From: Octopus vulgaris
Lineage: Eukaryota
NCBI GenBank assembly: GCA_951406725.2
Contig: OX597816.1
Location: forward strand, 117,056,001-117,120,000
DNA: 64,000 nt
Direction of reading: 5' to 3'
The translations under genes were made by a program, and so were the position numbers. The notes beneath the pieces are model-generated. The model had not been told where the DNA came from. It was given only the letters and a program-made list of their open reading frames with translations, and made no database searches. Shown here piece after piece: positions 1-64,000 of this stretch; within the stretch, counting starts at the first letter, position 1; every line of letters starts with the position of its first letter.

Positions 1-254
1 TAACATATGTGGGAGGTACAGATGATTCTTTTTGACTCATTATTTGGCTGTATTTTATTGATCCAAGAATAATAAAAAATATCATTGACCTTGGTGGGAA
101 TTGAACTCAGAATGCAAAGAGGTATAATTAAATACTACAATATATTTTTTCCTAATACTCTGCCAATACTGCCAATTCCTGTCAATGATATCTGGCAGGG
201 ATTGAGTAGTCTGAGGACTGTGCCGAGCTGAGCCTGCTTTGGCAGATCTTAGGT

Positions 255-420
255 CAAACATCCTTACCAAATGGTTAGTGTGTTTGACCCATGAACACAA
301 AGTTTTGGATTTAATTTCTGGACTGGGCAGTGTGCTATATCTGTGAGAAAAGCTCTATTTTTCATGTTGCTCCAGGCTACATAAATGTAAATGAGTACCA
401 GACACATGTTGGTGTAGCTG
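255..420 (+). mobile_element. Degenerate tRNA-derived SINE (family D-like)
   Basis: Decayed A-box (AAATGGTTAG) and B-box-like segment followed by TTTCATGTTGCTCCAG, shared with the better copy at 31670-31905. Confidence 0.45.
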
Positions 421-699
421 TCTCTCTCTCTTTCTCCTGTTGTCATTTCCTGGTTGTGCTGAAGGTTTGGAATTCATGGCGCACAGAGGGTATCTATGTC
501 TGCTTGTAACTATATAGGCACCAAAAATCAATTAACAAAAGCATGGTATATTGTTGCAAATCCACACTTGTTTGGCAATGATAGCTGGCCACTTATACTA
601 TTTCAGAGAAAGTAGCAGATATGTGAGGTCTGCAGGGAATTCAGAATCCTGACTGACCAGTACAAGATCACAAGTTCTCTAAGTTTTGTACATGTATGT

Positions 700-810
<111 letters not shown>

Positions 811-1004
811 CAGAGGTTCTGCAACCAGTGAACAAAAGAAAGAAATATGCACAGAAAAGGTTTCTTTAAAATATTTTAAATGAGCCTCCTTTAAAATAAT
901 TTTTGTGCAGAAAAGAAGGGTTTTTTGTCAAGACCAGATATCAAGACTTGTTGTCAGGTCCTAATTTCACATGCTAATATAGTTTTATTAACCTCACATC
1001 ACCT

Positions 1005-1255
1005 GGCATAAAGCCACTGTCCTCAGTACTACTCCCCAGCAAGTTACGTGGTGACCTCACTAGCACTGGTGCCACATAAAAAGTACCCAGTACACTCTGT
1101 AAAGTGGTTTGCATTAGGAAGGGGATCCAGCTGAAGAAATCATGCCAAAGCAGACAGTAGAACTTGGCACAGTTTTCTGACTTGCCAGCTCCTATCAAAC
1201 CATCCAATCCATGCCAGCATGGAAAACAGATGTTAAATGATAATGATGATGACGA
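1005..1255 (+). mobile_element. RTE-type LINE 3' end with (GAT)n tail
   Basis: TTAGGAAGGGGATCCAGCTG...CCATGCCAGCATGGAAAACAGATGTTAAATGATAATGATG matches the tail attached to RTE coding sequence at 51215-52318. Confidence 0.75.
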
Positions 1256-1911
1256 AAGACAGGGTGTGCCAAAATTAATTTGGAACAATTTTAAGCTTAC
1301 ATTTGCACAAGTATTCAGTGCAAACATAATTTTGTCATAGGAAAAAAGTTTGCACAACATAAAATTTTTGCACACACTGATTACTAAAGATTAAAGCGAA
1401 CATTGGTATCAACCAAAAATAATTTTCACAGCAAGACTTAAATGTGTTTACATTCAGTTAATAAAGCATTCTTAGACTAACTAGTAACAAAAATAAAGCA
1501 ACTAAAACATTGAATTAAACAAGATTCTCTCTAGTAACACAGCTCCAACAAGTTCACTGGATGTATGCTACACTTTTTTGTACTAAAAACAAGTGGCCAT
1601 CTTTGTTCTGATATTTAAGATGTGTATTTATTCACTTACCACCTATTTGTATGCATTGTTTTTCTGTCATACACAAATGTATATAAACATCAAGCCATTG
1701 AAGGAGTCTCTATCTAGTTGCTTGGATTACTAGAAAGAGTAGCTAAATTTCCTTCATATCACATCTGTTTACCATCTTAAACAAAGAACACAGAATACAG
1801 ATGAGGATCTGTTGGAAGTTCAGCTCTAGCAAGTAGTGACATTCAACTTGGCTGCAGTGGAATTATCAAGACACCAATAGCAAAGTGAAATGATGATTGG
1901 CATTATCAAAC

Positions 1912-2163
1912 TGTGGCTCCTGTGCAGGTGACACATAAAAAGCATCATTTGAGCATGGCCGTTACCAGTACCATCTGACTGGCACGTAAAAGCACCCACT
2001 ACACTCTTGGAGTGGTTGGTGTTAGGAAGGGCATCCAGCTGTAGAAACCCTGCCAGATCAGATTGGTGCCTGGTTCAGCCATCTGGTTCGCCAGACCTCA
2101 ATCAAATCGTCCAACCCATGATAGCATGGAAAGCAGACGTTAAACGATGATGATGATGATGAC
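1912..2163 (+). mobile_element. RTE-type LINE 3' end with (GAT)n tail
   Basis: AAAAGCACCCACTACACTCTTGGAGTGGTTGGTGTTAGGAAGGGCATCCAGC...GACGTTAAACGATGATGAT; same family as the 52140-52318 tail. Confidence 0.8.
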
Positions 2164-3659
2164 TGTCATAGAGAATATGAAACACACTCCAGTCTGTTTC
2201 ACCATAGACTTTACTTCACTGTAACTTTGCGTTTGTACAGCGAAATAATTGTTAGCTTTCGTCTAAACTGTTTTGTACTTCACTGTATCACAGGAATAGG
2301 TAAATTAACATTTTTTCACAGGCTGACTACAAAAAGTATCCTGCACAGTACCTGAAAATATCAAAATTCTTTCAGTCATTTCCTCATCTCGTTTTCTGGT
2401 CTTCATAAAATAAGATATAGTTTCTGCTTTATTCTATGTCCTATAAGAAAGTTCAATCTTAACTTTTTGAACTTTAAAAATTCAACTAATCCAGTTATTT
2501 CTTTTCTAATTTACTTCTTAGCTTAAGAGAAATATAAATCATTTTTTACACATGATAAATGTTTCAAAAACACATTCCAACATATGCTAACATGGTACTT
2601 GGAAGTTGATGATGATGGTGATGACAGAGACAACAATGGCTTTTATTATTATTCTGTTACTCAATCTAGCCAGTGGATAAGGAATAAATTTTTCATACTC
2701 CTCTACATTTATAAGTTTATTGGTCAAAAAATTAAAATTGGTTGTCGATTTATTGTTTTGAGAAAACATAAGGCCATGTTTTTGATCCAGAATATAAAGG
2801 TGATGAAATCGATCTCAATTTATTCTGTGTATGTATTTTATAGACCCCAGAAGGAAAACAATGATGGCTCTCACACATTTGAACCCAGAATGAAGATGTC
2901 TCACCCTAAATCCTGTAAGTTAATTAATCTAGAGAACAGTAACTCAATATTAATTTAGTGTGTTTATCAGTGCTGATAGTTGATGGGCATATCTGGAGTG
3001 CAGCATTTTAACACTCCTCTTAATCTTGTATCAAGTCATTTATGAAACTCAACATTCTGATATCAAATTTTCTGTCATTTTTCTCCCCACATGTTCCTTT
3101 ACTTTCCTCCACTACAAGTACCTTATTCATAGTTCACAGTAATTTTCACTCAGAAAATTACCAGTTGCTACCAAATGGCCATACCGGTAAACTCACTTTC
3201 CCTTCATACATCGGCTGTCATGGTCTAAAGTCTAACTATTCTCTCAGCTATTTTAATCCCTTAATTTTAATGAAAGCAGACAATTCCCATCCAACAGTTA
3301 AACCTCAATTCATTTCTCCTCAGGTTCTGCAGTTCAATAATATACTTTCTCATTCAAGGTCCATTTCTAACTAAGGCATTAAACCCTTTTATTACCATAA
3401 TTCTGTTGAAAAAGCTGGGTTTTTTTTCTTTGTTCTTATTAATTTTGAAAATAACAAAGAATTCAGTAAAATATTTTTGTCGTTATTAAACTGTTTACGA
3501 CATAAATTAACATGAAATTTTGATAGGTTTTAACTAAGGTAACTTTAAAACAGAAAGTTTGTGTCATATGATGAAGGAAAGTCTCAATGGGGTTGATATC
3601 TGCAGAGTTAAGCCAGGAATTTATAAGAGAACAATATTGTGTAATATTTATTGTCTTAT

Positions 3660-4123
<464 letters not shown>

Positions 4124-4539
4124 GTTAAAAGATAACTGTAAAAATATGGGCTGGTTGCAACTAGAAACCAAAACTGTCTATGTGCCTTACTCACAAGGTA
4201 CTTATTTTGGGTTCTATAATGTCTACAACAAAAGTTCTCCTGTTCAAGCATGGCCATAGCCCCATAGGTTACAACCAATAGACAAGTAAACTATTTTAAA
4301 AGATTTAAATAACAGAAAGAAAAGAAATTAATCTAATGTTATCATTTTCAGAGGTAAGATATCAATCAACCTCAGTAAACATAGCCAGATGATCAAAGTA
4401 AAGTCGTATCGTGTAGAATTATATACACTGCCTTTATAGGCAAAAAAGTCTTGTAGTGGTTTTGAGCTCATGACATATTTGATGGTCCAATATTTTATCT
4501 TTCAATAATTTTGCTTTTGCTTCATACATATATACATAA

Positions 4540-4556
4540 TTTTATATCTACATATA

Positions 4557-4612
<56 letters not shown>

Positions 4613-4739
4613 GAATGTATGCAAATAAGTATGCATATATGTATATATATGTATATATATATTTATATATATGTATGTATGTTAATATGAATACAAGTAT
4701 ATGTGCTTATGCGTGTGTGTGTATGTGTGTGTACATGTG

Positions 4740-4770
<31 letters not shown>

Positions 4771-5225
4771 GTGTATATATGTGTGTGTGTGTACTCACAT
4801 ACACATATATACAAATATATATATGTATATATTTACATATATTTGTGTAAATATATACATATATATGTATATATTTACACACAAACACACACGTATATAT
4901 ATATATATATAGATAGATATAGATATACATACATATATGGATATATTTATTTATGTATAGATACATACATATATGTATATAGTTACTTATGTATATATAC
5001 ATATATGTATATGCTTACATATATATATATATATATATACACATATATACTTACATGTATATATTTAAATATATGTACACATATATACATACACATACAT
5101 ATATTCATATATATATATATATACACACACACATACACACACACTTAAGTATGAATGTGTGCGTTTATAAGAATTTATGAGTATGTATAGCATGATGAAT
5201 ATATGTGTGTGTATATAAATGTGTT
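4540..5225. repeat. Compound TA/TG/TACA microsatellite field
   Basis: Degenerate alternating purine-pyrimidine repeats; the overlapping Y/I/C/V/H/T ORFs are artefacts. Confidence 0.9.
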
Positions 5226-6334
5226 TTATGAAGTTTTTGTTGAGTCATCCTTCACTTTGTTGACATTTTGAAGCAAGAAGGTAAAAAAGAAATTAAAGCC
5301 TTTTCTGTTAAGAACCAAATTATTGTTTAAGTTCTTCCAATATGACAATAAATATATTATTTGATGGATCTTTCACAAATCAAACTAACTTTTTTTGAAT
5401 TTTTCTTATACATTTTAAACATTTTAAAATGAAATTATAGTCATACCTATAATAAATGAATGACAACAACCAAAATCTTCTCGTCTTTTTGGCACTGTCA
5501 GCAGAATGTTTAGTAAAACTTTTCAGAGAAAGAACTTCAGAAATGTCTCTAATATATGGATGACATTTTCAGATAATTTATCAACACTACAAAGGAGTCA
5601 AAAATTAAATAGCATCTTTATACTTGCGCTATGAAAAAGAAATGCTAATTATAAATTAGATTAAAATCAATTACAGTATTATTTCTAATACAGAAGTCAC
5701 AAAACTGAAATAAATACAAAGAGTAACATATAATCTTTTGAGTACAGAAATGTGTATGAGTGTTTGGAGGTTAGGAAGTACATCGAATAAAGAATGTACA
5801 TATACATGTACAGTTGCTGCTGTTGTTGTTGTTTTTTGGTCAAAACTCAACTCTCATTGAACAGACCTGTGGTCAAGAGTTCTAGTTATGACTATCCTGT
5901 CTTATATTAGTGATTCCATTATAAGATGTCCTTAACTTTTCAAGATGATAGGGTGTGATTTGAAGTGATGTGAGTGTTATTTCTAGCAATCAATGTGACA
6001 CAGCTTCGATTTTAATCCCTTTTATATATTATATATACATGTTTTGGGGGTGGCACATGTGTGTATGCATGTGTGTGTGTATTGATGGATTAATAAGAGG
6101 TGGATAGGTAATACTTATGACCCTTTTCAGTGCTCTGTGACTGGTGAGAGGAAGGGAGGAAGATTTTCTCTGCTCTAAGACCTGACATGAATACTTACAG
6201 CAGAGAAAATTCCCTAAAACAACATAAAGGCTACGTTGTGGCATTATACCAAATAATGATTTAAATCTACCATCCAAGGCATTATGCTTAACTATGTTTT
6301 CATAAAGGAAACCAATATTTTTCTCAGTATTTAC

Positions 6335-6733
6335 TTTTTATCTTTTAATTGTGACAATCACTGGACTGCAACTATTCTGGGACAAATTGATGCCAAAACT
6401 TATTTTTAAGTCTGGTACTTATTCCATTGGTCTCTTTTGCTGAACTTCTAAGATACAGGGAAGTAAACAAACTAACACTGGTTGTCAAGCAGTGATAGTG
6501 GACAGAAACAAACACCAAAACATGCACACTCACACCCATACACACATTTTATATATATCACTAGCCACTGCACATTCTTTATTTTCTCTCCTTGTTTCTT
6601 TCTGTGTTTCTTTCTGTGGAAGAGTGTAGGCTTGAAACGGTAAAGACTTTTTCATTTCCCGGGCATTAAACTAGTACATCTGTTTGTTGTCTGCACCACC
6701 TGTCTTTGTCTTTTGTTTTTTTGTGAATTCTCC

Positions 6734-6794
<61 letters not shown>

Positions 6795-6945
6795 GATTCC
6801 ACAGAGTTTCTATCAACCAAGTTAACTCACAAGGTATTGGTCAGCCTGGGGCTAATGTAGAAAACACTTGTCCAAGGTACCAAGCAGTAGGACTGAACCT
6901 GGAACCATGTGGTTGTAAAGTAAGCTTCTTAAACACACAGCCATA
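6335..6945 (-). mobile_element. SINE family A copy interrupted in its TA tract by an HHR-bearing element (6560-6737)
   Basis: SINE tail at 6335-6545 and head at 6788-6945 flank an unrelated insert bounded by (TA)n. Confidence 0.75.
6609..6646 (+). ncRNA. Variant minimal hammerhead-like motif (CUGUNGA-A family), degenerate copy
   Basis: TCTTT-CTGTGGA-A-GAGT GTAG GCTT-GAAAC-GGT-AAAGA; stem I TCTTT/AAAGA; homologous to 11601-11638 and 11838-11875. Confidence 0.45.
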
Positions 6946-7227
6946 CCAGAGAAGCTTTCTCTTTTTTTTTTCTGCTTTGTATCAATATTATTTTTATATT
7001 TAAGACAGGGCACTTAAGGCAAATACTAGAATGCTAAACAAGAAGCAGTATCACATTTGATACCCAATGATCCATTCAGGTCTTGGTAAAATACACTCAG
7101 TAAAGTTGCTACTATGATTACCAATTTCATCCACTAACAAAAATTAATATTCTCTCAGTTTATATTTATTTTGTTCTATCAAACTCGATTTTGAAAGTAT
7201 AAATTTTATTATAATGTTGCTAATATT

Positions 7228-8030
7228 CTTTTCTACTCAAGGCACAAGGTCCAAAACTTTGGGGAAGGGGGCCAGTGTATAACTGGTACTTAATTTATTG
7301 ACCCCAAAAAGATGAAAGGCAAAGTCAACCTTGGTGGAATTTGAACTCAGAACATAAGGACAGACGAAATACCACAAATCAAAATGTTGCTAATATTGTG
7401 AAACAAATAGCATAAAGTTTACTGTATGCCTAGTTTTAATTTCCTGTGACAAACCAGTTAATTTTAAGTAAATATTTTGGTGGGATAGTTAGCAATAAAT
7501 ATAAGGTGGTGAGCTGACAGAACCATTAACACACCAGACAAAATGCTTAACATCATTTTCTAATTGTCTTTACGAGTTCAAACTCCACCAAGGTCATCTT
7601 GCCTGCCATCATTTCAGAGTCAATCAAATAAGCACCAATTGAGCATTAGTGCAAAGACAAAAAAGAAAATTCAGGCCTTGTACCAATAGTAGAAAGGATT
7701 ATCTATATTTTACATCTAGTGTTGATGTAAATATTTAAAAAAATTTTTATCTGTGAAAACGAGATTACTAATCCATAAAATTTTTATCTTAACAGCTCGC
7801 ATAAGGCACTTCATTATACTTATGCTATTGCTTTCAAATTTTGGCACAAGGCCAGAAATTTGGGGAAGGGGGAAGTTGGTCACTTGACCCCCAGAGTTCA
7901 ACTGGTACTTATTTTATCAATCCCAAAAGGATGAAAGGCAAAGTGAACCTTAACAAAATTTAAAATCAGAGATTAAAGATGGATGAAATGCTGCTAAGCA
8001 TTTTTCCTGGCATACTAACGATTTTGCCAT
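7228..8030. mobile_element. Three copies of SINE family C (-, +, -)
   Basis: Shared GGATGAAAGGCAAAGTCAACC..GGAATTTGAACTCAG core at about 7228-7380 (-), 7503-7700 (+), 7830-8030 (-); another decayed copy at about 1-180 (-). Confidence 0.8.
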
Positions 8031-9051
8031 ATGTAACTATTGATATTAGAAATAAAAGTATGCCTATCATACAATTGTGTTATCCACCCTCCATGAATCC
8101 ACCCTCCATGAATCCACGTCAGACAGACATAGTGTTAATGTAAGTAAATGAAACCCAAAAATATTTTGAACTAATGCGCTGATCTTAGTTTAAATTAGTA
8201 AGAATTTCTAAGGGCAGGGATCCAATTTACCTTTTCAAACAGATAAACCTGAAAAAAAAGATCAGAGGAAAAATTTTAAAAACTGAAAAAAATTAAAATC
8301 TGAATGCCATTTAAAAAGAATTTTTTCCTAATACTATTTAATACCAGTTATGGGCAAACTGCAAACCACAGGCTACATTTAGTCTGTGGGACTTTCTAAG
8401 TGGCACACCTAACAAAAAATTACCTTGAAAGTTTTTAGTAGTTTGGCCAACCTGATGATGAGCAATGTTACATGTGGCCCACTTCTCAAAAAAGGCAGCC
8501 CATACATGATATAGAATAACACTTAAAATAACACTTCTTTTTTTCATTGAATTCAAAATTTTTTCAGTGAATTCAAAATTTTTTCAGTGAATTCAAAATT
8601 CAGTTTCAGTTACTAATTAATTTCACTCAGTTTTTCCAAGATTGTTTCAATTTGTGATAATATCTTAATAATATACAATTTTATAAAACATTATGAATAT
8701 TTATTATAAATTGTAATAAATTACACATAGATAATTTACTTATCATTATGAATGTATATAACAACTATAACTGACTTTCTCTCACTCCCTCTCCCTCAGG
8801 AAAAGAAAAAGAAGACAAACTAAAAACAACCAATTGATCAACTTTTTAATAATATAAATTATAAGAAAACAAAGCAAAAATTAATACTGCAGTGTATGTG
8901 TGAGTGTTTAAATGGTTATCAGGAATGACTCTATTATGATGCACTAGTTTTTAATATAATGTATATACAATATATCAATACATATATATATATATATATA
9001 TATATAAGAAAATGAGAGGATAAAGGAAAAAACAATTATGTTATGAACTAT

Positions 9052-9172
9052 AGCTTACAGCTGTTTCTGCTATAAGATATAGAACCCTAGTTGAAGGACG
9101 TTATATCTGCTATAAGATGTGAACCCATAGCTGAGTGCTGCCTGAATAACACCTTATAGTTTCATTGCAGTC
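9052..9172 (-). ncRNA. Degenerate type-I hammerhead (same family as 52707-52787)
   Basis: Minus strand: decayed core GCAATGA, stem II CTATAAG../..CTTATAG, then GAAAC-AGCT-GTA-AGCT; a ~40-nt internal duplication in stem II. Confidence 0.55.
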
Positions 9173-9232
9173 TTCAAATATGAAGTGCAATTTATTTGTG
9201 AAAAGAATTTATATATATATGTATATGTATAT

Positions 9233-9462
9233 GCGTGGAGGCGCAATGGCCTAGTGGTTAGGGCAGTGGACTTGCGGTCGGAGGTTCGCGGTTTCGATTC
9301 CCAGACCGGGCGTTGTGTGTGTTTATTGAGCGAAAAACACCTAAAAGCTCCACGAGGCTCCGGCAGGAGGTGGTGATCCCTGCTGTACTCTTTCACCACT
9401 CTAAAGGCGGTGCTCCAGCATGGCCACAGTCAAATGACTGAAACAAGTACAAAAAAAAAAAA
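9233..9462 (+). mobile_element. SINE family B head fused to family A 3' tail plus poly(A)
   Basis: A-box TGGCCTAGTGGTTAG and B-box-like GGTTTCGATTCCC to 9400, then CTAAAGGCGGTGCTCCAGCATGGCCACAGTC and an A-run. Confidence 0.85.
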
Positions 9463-9474
9463 ATATATATATAT

Positions 9475-10387
9475 AATTAATTAATAAGGGTGAGAGAATT
9501 AGATACTAATTTAATAGCATATCTATTCAACACCAAGTGGCCCAGTGCCTCGAGAAACCTGGATTATTATAATATTTTATAATATATTATAATATTTTAT
9601 ACAAAAATAAATATAAGAGAATGGTCACTATGTGGCTCATTCTAGCACTAGAAAATCCAAAAGGTTTCAACCACAAAAATGCATGTTTCCTATGAAAGTC
9701 AGTACGATTGTTAGCTCACACGAGCAGGGCAAATAAAAAATAACAAAAATACAGATTATTTTGGGACAATTTATAGGAAACATGTATTTTTGTGGTTGAA
9801 ACCTTTTGGATTTTCTAGTGCTAGAATGAGCCACATAGTGACCATTCTCTTATATTTATTTTTGTATAAAATATTATAATATATTATAAAATATTATAAT
9901 AATCCAGGTTTCTTGAGGCACTGGGCCACTTGGTGTTGAATAGATATGCTATTAAATTAGTATCTAATTCTCTCACCCTTATTAATTAATTATAATTATG
10001 CTACATTTATTTCTAAATGTAGTATTTGTTTCCGTGAAAGTTTGGCGCGCTGTTGGTAAGGGCATTTGAATTATAACGTCGGATGTAATCAATTGAACCA
10101 CACGTGTATTTATCGTTATGGTAAAATCTGGCGTGTGATTGAGTGGATTTCATCCAGATAGTTTTGGCTGAGGAGCTACAGGTGGGTTTTTTGTAAGTAA
10201 AATTACATTTAATTCATTAATAGCGAAACAATTGTCCCAAAATGATCTGTATTTTTGTTATTTTTTATTTGCCCTGTTCGTGTGAGCTAACAATCGTACT
10301 GACTTTCATAGGAAACATGTATTTTTGTGGTTGAAACCTTTTGGATTTTCTAGTGCTAGAATGAGCCACATAGTGACCATTCTCTTA

Positions 10388-10390
<3 letters not shown>
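9475..10390. mobile_element. Non-coding Penelope-like/retrozyme-like element: inverted copy plus 535-nt unit with partial direct repeat
   Basis: 9475-9770 is the reverse complement of sequence in 9773-10390; ATAGGAAACATG recurs at 9773 and 10308; contains an HHR; flanked by TA-rich tracts. Confidence 0.8.
10155..10249 (+). ncRNA. Type-I minimal hammerhead ribozyme, intact core
   Basis: Stem I CAGAT-A-GTTTTGG/CCAAAAT-G-ATCTG; core CTGAGGA 10168-74; stem II GCTA/TAGC; GAAAC-AATT-GTC with palindromic CAATTG; predicted cleavage after 10236. Confidence 0.88.
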
Positions 10391-10466
<76 letters not shown>

Positions 10467-10599
10467 ATGAGTGGATGCTTCAAGTATACAAGCATTAGCA
10501 ATTCATATTCCTCAGAAAGTTAACTATAGTTACAACCCCTATCTCAATTTATATATATATATATATCTGCCCATCAATCCATCTCTATCTACTATTCCA

Positions 10600-10930
10600 G
10601 GCAGGGTCGTGGGAGTAGAGTTCTCACGTACTTCCTCCATAGGATCCCTTCAGAAGCAAGCATCATTATACATTCAGACTGGATTCTCAAGCATGACCAA
10701 CTTAGACTAATTTCACTCGTGGTCTGCCTCTAGCTCTCCCTGCTCTTGGCTCAACTTGAAGAATCCACCTTGTGATTGTTTCTTGTAACATTTTAATCAC
10801 ATGTCTTTAATACTGGAACTGTGACCTCTCAATGCAGAGAAGTAGCAGCTTGCACTGGAGAGACTCCCTGATCTCCAAGTTATGCAGGTGACCCCCGTGA
10901 AGCCAACAACAGGTGCAATAATCTCATGCA
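10600..10930 (-). mobile_element. RTE-clade LINE RT C-terminal fragment
   Basis: Minus translation EIRESLQCKLLLLCIERSQFQY*RHVIKM...RAGRARGRPR fits the RTE consensus LL.IERSQLRW.GH..RM...R.RGRPR. Confidence 0.7.
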
Positions 10931-11037
10931 TATGCATCGGTGGCAGAGACAATGGTCAGTGATGGTCTCCCTCGATCACGGTTGAGCAGACATCATCTGT
11001 ATATACATACATATCATCACTAAGTAGTAGTAGTAGC

Positions 11038-11095
<58 letters not shown>

Positions 11096-11328
11096 TAGAA
11101 GAAACAAATGAAGTTGAAAATGCACAGAGTTATATATGAAGATTTATTTAAATTAAAATTCATACACTTAATCAGTTTCACATTCGTGTGATTTTCAAAA
11201 GTATATGTTTTGAGAAACATGGAGCAGTGTTGCAAAGTTACCGTGTGCGTACATGTGTATGTATGTGTATGTGTGTGTGTGTGTGTGTGCATGCGTGTAC
11301 ATGCTTGCACATGTATACAGCTAGAGAC

Positions 11329-11388
<60 letters not shown>

Positions 11389-11600
11389 TCTTTTATCTTT
11401 TACTTACCTCATAATATGATAAGGAATTAAAAAAATAATAAGGAATAAATATATATATATATATATAAAGAAATAAAATCTGTAATGTAATCCCTAAGTT
11501 AAAGACATTAATATTTATAAGGGTTACCAACTAAAAGACGAAGACAGGTGGTGTAGACAACAAACAGATGTAATAGTATAACGCTCGGGAAGTGAAAAAG

Positions 11601-11638
11601 TCTTTAACGTTTCGAGCCTACGCACTTTCACAGAAAGA
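11601..11638 (-). ncRNA. Variant minimal hammerhead-like motif (CUGUNGA-A family)
   Basis: Minus: TCTTT-CTGTGAA-A-GTGC GTAG GCTC-GAAAC-GTT-AAAGA; palindrome AACGTT replaces stem III. Confidence 0.5.
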
Positions 11639-11837
11639 AACAAAGAGAGAAAATAAAGAATGTGTAGTGTGTAGCGATCTATGTGTGTGTGTATAGTAAA
11701 TTCCCCAAAAAACGAAGAACAAACATAAAAAACAACGCGAGGTCATATATATATATATATATATATATCAGGACGCCATGATAGATCGTTAGCTACAACA
11801 CGCATCATTTTTTTCTCTCCTTGTTTTTCTCTGTGTA

Positions 11838-11875
11838 TCTTTCTGTCGAAGAGGGTAGGCTCGAAATGTAAAAGA
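11838..11875 (+). ncRNA. Variant minimal hammerhead-like motif (CUGUNGA-A family)
   Basis: TCTTT-CTGTCGA-A-GAGG GTAG GCTC-GAAAT-GTA-AAAGA. Confidence 0.5.
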
Positions 11876-11958
11876 CTTTTTCTATTCCTGAGCGCTATAC
11901 TAATACATTGGTTTGTTTGTACTTAACCTGCCTTTTGTTTATTTTCGTAAATTTTCCC

Positions 11959-11998
<40 letters not shown>

Positions 11999-12524
11999 CA
12001 GGGTGTAGTGAATAAACTGTCGTCTAAATTGCACAAAAATAACACTTGACATCTCATTTTAACAGCTATATTTACTAAAATTAGATAAAAATATCTTGAA
12101 AAACTAAAGAGTAAATTTATTCAACAAAATCGCCATTGGCTTCGGCCACGACCTCCAGACGACTTCGGAATCTCCTGCACCTCTTGTGGACGGTCTCCTT
12201 GTTAAAGTTGGTGAATGCTGCCTTCAGTTCATCTTTGGTGTAGCTAGGAGTTTCGTTGGTCTCTCGCTCAACTGCACCCCACACATAATAATCAAGGGGA
12301 TTGCAGTCAGGAAAGTTAGGTGGCCAGATGTTAGGGGTGATGTGGTCGCAGAAATTGTATGACAGCCATGACTGGGTTCCCCTGCTTGTGTGACATGGTG
12401 CAGAGTCCTGTTGCCAGACATAGGGACTTCCAGCAGCCATCATCTCTAGACTCAGGGCAGCACTACCACCTCCAGGCACTTAATGTAGGCTTCCGTGTTG
12501 AGTGTGAGGTCGTGCGGGAAGATG

Positions 12525-12526
<2 letters not shown>
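11999..12526 (-). mobile_element. Tc1/mariner DD37D (maT) transposon 3' fragment with one TIR
   Basis: ORF 12117-12479: WQQDSAPCH...WPPNFPDCNPLDY with 37 residues counted between the 2nd and 3rd Asp; terminus TA|CAGGGTGTAG. Confidence 0.9.
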
Positions 12527-12567
<41 letters not shown>

Positions 12568-12568
<1 letters not shown>

Positions 12569-12858
12569 CAGCGCAATGGCCCAGTGGTTAGGGCAGCGGA
12601 CTCGCGGTCGTAGGATTGCGGTTTCGATTTCCAGACCGAGCGCTGTGAGTGTTTATTGAGCGAAAACACCTAAAGCTTCACGAGGCTCCGGCAGGGGAGG
12701 GGTGGCGATCCCTGCTGTACTCTTTCGCCACAACTTTCTCTCACTCTTTCTTCTGTTGGCCTGCTCGCTTAGCCAAGCGGGGTGGCGTCATTTGAAGGCT
12801 AAAACAATGCGAAGTGCATTGTGACCAGCGATGTGTAGCAACATCTGATATCCTGGTC
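12568..12858 (+). mobile_element. tRNA-derived SINE family B, near full length
   Basis: Closely similar to 26789-27097; A/B boxes present; sits after a (TG)n tract. Confidence 0.9.
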
Positions 12859-12864
12859 TCAGGA

Positions 12865-13122
12865 TGGACTCAGCCTTTCTTGAACGACCTGCACAAATGA
12901 TTTGTTTATAGTGAACAAATGTTGGAGTCTCACATTAGCTCACTCTCTCCATCACATCGACGTTGCCTAAACAGGTGCACAGTGTACCAAGCGTCAGGTA
13001 TCGAAGTGACCGCAGAGTAACGTGAGATGGAGTATTTTGCTCAAGAACACAACGTTCCACTCCGTCTAAGAACTGAACTCACGATCACTAGATCGTAAGG
13101 GCAACACACTAACCACTGAGGC

Positions 13123-13125
<3 letters not shown>
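12865..13125 (-). mobile_element. tRNA-derived SINE (family D-like), decayed
   Basis: Minus strand AGTGGTTAG A-box, B-box-like GAGTTCAGTTC, then GTTGTGTTCTTGAGCAAAATAC central motif. Confidence 0.65.
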
Positions 13126-13158
<33 letters not shown>

Positions 13159-13630
13159 ATATATATATATATATATGCACGACGAGCTTCTTTCAGATTC
13201 CGTCTACCAAATCCACTCACAAGGCTTTGGTTGGCGCGAGGATATAGTAGAAGACACTTGCCGAAGGTGCCATGTAGTGGGACTGAACCCGGAACCATGT
13301 GGTTGGGAAGCAAGCTTCTTACCACACAGCTACAACTGCGATATAATTTATAGACTAATATCAGATCAGCTTACATATCAAGCTACATGTGGTGGGGGGC
13401 GGTATTCTAATCTCTAGTCCTGAATACTTAGACTTACTACATACGTTACTGAATATCATATATCAAAAAAAAGCTTTAATCAAAATGTCATGCAAACACA
13501 TTTTATAATGTTGCAGCAAGCAAAGATTAAATAATAAAGGGAGACTACTCTAGGTAAACTTTTCACTTCTCCAGTAACTTATACGAAAATGCGTTATAAC
13601 TGCACTATAAATTATAAAGCAGTGTGTATA

Positions 13631-13991
13631 TTCTTTTATTCTTTTACTTGTTTTAGTCACTTGACTGCGGCCGTGCTGGAGCACTGTCTTTAGTCGAACA
13701 AATCGACCCCAGGACTTATTCTTTGTAAGCCTAATACTAATTCTATCGGTCACTTTTGCCGAATCGCTAACTTACGGAGACGTAAACACACCAACATCGG
13801 TTATCAAGCGATAGTGGGGGGACAAACGCAGACACACAAATACATACATACATATACTCCTTGTTAGTGGATTTTGTAGACGAAAACTGAAAGAAGCCTG
13901 TCGTGAGTGTGTGTGTATGTATGTATGTATATATATATCTATGTATGTATGTATGTATGTATGTATGTATGTATGTATGTATGTATGTATG

Positions 13992-14029
<38 letters not shown>

Positions 14030-14160
14030 ACATGCTTCTTTCAGTTTCCGCCTACCAAATCCACTGACAAGGCTTTGGTCGGCTTGTGGCTACAGTAGAA
14101 GACACTTGTCCAAGGTGCCACGCAGTGGACTGAACCCGGAACCATGTAGTTGGGAAGCAA
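13631..14160 (-). mobile_element. SINE family A (with internal rearrangement)
   Basis: Tail 13631-13850, short inverted body piece 13860-13903, microsatellite, head 14030-14160. Confidence 0.85.
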
Positions 14161-14699
14161 TATACATTATTCGTATTATTTATATATTATATATAAATTT
14201 ATAGATAAACATACATACACACTCATACACACACAGAAACCATAAATGTAAGATATAATAACTATATGTGAGAGAGCGTATTTAAATTTGTATACACACC
14301 CACACAGTAGATATATATAGATATATAGATATATAACTTCACATGGAGATATTTATGCATGTATTTATATAGTATATATATATACTGTATAATGTATGTG
14401 TGCATATGTCAAATGTAAATTATATATGTGAGGTATATGTAATGTGTAAAATAAATATATATTGATATGATTTTTAGACTAATATCAGCTCACGTTAAAC
14501 ATCTGTTATTATATTTCGTAAAATTTGGCTGAGGCTACTAATGTCTAATATTTTGCTAACAAACAAAAAAGATAAATGTAAATATACATAAATATATGTT
14601 TTTGTATGTGTGCATATATATGTATATAAGGTCGTCTCTTCAACTTACCCATTCGAAAGATTTTCAGTCTCCTATTTATGACATCCTTTTATGCAAATG

Positions 14700-15440
14700 A
14701 CCCATGGTCTCTCGAGGTCGACCGATACCTGCTATGCAAATGACTGCGACTTAATTGTTCATACAGTTGAAGATATGCGAATTTTTATGGATCATATTTC
14801 TGCATCTTGGAAGGTATTTGGACTCAGCTGGGTAAAACCGTCGTAATGTTCCAGCCTATACCAGCAAACCTATATATGAAACCATCTATCTTAGTTGAAG
14901 GAACAGTGGTAGGCAAGTTTATCTTAGATGATGAAAAGTTTTTAAGGCTTCAGAAGGTAACTGAATCTTTCAGGGCTCTCGAGTCTCCAGTCTAGTACTC
15001 ACATGCCATCACAAGGTGAACAAAAGTTGCTTTGATCCGTGTGTGTCTTCTGGCGTCCTCCTTTACTTATGTGAGACATGGACCCTTTTCGGGCATCATG
15101 TAAGGGTCCTTGAACGCTCCCATTAGAGATGTCTGAGACACATTCTGAATGTTGATCCTTATAGACTCCAGAGCCAACATCCTAAGCATTGATGTGATGG
15201 TGCACCGTCTACATTGGACTGGTCATCATGCTCCGGTGAATGATCAGAGGTTCCCTGAGCAGATGCTATAAAGAGCAAAAACAAGACTGCGATTTAAGGA
15301 TTGTGTAAAGTTGAAGGCATATGAAATATGAGAGGTTAATTGAGAAAGCAAAGCTTGTCATCGGCTCCAATAAGAGTAGACAATTAAAGAAAAGAGTAAG
15401 TATTTTCGAAAATCAAAAAAAGCATTTCAGTTACCAGGGG
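14700..15440 (+). mobile_element. RTE (BovB/RTE-1-like) reverse transcriptase fossil
   Basis: Frameshifted translation YANDCDLIVHTVEDM...FGLS..KTVVMFQP and CETWTLFGHHVRVLERSH*RCLRHIL match RTE RT motifs. Confidence 0.8.
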
Positions 15441-15532
15441 AATCACAAGTGTAAAGCATAAATTTGTCTGAGCGCACAATGTTTCTAATGGTCAGTGATG
15501 GTCCTTCTTGGTCACGAGTTGACAGCCATCAT

Positions 15533-15590
<58 letters not shown>

Positions 15591-15726
15591 ATGTGTGTGT
15601 ATGTGTGTCTGTGTGTGTGTGTGTGTGTATGTGTGTATTCTGCTCACCTAATTTTGATCAGCTGCTGAATGAGGCCTCAACCAATATATATCTTAAGTGT
15701 TCTTGTATGCATGCGAGTATGTATGC

Positions 15727-15759
<33 letters not shown>

Positions 15760-16699
15760 TGTGTGTATGTGTGTATGTATGTATGTATGTATGTATGCAT
15801 GTATGTATGTATTGTGTACGTATGTATTATGTATGTATGTATAGAACTGTGTGTGTTGGTGGGGTACATATATGCATGTATGTACGTACGTGTGTGTATA
15901 TATGCGTGTATGTGTATACAGGCACACTCAAGTATATTTATTCCCAGTAGACCCACCAGTCTTCCGTAATCTTCTCCTTGCTTTCTCTCATTACAGCGTG
16001 AGGAACTTTAGCAGTATAAGGAAGATATGTAACTCCTCGGGCGTATTGAGGACAAATTAAATGAGGGAGCTCTGAGCTCTTCAGTCGTAATGAGGACCAA
16101 TTAAATGAGGGAGCTCTGAATAAAATTATGCATGGTAGAGACTTTGACTTGAAGTGAAGAGAACCAGTTTAGGAGAGTACAACCAGTTAATAAAATCTAC
16201 ACACGTAAACTCCGCAAGCCACGCTGAAGGCAGCTCATCTAAAAAAGCAATTACTTTATATTAAAACAGACAAAGAATACAGGGGGGTTAGTCATGACAA
16301 ACAACCTTTCTTGTACTTATGGTACAATATGGTACCCCCAGTACATGCTAAAAAGGGATATGATATAGGAAGTACATTCAGTCAATAAAGTAATGCCAAT
16401 TTACGGAAGTTACAAGAACAATTAAACCTTATTTGGGTATACAGAACTATCACTTATCGTTTTTGCCTTCAGTAATGGGATGGCCAGGTTGGAACAAATG
16501 GTCGTGTGTGAAAAACCTTTTGATTGTCATCAAACGATTAAATCAACTCTCTTACATTTAGGGGCAGATAGTGGATATTAAGTAGATTATGCACCACAAA
16601 AAACTGTTCTCTTCTCGTCAGATGCGAAACTTTTGTGTTGGTCATAAACAATCGCACGATTGGAGATATTGTATTTGTTGATACTAGAGCGGAGGCTTA

Positions 16700-17950
16700 T
16701 AGATGTATGTTGTGCGCAAGAGATAAGGTGGAGTAGAGTCTCAGCCTAATTCGTTGGGAGTAATGAACACGTATACACATTTTGAGGGCAGGTAACAGAT
16801 GGAGTGGGTATATAGCTAGCATTGAAGTGGATAAAGTAACTGAGATAGCTGAAGTATGTGATAGAATGATTAAATCTAAATTCATCAAATGCAACACGAC
16901 AACAGTAACTTCTGCACCACAGTCACGACTTTCTATGAGGCTCTCTTGCATATTACCGTGATAACTGGTGACAGCGACCTTGTTATGATAGTTAATGACT
17001 TTAATGGGAAAATGTTGAGCAATACTATAATGGCTACTTCAGTGTATATGGAGATTTTGGGCATAGAATAAGGAATGAAAAAAGAAAAGATCAAGAATAT
17101 TGGAGTCCTGTAACATAAATGAGCTAGCTATTGGCAACATTAACTTCTGAAAACTTACCACCATCCCAATCTCCTGTGAATCAAGGAAACATACAAGCCA
17201 GATAGATTTTATATTAGAATAGAGTATGTAACTGCATGTAGAAACTAAATTCTTCCCCAGTGAAAATGCATTATTCAGTATAGACTTATGGTCAACGACT
17301 TCAGGGTAAGAGTTCGACGGACTCGAAGACACAAGGAATCTTAATTAGAAAGGAATAAAATCTGAAAGATTCTTCGGCCAGCAATGATTTCAAAGAAATA
17401 CTACTTGATACGTGTGAGAAGAAGTAGATAGATACTTATAACATAGAGGGCAAATGGTAATTTCTACGAGACAACCTGCCGCTAACCACAGAATAAATCT
17501 GTTGGTGGAGCAAGATTCCAGCCAGCTGAAAGGATAAAATTGATAGACTGTGATTAATCAGAAAAGCCAAAAGGCAAACTCCGAATGAAAGGTGGATACA
17601 AGCAAAAATATTAGGTAGCTAGAAGATAAGCTAAATGTCAGGTTTACAGTATAAGGAAAGAAACTGAATGAAAGGTGTTTACAAATGTTCTAAGACAAGA
17701 AAAAGTGTCATCCCCATTGACTGTCTTGACAGTATCATCATGAACTTATATAAGCTCAAAGGAAATACTTTAGAAAGAATCAACCTAATGGGCCGAGTTC
17801 AGAAAATAGTAAACTTAAACACAATCGAGAAATTAGATGAGATAATGTTGTTGGGGTTTCAGTTAGGACGAAAAACCACTCCTTACTTCATTCAGAAGAT
17901 GAGACTGAGAAGATTTTAGAAAAGTTATAGCTCCAAATTAAAGAAAGACA
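16700..17950 (+). mobile_element. RTE LINE AP-endonuclease/linker fossil
   Basis: Fragments VDKVTEIAEVCDRMIK, NDFNG, QIDFIL and PSE(N/C)..QYRLMVNDF correspond to APE motifs GDFNG, QIDYIL and QHRL. Confidence 0.7.
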
Positions 17951-18044
17951 ACTAACGAAAAAATATAGAGAAATCTTTAATAAAAAAAAATAGATTAAAT
18001 TCGAACACAATCATGTGATCAATGTTTGAAAGAAAGTTTGTTCT

Positions 18045-18049
<5 letters not shown>

Positions 18050-18107
<58 letters not shown>

Positions 18108-18113
18108 ACATAC

Positions 18114-18145
<32 letters not shown>

Positions 18146-18175
18146 TATATATCATTTATATATATATATACAAAC

Positions 18176-18239
<64 letters not shown>

Positions 18240-18291
18240 TTGTATATATATAAATGTTTGTATATATATATATATGTATATATATATCTAT

Positions 18292-18389
<98 letters not shown>

Positions 18390-18390
18390 G
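18050..18390. repeat. Long imperfect (TA)n
   Basis: About 340 bp of TA repeats. Confidence 0.95.
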
Positions 18391-18574
18391 TAAATGTACG
18401 CGTGTGTGTCTGTGTGTCTGTCTGTCTGTATAACTCATCGACAATACAGAGAAGCTTACATTACCGATTCTACACATTTCAATTTCTCAGTCATTTATTG
18501 ATTGAACATTTTAATGTTTACCTTTTACCACCTGAATAAATCCTAAGACACACACAATATGTATGTGTGCATGC

Positions 18575-18624
<50 letters not shown>

Positions 18625-19244
18625 CCACATAAAGGACCCTGCTGAAAAAAATATCCATAGAAATTTCCCTCTTTCAATGGCATGAAATCTCTTACATATA
18701 GCATATGACATCGTAAGAAATGCAAACATAGGAAATACCCTATAAGTGGAATGAGGGTAAAAACTAGAACCATATAAATATTAACAAAACTTGCGAACTG
18801 GTAATGGTGTGATATACACATTACTACTCTTTGTATTCACCGGAGTGAATCATAGAATTACAGACTCCCTGTGGATAAGCGTAAATGACAGAGACGGAAA
18901 AGTGGGAACAGAGAGACATCTCAACAAACAGTGATATATACGCACGTACATACATACACGCGCGCGCGTGTATATAAATATGTGTATGTATATACATATA
19001 TACATTATATATAGAGAGAGAACACATATTTCTATGCTTGCACATTTACTTATGCATTATGTATATGCGCGTGCATACGTATACATACGTACATATATAC
19101 ATAACATGCATGCATACATACATACATACATACATACATACATACATACATACATACATACATACATACATACATACATACATACATACGTTTATTAATC
19201 AACTTATCACCTCCCTGAAGTTGCTGACCTTGCGTCAAAATTTG

Positions 19245-19331
<87 letters not shown>

Positions 19332-19332
<1 letters not shown>

Positions 19333-19530
19333 GGCAGCGAGCTGGCAGAATCGTTAGCATGCTGGATGAAACGCTCAGCGGTGTTTCGCCCGTCGCTATG
19401 TTCTGAGTTCAAATTCCGCCGAGGTCGACTTTACCTTTCATTCTTTCAGGGTCGATAAATTAAGTACCAGTGAAACACTGAGGTCGATGTAATCGACTAG
19501 TCCTCTCCCTCCTAAATTTCAGACCTTGTG
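19332..19530 (+). mobile_element. SINE family C, well preserved
   Basis: GGCAGCGAGCTGGCAGAATCGTTAGC...GAGTTCAAATTCCGCCGAGGTCGAC (B-box), directly after a (TTA)n tract. Confidence 0.9.
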
Positions 19531-19539
19531 TGAATCAGT

Positions 19540-20830
19540 TTGAATACTAAAGTCCCAAACGACGATGATGTCTATTTTCTAATACTTTGGCATGTTTATG
19601 TTCCCGCCAATTCTTCTCAAATGGGTGTTCAAATTGACAGCATATGATCCAATGCAAATACTGACTAGGTCTATCACGGTAATTAATGTACTTAGGTGAG
19701 GCTAACATAGAGCGTCCAGGGATGAGGCGGTCAATAGTTTCTCTGATTGTACCACAAAAGTGGAAGGTAGGATCAGCACTATTTTTCAGAATGTTGGTTT
19801 GGTAGTTGCTGGTGGGTGGACACTGATCCTGAGCTACTATGAGTGGGTACTGAAAAGTTATAGACATAGAAGGTGTAGATGTATTCAGTATTGATGGATG
19901 CTAGCATTTTATACACGGCTATAAAGCATGCTATTGGCGGAAGTTTGGTTGGTTATTAGCTACGTCACTTTTGGGGAGTATGTTACTCCATTTACCAGCC
20001 TGGGAGGAATTTTCCTGGGGTTATGCATAATGTTATTGCAGAGGTGTATCAAGCTCTCATGGGAGTGAGGGAGATCATTCAACCAGATGTTAAGGATTTT
20101 ATCTTTACCTGGTGATTTCCATTTACTATATTTTCTTAGTGCAGTGCTGAAATCTTCATCAAAGATATCTTTCCATATTTACTCTTTAATATTTTCAGAA
20201 TCGCTGACTTGTTGATGAATGCAGAGAAAATCACAATTGTGTCTTGGAGGGGATCGACTCGATTGATTTCCAAAACTTTTATACTTCCTCCTTGATAATC
20301 ATGGTTTTAATATTGATATTAGGTCTTGCAATGTTCCTATGAAATCTTTCAGGATTGTTTTGGAACATACTATTATTTTTGAAAAAAAGTTTGATCTTTT
20401 CTCGATTCTCTATATATGTGCTGCTTTGGCTTGGATAATTTGCTTGATATTTTGGGGATTGCTTCATCGATTTCACATCCTTTTTATATCATATTTTCTT
20501 TTCAGCTCCTTAGCGTTTGGCTAAAAAGCTGAAAATTTTTTCTCTCTTTGCTCTTGATGTTCTTGAGTATTTCAATATCAGATCTGAGTATATTAATTTT
20601 ATTTCTAATTCTCTTTTGTAATGCTGGTTTTCTGTTTATGTTTTTCATTTATATCTTTCTCATTGCTTGAATACCACGCAATGCAATGGTTATTAAGGCC
20701 GCAACAAGATGGGATCTACTTCATTTTCATCCAAGATGGATTTTATAATTTCGTTTACCTTGCCTATTATTCTATCCTTTTGTACTGAGTTGTGAATCTT
20801 GGGAAGATCATTGCAATCTCTGTTCGATGT
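19540..20830 (-). mobile_element. Internally deleted Dong/R4-like (RLE) non-LTR retrotransposon
   Basis: AQDQCPPTSNY...ETIDRLIPG..LA...YLHWIIC (decayed CCHC knuckle region) plus an upstream N-terminal piece KNNSMFQNNPERFHR. Confidence 0.75.
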
Positions 20831-21694
20831 TTGGCCCTCAAACCACTTTCTCTTACTCTTTTACTTGTTTCAAATCAACCCCAGGACTTATTCTTTGTAA
20901 ACCTAGTACTTATTCTATCGGTCTCTTTTGCCGAACCGCTAAGTTACAGGGACATAAACACACCACCATCGATTGTCAAGCGATGTTGGGGGAACAAACA
21001 CAGACACACAAACAAATACACATAAATATGTGCCAACAGTGGAACATCTACATAGTTGCTCAGCCAGCTAAAATTAGAAGCAAAATTTTTCTTCAAAAAT
21101 ATCCTACTATCTTTAAAAATCTACATTAGATGACGAAGTATTAGATATACGATGTCCTCAGATAACACCTCTTTGATCATAAATCTACCCAACGGGGGCT
21201 GACCTTGGGCTAAACAACAATAGCACATACAAACATACATATAAAGTCCTTCGCTTTACGATCCATTTTTCCAACTTGGCATAGGTTGGATGGGTCTGCT
21301 GCATTGCACACATTATTATTTCTTTTGACCGTACCATAGCCTTTTATAACACTCTCTACTGTCATGTATCGTACTTTTTTACCCAGCATTTAATATCTTT
21401 TTGTTTTGCATCGTTAAACTAACACGATTATTTTTTCTGGTTTACATCAGCAGGTACTTTTAACGCTTGATTACTTTATCAGTTCACCTGTCTCCCACCT
21501 TTCATGTAAATTAACATTATATTAACTCCAAATTTTAGAACAAGGCTTGCTGGTACTTATTTTATCGACTCCGTAAGGATGGAAGGCAAAGTCGACCTCA
21601 GCGGAATTTGAACTCAGAGTGTAAAGACAGACGAAATGCCGCTAAGCATTTTGCCCAGCACGCTACTGATTCTGCAAGCTCATTATATTACTGT

Positions 21695-22015
21695 CAAGCA
21701 AGGTATTATCCCACCGAAGTGGGATGCGAAGGGTTTGCAGGTCAGCCCCTAATCTACACAGCTCACAGTACGCTTGGCATCACAGGGGCCAGTAAGTGGA
21801 ACGCCATCAGGTGGGTTGTGGAAACAGCAAAGCTTGCCTCAAGGTGACTGTGGATCAAGAAGTACAAACCCTGAAAGGGCAAGTACGACCAGATGTAGTG
21901 CTAACTGGACACAAACTGAGGTCTGGTCAACCCCAGCTAGATTACAGGGTCAGAATATCCGATGTTGAAAGACCCGAAACACCTAATGACTCTAGGAAAT
22001 ATCACAGGGTGATAA
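21695..22015 (+). mobile_element. Hero-like (RLE) non-LTR retrotransposon 3' end
   Basis: PTEVGCEGFAGQ...LGITG...AKLASR*LWIK matches the P.EVGCRGF...ASRWLWI C-terminus; 3' UTR GATGTTGAAAGACCCGAAACACC. Confidence 0.75.
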
Positions 22016-22442
22016 AAACTGCTATTTGGATTACTGAACCCAGTCAAACATAAGTTTAGAACGTAAACGGACGGAACTAAAAGCTGTCAGACATTTAAAC
22101 TAGTATTGTACCAAATCAGCACCTCCAACTTAATAAAAGAAAAAATTACCGTTATTATCGTCATTATTTAGAATTTAACATTATTTTTATAATATTTCCA
22201 TAACTTTTCATAAATAAAAAGGAATTTTGTTTGTTTCCAAATAATGGTACAGAAATATTTATAAAAGAAATAAGGATAAAACTTTGTGTGTATGTATGCT
22301 GCTGTGTGTGAGTGTGTGCTTTGTGTATGTATTTTGTGTGTGTGTGTGCGTCATGAGTGCAACAGTGAGTGAGTGGGAGGCTGTATATATAATTACTAAT
22401 TCAATTTAAAATAAATTTGGGAACAAGTTCGTTCGTAAAATA

Positions 22443-22477
22443 TTTCACTGAAGTAGACTGTTTGGAAACTGGTGAAA
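22443..22477 (+). ncRNA. Possible decayed hammerhead relic
   Basis: TTTCA-CTGAAGT-AGACTGTTTG-GAAAC-TGG-TGAAA; stem I TTTCA/TGAAA, but the NUH triplet and stem II loop are damaged. Confidence 0.3.
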
Positions 22478-22532
22478 AAATCCCCAAAGTATCTCTTGAT
22501 GAATTATTTCTCTGTTGTGTGAGGGTATGTAG

Positions 22533-22604
<72 letters not shown>

Positions 22605-23439
22605 ATGTATATAATCACTAGTTTAGAAAACAATAATATTTTAGGATAGAATTTGCAACCAAAATAAATTTTCCATTTCAAACATTATAATTTCACTTTT
22701 TGTTTAAATCAATAATACACATGTAAATATAATTTTTGAATGCTATCTAAGAAATCAAAGTCAAAAAATGCTTTACTTATGTATTTATTGATTCATTTCT
22801 TCTTCGCTTTTATTTATTTTTTTTTAACCTTATTGCTAGAAATATAAAAGGTAAATGGTAATAAATTGAATAGTTGTACACAAGAGTTTAGAAATATAGT
22901 CAGCTCATAAATAAAATGCAGAGTAAAATATTACATTCATAAGAGATATTTCTCACAACTTTGAAATGTATTAAATTTTAAAGTTGTGCAACATCTCAAA
23001 ATTTTAATATCAAAATAATTAATTACTTTAATTCTATCGCTATTTTTTCTTCATACTTTTAGCTTGAAGATGAATTTAATGAATATATAATTTGTAAATA
23101 TATTCAAATGACAAATTTTATTCCCCCATATGCCAAAGTACTATCTATATTCTCTGTGGCTGAAAACAGACCAACAAGCGATTTAATGTCTTTGACAGAA
23201 GATATCGCCTATAAACTTATGTAAACGGCATGGAGTATCTTATAAAATAGGGTGTAAAATATTTGTTTAAATGCATCGTGTTCTATTCGGAATAAAATTG
23301 TTATCTCATTGATATGCAAATTAAAGGGGACTGTTAATTTCGACCTGGCTAAAGCTGTAACAGTTTAAGAAAATTTGAGGAAACTAACAGAGGCCCTAGT
23401 AATAAATATTGTTACGTCAGAACTCATATGAACCGTATT

Positions 23440-24760
23440 CAACAGCCGAATCAGTAGATTTGCTTTTAACAGATTTTCTTTCAAGATGAAATCAACTCTT
23501 GTAGTGTTCCACTCTGCTATGATACATATGATTGAAGGTTTGTAAATCGCGTTTGTAGTTGTTGACCATTATCAGAGTTCTCTGAGTCATACATAGAATA
23601 TTGCAATTATGAACAAACAATTTTAAAATAATGTAGAAACATAGGTGTGAAAGCGAATTCAAGAAAAATATCAGTTATGCGTTGACCAAATAAAATACTT
23701 TGAACATCTAGCTGAAGAATTAAAATCACTTGTTGCTACTCATGCTTTACAACCGTTTATTGATGATAACGGAATCAGACTTCTATTGGACCAAGTTTAT
23801 CTCTCAATCTGTCAGAGAATCTTTGAGGAAATTTGTAGAGAGGTGTACATGGGCTAAAGTAAAGCAAAAAGTATGACAGTGTCATAGTTTTTGTTGTCGA
23901 GTTACTTTGATATACAATATCTGAACTAATATCTATAGATGCAAGCAAATTCTCATTTGGTGCTCTTCTAACACAAGAGCATCATCCAATTCTATATGTA
24001 TCTATATCATTGACTCTGGCACAGCAACAATGGAACCAAATGACAAAAAGAGTCAAGAGTGATAGTCTCTGGCCACTTTTATGAGTATGGTGCATCTTTC
24101 TTAGTATAAATAAGTCATAAACTTTTGATTACCATCTTGAGAAAAGTACTTTACAAAACTTCTCCGAAGTTTAAGACTGTGAATAGATTTTGGAATTATG
24201 ATTGCACTATGAAATATGTAAAGTTAGAAAGACTGAAACATTATGGATGTACTGAACCGTACAATGCGTAACTGATCTTCCACTTGTGATACGGTCAATA
24301 TCATGTATGAAACTGGTTTGTTGCCAATACTTCAACTGAGTGATGTAAAAATTGGTGAATTGCAGCTGAGACAGCTAATGTTAGTCAATTGGCTAAATTA
24401 CGACAAAATATGGAACAAAGCTGACCTCAGAAACCGATGTCTTTCACCAGTGTCTCTGGAAATGCAAAGATAAGTTAACACATGTCTAGGGAGTACGATT
24501 CAAAATCATCAAAGTTATTATTTCACGAGCAATGAGATTGTAATTGTATAACCGTACACAAGTGACATTTCGATCGTTCACTGCTCCTAAAGAGAGCAAG
24601 AAAGCCACTACATTGGTTTGGAATGTCAGTTGAAGAAACGATCAAAAGGAAACATTTGGCTTAGTACCATTGTCGGAGTTATCTTGATCAACTGTCGGGG
24701 TAGATTTGTTTCGAGACAACTTCCGCTTTCTCATTCTTGCAAATGAATTTACTGTAGCTT
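23440..24760 (+). mobile_element. Ty3/Gypsy pol fossil (RT/RNase H)
   Basis: IDASKFSFGALLTQEHHPILYVSISLTLAQQQW from 23935 is the Gypsy RNase H DAS..G.GA.L.Q motif; upstream VFHSAMIHMIEGL is RT-like. Confidence 0.75.
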
Positions 24761-25227
24761 ACGACTGTTTTGCCTTTTGTTCCAGCAGTTTATTATAGTC
24801 AGTTAACTCACTGCAATTATTTTAAATCCAGGCACGTTTTGAAGTAATACAAATTCTGGTTAGCAAATAAGAAAAGTATGTGCGACAGACATTCTAATAA
24901 AAACAAAAAGGGGATGTAATAAGAGTTGCCTTTCTTTATATGTAGTGTATACTATGTATGCATGTATGTATATAAAATAGTAAACTGTTTATAAAGTAGT
25001 AAACTGTTTATAAAACAGTAAACTCTTTTTCTCAACATTCTCGGAGGCCCCCCAAAAATGAAAGGTCATTAATGCTGTTAGTGTTTTCTGTGCGTTTGTG
25101 CATGAGCACACATTTTACCATTAGCGAACAAAGGAAAACAATGTGTGCACATAAGGTTTTGAAGATAGCAAATTCTTAAAGATAAAAGCTGGCCTACAGT
25201 ACGATTCAACAAAGAAGCTGCCAATAA

Positions 25228-25880
25228 TGATTTCTAATATTGGCACAATGCCAATAATTTTAAGGGGAAGCATATTACTGATACCATCGATTCCAATTCT
25301 TGACTGGTACCTCATTATATCGAAACGATGAATGGTAACGTTGACTTTGGTGGGATTTGAAATCAGAAGATAAAGAGCCATAGGAAATACCGCAAAGCAT
25401 TTATTCCGATGCTCTGACTGTTCTGCCAACTCACTACCTTAAAGAAATCTTTAATAATAATTTTTTCTACTAAAAGGCACAAGGCCTGAAATTTTATATG
25501 GTAGGGCCAGTTAATTACATTGACCGCAGAGCTCAAATGCTACTTATTTTATCGACTCCGATTTATAAAAAGCTAAGTCGGCTTCAGTGGAGTATGAATT
25601 CAGAACGTAGTGACAGACGAAATGCCGTTAAGCATTTTGTCTGGCGTACTAACGACTCTGCTAGCTTACCACCTTAAAGGAGCATTTTTATAATCTTTTC
25701 TACTATAGGCACAAGGCCTGAAATTTTAGCAGGGGTTAGTCGATTACATCGATTCCAATACTTAACTGGCATTTATTTTATCAACCCTGAAAGGATGAAA
25801 GGCAAAGTTAACCTCAGTGGAATTTGAGTTCAGAACGTAAACACGAACGTAAGCATTTTTTCGGACGTACAAATGATTCT
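25228..25880 (-). mobile_element. Three head-to-tail SINE family C copies
   Basis: Units at about 25228-25440, 25460-25675 and 25692-25880, same orientation, followed by (AAT)n. Confidence 0.8.
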
Positions 25881-25929
25881 TAAAGGAGCATCTTACAACA
25901 ACAACAACAGCAATAATTAGAATAAAAAT

Positions 25930-26053
<124 letters not shown>

Positions 26054-26143
26054 CAGTTTTACGAATTCTAAAGTATGCAAATTATATTAAATTACAGCTT
26101 GGATCTCGATCTCAATTACTGCTTTTATCTTAATGCTTAAATC

Positions 26144-26189
<46 letters not shown>

Positions 26190-26418
26190 CATAGGGATTT
26201 TTAGACACTTTGTCAAAGGTTGGTTTCACAATTTAATGCAGCAATCTCACCCAATGCGAGAGGGTTCCTCACTCCTCCTCTTCGTAGGCGCGTGACCTGC
26301 TAGAAATAACAGTAAATCTTCGCAAAATAATACCCAGCACTCTTTAAAAAAAGAAGTACGTGTTAGATAAAGTAATCCTAGAAATGCTGTGTCCAAAACA
26401 ATGGGCCCATGTTAACTC

Positions 26419-26515
<97 letters not shown>

Positions 26516-26593
26516 AAGAAATGGAGCAATAATTAACAATGAGAAGTGGATCATTGGTGTTTTAAAGTGATTGTTTAATTAAATTAGGAGTAT

Positions 26594-26670
26594 GTTTACA
26601 GCTGTTTCTATTTATCAAAATGGGGTAAATTTGCATTTACCTCGTTACAATTGATAAACATCTTCAGAAC
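26594..26670 (-). ncRNA. Type-I minimal hammerhead ribozyme, intact core
   Basis: Minus: GTT-CTGAAGA-TGTTTATCAA...GGTAAAT GCAA ATTTACC...TTGATAAATA-GAAAC-AGCT-GTA-AAC; 10-bp stem II plus a 7-bp GNRA-capped extension. Confidence 0.85.
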
Positions 26671-26727
26671 GATTATATGGCAAAGATAAAATAGAAGGAA
26701 AAAAAGGAAAAGTGTTCGTTAAAGCAT

Positions 26728-26788
<61 letters not shown>

Positions 26789-26792
<4 letters not shown>

Positions 26793-27091
26793 AGGCGCAA
26801 TGGCCTAGTGGTTAGGGCAGCGGACTCGCGGTCGTAGGATCGCGGTTTCGATTCCCAGACCGGGCGTTGTGAGTGTTTATTGAGCGAAAAACACCTAAAG
26901 CTCCACGAGGCTCTGGCAAGGGGTGGTGGCGATCCCTGCTGTACTCTTTCGCCACAACTTTCTCTCACTCTTTCTTCTGTTGGCCTGCTCGCTTAGCCAG
27001 CGGGGTGGCGTCATTTGAAGGGTAAAACAATGCGAAGCGCATTGTGACCAGCTGATGTGTAGCAACATCTGATAGCCTGGTCGGTCACGTG

Positions 27092-27097
<6 letters not shown>
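26789..27097 (+). mobile_element. tRNA-derived SINE family B, full length
   Basis: GGAGGCGCAATGGCCTAGTGGTTAGGGCAGCGGACTCGCGGTCG...GGTTTCGATTCCC; ends CACGTGACGTGA; lies between (TG)n and (TA)n. Confidence 0.92.
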
Positions 27098-27149
<52 letters not shown>

Positions 27150-28017
27150 CTATTTTATATTTTCATTATATATTCATGTACATTTTTATATTTTCATATA
27201 TATTTATATGTATATTTTTATGCATTTGTGTATTTTTACGTAATTTTGTACACGCATATATTTTTTTACGGTTTTATGAGATTGCTTTAAGTACTCAGAT
27301 GTTATAAAGGAAAACTGTTTGTCGATTATCTGAACTTTGTGTCTTCTATCGATGCCTATATTATTCATATAGACCATATTCTGAGCTCCACATAATTGTT
27401 CTATATACGGAATTATTACCTTTATTCTTTCCTTGTATATATATCTACTATATATTTGTGAAAGGGCGGATGTTGTCTCACAAGCAGTTGTGCAGGCAAA
27501 AGTGTTAGTAAATGTGGTCGGACTGACCTAAAAATTTGCTTGCATAGCAACTTTGAATTTGCTCAATTGAAAGGCGTGGCCTCTAGGGCAAAATTCCTCA
27601 TCTTTAAAATGTGACCCGAGTAGACCCGAATGAAATCAGGTTATAATACTAATATACATATATATATATGCACGATGGGCTTCTTTCAACTTCAGTCTAC
27701 TAAATCCACTCACAGGGCTTTGATCGGACCGAGGTTATAGTAAGACACTTATCCAAGATTCCACCTAATGGCACTTAACCTGAAGTCATGTGGTTTGGAA
27801 GTAAACTTCTTATTACACAGCCGTCAGCTATGTTGATTTTTATAAAAAGGGACAGTTTACAGACGATGCAAACTTTGCTTGGCCGAGAGGTCAATGATCC
27901 TAAACATTCCCTGGGCCCGGAACCTTTCTTAAACTCCGAAAGTGAAACGTATTGCTAAGAGCAATAATAGGCGCGAAATCAAAGGTAACCTTCTCACCAG
28001 CCATACCCAACGACTAC

Positions 28018-28049
<32 letters not shown>

Positions 28050-28594
28050 CATACATACATACACACACACACATACATACATACACACATACACACATAC
28101 ACACATACATACATACATACATACATACATAAACATACACACATACATACATACATACACACATACACACATACATACATACATACATACATACATACAT
28201 ACATACACACACACATACATACATACATACATACATACATACATACATACATACATACATACATACATACATACATACATACATACATACATACATACAT
28301 ACATACATACATACATACATTCACCAGCAACTCTTACACGTTTCTTTTTTTCTTTTTCCACCACACTGCTCCTTTCTTTACTTCCATCTCCAGCACTCCT
28401 CCCAACCTCTCTACTCTATCACCAAGCCTCTCTGATGAAAGACTATATTTAAAACGTTATATTTTTATTCTATATATCTCTTAGTCTATAATTTGTTTGC
28501 TTCTTCGAGCGTGTCAACCGAATAATATCAACGATGACCGGTCCTTGGGCTTTTGTTATATTCTTTATTTGATTCTGTTTTTTGTTGCTAATTT

Positions 28595-28648
<54 letters not shown>

Positions 28649-28909
28649 CACACACTCTCTCTCTCTTTCTCTCTCTCTCTCTCACTCATTCTCTATATAT
28701 ATATATGTGTGTGTGTATGTATGTATGTATGTATGTATGTATGTATGTATGTATGTATCTGCCTCCCTTTATCTTTCTCTTTATCTCTCTATATATATAG
28801 AGAGAGAGAAAAGGAGAGAGAGAGGGGGAGATACATACATACAGACCGAAAGACAGACAGACATATATACACATATATATCCATACGGATATGTATGTAT
28901 GTATGTATG

Positions 28910-28982
<73 letters not shown>

Positions 28983-29649
28983 GGACGGACAGGCAGACAG
29001 ACTGGCAGGCAGGCAGGCAGGCAGGCAGGCAGACAGGCAGGCAGGTAAGCAGAGATTTCGCTGAGGGAGCATAATAAGGCTGTGGTAGAATACGAACATG
29101 AAGGATAAGGTTGAGTAATGAGGGTGATGACAGAAGTCATTTAAAATGTGAAATAATGACAGCCAGATAAAAAACAAAAAAACATCTGCTATAATTCCAT
29201 CCTTATCACGGATGAATCATCGCAATTGATCCCAGTATTTGACTGGTATTTTATCTTATCGACTTCGGAAGGATAAAATAAAATAGTTGACATCGGGGAG
29301 ATTTGAACACCGATCATAAAAGGACGCCTTAATTAAATACCGTAAGATATGTTGGCCGACCTTCAACGAAGTAACAGGATTGTTGCCTGGGGATAAGACG
29401 GAGTAAAAGCTGAAGGTCGAAGAAGTAGCACAGAGCAAAGAAGATAAGAAAATATGAAACGTGAATAGATTGGGCGGTTGTGAAGTGAAGATATACGGAA
29501 AGCAAGATTAAGCTCCAGTGGGATAAAGATAACGAAATAGTTGTTAGAGAGAAATGGCAAGGAAGAAGAGTAATATGGAAATAAAGTGATGTGTTACACG
29601 GGGTAACAGTCTTAAATACAATATATATATGTGTGTGTGTGTGTACGTG

Positions 29650-29689
<40 letters not shown>

Positions 29690-29774
29690 GGGAGAGAGAG
29701 TGATGGGCAGACAGATGAGCGATATAAATACACAGGTAGATTTAGAGAAAGATAAACGAATTGGAATATTTTGG

Positions 29775-29877
<103 letters not shown>

Positions 29878-29989
29878 CTAAAGAGAGGAGCCAGTTTAGA
29901 AAGAGAGAGAGAGAAAGGGAAGGAGAAAGAGATTAAGATTAGATGCAATGAGAGAGGAACACATAGACATAAAAGACATGGTATGGAGA

Positions 29990-30419
29990 GGTAGGAATGG
30001 GAAGGGAACGAAAACGGAACAAACAGGCGGAACAAGCCGACTGTCGGATGTCGCCGGCCGTAGCTATGACGGAGGGCGGCGAGTGACACCCGAGTGACAC
30101 GCGGCGAAGAAGCAGGCACGCAGAGGTGGGGGGAAAGAGAGCGCTTTGTATAATCACATGCTCAGCCTAAACAAATAATTGCTCAGCTAGGGAAACACAA
30201 CAGAGTATTGTGAAGTTTGATAGCCGCAAGTTATAATTAACTGAACCTATGTCTAATTCACGATCGCCGGCCCTTTTGTCACGAAGAATTGAAGTCGTTT
30301 CTATTGACAATATCAGTTAATTCCCATTGACAAATGCGACAGAACGACGAAGACACTTACAGTGGGAAGAAACAGCGGCGGTGGCGACGCCGAGAGAGCA
30401 GTGGACGAGCGAAAAACAC

Positions 30420-30420
<1 letters not shown>
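29990..30420. promoter_or_regulatory. CpG-rich unique island, candidate promoter/enhancer or first exon
   Basis: Only non-repeat CpG-dense stretch; flanked by GA/CT tracts; paired motifs GAGTGACAC x2, TGCTCAGC x2, ATTGACAA x2; minus-strand GTAAGT donor at 30360-30355. Confidence 0.55.
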
Positions 30421-30462
<42 letters not shown>

Positions 30463-31669
30463 CCTCTCAGTTTCTTACTATTTATCTCACACACACTCTA
30501 CCTTTTATCTACTTCTCATGTTGCCTTTCTCATTCTCTTTTTAACCTCTCTTTCAACAATCTTTCTTTACTTCCGTCACTCTCTCTCTCTCTCTCTCTCT
30601 CTCGCTCCCTCTATCTGTCTATCTATCTAACTTACTATCTATCTATCTATCTATCTTTCTTTACACACAGCCCACAGTTACACACACATAAGTGCAACAC
30701 ACGAAACTCTTAACTCTTGAGTTACAGATGTAACTTTACAGCAATATGTGTGTTGGGACACGAAATAAATTAATTCATAGATGTATATGTATCTATCTTC
30801 CCGTTTGCGCGTATATGTACTTTATGGTCTGTCCTCCTCTATCTCTGTCTATCTATCTCTATTTATCTCATGTACGTCTGTGTGTGTGTGTGCTTTTCCT
30901 TGTTATATTTGCATCATTTGTCTTACGCTCTATGCATACCTATCTATATATCTATTTATCTACCTGTCCATTCGACCTCTGTTGCTGGTCAATTGATGGA
31001 AACACTATTTTGTTTTGTGTTTTTCACTCGACACGTACTAAAGATCAAATAACATAACTATATATTCAGATGTATACATTGAGTGTAAATATAGTAATAA
31101 CCATATCAAATGTGTTTGAAAAAATAGCAATAATCGTCTGTGTGTGTGTAAGGAGTGAATGTAAATTTGTGTGTATGTATGACAATGAATGCATGTGGAA
31201 GCAAATATTGATCAATATGTGTGCGTACACGTACTGTTACAGTTGCGTGTGTTTGTGTCTTATAGTATTTAGGTGGTGTTCGGCATTATTCGTAGTGACC
31301 AGTGAGAGCTTTACCAATTTTGCTCAATGTGCTAGAAACAGCAGCCAAATCACCCTCAAAACTTTTGTTGTCTTGTGCATCAATCCATTCTTGAGCGACT
31401 CCAGTAGTATATCGGTTTTTCTATGAGAATAAGTTACGAGACCCTCCTTGAAACGTCTTCATTTCCGAAGAAATTGGAATCTTCTCAGTATATCGTTGCT
31501 GGTTTTGAAGGGGATAATAATTTTACTAGCTCTTTATTTCTCAACCACGGAAGAGTAATAAAAAAAAATTCTGAAGATAGCGTCGGTGAGATTTGAACTC
31601 AATGCAGTGAAAGAAATACTATAAGGTATTCTATTCGACGCTCAAACCACTCCTCAAATTCGCTGTCGG

Positions 31670-31905
31670 TTACGACGACGAGTGTTACAGTTGACAGGCG
31701 TACTCTTAACGTAGTTCTTAGGGAGATTTAAGTGACGAGGCTGGCCCCTTTTGAAATACCGGTACTACTCATTTTTGTCAGCTGAGTGGACTGGAGCAAC
31801 ATGAAATAAAATGCCTAGCTCAAGGACACAGCATGCTGCCGGAAATCGAACGCATGATCTTATGATTGTGAGCCGAATACCCTAACCACTAAGTTACGTG
31901 TCTTC
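31670..31905 (-). mobile_element. tRNA-derived SINE family D
   Basis: Minus: TAGTGGTTAGGGTATTCGGCTC...GTTCGATTTCC...TGTGTCCTTGAGCTAGGCA. Confidence 0.8.
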
Positions 31906-32157
31906 ATATAAAGGAAAGGATAAAGTAGTCCTGGACAAGCAAAAACATTGGTGTGTCACGGCTGGAATGTCAGTGAATATAGGCTCAAGTGCTAAGCTGG
32001 GACTAAAATAACTATGCAACAATCAACAGCATCATCATCATCATTAACTTCACCATTGATTCCATCAACATCATCATCATGTATATAACAGAGACAGTAA
32101 ATATGTGTGTATGTGTCTGTCAATCAATGCACAGTATGAAAATGTGTATATATATAT

Positions 32158-32225
<68 letters not shown>

Positions 32226-32365
32226 GTTAAGAGTATATGTAAGAGTGAAAAAGTTCAAGTGTTGTGTAAAGAAATGCATGTATACATGAATATGCGAGTA
32301 TATGTATAGATCCACAAATAATTCATACATACACACATACATACATACACACATACATACACACA

Positions 32366-32400
<35 letters not shown>

Positions 32401-32429
32401 GTATATATATTTATGATCCACAAATAATT

Positions 32430-32504
<75 letters not shown>

Positions 32505-32595
32505 GTATGTGTGTGTAAAGAGGGAGAAAAGAAAAGGGTGTGTGTGTGTATGTTTGAATATGTAACTATAGATAGATATTAGTGTATGTATATAT

Positions 32596-32634
<39 letters not shown>

Positions 32635-33134
32635 AACAAAAAGCTGCTCTTTAAGACGTTGCATGTTGGGAATAAGAATTCAAATAATTTTTTTAATGTT
32701 TGTCAATGTTATCAAGTTTGAAATTTGATGTTTTATTGCAAAATAAAAATTGCAGAAAAACTACAACGAGCAATGTTTTCACTTACGTGTGTGTGTGCGT
32801 GCGTGCATACGAATATAAACATGCATATATGCATGTGAATACGTATATATAGATGTGTGTTAGTGTGTGTATGTATACATGTATATGTATATGTGAATTT
32901 AGATGTGTATGTGTTGTGTGTGTGTGTGTGTGTATTATATAGAAAATTGTCAGTCCACTCTGCGTTGCACCTTTGTTTGATCCCTACAGTGAAGAAAAGG
33001 GATTCGCAATATTTATAAGGTTAGGGAGACCTTGGAGGTATCTGAGTACGTAGGATGTTAAATGTAATAGCCGATCCAAATTTTAAAAGCAGGGAGGAGT
33101 GTAAAAGGTTGTAAAATTCCTTGATAAATATCTG

Positions 33135-33500
33135 ATTGTGTGTTTAAGAAATTCGCTTCCAAGTCACGTGGTTTGGGGTTCAGTCGCAATGCACGGCACC
33201 TTGGGCAAATGTCTTCTACTATAGCCCTGGGTCGACCAATGTGCGTGAATTTAGAAGGCAGAAACTGTGTAGAAGCCCCTGCATATATATATATATGTGC
33301 ATCTGTGTTTCCACTCATACAGACACAGCTTGACAACCGGTGCTCGTTTGTCTACCTCCTCCTAACTTTGCGGTTCAGCAACAGAGACCGATAGAATAAC
33401 TACCAGACTTTAAAATAAGCACTGAGGTTGATCTGTTCAACTAAAAATTTTTAAGGCGTTACTCCAGCATGGTCGCAGGCCACTGATTAAAACAAGTACA
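33135..33500 (+). mobile_element. SINE family A
   Basis: GGGTTCAGTC..GGCACCTTGGGCAAATGTCTTCTACTATAGCC...CTCCAGCATGGTCGCAG. Confidence 0.85.
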
Positions 33501-33920
33501 GTCAGAATAAGATATCTATTTCCTTTCCATTGACTATTATTTTAGTTATTTTCGCACAAAGTTTCCTTTTTTTTTTCTCTCTTCCCGTCCCTCTTCAATC
33601 TTTTCTGACCGCACAAAAATATTTTTCCACGGAAATACATCGACAATAAATACTAGCCATGTAGGCATTTGTTTATAGAACCAAAACCAAAGTGCAATTA
33701 AGTTGTCATATATTCCTCTTATGGGGATGTCTATTTTCATATATTCACATACATCTGCTGCCACGGCATTTTAATTCTAATTAAAGATATAATTACAGTT
33801 TCAATATTCAGATACTTATTAACGTATTTTATACCATTTTACAATCAGCTACATTAAGATTTACAATTACATTTGACACCCCTCTCACCAACATATCTCT
33901 ATGATCTTTCTCGCCTTATA

Positions 33921-33982
33921 AGTTTTGCTGGCCCCTGTTCTTCACAACCGTGCTCAGCTAAGGGCGAAACTCACAGTAAATT
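33921..33982 (+). ncRNA. Possible decayed hammerhead relic
   Basis: AGTT-TTGCTG-GCCC...GGGC-GAAA-CT CAC AG-TA-AATT; stems II and III plausible, 5' core damaged. Confidence 0.3.
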
Positions 33983-34002
33983 GACCCTTATCATGAAGAA
34001 CA

Positions 34003-34044
34003 TTTTAGTACCGGTTTCAGTTTTTGCGACTTTTTCAACTTGGA
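34003..34044 (-). ncRNA. U3:A8 variant minimal hammerhead
   Basis: Minus: AG-TTGAAAA-AGTC GCAAA AACT-GAAAC-CG-GTA-CT; palindromic ACCGGT in place of stem III. Confidence 0.65.
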
Positions 34045-34873
34045 GTAAAGCATGAAAAACAATTAAATTGTGGAAAAATTAAATGAAATTTTTTCTAAAC
34101 ATATTTCCATAGTTTTCAAATGTATGAGACATTTTCCTATTCTTCCATCTGTCTCTGACTCTTTTTTTACTCTTATGGGGGCTTGGTAGCAGGTAATAGC
34201 AGTCCTAATATATGATATGAGGTTTTTTTCCCCTCTATAAATTCAGGGACTATGCAACCTGTAGTCAGCGCATTAGTAAAGACTCATATTTTATCAGAAA
34301 ATATAAACTCCTTTTGAATGCGTCCACCACAAATGTCACTATTACAAGGGTCTTAGAATAATACCCACGCAAATATTAAAAACGACATATTCAGAACAGT
34401 CACTACCCATGAATTTATTCGAAACAATTCCAATCACTGCTATTACAACCACAACGGGTCACTTTTGGGTCATTTGACCATTTAAGAGGATTCCACCAAC
34501 AACTTACTGTCATACCACTCACGCATTTTTATTATCCCTTTTCTTCTTTTCCTACTCCCTCTTCTTCTTCTTCTTCTTCACCTTCTTCTTCTTCCTCCTC
34601 CTCCCCCTCTTCTTCTTCTGCTTCTTCACTGCTGTCACCTTCTTTCCCAACTACTACTGCTGCTTAAACAATCAAAACCAAGAACTCATATCAAATGTTA
34701 GGACTGCTACTACCTGCCACCTGCTAACAAGAACTCACGTGTGTAAAAAAGAGAGACATATACAGACAGAAAAAAAGGAAAATGTCCCTTGCATTTGAAA
34801 ACTATGCAAATGTTTAAAAAAGACATTTCATATAATTTTTCCACAATTTAATTGTTTTTCATGCTTTACTCTA

Positions 34874-34904
34874 AGTTGAAAAAATCGCAAAGACTGAAAC
34901 TGGT
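34874..34904 (+). ncRNA. U3:A8 variant hammerhead, homology ending at the cleavage triplet
   Basis: AG-TTGAAAA-AATC GCAAA GACT-GAAAC-TG-GT, then unrelated sequence. Confidence 0.55.
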
Positions 34905-35131
34905 GAGATTGAGTTTTTTTAGTTGACCCCCAGTAGTCAATGCCTGTTATGCCGTCTGTCTTTCTTGTTATTAACCTCTGGAGTCCTTCCACTTTCATAA
35001 TGCTTTGTTTGTACAAGAACACCGTTGGATTGAAGAGGACAAATGACGAAGACAAAAAGATTCGTCGATCCCGATCACGTCTGCTGTTCTCTAAGAAGTG
35101 AAAGTTGAGTAGATGCATCTTTTATGCAAAA

Positions 35132-35579
35132 CAAGGCCAGTCTTAACAGCATCAAAAGCCCTACCCTGGGCAAAATAATATAGTGGGGCCTTTCAAGCAC
35201 AATCTACATGTATATCATAGTATACATACATTAGTATTGGACTCCTAGACCCGTGAGAGTCACAAGCAACTCTCAAGTGTATTGATGCATGGATTGGTTT
35301 TCTCAGCCATTAGAAGTAGCAGTAACAAATGAGAATGGCTGTGTTTATGAATATTAATATACATGTGTTTGCGTGTATATATATACATATGTGTGCAAAC
35401 ACACGTACACACAGCGCTGTCTTCTGTCATGGGGACACTAGGCAGCTTCCAGGGGTCTCACAAATCCAGGGGCCCAATTTTGAACTATATACGCAGTGGT
35501 TTGTTGTAAATAACTAAATACTTTAGGGCCCAGTGCATTGATTTGCCCAGGGACCTGTAATGTTGCTAAGACGGCCCTG
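35132..35579. mobile_element. Non-autonomous DNA transposon (hAT-like MITE)
   Basis: Imperfect ~55-bp TIRs: CAAGGCCAGTCTTAACAGCAT..CCCTGGGCAAAA and the reverse complement CAGGGCCGTCTTAGCAACAT..CCCTGGGCAAAT; no clear TSD. Confidence 0.65.
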
Positions 35580-35744
35580 CGCAGACACATACACATAAAT
35601 ATATGTATATACATGCACATACACACACACATGTATGTGTATGTAGTATGTATATGTTTGTATATGTATAGAATTTTATGTGCATGCATGCATACATACA
35701 TACATACATACATACATACATACATACATACATACATACATACA

Positions 35745-35773
<29 letters not shown>

Positions 35774-35775
<2 letters not shown>

Positions 35776-36295
35776 GTGATGTCTGTCCAAGACGAAACTG
35801 AAATTTTAAACAAATGTACCTAGTCGCCGCCGCAATAAAAATGCGGTTACAATGCTACATGTGGAAAGGTGACCTTGACCTTCAATCTCATTAGAGCTAC
35901 ATCATTCAATGTTAGTTAATCATCGTTCTATACGTACTGTAATGAATGCATGTTTAGTGAACTTGATGATTAAGGGCGTTGAACAACGAAAGACTTGAAA
36001 CATGTTTTTTGTGAAATTCCGTTTCGAAATGCAACACGCTTTTTAGTGAAGATTGTTTGAGATGTATGCAATGTTACAGGTGATACAAATGTTTCTAAAT
36101 CGGAAATGCCATCCACTGAAGATGATTCAAAATCTGGAAAACCTACCACGACAACGAACGACGATCTCGGTACAGAAATGTTTGCCATGATTTTTAAAAT
36201 TCGTCGCCGGACTGTCCATGAGGTTTCTGCAAAAGTAAGCGTCTGTAAAGGTTTTGCCACTTAATTGCAAAGGAAAATTTAAGGTGCAACAACAA
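35774..36295 (+). mobile_element. Mariner 5' fossil (TIR-like end plus HTH region)
   Basis: STEDDSKSGKPTT resembles the mariner ED..RSGRP linker; followed by RRRTVHEVSAKV helix-turn-helix-like segment. Confidence 0.6.
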
Positions 36296-36799
36296 TGGGT
36301 GGAGCTTATTTTAAAGAAATCCGTCTTGTTGAGACTACAAATAAAGCAATTAATTTTGTTGTTCTTTTTATAAGTTTTGTTTCATCTGAACAGGTCTCAT
36401 GTGTGTATGTTTGTGTGTGCGCGCGTGTGTACGTGCACGCATCTGTGTGTATTGATGGTTATTCCTTTATACATAAATGAAAGATTAAGTCACATTGACC
36501 TTTGGTGTGGCCTTGTGGAACAACCTTAAAGTTCAAGGGGCACATTACAGAAGTAGCTCGTCATTGCTTTGCTCCGAATTTTAATCCATCCAACAGGATT
36601 AATTGAATTCAGTCCATTCAAGTCGCAGGTCCCACACAGTTTCCATCAAACAAATTTCACTCTCAAGATATTGGTCAGCCCTGAAGCTATAGAAAAAGTC
36701 ATCTACCAAGGGTACACACAGTTATATCAAACCCTGAAACCTGTTGTTGTGAAGCAAACTTCTTACCAACACAGCCATGTAGATTATCAAATCATTACA

Positions 36800-37500
36800 A
36801 CTAGTCAGTGTCTTACAACTGTGGTAGTTGCAACCAAGAGTTAGTACACCACTTTACTGTTCAGAGGAAATGATAATTTCCCACCACATATTTTCTATAC
36901 AAAAGACAGAAAGTGTCAGTTGATATCAAATGTAGTTTATGCAAAACCAAAGACATTAACTACATTGTTACTGGCTGTAAAAGAATGTCCTCTAGATATC
37001 ATCTTCCTTACAGCATGATGTGATTAGATGAATACACCAAAACCACTAGATCAAAGAAATTCCAACCATGTTTCGTGGTTCACTACCTCAACAACTCCTT
37101 TATAGGATCCATATATAGTTGGGCTCTTAGAATAAAAATAGCAACCAAATTAAACCATGACCAAACTGATATTGGTATTTGGGACCACAAAATGAAAGCA
37201 TGCTCTGGTGTAGAAGTCAGCTGGTCACATGAGTAATAGGAATATTGCAATGGTCAAGTGTAGTAGAGGAATCTGCAAATCTAGAACACAAAATATACTA
37301 TCAGTTTTAGATTCATTATTATTAGAGCAACAGGACATGTATCAAACTGTCTTGATCAAATTATAGTAGAACTACAGATGATTACCCTCTCTGATACAAT
37401 GAGAAACTGCAAGGCCTTCTTAAAATTTAAAGGGTAATTGTTGTGTAAATGGTTTTTTTATATATAGTATTTCTTTACCATCTTGCCACTGAGCGGGTGA
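36800..37500 (+). mobile_element. Dong/R4-like RLE retrotransposon 3' fossil
   Basis: IKCSLCKTKDINYIVTGCKRMSSRYHLP (CCHC knuckle), TDIGIWD...VEVS and IIIRATG (RLE motifs). Confidence 0.7.
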
Positions 37501-38333
37501 CTAATCATAATAAACTCTAAAACAACAATCAGGAAGAGAAAATATACAAGCATAGATTTTACACTTTCATATAAATAAATATATAGATAAATAAAATTTA
37601 ATATTATTTTGTTAAAATTGAAATATTCCATTGAAAGTTAAAACAAATATTCCAATATAGATTTAGCTTTCAAAAGATGAATTTAACTTTTAAAGGCAAA
37701 TTTACAAATCTTAAACCTTTACAGCAATTGTCATTTCCTGAAATTGTAGGCTTTCGCATATATTTATTATTATAAAATTGTTATTATATTCAGCATTAGG
37801 ATTTAAAAACAAAATCTATCAATTTTGAATTCTGAAATAGATGAATGCAACTCCATAATTTATATTCCCTGAGAGTTTTCATTACATGATCTACCTACAA
37901 ATGTGTATCTATCTATATCACTTTACACAGTCAATCTCTGCTTCTCTTACACATAAAAATGCATTTTCTCTCCTTCTCCATCAATCTCTTTTGCACTCTC
38001 TCCAAATGTGTGTACATAGAAAGTGCATGTGTGTGTATATGCATGTATCAAACAATCTATTTTTCATTCATGCACACATGCACAAACATAAAATAATAAA
38101 CTCAATTTACATATATTTATATGTTAGCATGTGTGTACATGATACGTTAATACATTATATTAACATTATTATACATGTGTATATCATATTATACATTTGT
38201 ATATTATATACACAGGTACATATATAAATAGAGAGATATATTTACATACACATGTATTTATATATATGCATATTCATGTAATAAATATGCATATATATAA
38301 ATATGCAATTTGTATATTTCTCTCAACTCACTC

Positions 38334-38402
<69 letters not shown>

Positions 38403-38407
38403 TGGTT

Positions 38408-38443
<36 letters not shown>

Positions 38444-38508
38444 AAGAGAGCAAAGATTATGCATATGAGACTACATATATATATATAGGCATGTACATAA
38501 GCACATCC

Positions 38509-38553
<45 letters not shown>

Positions 38554-38648
38554 TAAATGAAAGAATGGAGTCGAACGAAGTAAGGCCATTATATATATAT
38601 ATATGAATAAATGAAAGAATGGAGTCGAACGAAGATGTTAACAAAATT

Positions 38649-38742
38649 CCTTTACTCTCGACACATGTTTCGAAGACAGCATATTTTCATTCCGAAGGAA
38701 TAAAGGGTGCATTATGCAATCTTCTCATCAGGAAAGAAAAGG
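38649..38742 (-). ncRNA. Type-I minimal hammerhead ribozyme, intact core
   Basis: Minus: CCTTT-T-CTTTC-CTGATGA-GAAGA..GCATA...TATGC..TCTTC-GAAAC-ATGT-GTC-GAGAG-T-AAAGG; palindromic ACATGT. Confidence 0.88.
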
Positions 38743-39391
38743 AGCCTCTCTTAACAACAAGACAAACAAAAATTTCGATGATTGCCTACATGGTAACCAA
38801 AGCGATAATGAGTGTTTTTTTTTTAAATCCGTTATAAGCATTGACGTCAAAAATAGATAGTAGGAGGAAGTAAAAATAGGTAGGGGACAGTATGTTTGCT
38901 GTATGTATGGAAATGTGTGGGTGTGTGCTAGTGTTAATGAGTGCGTGTGTTTGTGTGTGTATATGTGTGTGTGTGTATATAACTGCATTTGTGTCTGTGT
39001 GTGTGAGGGAGAGACAGACGTCAAAGATAGGTAGTAGTAAGGGAAGATATAAAGGAGTAATAGGTAGGGAAGGGGAAGTGTACGTTGATTGAAAGAATGT
39101 ACGGAGGCTTAGGAAAGAATTTCCCTATAGCAGTGGTGTGGACGTGAAGCTAATTGTTAAAACCACAGTGACTATCGTTATCATTTATATGAGTAGAAAG
39201 TGTGTTTCTGCCAATGTTTACATTTGTACGATTTTTCTATGAGTGTGTTTACTAGGGGAACCTTAGCGAAAAGAATATGGAAGAGCTCAGAGTTACAAAT
39301 GTTACAAAAAACACATTCATTATCGCTTTGGTTACCATGTAGGCAATCATCGAAATTTTTGTTTGTCTTGTTGTTGAGAGAGGCTCCTTTT

Positions 39392-39472
39392 CTTTCCCGA
39401 TGAGAAGATTGCATAATGCACCCTTTATTCCTTCGGAATGAAATATGCTGTCTTCGAAACATGTGTCGAGAG
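39392..39472 (+). ncRNA. Hammerhead copy with U4->C substitution
   Basis: CTTTC-CCGATGA-GAAGA...TCTTC-GAAAC-ATGT-GTC-GAGAG. Confidence 0.75.
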
Positions 39473-39829
39473 TAAAGGAATTTTGTTAACATCTTCGTTC
39501 GACTCCATTCTTTCATTTATTCATATACAACACACAAATTTCTACACATGAACCCGGAGTTTCTACCCTTGACAGGTCGCTTCAACCGTGTTTTCTGACG
39601 TGAATTTGCTACCCAGGTTTCGGTTAAACGAATTTTCCATGCTGACAATAAACATAGGATAATTCATTCACCTACTTAAATATATATATATATATATGAA
39701 GGACTCTGTTGTCATGAACGACAAATGAGGGTTTAGTAAAATAAAGCGGTAATCATGCTGTATGCCTGCTGGTGCCTTGCAAACCTTTTGGTAAATGGAA
39801 CAAGTTGAGGACTCAGTTTGCTTGAGTGC

Positions 39830-40559
39830 TTGTGGATCATTCACTATGTGTTTTCTTTTTTTGGGACTGAATAGCAAATTGGTGATGAGAAATGGGTATA
39901 AAGCACCAAAGACAGTGGGTAGGGAAAGGAGAAACACCAGCACCCCATACTAAAGAAGGTCTTCACCCATATAAGGTGTTGTTATCTGTCCACTTTGAAA
40001 TTTTAAACCCAAACCAAACGATGAAAAAGGATATCTACTGCGAGCAGCTTGAGTGGCTTAAATCAGTGCTAGAAGAAAAACAACTATTTTTGGTTTGAAG
40101 ACGAAAGGTGTTCTTCCATCAGGATAATGCTCGGCCACATACAGTGAGGATGACATTCCAAAGGCTGGAGCAGTTTGAATGGGAAACAATGCCCCACCCA
40201 CCATATTCACCAGACATTGCCCCATCTGATTATCATTTATTCTGCAGTCTTCAAAATCATTTGGACAGAAAAAATATGAATTCTGTAGATGATGTCAGAA
40301 CAGTACTGGAGCAGTATTTTTCATCACGGACAAGAGGATTTTGGAAGAAGGGCCTTGCAAGTCTACCAGATAGATTGATTGATTGATTGATTCCAGTTCC
40401 AGCCTATGAGCTGTGGCCATGCTGGGGCACCGCCATAGATGGAAGATCACTGTAGAAAAAGAAGGAGAGTGTATTTTAGATTAAAAAAGAACTTTGTTTA
40501 TCTTGGTTTTGGAAAATGAAAAAGTATAAAAAAGCACATTTATTTATGGGATGACCCAA
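39830..40559 (+). mobile_element. Mariner DD34D transposon 3' fragment with right TIR
   Basis: HQDNARPH...HPPYSPDIAPSDY (34 residues counted between Asp); ends TTATGGGATGACCCAA|TA; interrupted by a 59-bp insert. Confidence 0.92.
40376..40434 (-). mobile_element. 59-bp retroposed 3' end with (AATC)n tail and ATAGAT target-site duplication
   Basis: ATAGAT at 40370-75 and 40435-40; removing the insert and one TSD restores the transposase frame LPDRWKITVEKEGE. Confidence 0.85.
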
Positions 40560-40689
40560 TATATACATATATGTATATGTATGTATATAAACATACACAC
40601 ACACATACTTACATACACATACATACACACATATATACATATATATGTGTGATTATGTGTATGTATGCATATATTATTATTATATTTGG

Positions 40690-41870
40690 TAGATTGAGGC
40701 AACTTTCTACTGCATCATCTACTACATCTCTGTGTTGCTGGGGTGTGTGCAGCATTGAGTGTTCTATTCTGCTGTTGGGGGTGTGCAAACTCTTCCCAAT
40801 ACTGTATTGTGTTAACTTTTTTCTTGGGGTGTGGTGTTGTCTTTTGTGTGCTTGTATTGTGTGTGTTGAGTGTGTAATGTTTTGGTTTTCTAGATTGCTG
40901 GTGGGAGTTTATTTCATTGGGTAGGTGCTGTATAGAAGGTGTCTTGTATTTGTGGGTTGTTTTGTTTAGGTCGTATTATTGAATTAATAATGTCTTCTGT
41001 AGAATGTGGGCTGTTCTTAGCAGGGCTATTTTTTGGACAGTGTAGTGTTGAAGATCCAAGTATAGCTTCTACATTTTTGTTCATGTGATTTTTTTATCAT
41101 GCCCAATGCTCCAATTATTATTGGTATTGTTTTTCCCTTCATGCCCCACATTTTGAATATTTAAATATTGAGGTCTTTGTACATCGACAATTACTCCACT
41201 TCTTTTTTGAAAATATTTTGATCAGAAGGGACTGCAATGTCTATCAGTAAGCAAGTGTTTTTTTCCCCAATCCTTGACTATTATGTCTGGGTGATTAGCT
41301 TTTACTTCTTTGCCTGTTTGAACCAGTATATCCCAGATAATTGTGGCCTGATCGTTGTCTTGTACCTTTCTTGGTACATGCTTATAGCACCTGTGTCAGT
41401 TTTGATGTTGTAACATTGGCATATTGTCCAGTAGATATAACTGCTTACTTTGTCATGTCTTTATACATATTCAGAATTGGCAAAGACTGGGCAGCCCGTG
41501 ATGATGTGGTCAGCTGTTTCGTTGTTGTGGTTGCACATTCTGCATTTGGTGTTGAGGCCTGTTTTCATTATTTTATTTTTTGCTTTTATAATTGTTTGTA
41601 GTCAGGCATTGATCTTGTGCAGAAAGAATCAGTCCTTCCATTTCGACTTTTAGTCCAGAGCTTTTGAGCCATTGTTAACTTTTACTTAGGCTCACTTCCT
41701 CTCTATCAAATCTTAAAGTCATTTTTCTCTCCATTTCTTCTACAGTATCTTTTGTAATTCAGTTTCATGTTGTTTTTTTTTTGTCTCTCTGACCATGTCT
41801 GCTATGTTGTCGTCTGAGGTCAGTGTGTCACTGTAGTTTGCTTCTGTTTTTTTTTTCTATTTCCTTTTCG
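40690..41870 (-). mobile_element. Dong/R4-like non-LTR retrotransposon 3' part (CCHC plus restriction-like endonuclease)
   Basis: Minus: KCRMCNHNNETADHIITGC..RHDKV; PDIIVKD..CLLIDIAVPSDQN; PIIIGALG; ends in an AAT-type tail. Confidence 0.9.
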
Positions 41871-42189
41871 TGAAACCAAATGATTGTTGTAAATGAGTGC
41901 CATTCATGCAAATCATGTCTGGCCCTCAGAAAATATTACTCTTCTTAGAAAAAGTGTTGGTGACAGGAAGAGCATCTGACCATGGAAAATATGCCTCAAT
42001 AAATTACGTCCATGCCATGCTGGAGCACTATCTTGAAGGATTTTAGTCAAACTTATTTTTTAAGCCTAGTACTTATTCTGTTGGTCTGTTTTGCTGAGCC
42101 ACTAAGTTACAGAGATATAAATATACCAACACCACTTGTCAAGCAGTAATGGGGGACACAAACACAGACACACACTCATAGATATATAC

Positions 42190-42228
<39 letters not shown>

Positions 42229-42231
<3 letters not shown>

Positions 42232-42610
42232 TTTCTTTTACTCTTTTACTTGTTTCAGTCATTTGACTGTGGCTATGCTGGAGTACCACCTTTAGTCAAG
42301 CAAATCGACCCCAGGACTTATTCTTTGTAAGCCTAGTACTTATTCTATCAGTCTCTTTTGCCGAACCACTAAGTTACAGGGGCATAAACACACCAGCATC
42401 GGTTGTTGGGGGCACAAACGCAGACACACAAACACACACATATATATACATATACATATATACGATGGGCTTCTTTCAGTTTCCGTCTACCAAATCCACT
42501 CACCCAAGGTGCCATGCAGTGGGACTGAACCTGGAACCATGTGGTTGCTAAGCAAGCTACTTACCACACAGCCACTCCTGCACCTATAGCTACTTACCAC
42601 ACAGCCACTC

Positions 42611-42612
<2 letters not shown>
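42229..42612 (-). mobile_element. SINE family A, young copy with duplicated 5' end
   Basis: Near-consensus; AGCTACTTACCACACAGCCACTCCTG occurs twice; a partial second tail at 42015-42180. Confidence 0.9.
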
Positions 42613-42667
<55 letters not shown>

Positions 42668-42669
<2 letters not shown>

Positions 42670-43200
42670 CAGCTATAGATATTTGTTTGCACATAAACCT
42701 AAATTTTTTTGTGTAAATTCATTCATATGTCTGTGTGTATATGTTTGTGTGTGTGTGTGTGTGTATTTGCATGTGTATATGTACATGTGAATTTGTGTAC
42801 ACAAAAAACACACAAAAACATGCTTTCACAATGTATATAGCTATACATATAGCTACCAAGTTAAATCTATAGAACTGATAATTGCTAGTTAGTTACTTGG
42901 GTGGATGGGTGGGTGGGTGGATGAATGGATGGATGGATGGATAGATGGATGAATAGATAGACAGATAGACAGATAGTTTGATAGCTGTGTATGTGTATTT
43001 ATTTAAATATTTGCATGGATGGTCATAAATGCATATGTTTTTTATTGTGAAAGCATGTTTTTGTGCGTTTTTTGTGTACACAAATTCACATGTACATATA
43101 CACATGCAAATACACACACACAAACATATACACACAGACATATGAATGAATTTACACAAAAAAATTTAGGTTTATGTGCAAACAAATATCTATAGCTGAA
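42668..43200. repeat. Near-perfect ~160-bp inverted duplication
   Basis: 42668-42832 is the reverse complement of 43044-43200 apart from TG-tract length and isolated substitution; 211-bp spacer. Confidence 0.92.
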
Positions 43201-43207
43201 CATGTTT

Positions 43208-43296
<89 letters not shown>

Positions 43297-43740
43297 ATAT
43301 AATCTACCCAAATACTTATATTCTTTTCTTTTCTTATTTTATCTGTTTCTTTGGCCAAGCTACTAAGTTACAGGGATGTAAACACACCAGCACTGGTTGT
43401 CAAGCAGCGGTGGAGGAGAAACACATACACAGACAAACACACACATACACACAAACACACAAACACACACACACACACACACACATGTGTGTACATACAT
43501 ACAATGGGCAACATTCAGTTTCCATCTAACAAATCCCCTCACAGGGGTTTGCTTGGCCCGAGGTTATAATAGAAAACACTTTCCCAGGGTGCCATGCAGT
43601 GCGACTGAACCCAGGATCATGTTGTTGGGAAGGTAACTTCTTGCCTCACAGCTACACCTGTGCCCATTATTCTGTAGTAAACTTGTATAACTATGTGTTC
43701 TTCTGTGTCTCTGTCCCTCTTCCTGTGACATCTCTTCTGT

Positions 43741-43789
<49 letters not shown>

Positions 43790-44202
43790 CACACACACAC
43801 ACTCACCTATGCTTTCAATATTTCTGAATTTACTATCGAAAATTCAACGTTAGTTCAGTAAATATGTATATCATGTGCATTTCTATATGTAACTCTATAT
43901 ATATTACGTGTGTTTGCGTGGGTGTGTGTATGTGTGTGTGTGAGTCCACCAAAGTTAATTTATTGTAAATTACCATATGTATTTTTTCCACATATGAATA
44001 CTCACACACACAAACACACCCAAACACTCACCCACCCACACACACACACACACATATATATATATGCATGTATGTGTGTGTCTGTGTATATGTGTATATA
44101 TATATATATAATACACACATTTACATTAATTATTTAAACTATGTACACTTGTATTTATATTCATGTATACTTTTTATAATTATACACATACATGTAAATA
44201 TT

Positions 44203-44248
<46 letters not shown>

Positions 44249-44314
44249 CATACACACACACACACACAATACATATTTAAAACTATATTTGTGAGTTTGT
44301 ATATTTGCTTGTGC

Positions 44315-44361
<47 letters not shown>

Positions 44362-44433
44362 AGTGTGTGTTATATTTTTCATAATTTATGTCTATCTTTT
44401 TTTTTGCTACTTGTTTTTGTTTTCTTTTCCCAG

Positions 44434-44958
44434 TTCCATTACCATATGTAGAACTAAACCGAATTCTGCTTACTGTAATTGTCTGTATGTCTGAGTGTTA
44501 GGATGATGCCAGGCCAGCCAGCGCAGTTCCATGGATTGTCAGATTTTGCGGATGCAAAATAAAATTTGTATTAAAAATCAATGAAATTTCTTCAATATAG
44601 GTAAAAATATAATGCATAAAATAAATATTTATAGGAAATCTGAATATCTTGTCTAAGATAGACATAGGTGGTTATAACAAAGAACTTTCCTCTTCTTATA
44701 GAACAAATATCAGAACATTTGAATATTCAATAGGGATACTGAAGAAAACTAACTATATTTTGAATGCATCATTAATGAATAGTTGGCTTCTTTCATTCTT
44801 TCTTTCTTTCTTTTAGTTTTCTTCTTCATTAATTCTTTTGTTATTTCATGTTTTTTTTTCTTTTACCATTTTATTTTGTTTCCTTTATTTAGCTTTCTTT
44901 CTATTTCTTTGTGTTTTTCTTTTGTAGGAGAGGAGTTTACCAGCCTTTCTTTCATTAA
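44434..44958 (+). other. Two candidate non-coding exons (44434-44600, 44928-44958)
   Basis: Long polypyrimidine tracts ending CAG (44433) and TAG (44927); donors AG|GTAAAA and AA|GTAAGG; no through-going ORF. Confidence 0.3.
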
Positions 44959-45097
44959 GTAAGGAATATTGGGATACATATATTTCTGAATATTATTAAA
45001 AGAATTGAATTTATACAGTAGAAGGTTTATTATTATATTTCAAGGATTAGACAAATATTCGCACAAAAGTATTGTGTTTTGATATTTCACTCCATCT

Positions 45098-45128
<31 letters not shown>

Positions 45129-45313
45129 TGCTCTCACTTTCAATTTCTTTCTCTAACTCCCTTACATGCTTCAATTCTTCATGGAGTATATGCAAGTTCA
45201 TTAATATATATCATATATAAATATGTACACACACATGCATCCACCCACAAAGATATGTATATGTATGTACATATATACATATGCATGAATTTATGTACAT
45301 TTATAATATATAT

Positions 45314-45388
<75 letters not shown>

Positions 45389-45491
45389 AAAATATACATA
45401 TATATATATATATGTGTGTGTGTAGATATACATATATATATGCACATGCATACATATAAATTTTTGTTCGCACACACATACACTTGCACAC

Positions 45492-45546
<55 letters not shown>

Positions 45547-45917
45547 GATATATATATTTATGTGTGTGTGTGTATGTGGAGATATATATGTATATATTAC
45601 GTGCATGTGTGTATGTGTATATGTATATATGTATATGCCCCAACATGATCACAAATCCCGGCTCATACAAATAACATCATACATGTGTGTGTGTGTGTGC
45701 GAGTTTGTGTGTGTGTGTGCGTGTGTGTGTATATACATACAAATAAACATATATAAACATTTATAAATATGTGTGTATGCACAAATATATAGATATTTAT
45801 ACATACACACACATAACAGCATATATAAAGTATGTATAATTCATAAAATATATTTATTTAATGTGTGTGTTTGTGTGTGTGTTTGTGTGTGTGTTTATGT
45901 GTGTGTGTGTGCATGTG

Positions 45918-45963
<46 letters not shown>

Positions 45964-46540
45964 TATACATATATATATGTATATATATGTATGCATATTT
46001 TATGTATATGTATGTATGTGTGTGCATAACTGTATCAGTGTGCATATGTGTATGTGAAGGTATGTATGTGTGTGTATATATATATAAACATATATATATA
46101 TGATTGCATGTAACATGTATAGTTATATGCATGTATTTATGTGTGAGTAAATAAATGTATGTAGCATATATATTCATATGTATGCATTTATGCCTATTTG
46201 TGTGTGTCTGTGCATGTGTGTGTGTCTGAGCATGTGTGTGTATATGTATATTTATATATATGAAATATATATAATATATATGTATAATATATATATATAC
46301 ATACATATATTTATATACATGCATATATATAAACATATATATATCTTATATACACATATTATACATACATACATACATATATATATATACATACATATAT
46401 AAAGACATAGATATATATGATATATATGATATATATTATATATATATACATAAATATATATATATATAATATATATGTATATATATATATACATATATAT
46501 GTATATTATATAACATATATGTGATATATTATTATATATG

Positions 46541-46607
<67 letters not shown>

Positions 46608-46907
46608 CATACATACATATTATATATAAGGATTGTTCAATAAATAAGATAATAAAATGTGATTACAATTCTAAAAAAGACAAAGAAAATTTTTCTCAAT
46701 ATAGATGGAAATAAAATCGTAATAATTTACTGCATGTCATAATATATTGCTTTCTGTATAGATATAGACACAGAGTCACATATGCACACACACACACAAT
46801 ATATATATATATATATATGCATACATATATGTGCATATATATATATTCATATATATATATATATATATACACATATATATATATTATATATATATATATA
46901 TATATAA

Positions 46908-46976
<69 letters not shown>

Positions 46977-46991
46977 AATGAAAACACTCAC

Positions 46992-47110
46992 CATAAGGTG
47001 CAACATGCTACCAAAGCATATGGGCATATAGACCTCTCCTACACTCCTATCTCTGACATGGTTGGATAATCCTCTTAACTCTAGATAAACTAGTGTGCTG
47101 AGTCTATATG
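46992..47110 (-). other. Candidate 119-nt exon
   Basis: Minus: pyrimidine tract..TACACAG| exon |GTGAGT; one frame open (YRLSTLVYLELRG...LHLM), protein not recognised. Confidence 0.3.
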
Positions 47111-47354
47111 CTGTGTATAAGTAAAAAGGAATATAGAAAACAAGTTCAGTATTATTGCTTTACATATTGTATTTGTGTTTCATAAGACACAGAGCATCAA
47201 TTATATGAGCATGAAATTCAGTAGTGTGAGCTATCGCTGTTAGCCACATTTAATAAATTTAAAAGAAGTTCTAATAATATCAATAATCTTAAAACCAGAA
47301 TCAAAAGCAGTTATAATATTGACAACAATTAAGATATACACAAGAAAAGGACAT

Positions 47355-48207
47355 ATTGCTTTCTACTATAGGTATAAAACTTGAGTGTTTAGGAGATGGG
47401 GCAGGTAGATAACATTGATTCCACTGCTCAACTAGTACTTTTTTTATCAATCCTGGAAAGTCAAACTCAGCAGAAATTAAACTTAGAACATAGACAGAAG
47501 AAATACCACTTAGCATTTTGTCCAGTTTGCTAACAATTCTGCCAGCAGAATGCCTGAAAAATAGGAAAAGAAACAACAACAACAACGACGACGATGCCCT
47601 GTTGCAGTAGAAGTAGTGGGAGAGTATCATAGCCATGTGTTTAGAGGGATTCTTTGGGATTTGAATAATTTACCTCTGGAAACATGGGTATTTCGTTCAA
47701 CACCCTTAAACAACTCTTATTCAAGAGCCATTTGAGCGTGATGGGCTACTCAACCTGAAGAAAATTCTAACTGGGCCCCACCTGCAAGATCATGCACTGT
47801 TTATCTTGATATGAGATCACCATGTCGAGCACATATGGTTGTGATGCATGTGCCTAGTGTACCCTTATCAGACAGGTAATCATGATGAGTATACTGGATT
47901 TCATATATTTTACTCCAGTGTCACTTTGATGGCATGCACTGCTCTCTCACTCAATAATAATAATAATGATATTAATCCCTTCTACTAAAGGTACAAGGCC
48001 TGAAAATTTGGGGGAAGGAGACTAGTCGATTACATCAACCCCAGTGTTTCCCTGGTACCTTAATTTATCAAACCCAAAAAGATGGAAGACAAAGTCAACC
48101 TCAGCAGAATTTGAACTCAGAACATCAAGGTAAACAAAATGCCATGAAGCATTTCACCTAACATGCTAACGATTCTGCCAGCTTACTGCCTTGATAAAAA
48201 CAACAGC

Positions 48208-48280
<73 letters not shown>

Positions 48281-49016
48281 GTTTCAAATTTTGTGTTTTA
48301 TTGGTACAGTAGTGGTTGATTACATCAATCTTGGTACTTGATTAGTACTTATTTTATCGACCCTGAAAGGATGAAAGGTGAAGTTGTTCTCAACAGAGTC
48401 TGAACACAAAGTATGAAAATGAATGATATGCCAGTAAGAATTTTCTCCAGTGTGCTAACAATTCTTCCAGCTCACTGCCTTAAGAAAAGGTAATAATGAT
48501 GGTAATCCTTTCTATTTTAGACACAAGACCTGAAATTTTGTGGGAGGGGACTAGTCATTTACATTTATCCCACTACTTGAATAAGATTTATTTTATCAAC
48601 CTCCCAAAGGATGAAAGGCAAAGTCAACCCTGATGGAATATGAACTCAATACATAGACAGACAAAATGCAGTTAACCATTTTGCCTAGCATGCTAATGAT
48701 TCTACCAGCTTACTACCTTATGTAAAGTCAGAAAAAATGCGACTAAGCATTTTATCCAATGTGTTAACAATTCTACCAGCTAGCCACCTTAATAATAATA
48801 ATAGTTCTTTCTATTAAAGGCACAAAGCCTGCAATTTTGGGGAGGAAACTAATCGATTACATCAACCCCAGTGTTTTATTGGTACATAATTTATCAACCC
48901 TGAAAGGATGAAAGGCAAAATCAACTTCAGCAAAATTTGAAATCAGAACATAAAGATGGACAAAATGCTGCTAAGCATTTGCCTGGTGTGCTAACAACGT
49001 TGCCAGTTCACTGCCT

Positions 49017-49018
<2 letters not shown>
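47355..49018 (-). mobile_element. Cluster of 5-6 co-oriented SINE family C copies separated by (AAT)n
   Basis: Units at about 47355-47555, 47975-48193, 48280-48480, 48505-48720, 48735-48790 (partial), 48805-49018. Confidence 0.85.
47600..47965 (+). mobile_element. Non-LTR retroelement 3' end with (AAT)n tail, family uncertain
   Basis: Complex sequence ending GCACTGCTCTCTCACTC-AATAATAAT inside an AAC/AAT repeat context. Confidence 0.5.
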
Positions 49019-49078
<60 letters not shown>

Positions 49079-49079
49079 G

Positions 49080-50516
49080 CAATACATAGGCTAAACCAAA
49101 AACAGTCTACGTCAAAGGATGGCTCTACATAGGTCTCAGATCAAAATTTGGGAATACAGAAAAATAACATTCAGCGAACACATTGTCATTTGCGCCACTA
49201 ACAAACAACCCAGCTTCAGAATTTTTCCCTTCTATAAACTCACAGACAATACAACCTGTAGTCAGCACATTAGTAAAGAGTCATACTTTATCACAAAATA
49301 TAAACCCCTTTTGAATGCGTCCACCACAAATGTCACTATTACAAGGGCCTCAGAATAATACCCATGCAAATACTTAAAATGATATATTCAGAAGAGTCAC
49401 TACTCATGAATTTATTCTGAACAATTCCAATCACTACTATTACAACCACAACGGTTCACTTTTAGGTCACTTGACCATTTAAGAGGATTCCACCAACATC
49501 CTACAACTGTCATACCACTTCCGCATTCTTCTTCTTCTTCTTCTTATTCTTATTCTTCTTATTATTATTATTATTATTTTCCTTCTTCTTCACTGCCACC
49601 TCCTTTCCCAACTACTACTACTTAAACAATCAAAACCAAGAATTCATATCAAATATTAGGACTTATAATAACTGCTACCTACCACCAAGAACTCATGTGA
49701 ATAAAAAAGAGAGACAGAGACATATGTTTTTAGAGACTTTTCATAGCTTTGGGTTGTCTTTTGCTCTTTATGATGGCATGCGTTTGGAGGATTAAATTCA
49801 TTCTGTGGTCCCTTTTTAGAAGGGGAATGTTCTGGAGAATGGTGTCAAAGGCTTCATTATTAACAGGGTTGTGTGTGGAGATGTATGGTAGAACTTTTGG
49901 TTGTAAATCCTTCTTTAATTTGGGATGCCTGAGTTCATGGATGTTGAGTTGTAGGGCACGTTGAAAGCATATGTCAATTAGTGATGGTGTTTAGTTCCTG
50001 GTGCTTGTATTAGAAACTACAGTACCCATTAATTTATTCGGAACAATTCCAATCACTGCTATTACAACCACAACGGGTCACTTTTAAGGTACTTGAACAT
50101 TTAAGAGGATTCCACCAACAACCTACAACTGTCATACCACTCCTGCATTTTTATTATTCTTTCTTTTTTCTTTTTTTTTTCTTCTTTTTCTTCTTCCACT
50201 TCTTCTGCTTCTTCTTCACTGCTGCCACCTCATTTCCCAACTACTACTGCTGTTGAAACAATCAAAACCAAGAATTCATATCAAATATTAGGACTGCTGC
50301 TACCTGCCACCGACTACCAAGCCCTCACAAGAGTAAAAAAGAGAGACAGAGACAGACAGAAAAAAGGAAAATGCCCCTTGCATTTGAAAACTATGGAAAT
50401 ATTTTGAAAAGACATTTCATTTAATTTTTTCCACAATTTAATTGTTTTTCATGCTTTACTCTAAGTTGAAAAAGTCGCAAAGACTGAATCTGGTACTAAA
50501 ATGTTCTTCATGATAA
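49080..50516 (+). mobile_element. Penelope-like element: GIY-YIG endonuclease remnant, two 3' repeats and an inverted RT-linker fragment
   Basis: QYIG*TKNSLRQRMALHRSQI...SEHI..C...KESYFITKYKPLLNA; minus 49740-49990 LPYISTHNP...SKRQPKAMK; 49400-49720 repeated at 50030-50350. Confidence 0.9.
50464..50500 (+). ncRNA. U3:A8 variant hammerhead (A15.1->T damaged copy)
   Basis: AG-TTGAAAA-AGTC GCAAA GACT-GAATC-TG-GTA-CT. Confidence 0.6.
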
Positions 50517-50822
50517 AATTATTTTAGCATTTTATATATATATATATATATACAATGTACTGATGTGTGATGAAAATTTTCAGCGGCTGTAAATATATGT
50601 CAAAGTAAATTTTGAAGAATTGGAATATTCCGGCCATACATGATTAACTTGTTGATAGCTTTCCTGCCTTATAATTTAAAATCTGAGGATTTTACCTTTT
50701 AGTTTTAGTTTTTACTTGTTCGTTTTCGGTTTTTTAACCTTCCATGTTTCCTATATGCTGCTTTCTCAACTTTTCGTCTTCTTTCTCTCATTCAACTTTC
50801 AGTTCGTTATGATATAGGGTTT

Positions 50823-50877
50823 GTGTCTAATGAATATGTTTGAGATATTTCTAAACATATGAAACTGTTAATAGCAC
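50823..50877 (+). ncRNA. Degenerate hammerhead
   Basis: GTGT-CTAATGA-ATATGTTT...AAACATAT-GAAACTGTTAATA-GCAC; perfect 8-bp stem II; two G->A changes from a canonical fold. Confidence 0.5.
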
Positions 50878-50904
50878 TTAAAAACATGTATTCTTTCTAT
50901 TAAA

Positions 50905-50963
<59 letters not shown>

Positions 50964-50976
50964 TGTGTCTGTGTCT

Positions 50977-51078
<102 letters not shown>

Positions 51079-51214
51079 ATCATCGTCATCGTCATCATCC
51101 GTTTTCCATGCTGGCATGGGTATACAAATATGCATGTTTTTAAGTTTATATAAATATATGTACATATACAGAAATTCCATGAGAATGTACACAATGCAAG
51201 CTATGAACACATAA

Positions 51215-52318
51215 GAGGTGCAGCAATATCAGAGGAAGGCTAACTGGGAAAATAGTTTTTGTGTGGAAGATGCATGGGTACAATAAGCACTAAAAATATA
51301 CAGAAAATAGACTCCATCCAATGCCAAGGGAGTAAGTTAGAGGTGGTTGATAGCCTCCGTTACCTAGGTGCCTAAGTCAGTAGCGGAAGTCGTAGCTCCG
51401 AGAGCGTAGCTGCGAGAATAAAAATTGGGCTGAGTTCAAAGAGCTCCTTCCTCTGTTTGCACAAAGAGCCTCTCCCCTCAGAGTGAAAGGCAGACAGTAT
51501 GAACCTGTGTGCGAACAGCCATGCTACATACCAGTAAAAAATGGACTGTGATTGCCGAGGACATGTGTATGCTTGAAAGAAATGAAGCTAGCAATGCTTC
51601 ACTGGATGTGCAATGTCATTATGCATGTACGACAGAGTATAAGCGCCTTGAAAGAAAAGTTGAGCATAAGAGGCATCAGATGTAGAGTGCAAGAGAGATG
51701 ACTGCACTGGTGTAGTCATGTGATGCATGTGGACGAGAATAGCTGTGTAAAGAAGTGTTGATCTCTGACTGTAGAGGGAACCTGGGAAAGAGGTAGACCC
51801 AGGAAGAACATAGAACGAGGTGGTGAAGCATGATCTTTGAACGTTGGGCCTCACGGAGGCAATGACTAGTGACCAAGACGTTTGGCAATATGCCGTGCTT
51901 GAGAAGACCTGTCAAGCCAAGTGAAATCCTAGTTGTGGCTGATGCCAGTGTCGTATAACTAGAACCCATGCCGGTGGCATGTAGAAAGCACCTTTCGAAC
52001 GTTGGGCCTCACGGAGGCAATGACAAATGACCGAGACCTTTGGCAATATGCCGTGCTTGAAAAGAAAACCCATCAAGCCAAGTGAAGTCATAGTCGTGAC
52101 AGATACTGGTGTTATGCAACTGGCACCCATACCAGTGGCACTTAAAAGCACACATTACTCTCTCAGAGTGGTTGGTGTTAGGAAGGGCATCCAGCCGTAG
52201 AAACCATGCCAAATCAAACTGGAACCTAGTGCATCCTCTCAGCTTGCCAGCCCAGATTAAACCATCCAACCCATGCCAGCATGGACAATGGACATTAAAT
52301 GATGATGATTTTGATGAT
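51215..52318 (+). mobile_element. RTE LINE 3' portion (RT C-terminus, 3' UTR, GAT tail)
   Basis: LEVVDSLRYLG, CVRTAMLHTSKKWT, RRLHWCSHV, RGRPRK motifs; 158-bp internal duplication; tail shared with 1005-1255 and 1912-2163. Confidence 0.9.
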
Positions 52319-52341
52319 ACAACATATGTATAAAAATATTT

Positions 52342-52420
<79 letters not shown>

Positions 52421-52460
52421 TATGTCTGTAAATGTATGCATATCTATATTCAGATATACG

Positions 52461-52492
<32 letters not shown>

Positions 52493-52505
52493 TGCACACA
52501 CGCAC

Positions 52506-52546
<41 letters not shown>

Positions 52547-52706
52547 GCTATTTAGCCATAGTGAGTTATCAAAATTAAGTTAAATGAATTTAATTCAATC
52601 CTTTAATTCATCCTTCTTTTTTGTTTACACTGAAGGTTTCGCTTTCATATACTATATAAGAAATTAAATTAACAAGGGAATAAGAAATTATATCATGAAT
52701 TTCATC

Positions 52707-52787
52707 ACCTTACAACTGTTTCTACCATAAGATGGAACGCATTCATAGTTGAATGTTTGTGTATCACCCTATAGCTTCATCAGAGCT
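52707..52787 (-). ncRNA. Type-I minimal hammerhead, core intact, stems slightly decayed
   Basis: Minus: AGCT-CTGATGA-A-GCTATAGG...CTTATGGT-A-GAAAC-AGTT-GTA-AGGT; sister copy at 9052-9172. Confidence 0.7.
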
Positions 52788-52903
52788 TCAGAAATGAAGT
52801 GCGTCGACCGATGCTTTGTTGTGAAGCACATGTATATTGAGTTCTAACACCAGGTTTTTAGTATCACTATGTCTATACGAACTAATATGATATTTATATA
52901 TTA

Positions 52904-54080
52904 TATCAAAAAGTTCCCGGACTAGTTATGTTTAATAAAAAATTAATTATTTAGCTATGTTTTAACATCATCTCCTTCAAAGTAATTACTTTACGCAGCA
53001 ATACACCGATCCCAGTGTTCCTGCCACTTTTTTAATCCGGCCTGGAAGTCGTTTTCTGTGAGTGAGTCGAAGACCTTCTGTGATTCGCTCTGGATCTCGA
53101 CAACGGTGTTAAAACATCGACTTTTGAGCAACATTTTCGTCTTGGAAAAGATATGGAAATCTACAGGTGCTAAATCTGGCAAATAGGGCGGGGGCAGAAG
53201 CGATATCATTTTGTTTTTGGTGAGAAACTCTCAAGTGAGGAGAGCTCCATGACAGGGTCCATTGTCGTCGTGAAGAATCCAGTTTTTCGCGCACCACAAA
53301 TCCGGTCGCTTTTGCTGAATGTCCGCACTTAAACGCTTCAAAATGTCGCAGTAGAATTCTTGATTGACAGTCTGGCCCTGAGGACGAATTATCGATGCAC
53401 AATACCATGGATGTAAAAAAAATTATGAGCATGCTCTTGATTGAGCTGCGGTTCTGTCGTGCCTTCTTCGGTCGTGGGGAAGAAGGCCTCTTCCATTGTG
53501 ACCACTGATGTTTCGTCTCAGGGTCGTACCCGTAGACCCAACTCTCGTCACCAGTGATGACCCTCGACATGAAGGATGGATCATCAGCGGTATGCTGACG
53601 GAGATCTTGACAGACTTCAAGGTGATGTTCTTTCTGTTCAGTGGTCAACTGACGGGGAACAAACTTGGCAGAGACATGCCACATGTTCAAATCAGGCGTC
53701 AGGATTGCCTGCACAGACTCATCTGACAGACCAACGACATCAGCAATATAGTTGATTTCCTCCGACGGTCCTCATACACAAGTTGATGAATTTTCTCCGC
53801 ATTTCTGGGGGTGGGGGCCACACACGTGGCAGGTCTTCCAGATCATTCATCGTCTTCCAGGGACGTTCTTCCACGTGAAACATTGCACATGACCCATTGC
53901 ATCATTGCCGTAAGCTTGTCGAAGCATGCTTCAATGTCTTTGTAGCAGACTTCCCAAGTTTAACGCAAATTTCACGTGGGCTCTTTGTTCCAACTTCCTA
54001 CCCATGACAAAATCGCAGAATACAGCATACATATAATCACAAAAACATAAATTGCAAATTAAACACTGATATCACTCGGC
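52904..54080 (-). mobile_element. Mariner DD34D transposon, near full length, frameshifted
   Basis: SAKFVPRQLT, ITGDESWVY, LHDDNGPCH, PYLPDLAPVDF (34 residues counted); terminal-like TCAAAAAGTTCCCGGACT. Confidence 0.92.
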
Positions 54081-55061
54081 ACACAGCCTCATGAGTTTCG
54101 AGTTTCAAATAGCTGTTTTCAAACTGAAAAATGTTACTGGTTGATTGAATAGCGAAATTTATTTTCTTACAAGTATACACACAAAAAGATAAAAATATAT
54201 AAAAATACAAAAACATGTTTGTAGAAGAAGAAGAAGAAGAAGAATATTTTGAACTGGTGAATATTGTTATGAATTGTCAAAAGATAACTGGTGGGATGTC
54301 AACCTATTTGAGGTCATGTATTCAGTTCTCACACACTCACAGAAGTGTGTGTGTGTGTCTGTGTGTATTACAAATGTATGTTTGTCCCCCACCACTGCTT
54401 GACAACCAGTGTTGGTGTGTTTACGTCTCCATCACTTAAGAGTTTCGAAAAATAGACAGCTAGAATAAATACCAGGCTTCACAAAAAAGTTAAGTACCGA
54501 GGTCAAATCATTCAACCAAAAAGTGTTCAAAGTGATACCCAAGCTGCATATACCCAGTCTAATAATTGAAACAAGTAAACGATATGTTTTTTTATGAAAA
54601 TCATAGCATGTTCCCACGTGCATTTTCTTTGGGATGCCCCCCCCCCCCCCATTAACCATTTCTGTAGCTGTTTTTACCTGCAATATACATACTTTTGTTA
54701 TATACATATGAATCAAAAGTCATTTAAAGACCTCAGACTAGGAAAGGGCAATTATAGGTACAAGAAGAGATCAACCTCTGCAAGGAGCAGACAACTACCA
54801 TCAAATTTTTATATGTATATACGTATTTATGTATATATATATATATATATATACATGTTTGTGTGTGTGTGTGTAGGTATATATGCATATACATATATGT
54901 ACATATAAGTATGTGCATGCATCTGGTTGAGGGTGTATGTTGTAAACTCTGAAACAACCAGTGAGATCAGGAGACAACTTTGGCAATGTGTCCAAGTTGT
55001 GTGTGGTATACTGAACTCTTTCCCTCTCTCCATCTCATTCTCTTTGTCTCTCTCTCTCATG

Positions 55062-55217
<156 letters not shown>

Positions 55218-55314
55218 ATATATATTTATATATATTTATATATATATATGTATATATATATTATATATATATATATATATTTATATTATATTTGTGTGCA
55301 AGTGTGTGCATGTG

Positions 55315-55377
<63 letters not shown>

Positions 55378-56182
55378 TATATAGAGACAGACAGACAGAG
55401 GAGAGAAAGAAAGAGAGCTTGGTGCCGTTTTCTGACTTGCCAGTGGCTGTTCATTCATCTTATCCATTCCAGCATGGAAAACAAGTATTAAATGATGATT
55501 GTGTGTGTGTGTGCGTGTTTGTGTGTGTGTGCACGTGTGCGTGTTTGTGTGTGTGTGTGTAAACAACACTGCTTTGTGGACCATAAACAAAAGTACTGAT
55601 AAAGAAACTCAACTGCTCACCCACAAACAAAAATATATTATGTATATGTTTGTGTGTGTGTATGCAGCTGTGTGTGCTTGAGTATGTGTTTGTGCTTGTG
55701 TGTAGGCAAATAAGGGCTCTTTACAATATACTTTATACATTATACCTACACCATTAGTTTAATTATTATTAAACTATTTAGATATTTTCAATTCCAACCA
55801 TAAATCTCTTGCTTTTTTATATATATAAATATAATTTTTGTGGTACTTTTGCATTTTTTTCAATCCACACAAATAATGAAAAATTTCTTTTAAATTTTAC
55901 TTGATAATTATGAAAAATGTATAAATTTTTCTGAAAGAAAATAAAAATTATTGTTTTATTTTTATTACATTGCTAAAATACATCAAAAATATAACAAAAC
56001 AAACATAAAACAGACTAGAACTCTTTAGTGTTTGATAGTGAATGTATTTTTCACATAATTTTTGTTATAATAAAATATTAAAACTAATCATCATTGCAAA
56101 CAATTATAATCAATCTGTGTGTGTGTGTGTGTGTGTGTCTTTATACGCACTCACACACACACATATATATTTATATATGTGA

Positions 56183-56237
<55 letters not shown>

Positions 56238-56348
56238 TGTATATGATATATATGTATGTATCATCATCATCATCATCATCATTTAACGTCGGCTTTCCAT
56301 GCTAAATGATGATGATGATGATGATGATACATATATATATCATATACA

Positions 56349-56392
<44 letters not shown>

Positions 56393-56450
56393 CTCTCACA
56401 TATATATATATGCATATATATATATGTAAGTATATACATACATTCATATA

Positions 56451-56495
<45 letters not shown>

Positions 56496-56534
56496 ATTTA
56501 GTTAGGCATTGTGAGACTAAATATATATATTGTA

Positions 56535-56578
<44 letters not shown>

Positions 56579-56876
56579 CATATATGGAGAGGCAGAGAGA
56601 GTGAGGGAGAAAAAAGAGAGTGGGAGGGAGAGAGATAGAAATAAATATATGTATATATGATTATTTATGTATAGATATATATATATATGTAAATATATCA
56701 TAGATAGATTTGTATATGCATATTATATATATCTACATATATATATATATATATATTTATATATACATATGCATAAGGATATATATAATAGGTGTTGGTT
56801 GGATATCAGTTATGCGATGGCACTCGATCGGTTACATATTTAATCCTAGCACTATCAAATTTATATTTGAAAAAAT

Positions 56877-56944
56877 GCTGCACTGAGAAGGTGAAATAAG
56901 TAAGTAAACATAACTTTACTTTAATCCTAAAATGTGTATGTAGC
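56877..56944 (+). ncRNA. Degenerate hammerhead
   Basis: GCTGCA-CTGAGAA-GG..AAGTAAGT/ACTTTACTT..CC-TAAAATGT-GTA-TGTAGC; 6-bp stem I in register, core mutated. Confidence 0.45.
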
Positions 56945-57138
56945 TAATTTGAGTCATGTGGATTCGTTACTTTTTCTTTTTGCCTGCGTAAAAATAAAAA
57001 GAGTGTGTCTATCTGGGAGATCTTTACAGTAGCAGAACAGGAGGAATTTGAAGTCCTATTTCTAAATTCGGTACATGGTGGAGAAATTAACTGACCCCTA
57101 ATTATAATTGTTTATAATTATAGAATATTTGTATAAGC

Positions 57139-57170
<32 letters not shown>

Positions 57171-57253
57171 GGAATGTCGGTAAGACATAAATCTGAAAAA
57201 GAAGCACACTTCAAGTTATAGAGCAGTATATGACATAAATAAAGTTAGATATG

Positions 57254-57333
57254 GCCAGTTTATGGGATTACCCTTGGTTTCACCTCCATAGAGCTCTTAA
57301 CTTTACAGCATATCATCAGATCCCAAAACTGGC
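57254..57333 (-). ncRNA. Type-I hammerhead, intact core, long stem I
   Basis: Minus: GCCAGTTTTGGGAT-CTGATGA-(stem II, base mismatched)-GAAA-CC AAG GG-TA-ATCCCATAAACTGGC. Confidence 0.78.
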
Positions 57334-57935
57334 GCCAAATCTCCAATGTCATTGTCAATGCTCTTCTTATTAAAGAATGATGAATACACACACACACACA
57401 TGATTTATATAAATAACAGGCTCTGTCAGTTTCTGTCAGTCAGATCCACTCACAAAACTTAGATCAAGTAGCCATGAAGTTGGACTGGGCCCAAAGCCAT
57501 GTAGCTGGAAAGCAAACTCCTTACCACACAGCCACATCTGTGTCTACATATATGAATACATGCATATATATACATATATACTTGTGTATGTATGTATATG
57601 ATTTTTTTTTTTAGTGTTTACTCTTTCATAAGACATCTATTTGCTCTATTGTAATTACCCTTAGTAAGGTATTTTTCATCATAATTACTCAACAAATATT
57701 CTCACACAATATGAAATAGTAGTGCTGTCCCAAAAGTCTGTGATAAAGTGTGAAGGAATAGACAAAAATAGTTAACTTGTGATGCACACTATACATGAAG
57801 TATATGTGTGTGCATGTATACATGTGTGTACGTGTGTGTGTGTGTGTGTGTGTATACTTTTGTGTGTGTACATGTGTGTGTGTGTGTGTATGCCAACCCA
57901 TACCAGCATGAAACAAAGATGTTAAATGATAATAA

Positions 57936-57970
<35 letters not shown>

Positions 57971-60656
57971 CATATATATGTGTGTGTGTGTGTGTATGCA
58001 CATATACACATATATATGTACATATATGTATGTATATACATATATGCACTCCTTGACACATGTAAATTATCTTTACAAACCAGGATAGACACCTTCTTGT
58101 TCTCTCCTAAATTAACACAAAACTTACTTTTTATTTCATTATGTATTTTATGAAAACTGATTCAAATAATTCAGATATTTCAAAAGCAACATTTGTTTTA
58201 AAAATTTATTAATTTTCATAATTCTTTAAGCTATAACTTGCTTCAGAGAATATTTCAAAATCTTGCATTTTCTGTCATATTCTAAATAAATAAAAACTGC
58301 TCAATTTATAGAATGAAAAAAATAATATTATTAAAACCAATAATGATAATGTAGTAAATATTCTCTCTAAGTTGTGAAGAAAATTTTTTAATATTGTCAG
58401 TCAGATGTTTAAGTATGGCATTTTAGCCTTTGTTTTTATTTTTATTATTAAATTCTTTTCTTGTATGCAAGTCAATCATTTCTGATGAATTTGAAATGGT
58501 AGAAATGATGGGATGATTTTTTAAATATCTTGTATTTAGTTACATTCCTTTAACTTCTGAATTCAAATTTTGCCAAGGTGAACTCTACCATTTATCCTTT
58601 GGGTATCAGTGAAATACCGGCTAGCTACTGGGACCAGTTAATATCCCAGGAATGCATCCTAGAAATGAATGGAATAAGAAAGCCTTAGTACCAAAGTTTA
58701 AATTATATATCTCAAAACGAAAATTTTGCTCCCAAATTTTGTTATTCTTTCCTCAATATCTTCAAGAAATATCCACAGAATTTTAGTGCAGAGCAACAAA
58801 GCAAAAAAAAACAATTAATAAATCATTATATAAAAAAAGTGCTTTTAATTGTATGAAATATGTAAGTCCTTTGTGTTTAAGTAAGATATTTTAGTACTTT
58901 TCTTCTATAATGAAAATAATGCAAGCTAAAATTAATCCCATAGCTTCCTTGTATCAAAAGAGTCTGTAAATATCAGCAAAATTTGCTTTCTTTCTAATTC
59001 TAACCATGATAATTAGTTCTTTCAGACTTTCAGAAATAACACTTGTTGCTTTGTCTTTACCATAATGCCTAATTAAAGTCATTGTTTCTGATAGAAAGTC
59101 AAAAATTACAACTTTTCTTCAATGTCATAATGAAGACTGATCATGAAGCTACTTGTACAACTGAGAAATTCTTCCTCCAAATTCTTGTAAAAGATGTGGA
59201 ATGGTCTAGAAATTAACTTGTCAATAAGAACCAAATTTTATTTTTTTGCAATAATGTGAGGGTATTTGTTTCAAAATTTATGTATAGAAAGAAACACTTT
59301 AATTTTACTGCCTTAGATAAGTAGCTAGATGAATGCTATTGTGTTAGAAAAATATTCCATCAAATGATTATAATAAATTTATAAATAATTAAGCTTAATT
59401 TCTTTTGCTTTTATCACTCAAAGATATTACACTCTGGTAAAGAAAAAAAATACTTTTTAATCATATTTCCTAAACTAATTATAAAAGTGAAAAATATTGC
59501 AAATTTACTTATGTTTTCATTAACTGGAACTGTATTAATGGATCACAAATAATTTTTTTTATTTGCAAACAGCACCATTTCCATAATTTAATGGAGAATA
59601 AATCTGCATGTTGCAACCATTTCCTCATTTTAGAAAACCCAATTTTTTTACCTCCTCTTTGTTCATTTTTGTTCATTTGTAAAAAAAAAAAATCCTAATT
59701 AGACAGTTATGGAGAATATTTGCTTTCAAGCCTTACCATAATTTTCTGTTGGTGAATCTCTCACAAAGCATATAATTTGGATGGGACAGTTAGCATACAA
59801 AGAACTATAATGTTTTCTAAGCTGGGTAGCTTGAGGGGGAAGAGCAACACAAGCTTCAGCTGTGAAAGGAAAAAAATAAATTAAAGTATACTTCCATTTA
59901 TGACTTCCTGCTTATGCCTGGTTTGATCAACATAGTTACCGAAATAAACCCCAAAAGTCATTTCTGGTAAACTTCAAACCATTTCAAAGGCAATAGCTAT
60001 TAAGGGGAAGTGAGGTGAAAAAAATATCACTTAATGAAAAAATCACAGTTATCACAACAGGACAAGAATAAAGATTACTTTACTCTGAACTAATAAATCC
60101 AAATTGCTTGTCCCAAGGGGCCCCTCAATATAAGGTATCTAGATTGGACCTGGCACACACTACCTCTAAGCAAATCTCAACCACAAAAAAAAAGAACAAA
60201 GTATATGAGGAAATGTAAATGAATACTGTAAAGCTACTTTGGTATCAGTGGGAGATCAGTAAAGTTTGTCAGGAAGTTCCTTCAATATTAAAACATAAAA
60301 TCTTCTGACAGCCATCACCAATTCTTTTACACAGACAAAAGATTTTATATGAATGTTTCAAGGTGAAAGAGAAGAAAGTGAGGAACTTGGACAAGCTCAC
60401 CGGAGATGTGTGACAAGAAGTCTCAGAAACCTCCAGAATTAATTCTAGGGCTCCAATAAAAACTGCCCTCAAACCTGTAATTTTGCAGAAAGAAAAGAAA
60501 AAGAAATAATTATAATAACAATGATAATGCTGATAATATTAATGTTAATAATAGAAGTCCTCCCCTAAACTACCTCCTTAAAGTAAAGTTTAAAATAAAA
60601 AATAAAACAAAAGCCTTGAACAAAAAGAGTGTTGTGTGAAAGCAACTGCGCCAAAC

Positions 60657-60706
60657 AGTGATATCAAATTCCTGTCGTGTAATTTTCACAGGAAATTAAC
60701 ATCACT
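60657..60706 (-). other. Hairpin in unique sequence (pre-miRNA-like candidate)
   Basis: Minus: AGTGATGTTAATTTCCTGT / ACAGGAATTTGATATCACT, 19-bp stem with two G-U pairs and one U-U, 12-nt loop. Confidence 0.3.
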
Positions 60707-61558
60707 TAAGCAAGTCTAGCAACGGTCTACCACCCTGTACGAAAACAACTTACTTATGGACATTTATTTTATTTCCAATGGCCCGACTTAGATAAATGAA
60801 ATGAATTGAAATAAAATGAAATGTAAAAAATTTTCAAAGTAAGAAACAAATAAAATTAAAAAATAGAATACAAAAAAAAAGAAACAGGAAGGATAATAAC
60901 GAGAGGGAAAATTAATTAGGAAAACTGGCATAGCCCGCTGATTATTTGTAGCTAATGAAAGGCAAAAGAGGAGAAAACCTGACAGCAAAGTGCACTTCAC
61001 TTTTCCTCTTATAATTATCCATATATAATCTTCATATGGAGTATAAAAAAATTTGCCAAATTTTTGTATTAGTAAATATAGTTCTTTTAATGTAACGAGA
61101 GGAAGAGAAAGAGAGAGGACCTGAAGAAATTCATTTAATAAATAAATAAACAAATAAGAATAAACAAATAAATCAAAAACTAAAGTTATTTTTAAATCTA
61201 TTAAAAGCTTGATGGAAGTGAGATGGAAAGAAAAAAAACAGAAATGGATCCTTAAAAGTGTTATTCTTTTCGATAGAAATGATGATAAGACATGAGGAAC
61301 CTTGAGAAGGTATCAGCTGAGGAAGAACAATACATGCTGCAAAAGATCAACAGCAGAAGATTTCCTGCCATAGGAGGGTGGGAAGCAAAAATTTTTTTGG
61401 TAATATTTGGGAACGATTCAGTGGCACCAAAGAGGAAACTACATCACAAAATACAATAAAACTCATTTAGGCTGAGGCCAAGGAAGAAAGAATCAGCAAA
61501 TGACAGGGTGCAGCACTAAAATATAGATAAAGTAGTTCACATGAGAGCAGTTATGCAC

Positions 61559-61636
<78 letters not shown>

Positions 61637-61708
61637 CATATGTGTGTCTATATGAAAGTATATTTGTATGTATATATGCATGCATATGTGTGCATATATA
61701 TGTGTGCA

Positions 61709-61755
<47 letters not shown>

Positions 61756-62631
61756 ATGTATTAAATATATCTGTATAAATATGACGAATGTTGGGTAAGC
61801 ATAGTGGGGAGTACATGTAGATATATGTGTATCAATGTACCTTCATGCACACACATACACTCACATACAGAAACATAAATATATACAAGCATATATCTAT
61901 AAACATATTAATATACACAAATATGTATATTCATTGTATCTTTGCATGTATCTATATATATATATATATTTATTAAATAGAGTTAAACAGAATGATAGAT
62001 AATTTGACACGAGAACGAAAGACAGATATATGCTTGCATATGTCTGTTTTATATTATATATATATATATATATATTAATATTAGATGTATGTATAAATAC
62101 ATATATACTTATAAATATAAATGTATGGGTGTGTATGTGTGTGAGGGACAGAGAGAGTGAGAGTGTGTGTGTGTGTGTGTGTGCATAAATGTTTTTTTGT
62201 ATATGCACATACATGTACATAAAATCACTCATGCACATATATATATATACACATATGCAAATATACACATATTACAAACATATTTTTGTATAACACACTA
62301 GCACATTAGAGCAAAATATTTGATCTGAAGGTAAGGACCATGTACGTATATATACATATATATAGATAGATACATACATACTGATGTATGAATATAGGCA
62401 GATAGACAGGCAGATGCATAGATGTATATGTATGTGCATATATGTGTGGTGTGTGCATGTATATATTTATGTGTGTGTGTGTATATGTACATATGTATGT
62501 ATATATATATGTGTGTGTGTGTATATATATGTGAATATTTGTGTGTGTATATATATATATATGCATATATATATACACACACATATATATATGCTTATAT
62601 ACACGTATACATACATGTACATACATACACA

Positions 62632-62755
<124 letters not shown>

Positions 62756-63879
62756 AAGAGAGACATTCATACATATATATCGTACATATATATCATACAC
62801 ACACACACACATATATACAATTTTTTTTGTCAAGGCTGAAAATATGATATACATATTTTTAGAATATGAAATATTTATAATTTTTTATTTCATTTTATTT
62901 TATTTTATTTTTACCTAAGTCATGCTTTAACAATAAGATGTGACAACTGTGGAGGAATTCAGCATTCAGCTACCATTTTCATCTTTTAGCTCCATGGGAG
63001 ATTTTCAACCTTTCAATATTAAAATAGACATTTTTCGCACAAAGAACATACCTTCTAGAAAACACTTCTTTTAGCTAGCTTTCAATGTTAAAGAGCACAA
63101 AAAAAGGTAATGAAATCACTGCCATTTTATGCATAAATAATATTTGCATGTTGTGTTTGGGTGAGGTTTTTTTTAATATGAATTAGGGGATAGGTTACAT
63201 ATACATATATATTTTACTAGAGAGGGTAGCATGTGTTGTTATTTATGTTGTTATGTTATTATTGTTGTTGTTGATGTTGCTGTTTAGATTAACATTTATT
63301 TGCTTAAGTCCTGACCTAGAAGTGTAATTTATTAATACTGGTAAACATTACTTCATTAAACACTAATAAACAGTCCCAGGCGATGAGAGAACAGAAAGAG
63401 TGATATTCGTTCATATGCATAATACAAGCACAAATACACAGATATATATATATATATATATGCATACACAGACACCTATGTACACACATACATACATATA
63501 CATATGTATGCCTGAGATCTTCAATGAATAATCAGTTAACTTTCTACTTTAATAGTAAAACTCTATTAACTCACACTCATGCACTTCAAACCTACACTGC
63601 TGCCACTAACATCCATACATCAGCCAAGCACACATGCACTCTCTCTCTCTCTCCCTCTCTCTCACTCACTCTGTCTCACTCTCTTTCTGTTACATATATA
63701 CAGATACACATAAACAGATACACAAGCTTACATGCATAACAGAGGCAAAATGATACACACAGTCTCACACACACATATAAGTAAGAAGAACTACAGCGGT
63801 GAATAATATCCAAACTTGCTATCACTCACACACACACACATATATACACAAGCATGCACATACGTACGTGCGTGCACAT

Positions 63880-63911
<32 letters not shown>

Positions 63912-64000
63912 TCACACACACACACACACACAACCAAACACATACACACTGAAACATACACATAAGCACACACATATACAGAGAGAGAGAGATAGAAAGA

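Follow-up and report, generated by a model that had tools for sequence, protein, structure and literature searches.

The window, a stretch of 64,000 nt of Octopus vulgaris DNA, contains three hammerhead motifs, all within decayed Penelope-like element (PLE) copies that are truncated at the 5' end; the element has a Zn-finger linker of the Neptune/Nematis type (Table 1). The assignment to Penelope in the preliminary description was supported, as the remnants in the window match ORF2 of an intact sister family at 68–83%, and the GIY-YIG remnant reported there was found at 49083–49319 (YIG*TKNSLRQRMALH...C...KESYFI).

Table 1. Features of the Penelope-like insertions in the window
Feature	Position	Strand	Evidence or state
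Inverted 3'-terminal repeat (pLTR) fragment, insertion 1	33988..34220	-	blastn to 50276-50516, 80% over 241 nt
Hammerhead copy 1	34009..34038	-	U3:A8 core and ACCGGT palindrome preserved, stem II with one mismatch; cut predicted between 34009 and 34008
C-terminal GIY-YIG remnant	34224..34334	+	tblastn, sister-family ORF2 residues 747-783, 68%
3' UTR with (TTC)n tract, insertion 1	34335..34875	+	self-blast to 49222-49525 and 50218-50494
Hammerhead copy 2	34876..34905	+	stem II mismatch, GTG at triplet, homology end 34904
GIY-YIG endonuclease remnant	49077..49331	+	ORF2 residues 699-783, 69%, one stop
3' UTR fragment, insertion 2	49332..49726	+	self-blast
Inverted ORF2 piece between RT and linker	49733..50006	-	tblastn and blastn, residues 543-632, 83%
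3' UTR/pLTR fragment	50020..50465	+	holds 5' strand of stem I, possible distal helix (TTTTTCATG)
Hammerhead copy 3	50466..50495	+	U3:A8, stem II intact, A15.1 -> T, core damaged
Sequence after predicted cut (position 1.1 onward)	50496..50537	+	leads into (TA)n tract

The heptamer TTGAAAA was present in 3/3 copies, as described earlier, with U3 at 34038 (-), 34876 (+), and 50466 (+). The further statement that all three carry AGUC/GACU, GAAAC, and GUA was not borne out; each copy deviates from this motif, which is the majority form of the family in the window (family A, 60 copies). Stem II of copy 1 is AGTC/AACT, copy 2 reads AATC/GACT and GTG, its stem I having no 3' strand, and copy 3 reads GAATC. 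The complete type I core (U4, G5, A6, A9, G12, A13, A14, A15.1, U16.1, and H17 with a Watson-Crick 3–8 pair) is found in the family majority and, among the window copies, only in copy 1 at 34.0 kb. Function of the three copies was unsupported: in two of them the core is damaged or a stem is absent. Against Rfam, copy 3 had no hammerhead match at E values up to 10, and the best 150 of the 444 window matches listed included none. Homology of the 34.9-kb copy does end after GT, as noted earlier, but this end was rejected as a cleavage mark because none of 30 family-A and 16 family-B loci stop at the cleavage site. Beyond it, the sequence has a match at one other locus (L014), pointing to a later insertion or to a rearrangement.

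Judged from genomic counts, and in line with the preliminary description, U3:A8 is the consensus of family A and not a product of drift. Among 69 family-A copies, 65 were T3:A8, three C3:A8, and one A3:A8; G8 did not occur. With C3:G8 in 0/69, the refuting condition set in the preliminary description, a canonical family consensus, did not hold. A genome search with the pattern YTGANRA-N(10-18)-GAAACCGGTA returned 5,987 matches, above the chance level given by the reversed pattern (39), and these comprised approximately 5,785 U3:A8, 92 C:A, 94 T:G, and 16 C:G motifs (nine of the last in the control). An unbiased count in family E gave T3:A8 in 14/17. The proposal that positions 3 and 8 form a compensatory pair was likewise upheld: in a scan of 98 related loci that was unbiased as to this pair, 22/22 hammerhead motifs were Watson-Crick at 3–8, and 10 shuffles yielded no motif. 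That UUGAAAA arose by AT drift from the canonical core, or by chance, would suit an AT-rich genome (window G+C 34%), but we regard it as exceedingly improbable and as refuted by the counts above: C3:G8 occurs only at background level, a young family whose ORFs are 96.6–99.9% identical is likewise U3:A8, and position 7 differs between families whereas positions 3 and 8 are constant.

The swap itself is known and not new here, contrary to what had been implied; U3:A8 occurs in Schistosoma Penelope elements, with approximately 1,300 published hits in S. mansoni PLEs (PMC4209133). In natural hammerheads C3-G8 covaries to U3-A8, and the variant is described as active in vitro (Perreault et al. 2011, PMC3088659); the sections of that article on these hammerheads give no link to PLEs. 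In the O. vulgaris genome, nearly 6,000 motifs of the present class escape searches restricted to CUGANGA.

Stems I and II covary over six families; in family A pair 10.1–11.1 is A-U, in family B it is G-C. Cognate pairing of stem I reached 30 of 36 positions over the six families, the best of 720 permutations (mean 18.7). Five to six of the six stem I pairs form in families B, D, E, and F, and four of six in family A (G-C, A-U, A.A, U-A, C.A, U-A), in which the third pair is mismatched. Family A has a stem II of 4 bp and the palindromic stem III, and the computed duplex of the ACCGGU palindrome was -10.3 kcal/mol. The predicted hammerhead fold lay above the MFE by 6.2 kcal/mol in family A and 2.3 kcal/mol in family B; the dimer stems formed in the family-B cofold and did not form when two natural family-A copies were cofolded. 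In the model, a distal helix TTTTTCATG/CATGATAAAA could hold family-A stem I together. By analogy with the pairing of C3 and an inhibitory G17 (PMC3884650), A17 could be a competing partner of U3. The U3:A8 core likely cleaves after GUA when two copies pair via the palindrome. The Schistosoma PLE hammerheads (PMC4209133) share the 3–8 covariation, the type I fold in the pLTR, and a palindromic helix III requiring a dimer, and those elements likewise show opposite-strand pairs 100–700 bp apart and mostly truncated copies, whereas the octopus motifs have a short stem II (2–5 bp), no extra base after A9, and the triplet GUA.

The intact young sister family encodes ORF1 and an RT-endonuclease in the -1 frame. 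ORF1 (411 aa) is separate and overlaps ORF2 in the -1 frame with a slippery site (U UUU UUA); it had three homologues and matched no Pfam family. In ORF2 (784 aa), RVT_1 scored above the cut-off (E = 3.5e-8) and GIY-YIG just under it (E = 3.8e-4), and the linker CX2-5CXXC ahead of the GIY-YIG domain is present as CGRPNCGIC. Locus L067 has a tandem period of 4,386 nt, and no stable structure was predicted downstream of its slippery site. In the RT tree, a single fragment lacking the linker grouped at 100/99 with 14 rows that bear it. As in EN+ PLEs, we found pLTRs, partial tandems, 5' inversions (in the window), and an optional tail (13/60 family-A copies); the 3' ends of copies lie approximately 60 nt, or 95 nt with the tail, beyond the cut site in (TA)n. 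Neptune/Nematis elements share the RT, the linker, the C-terminal GIY-YIG, pLTRs, 5' inversions, a tail of 30–40 nt, and microsatellite targets (Craig et al. 2021, PMC8557442), and the (TA)n targeting only hints at Neptune rather than Nematis. Canonical EN+ PLEs are described in that paper as single-ORF elements, whereas the sister family carries an ORF1 together with a -1 slippery site; we read this layout as a variant architecture that does not exclude the family from PLEs. It may already be known, because the Fig. 1 legend of the same paper mentions a frameshifted ORF1, clade unstated, and esterases are mentioned in Neptune-like PLEs (PMC5408684).

Two other identities were considered. A non-LTR retrozyme, consisting of short non-coding tandem repeats with a hammerhead each, was rejected, since what is present are scattered, truncated copies of a 4.4-kb coding unit. 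A 3' splice site at AG|TTGAAAA, by analogy with an intron of D. virilis, showed no GT-AG joint in contigs of eight runs, which is evidence neither for nor against it.

Next, we focused on junctions at the predicted cut. The 3' end of U6 snRNA (Rfam RF00026) is fused exactly at position 1.1 in four U3:A8 sister families, namely B (L285, L294), C (L397), F (L401), and G (L415), as well as in what is probably a relative of family D (L410) and in the C3:G8 family H (L400). In family B, four foreign hammerheads are joined cut-to-cut, each ending at its own GTC (L289, L296/297, L361, L368). By hand counts, U6 or hammerhead partners made up 6/18 on-site events and 0/27 events at +2 to +7 (Fisher p = 0.002; p = 0.007 with six further on-site events). 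Six of the nine foreign-RNA partners at 1.1 in one junction set end exactly at cyclic-phosphate ends, i.e., the terminal T-run of U6 or the hammerhead GTC; for three SINE-like partners at 1.1 (L299, L301/302, L309), no end of this kind is known. Site specificity is limited to this class of partner, because plain 5' truncations are found at +2 to +7 as well as at the cut, and their enrichment at the cut is accordingly not clear (tally of 74 matches, with 30 loci and 20 regions examined in full and the remainder judged from the match list). Since sister-family copies join U6 or other ribozymes exactly at the predicted cut, the U3:A8 variant likely cuts in living cells in these families. For Schistosoma PLEs, low activity in vitro and no evidence in vivo were reported (PMC4209133), whereas the octopus junctions provide genomic evidence suggestive of cutting. 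The 100 U6 ends listed, out of 161, included no family-A junction; the site at which one would fall is CTAAAATG. Cleavage by family A is something we infer only, because its stem I is weak and no junction, to U6 or to a ribozyme, was seen.

U6 has a cyclic-phosphate end, and RtcB ligates U6 to a 5'-OH (PMC6789731). In U6/LINE-1 chimeras, too, a retroelement RNA was fused in sense to the 3' end of U6 and retrotransposed, although in L1 the junctions vary and the nuclease is not known (Moldovan et al. 2019, PMC6789731), whereas the octopus junction is fixed at the predicted ribozyme cut. We found no paper treating U6 snRNA, Penelope, chimeras, and ribozymes together. In the anole Poseidon element PAc the RT likewise initiates internally, at two sites that lie downstream of the hammerhead, and two such start sites would explain the octopus tail; PAc differs in its C3:G8 core and in an ORF that begins inside the ribozyme (Frangieh et al. 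2024, PMC11167929). In the anole experiments described there, mutating the ribozyme left insertion in vitro unimpaired, and RNA-seq gave no reads with either end at the cut.

We consider it probable that the window motifs are decayed type I hammerheads of a PLE terminal repeat whose U3:A8 family core would cut after GUA as a palindrome-paired dimer, with the cut ends ligated and the joint copied by the RT. From the observed element identity, U3:A8 state, stem covariation, 3' ends, and foreign RNAs at the cut in sister families, we infer cutting of the transcript, ligation, and copying across the joint. A read-through or tandem transcript would be cut to leave a 5'-OH at position 1.1, which would be joined, probably by an RtcB-type ligase, to an RNA with a 2',3'-cyclic phosphate, normally the 3' end of the element itself and rarely U6 or the product of another ribozyme. 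The RT-endonuclease would then prime in (TA)n, initiate 60–95 nt downstream of the cut, and copy back over the joint, giving rise to 5'-truncated, inverted, and partial-tandem copies. Family A is an older wave with a ribozyme that is probably weaker than those of its sisters. We hold only tentatively, at somewhat under an even chance, the broader model that PLEs replicate via ribozyme-cut and re-ligated (circular) RNA, in which germ-line hammerhead cutting (including U3:A8/GUA), host RtcB-type ligation, and an RT start just beyond the joint would combine, and mis-ligation to U6 or ribozyme ends would record cleavage sites.

An alternative to which we give about one chance in three would have the ribozyme cut and the RT, on reaching the cut 5' end, switch to an abundant small RNA at its 3' end, with uncut read-through RNA as the source of normal copies. 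It departs from the preferred mechanism at the joining step only and needs neither ligation nor a circle. Template switching is the alternative that still stands for U6/L1 chimeras (PMC11838501), uncut RNA was the main in vitro substrate of the anole element (PMC11167929), and the SINE-like partners agree with a jump, but the predominance of partners with cyclic-phosphate ends, the substrate of RtcB, argues for ligation. In nearly all copies a hammerhead of their own lies upstream, an arrangement compatible with both. It is also conceivable, although we think it unlikely, that the family-A hammerhead is a non-functional relic, its U3:A8 core inherited intact while stem I decayed in a master element that spread without cutting. 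Two of the six stem I pairs are mismatched and fixed in the majority of the 60 copies, the fold energy is unfavorable, and the U6 ends listed include no family-A junction; yet core, stem II, and palindrome are unaltered in the majority, and the distal helix could stabilize stem I.

The additions made here are the covariation of stems I and II over six families, the cut-site junctions in sister families, and an intact sister family with ORF1 and an RT-endonuclease. In the accounts consulted, hammerheads of PLEs cut poorly in vitro and no cut was shown in vivo (PMC4209133, PMC11167929, PMC8557442). The octopus junctions constitute base-precise, indirect evidence for germ-line cutting by weak, variant ribozymes and render the circular-template model testable, and the young intact family offers natural material for assays. 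If that model is true, mis-ligation junctions would map active cleavage sites to the base, one family at a time.

Two insertions account for the three hammerhead motifs of the window. The TTGAAAA heptamer given in the preliminary description was confirmed in every motif (3/3); the uniform AGUC/GACU stem II, GAAAC, and GUA also described were not, each copy departing from them: in copy 1, the 3' strand of stem II reads AACT; copy 2 carries AATC in stem II together with GTG and lacks the stem I strand downstream; copy 3 reads GAATC. The core is intact in copy 1 only. Because the copies agree with the family A majority at 89/91, 67/69, and 108/111 positions, respectively, their sequences identify them as ordinary decayed members of that family. 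The window also contains two long inverted repeats.

Coordinates and sequences of features in the window and in related loci (L-numbers)
Feature	Location	Strand	Description
Hammerhead copy 1	34038-34009	-	TTGAAAA
Hammerhead copy 2	34876-34905	+	TTGAAAA
Hammerhead copy 3	50466-50495	+	TTGAAAA
Insertion 1	33988-34904		inverted terminal repeat adjoining sense copy
Insertion 2	49077-50537		endonuclease remnant, 3' UTR, inverted ORF2 piece, terminal repeat into (TA)n
Inverted repeats	9616-10385; 38551-39522		near-perfect, arms 97-99%; MITE- or foldback-like
ORF1, intact family B	L067:4090-5325
RT-EN ORF2, intact family B	L067:5262-7616		slippery site at 5286
Foreign type I hammerheads	L289, L296/L297, L361, L368		CAAAUA-like loops; joined at GTC to family B 1.1
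Stem I, family B			TTACAG/CTGAAA
Stem I, family D			TTACTT/AAGTAA
Stem I, family E			GATAT/ATATT
Stem I, family F			AGAAAT/ATTTCT

A census of family A that left positions 3 and 8 free gave T:A in 65/69 copies, C:A in three, A:A in one, and G8 in none, which establishes U3:A8 as the family state and not a drifted CUGAAGA. Genome-wide, motifs ending GAAACCGGTA yielded 5,987 matches versus 39 in the control; C:G occurred in 16 (control, 9), C:A in 92, and T:G in 94, leaving approximately 5,785 T:A by subtraction. The frequency of each single change (~1.6%) is what decaying T:A copies would be expected to produce. The same genome also carries canonical C3:G8 hammerheads belonging to other families, at L048 (minus strand, 532), L069 (minus strand, 5335), and L285. 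The preliminary description implied that the U3:A8 core was new; it is already known, since it was reported in Penelope-like element (PLE) hammerheads in 2014 (~1,300 Schistosoma mansoni hits; PMC4209133) and in natural hammerheads in 2011 (PMC3088659).

U3, A8, and GAAACCGGUA are common to at least seven families with differing stems. Families A and C have A-U at pair 10.1-11.1, where B, E, and F have G-C, and cognate stem I strands of B, D, E, F, G, and H paired at 30/36 positions, the best of 720 permutations. An unbiased scan of 98 related loci of other organisms found 22 hammerhead motifs, all Watson-Crick at 3-8 (16 C:G, 4 U:A, 1 G:C, and 1 A:U); 10 shuffles yielded no motif. The A3:U8 and G3:C8 cores lie in PLE-like loci at L118:1969 and L115:117. 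U3:A8 rows occupied four separate places in the reverse transcriptase (RT) tree, which suggests a recurrent swap. Stem III is formed by the palindrome ACCGGU, without monomer closure and with a duplex energy of -10.3 kcal/mol; metazoan PLE hammerheads have been described with this same dimer design (PMC4209133). Counting against a hammerhead, family A stem I has mismatched third and fifth pairs, and the fold lies 6.2 kcal/mol above the MFE. U3 was combined with A17 in all U3:A8 families examined, a further point against it; by analogy with C3, which pairs with an inhibitory G17 (PMC3884650), U3 could pair with A17. In family F (L230-L234), the U3:A8 hammerhead has a stem II of only 2 bp and a stem I of 7 bp, and even so U6 is joined at the cut site (L401). 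A pyrimidine tract and AG resembling a 3' splice site precede U3 in families A-C (window 50457-50465; L067:3925-3935); no spliced contig across these bases was seen among the assembled contigs searched.

The terminal region of the window element gave 2,474 first-look candidates in the AT-rich, 2.8-Gb host genome. Used as a protein query, the linker-endonuclease region revealed a younger sister family (B), which has numerous open frames of ~784 aa and shows 96.6-99.9% ORF2 identity among 11 fetched copies. Its 4,386-nt unit comprises the hammerhead, a leader of ~125 nt, ORF1 (411 aa, no Pfam family, three unnamed homologues), ORF2 (RT, CGRPNCGIC linker, and GIY-YIG), and a 3' UTR with (TTC)n. 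The two ORFs overlap at T TTT TTA, with ORF2 in the -1 frame relative to ORF1, and the sequence T TTT TT(A/G) was in the -1 register in all eight other, distantly related loci with computable register; frameshifted ORF1 may already be known, judging from the Fig. 1 legend of PMC8557442. In ~10 family B copies (L333, L336, L344, L350, and L353 among them), recurrent deletion between two ACTGAAA/ACCGAAA repeats removed GAAACCGGTA. Linker-bearing elements clustered with support of 100/99 in the 29-row RT tree, which excluded four loci with short RT matches. The element is a PLE of the Neptune/Nematis type. PLE sequences in bacterial MAGs (L156-L173), several with hammerheads, are probably host DNA in bins.

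The end of the 34.9-kb copy at the GU of the cleavage triplet is uninformative because no examined copy ends at the cleavage site (0/30 in family A and 0/16 in family B). Unlike these, copies beginning at the site are informative. We collected 42 family B matches in which the base preceding position 1.1 (the first position after the predicted cut) is not A. Half (21) retained their own ribozyme upstream, with point changes, one deletion, and one rearrangement; the other 21 represented 18 events, with two U6 3' ends, four foreign hammerheads, three SINE-like sequences, one own ORF1, five own inverted sequences, and three (TA)n or flank as partners. Each foreign hammerhead ends at its own GTC cleavage triplet, and that of L361 is also U3:A8. 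In a control allowing junctions from -2 to +7 (74 matches; 30 loci and 20 regions read), plain truncation was not limited to 1.1, and no U6 or ribozyme partner occurred among 27 events at +2 to +7 (Fisher p = 0.002-0.007 versus 1.1; hand counts).

A search starting from U6, without reference to the element, returned 161 matches, of which 100 were listed and 50 fetched. Most of the U6 ends lead into a short target motif belonging to other repeats. U6 was joined base-exactly to the PLE leader at 1.1 in families B, C, F, and G (U3:A8, read from one old copy in G) and H (C3:G8), probably in a relative of D, and less exactly in one further family whose core was not seen. None of the 50 joined U6 elsewhere in the family B unit or to family A. 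Most of the U6 pseudogene ends L369-L398 run into a short T/A stretch and then the beginning of one of a few abundant repeats (AGGCGCAGGAG, AAGGCGGTGC), a pattern suggestive of a target site that they share and that belongs to another retroelement.

The simplest reading of the junctions is cutting, ligation, and reverse transcription across the joint: the ribozyme would cut after GUA, the new 5'-OH end would be ligated, and RT would start ~60 or 95 nt downstream and copy across; 25/60 family A copies end in (TA)n, and 13/60 carry the tail. The internal RT initiation described for an anole PLE (PMC11167929) would allow such copying. U6 RNA and the 5' products of ribozymes alike carry a terminal 2',3'-cyclic phosphate, which RtcB joins to 5'-OH (PMC6789731). 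Were the element's own end the usual partner, the template would be a circle, as proposed in PMC4209133. We infer ligation rather than template jumping, and a circular template, with caution because of the SINE-like partners at 1.1 and the anole in vitro result. We found no literature report of U6-Penelope junctions; supplements of the cited papers may list these families. Cutting has good support for B, C, F, and G, and what is new here are the junctions with a U3:A8/GUA core and the ribozyme-to-ribozyme joints.
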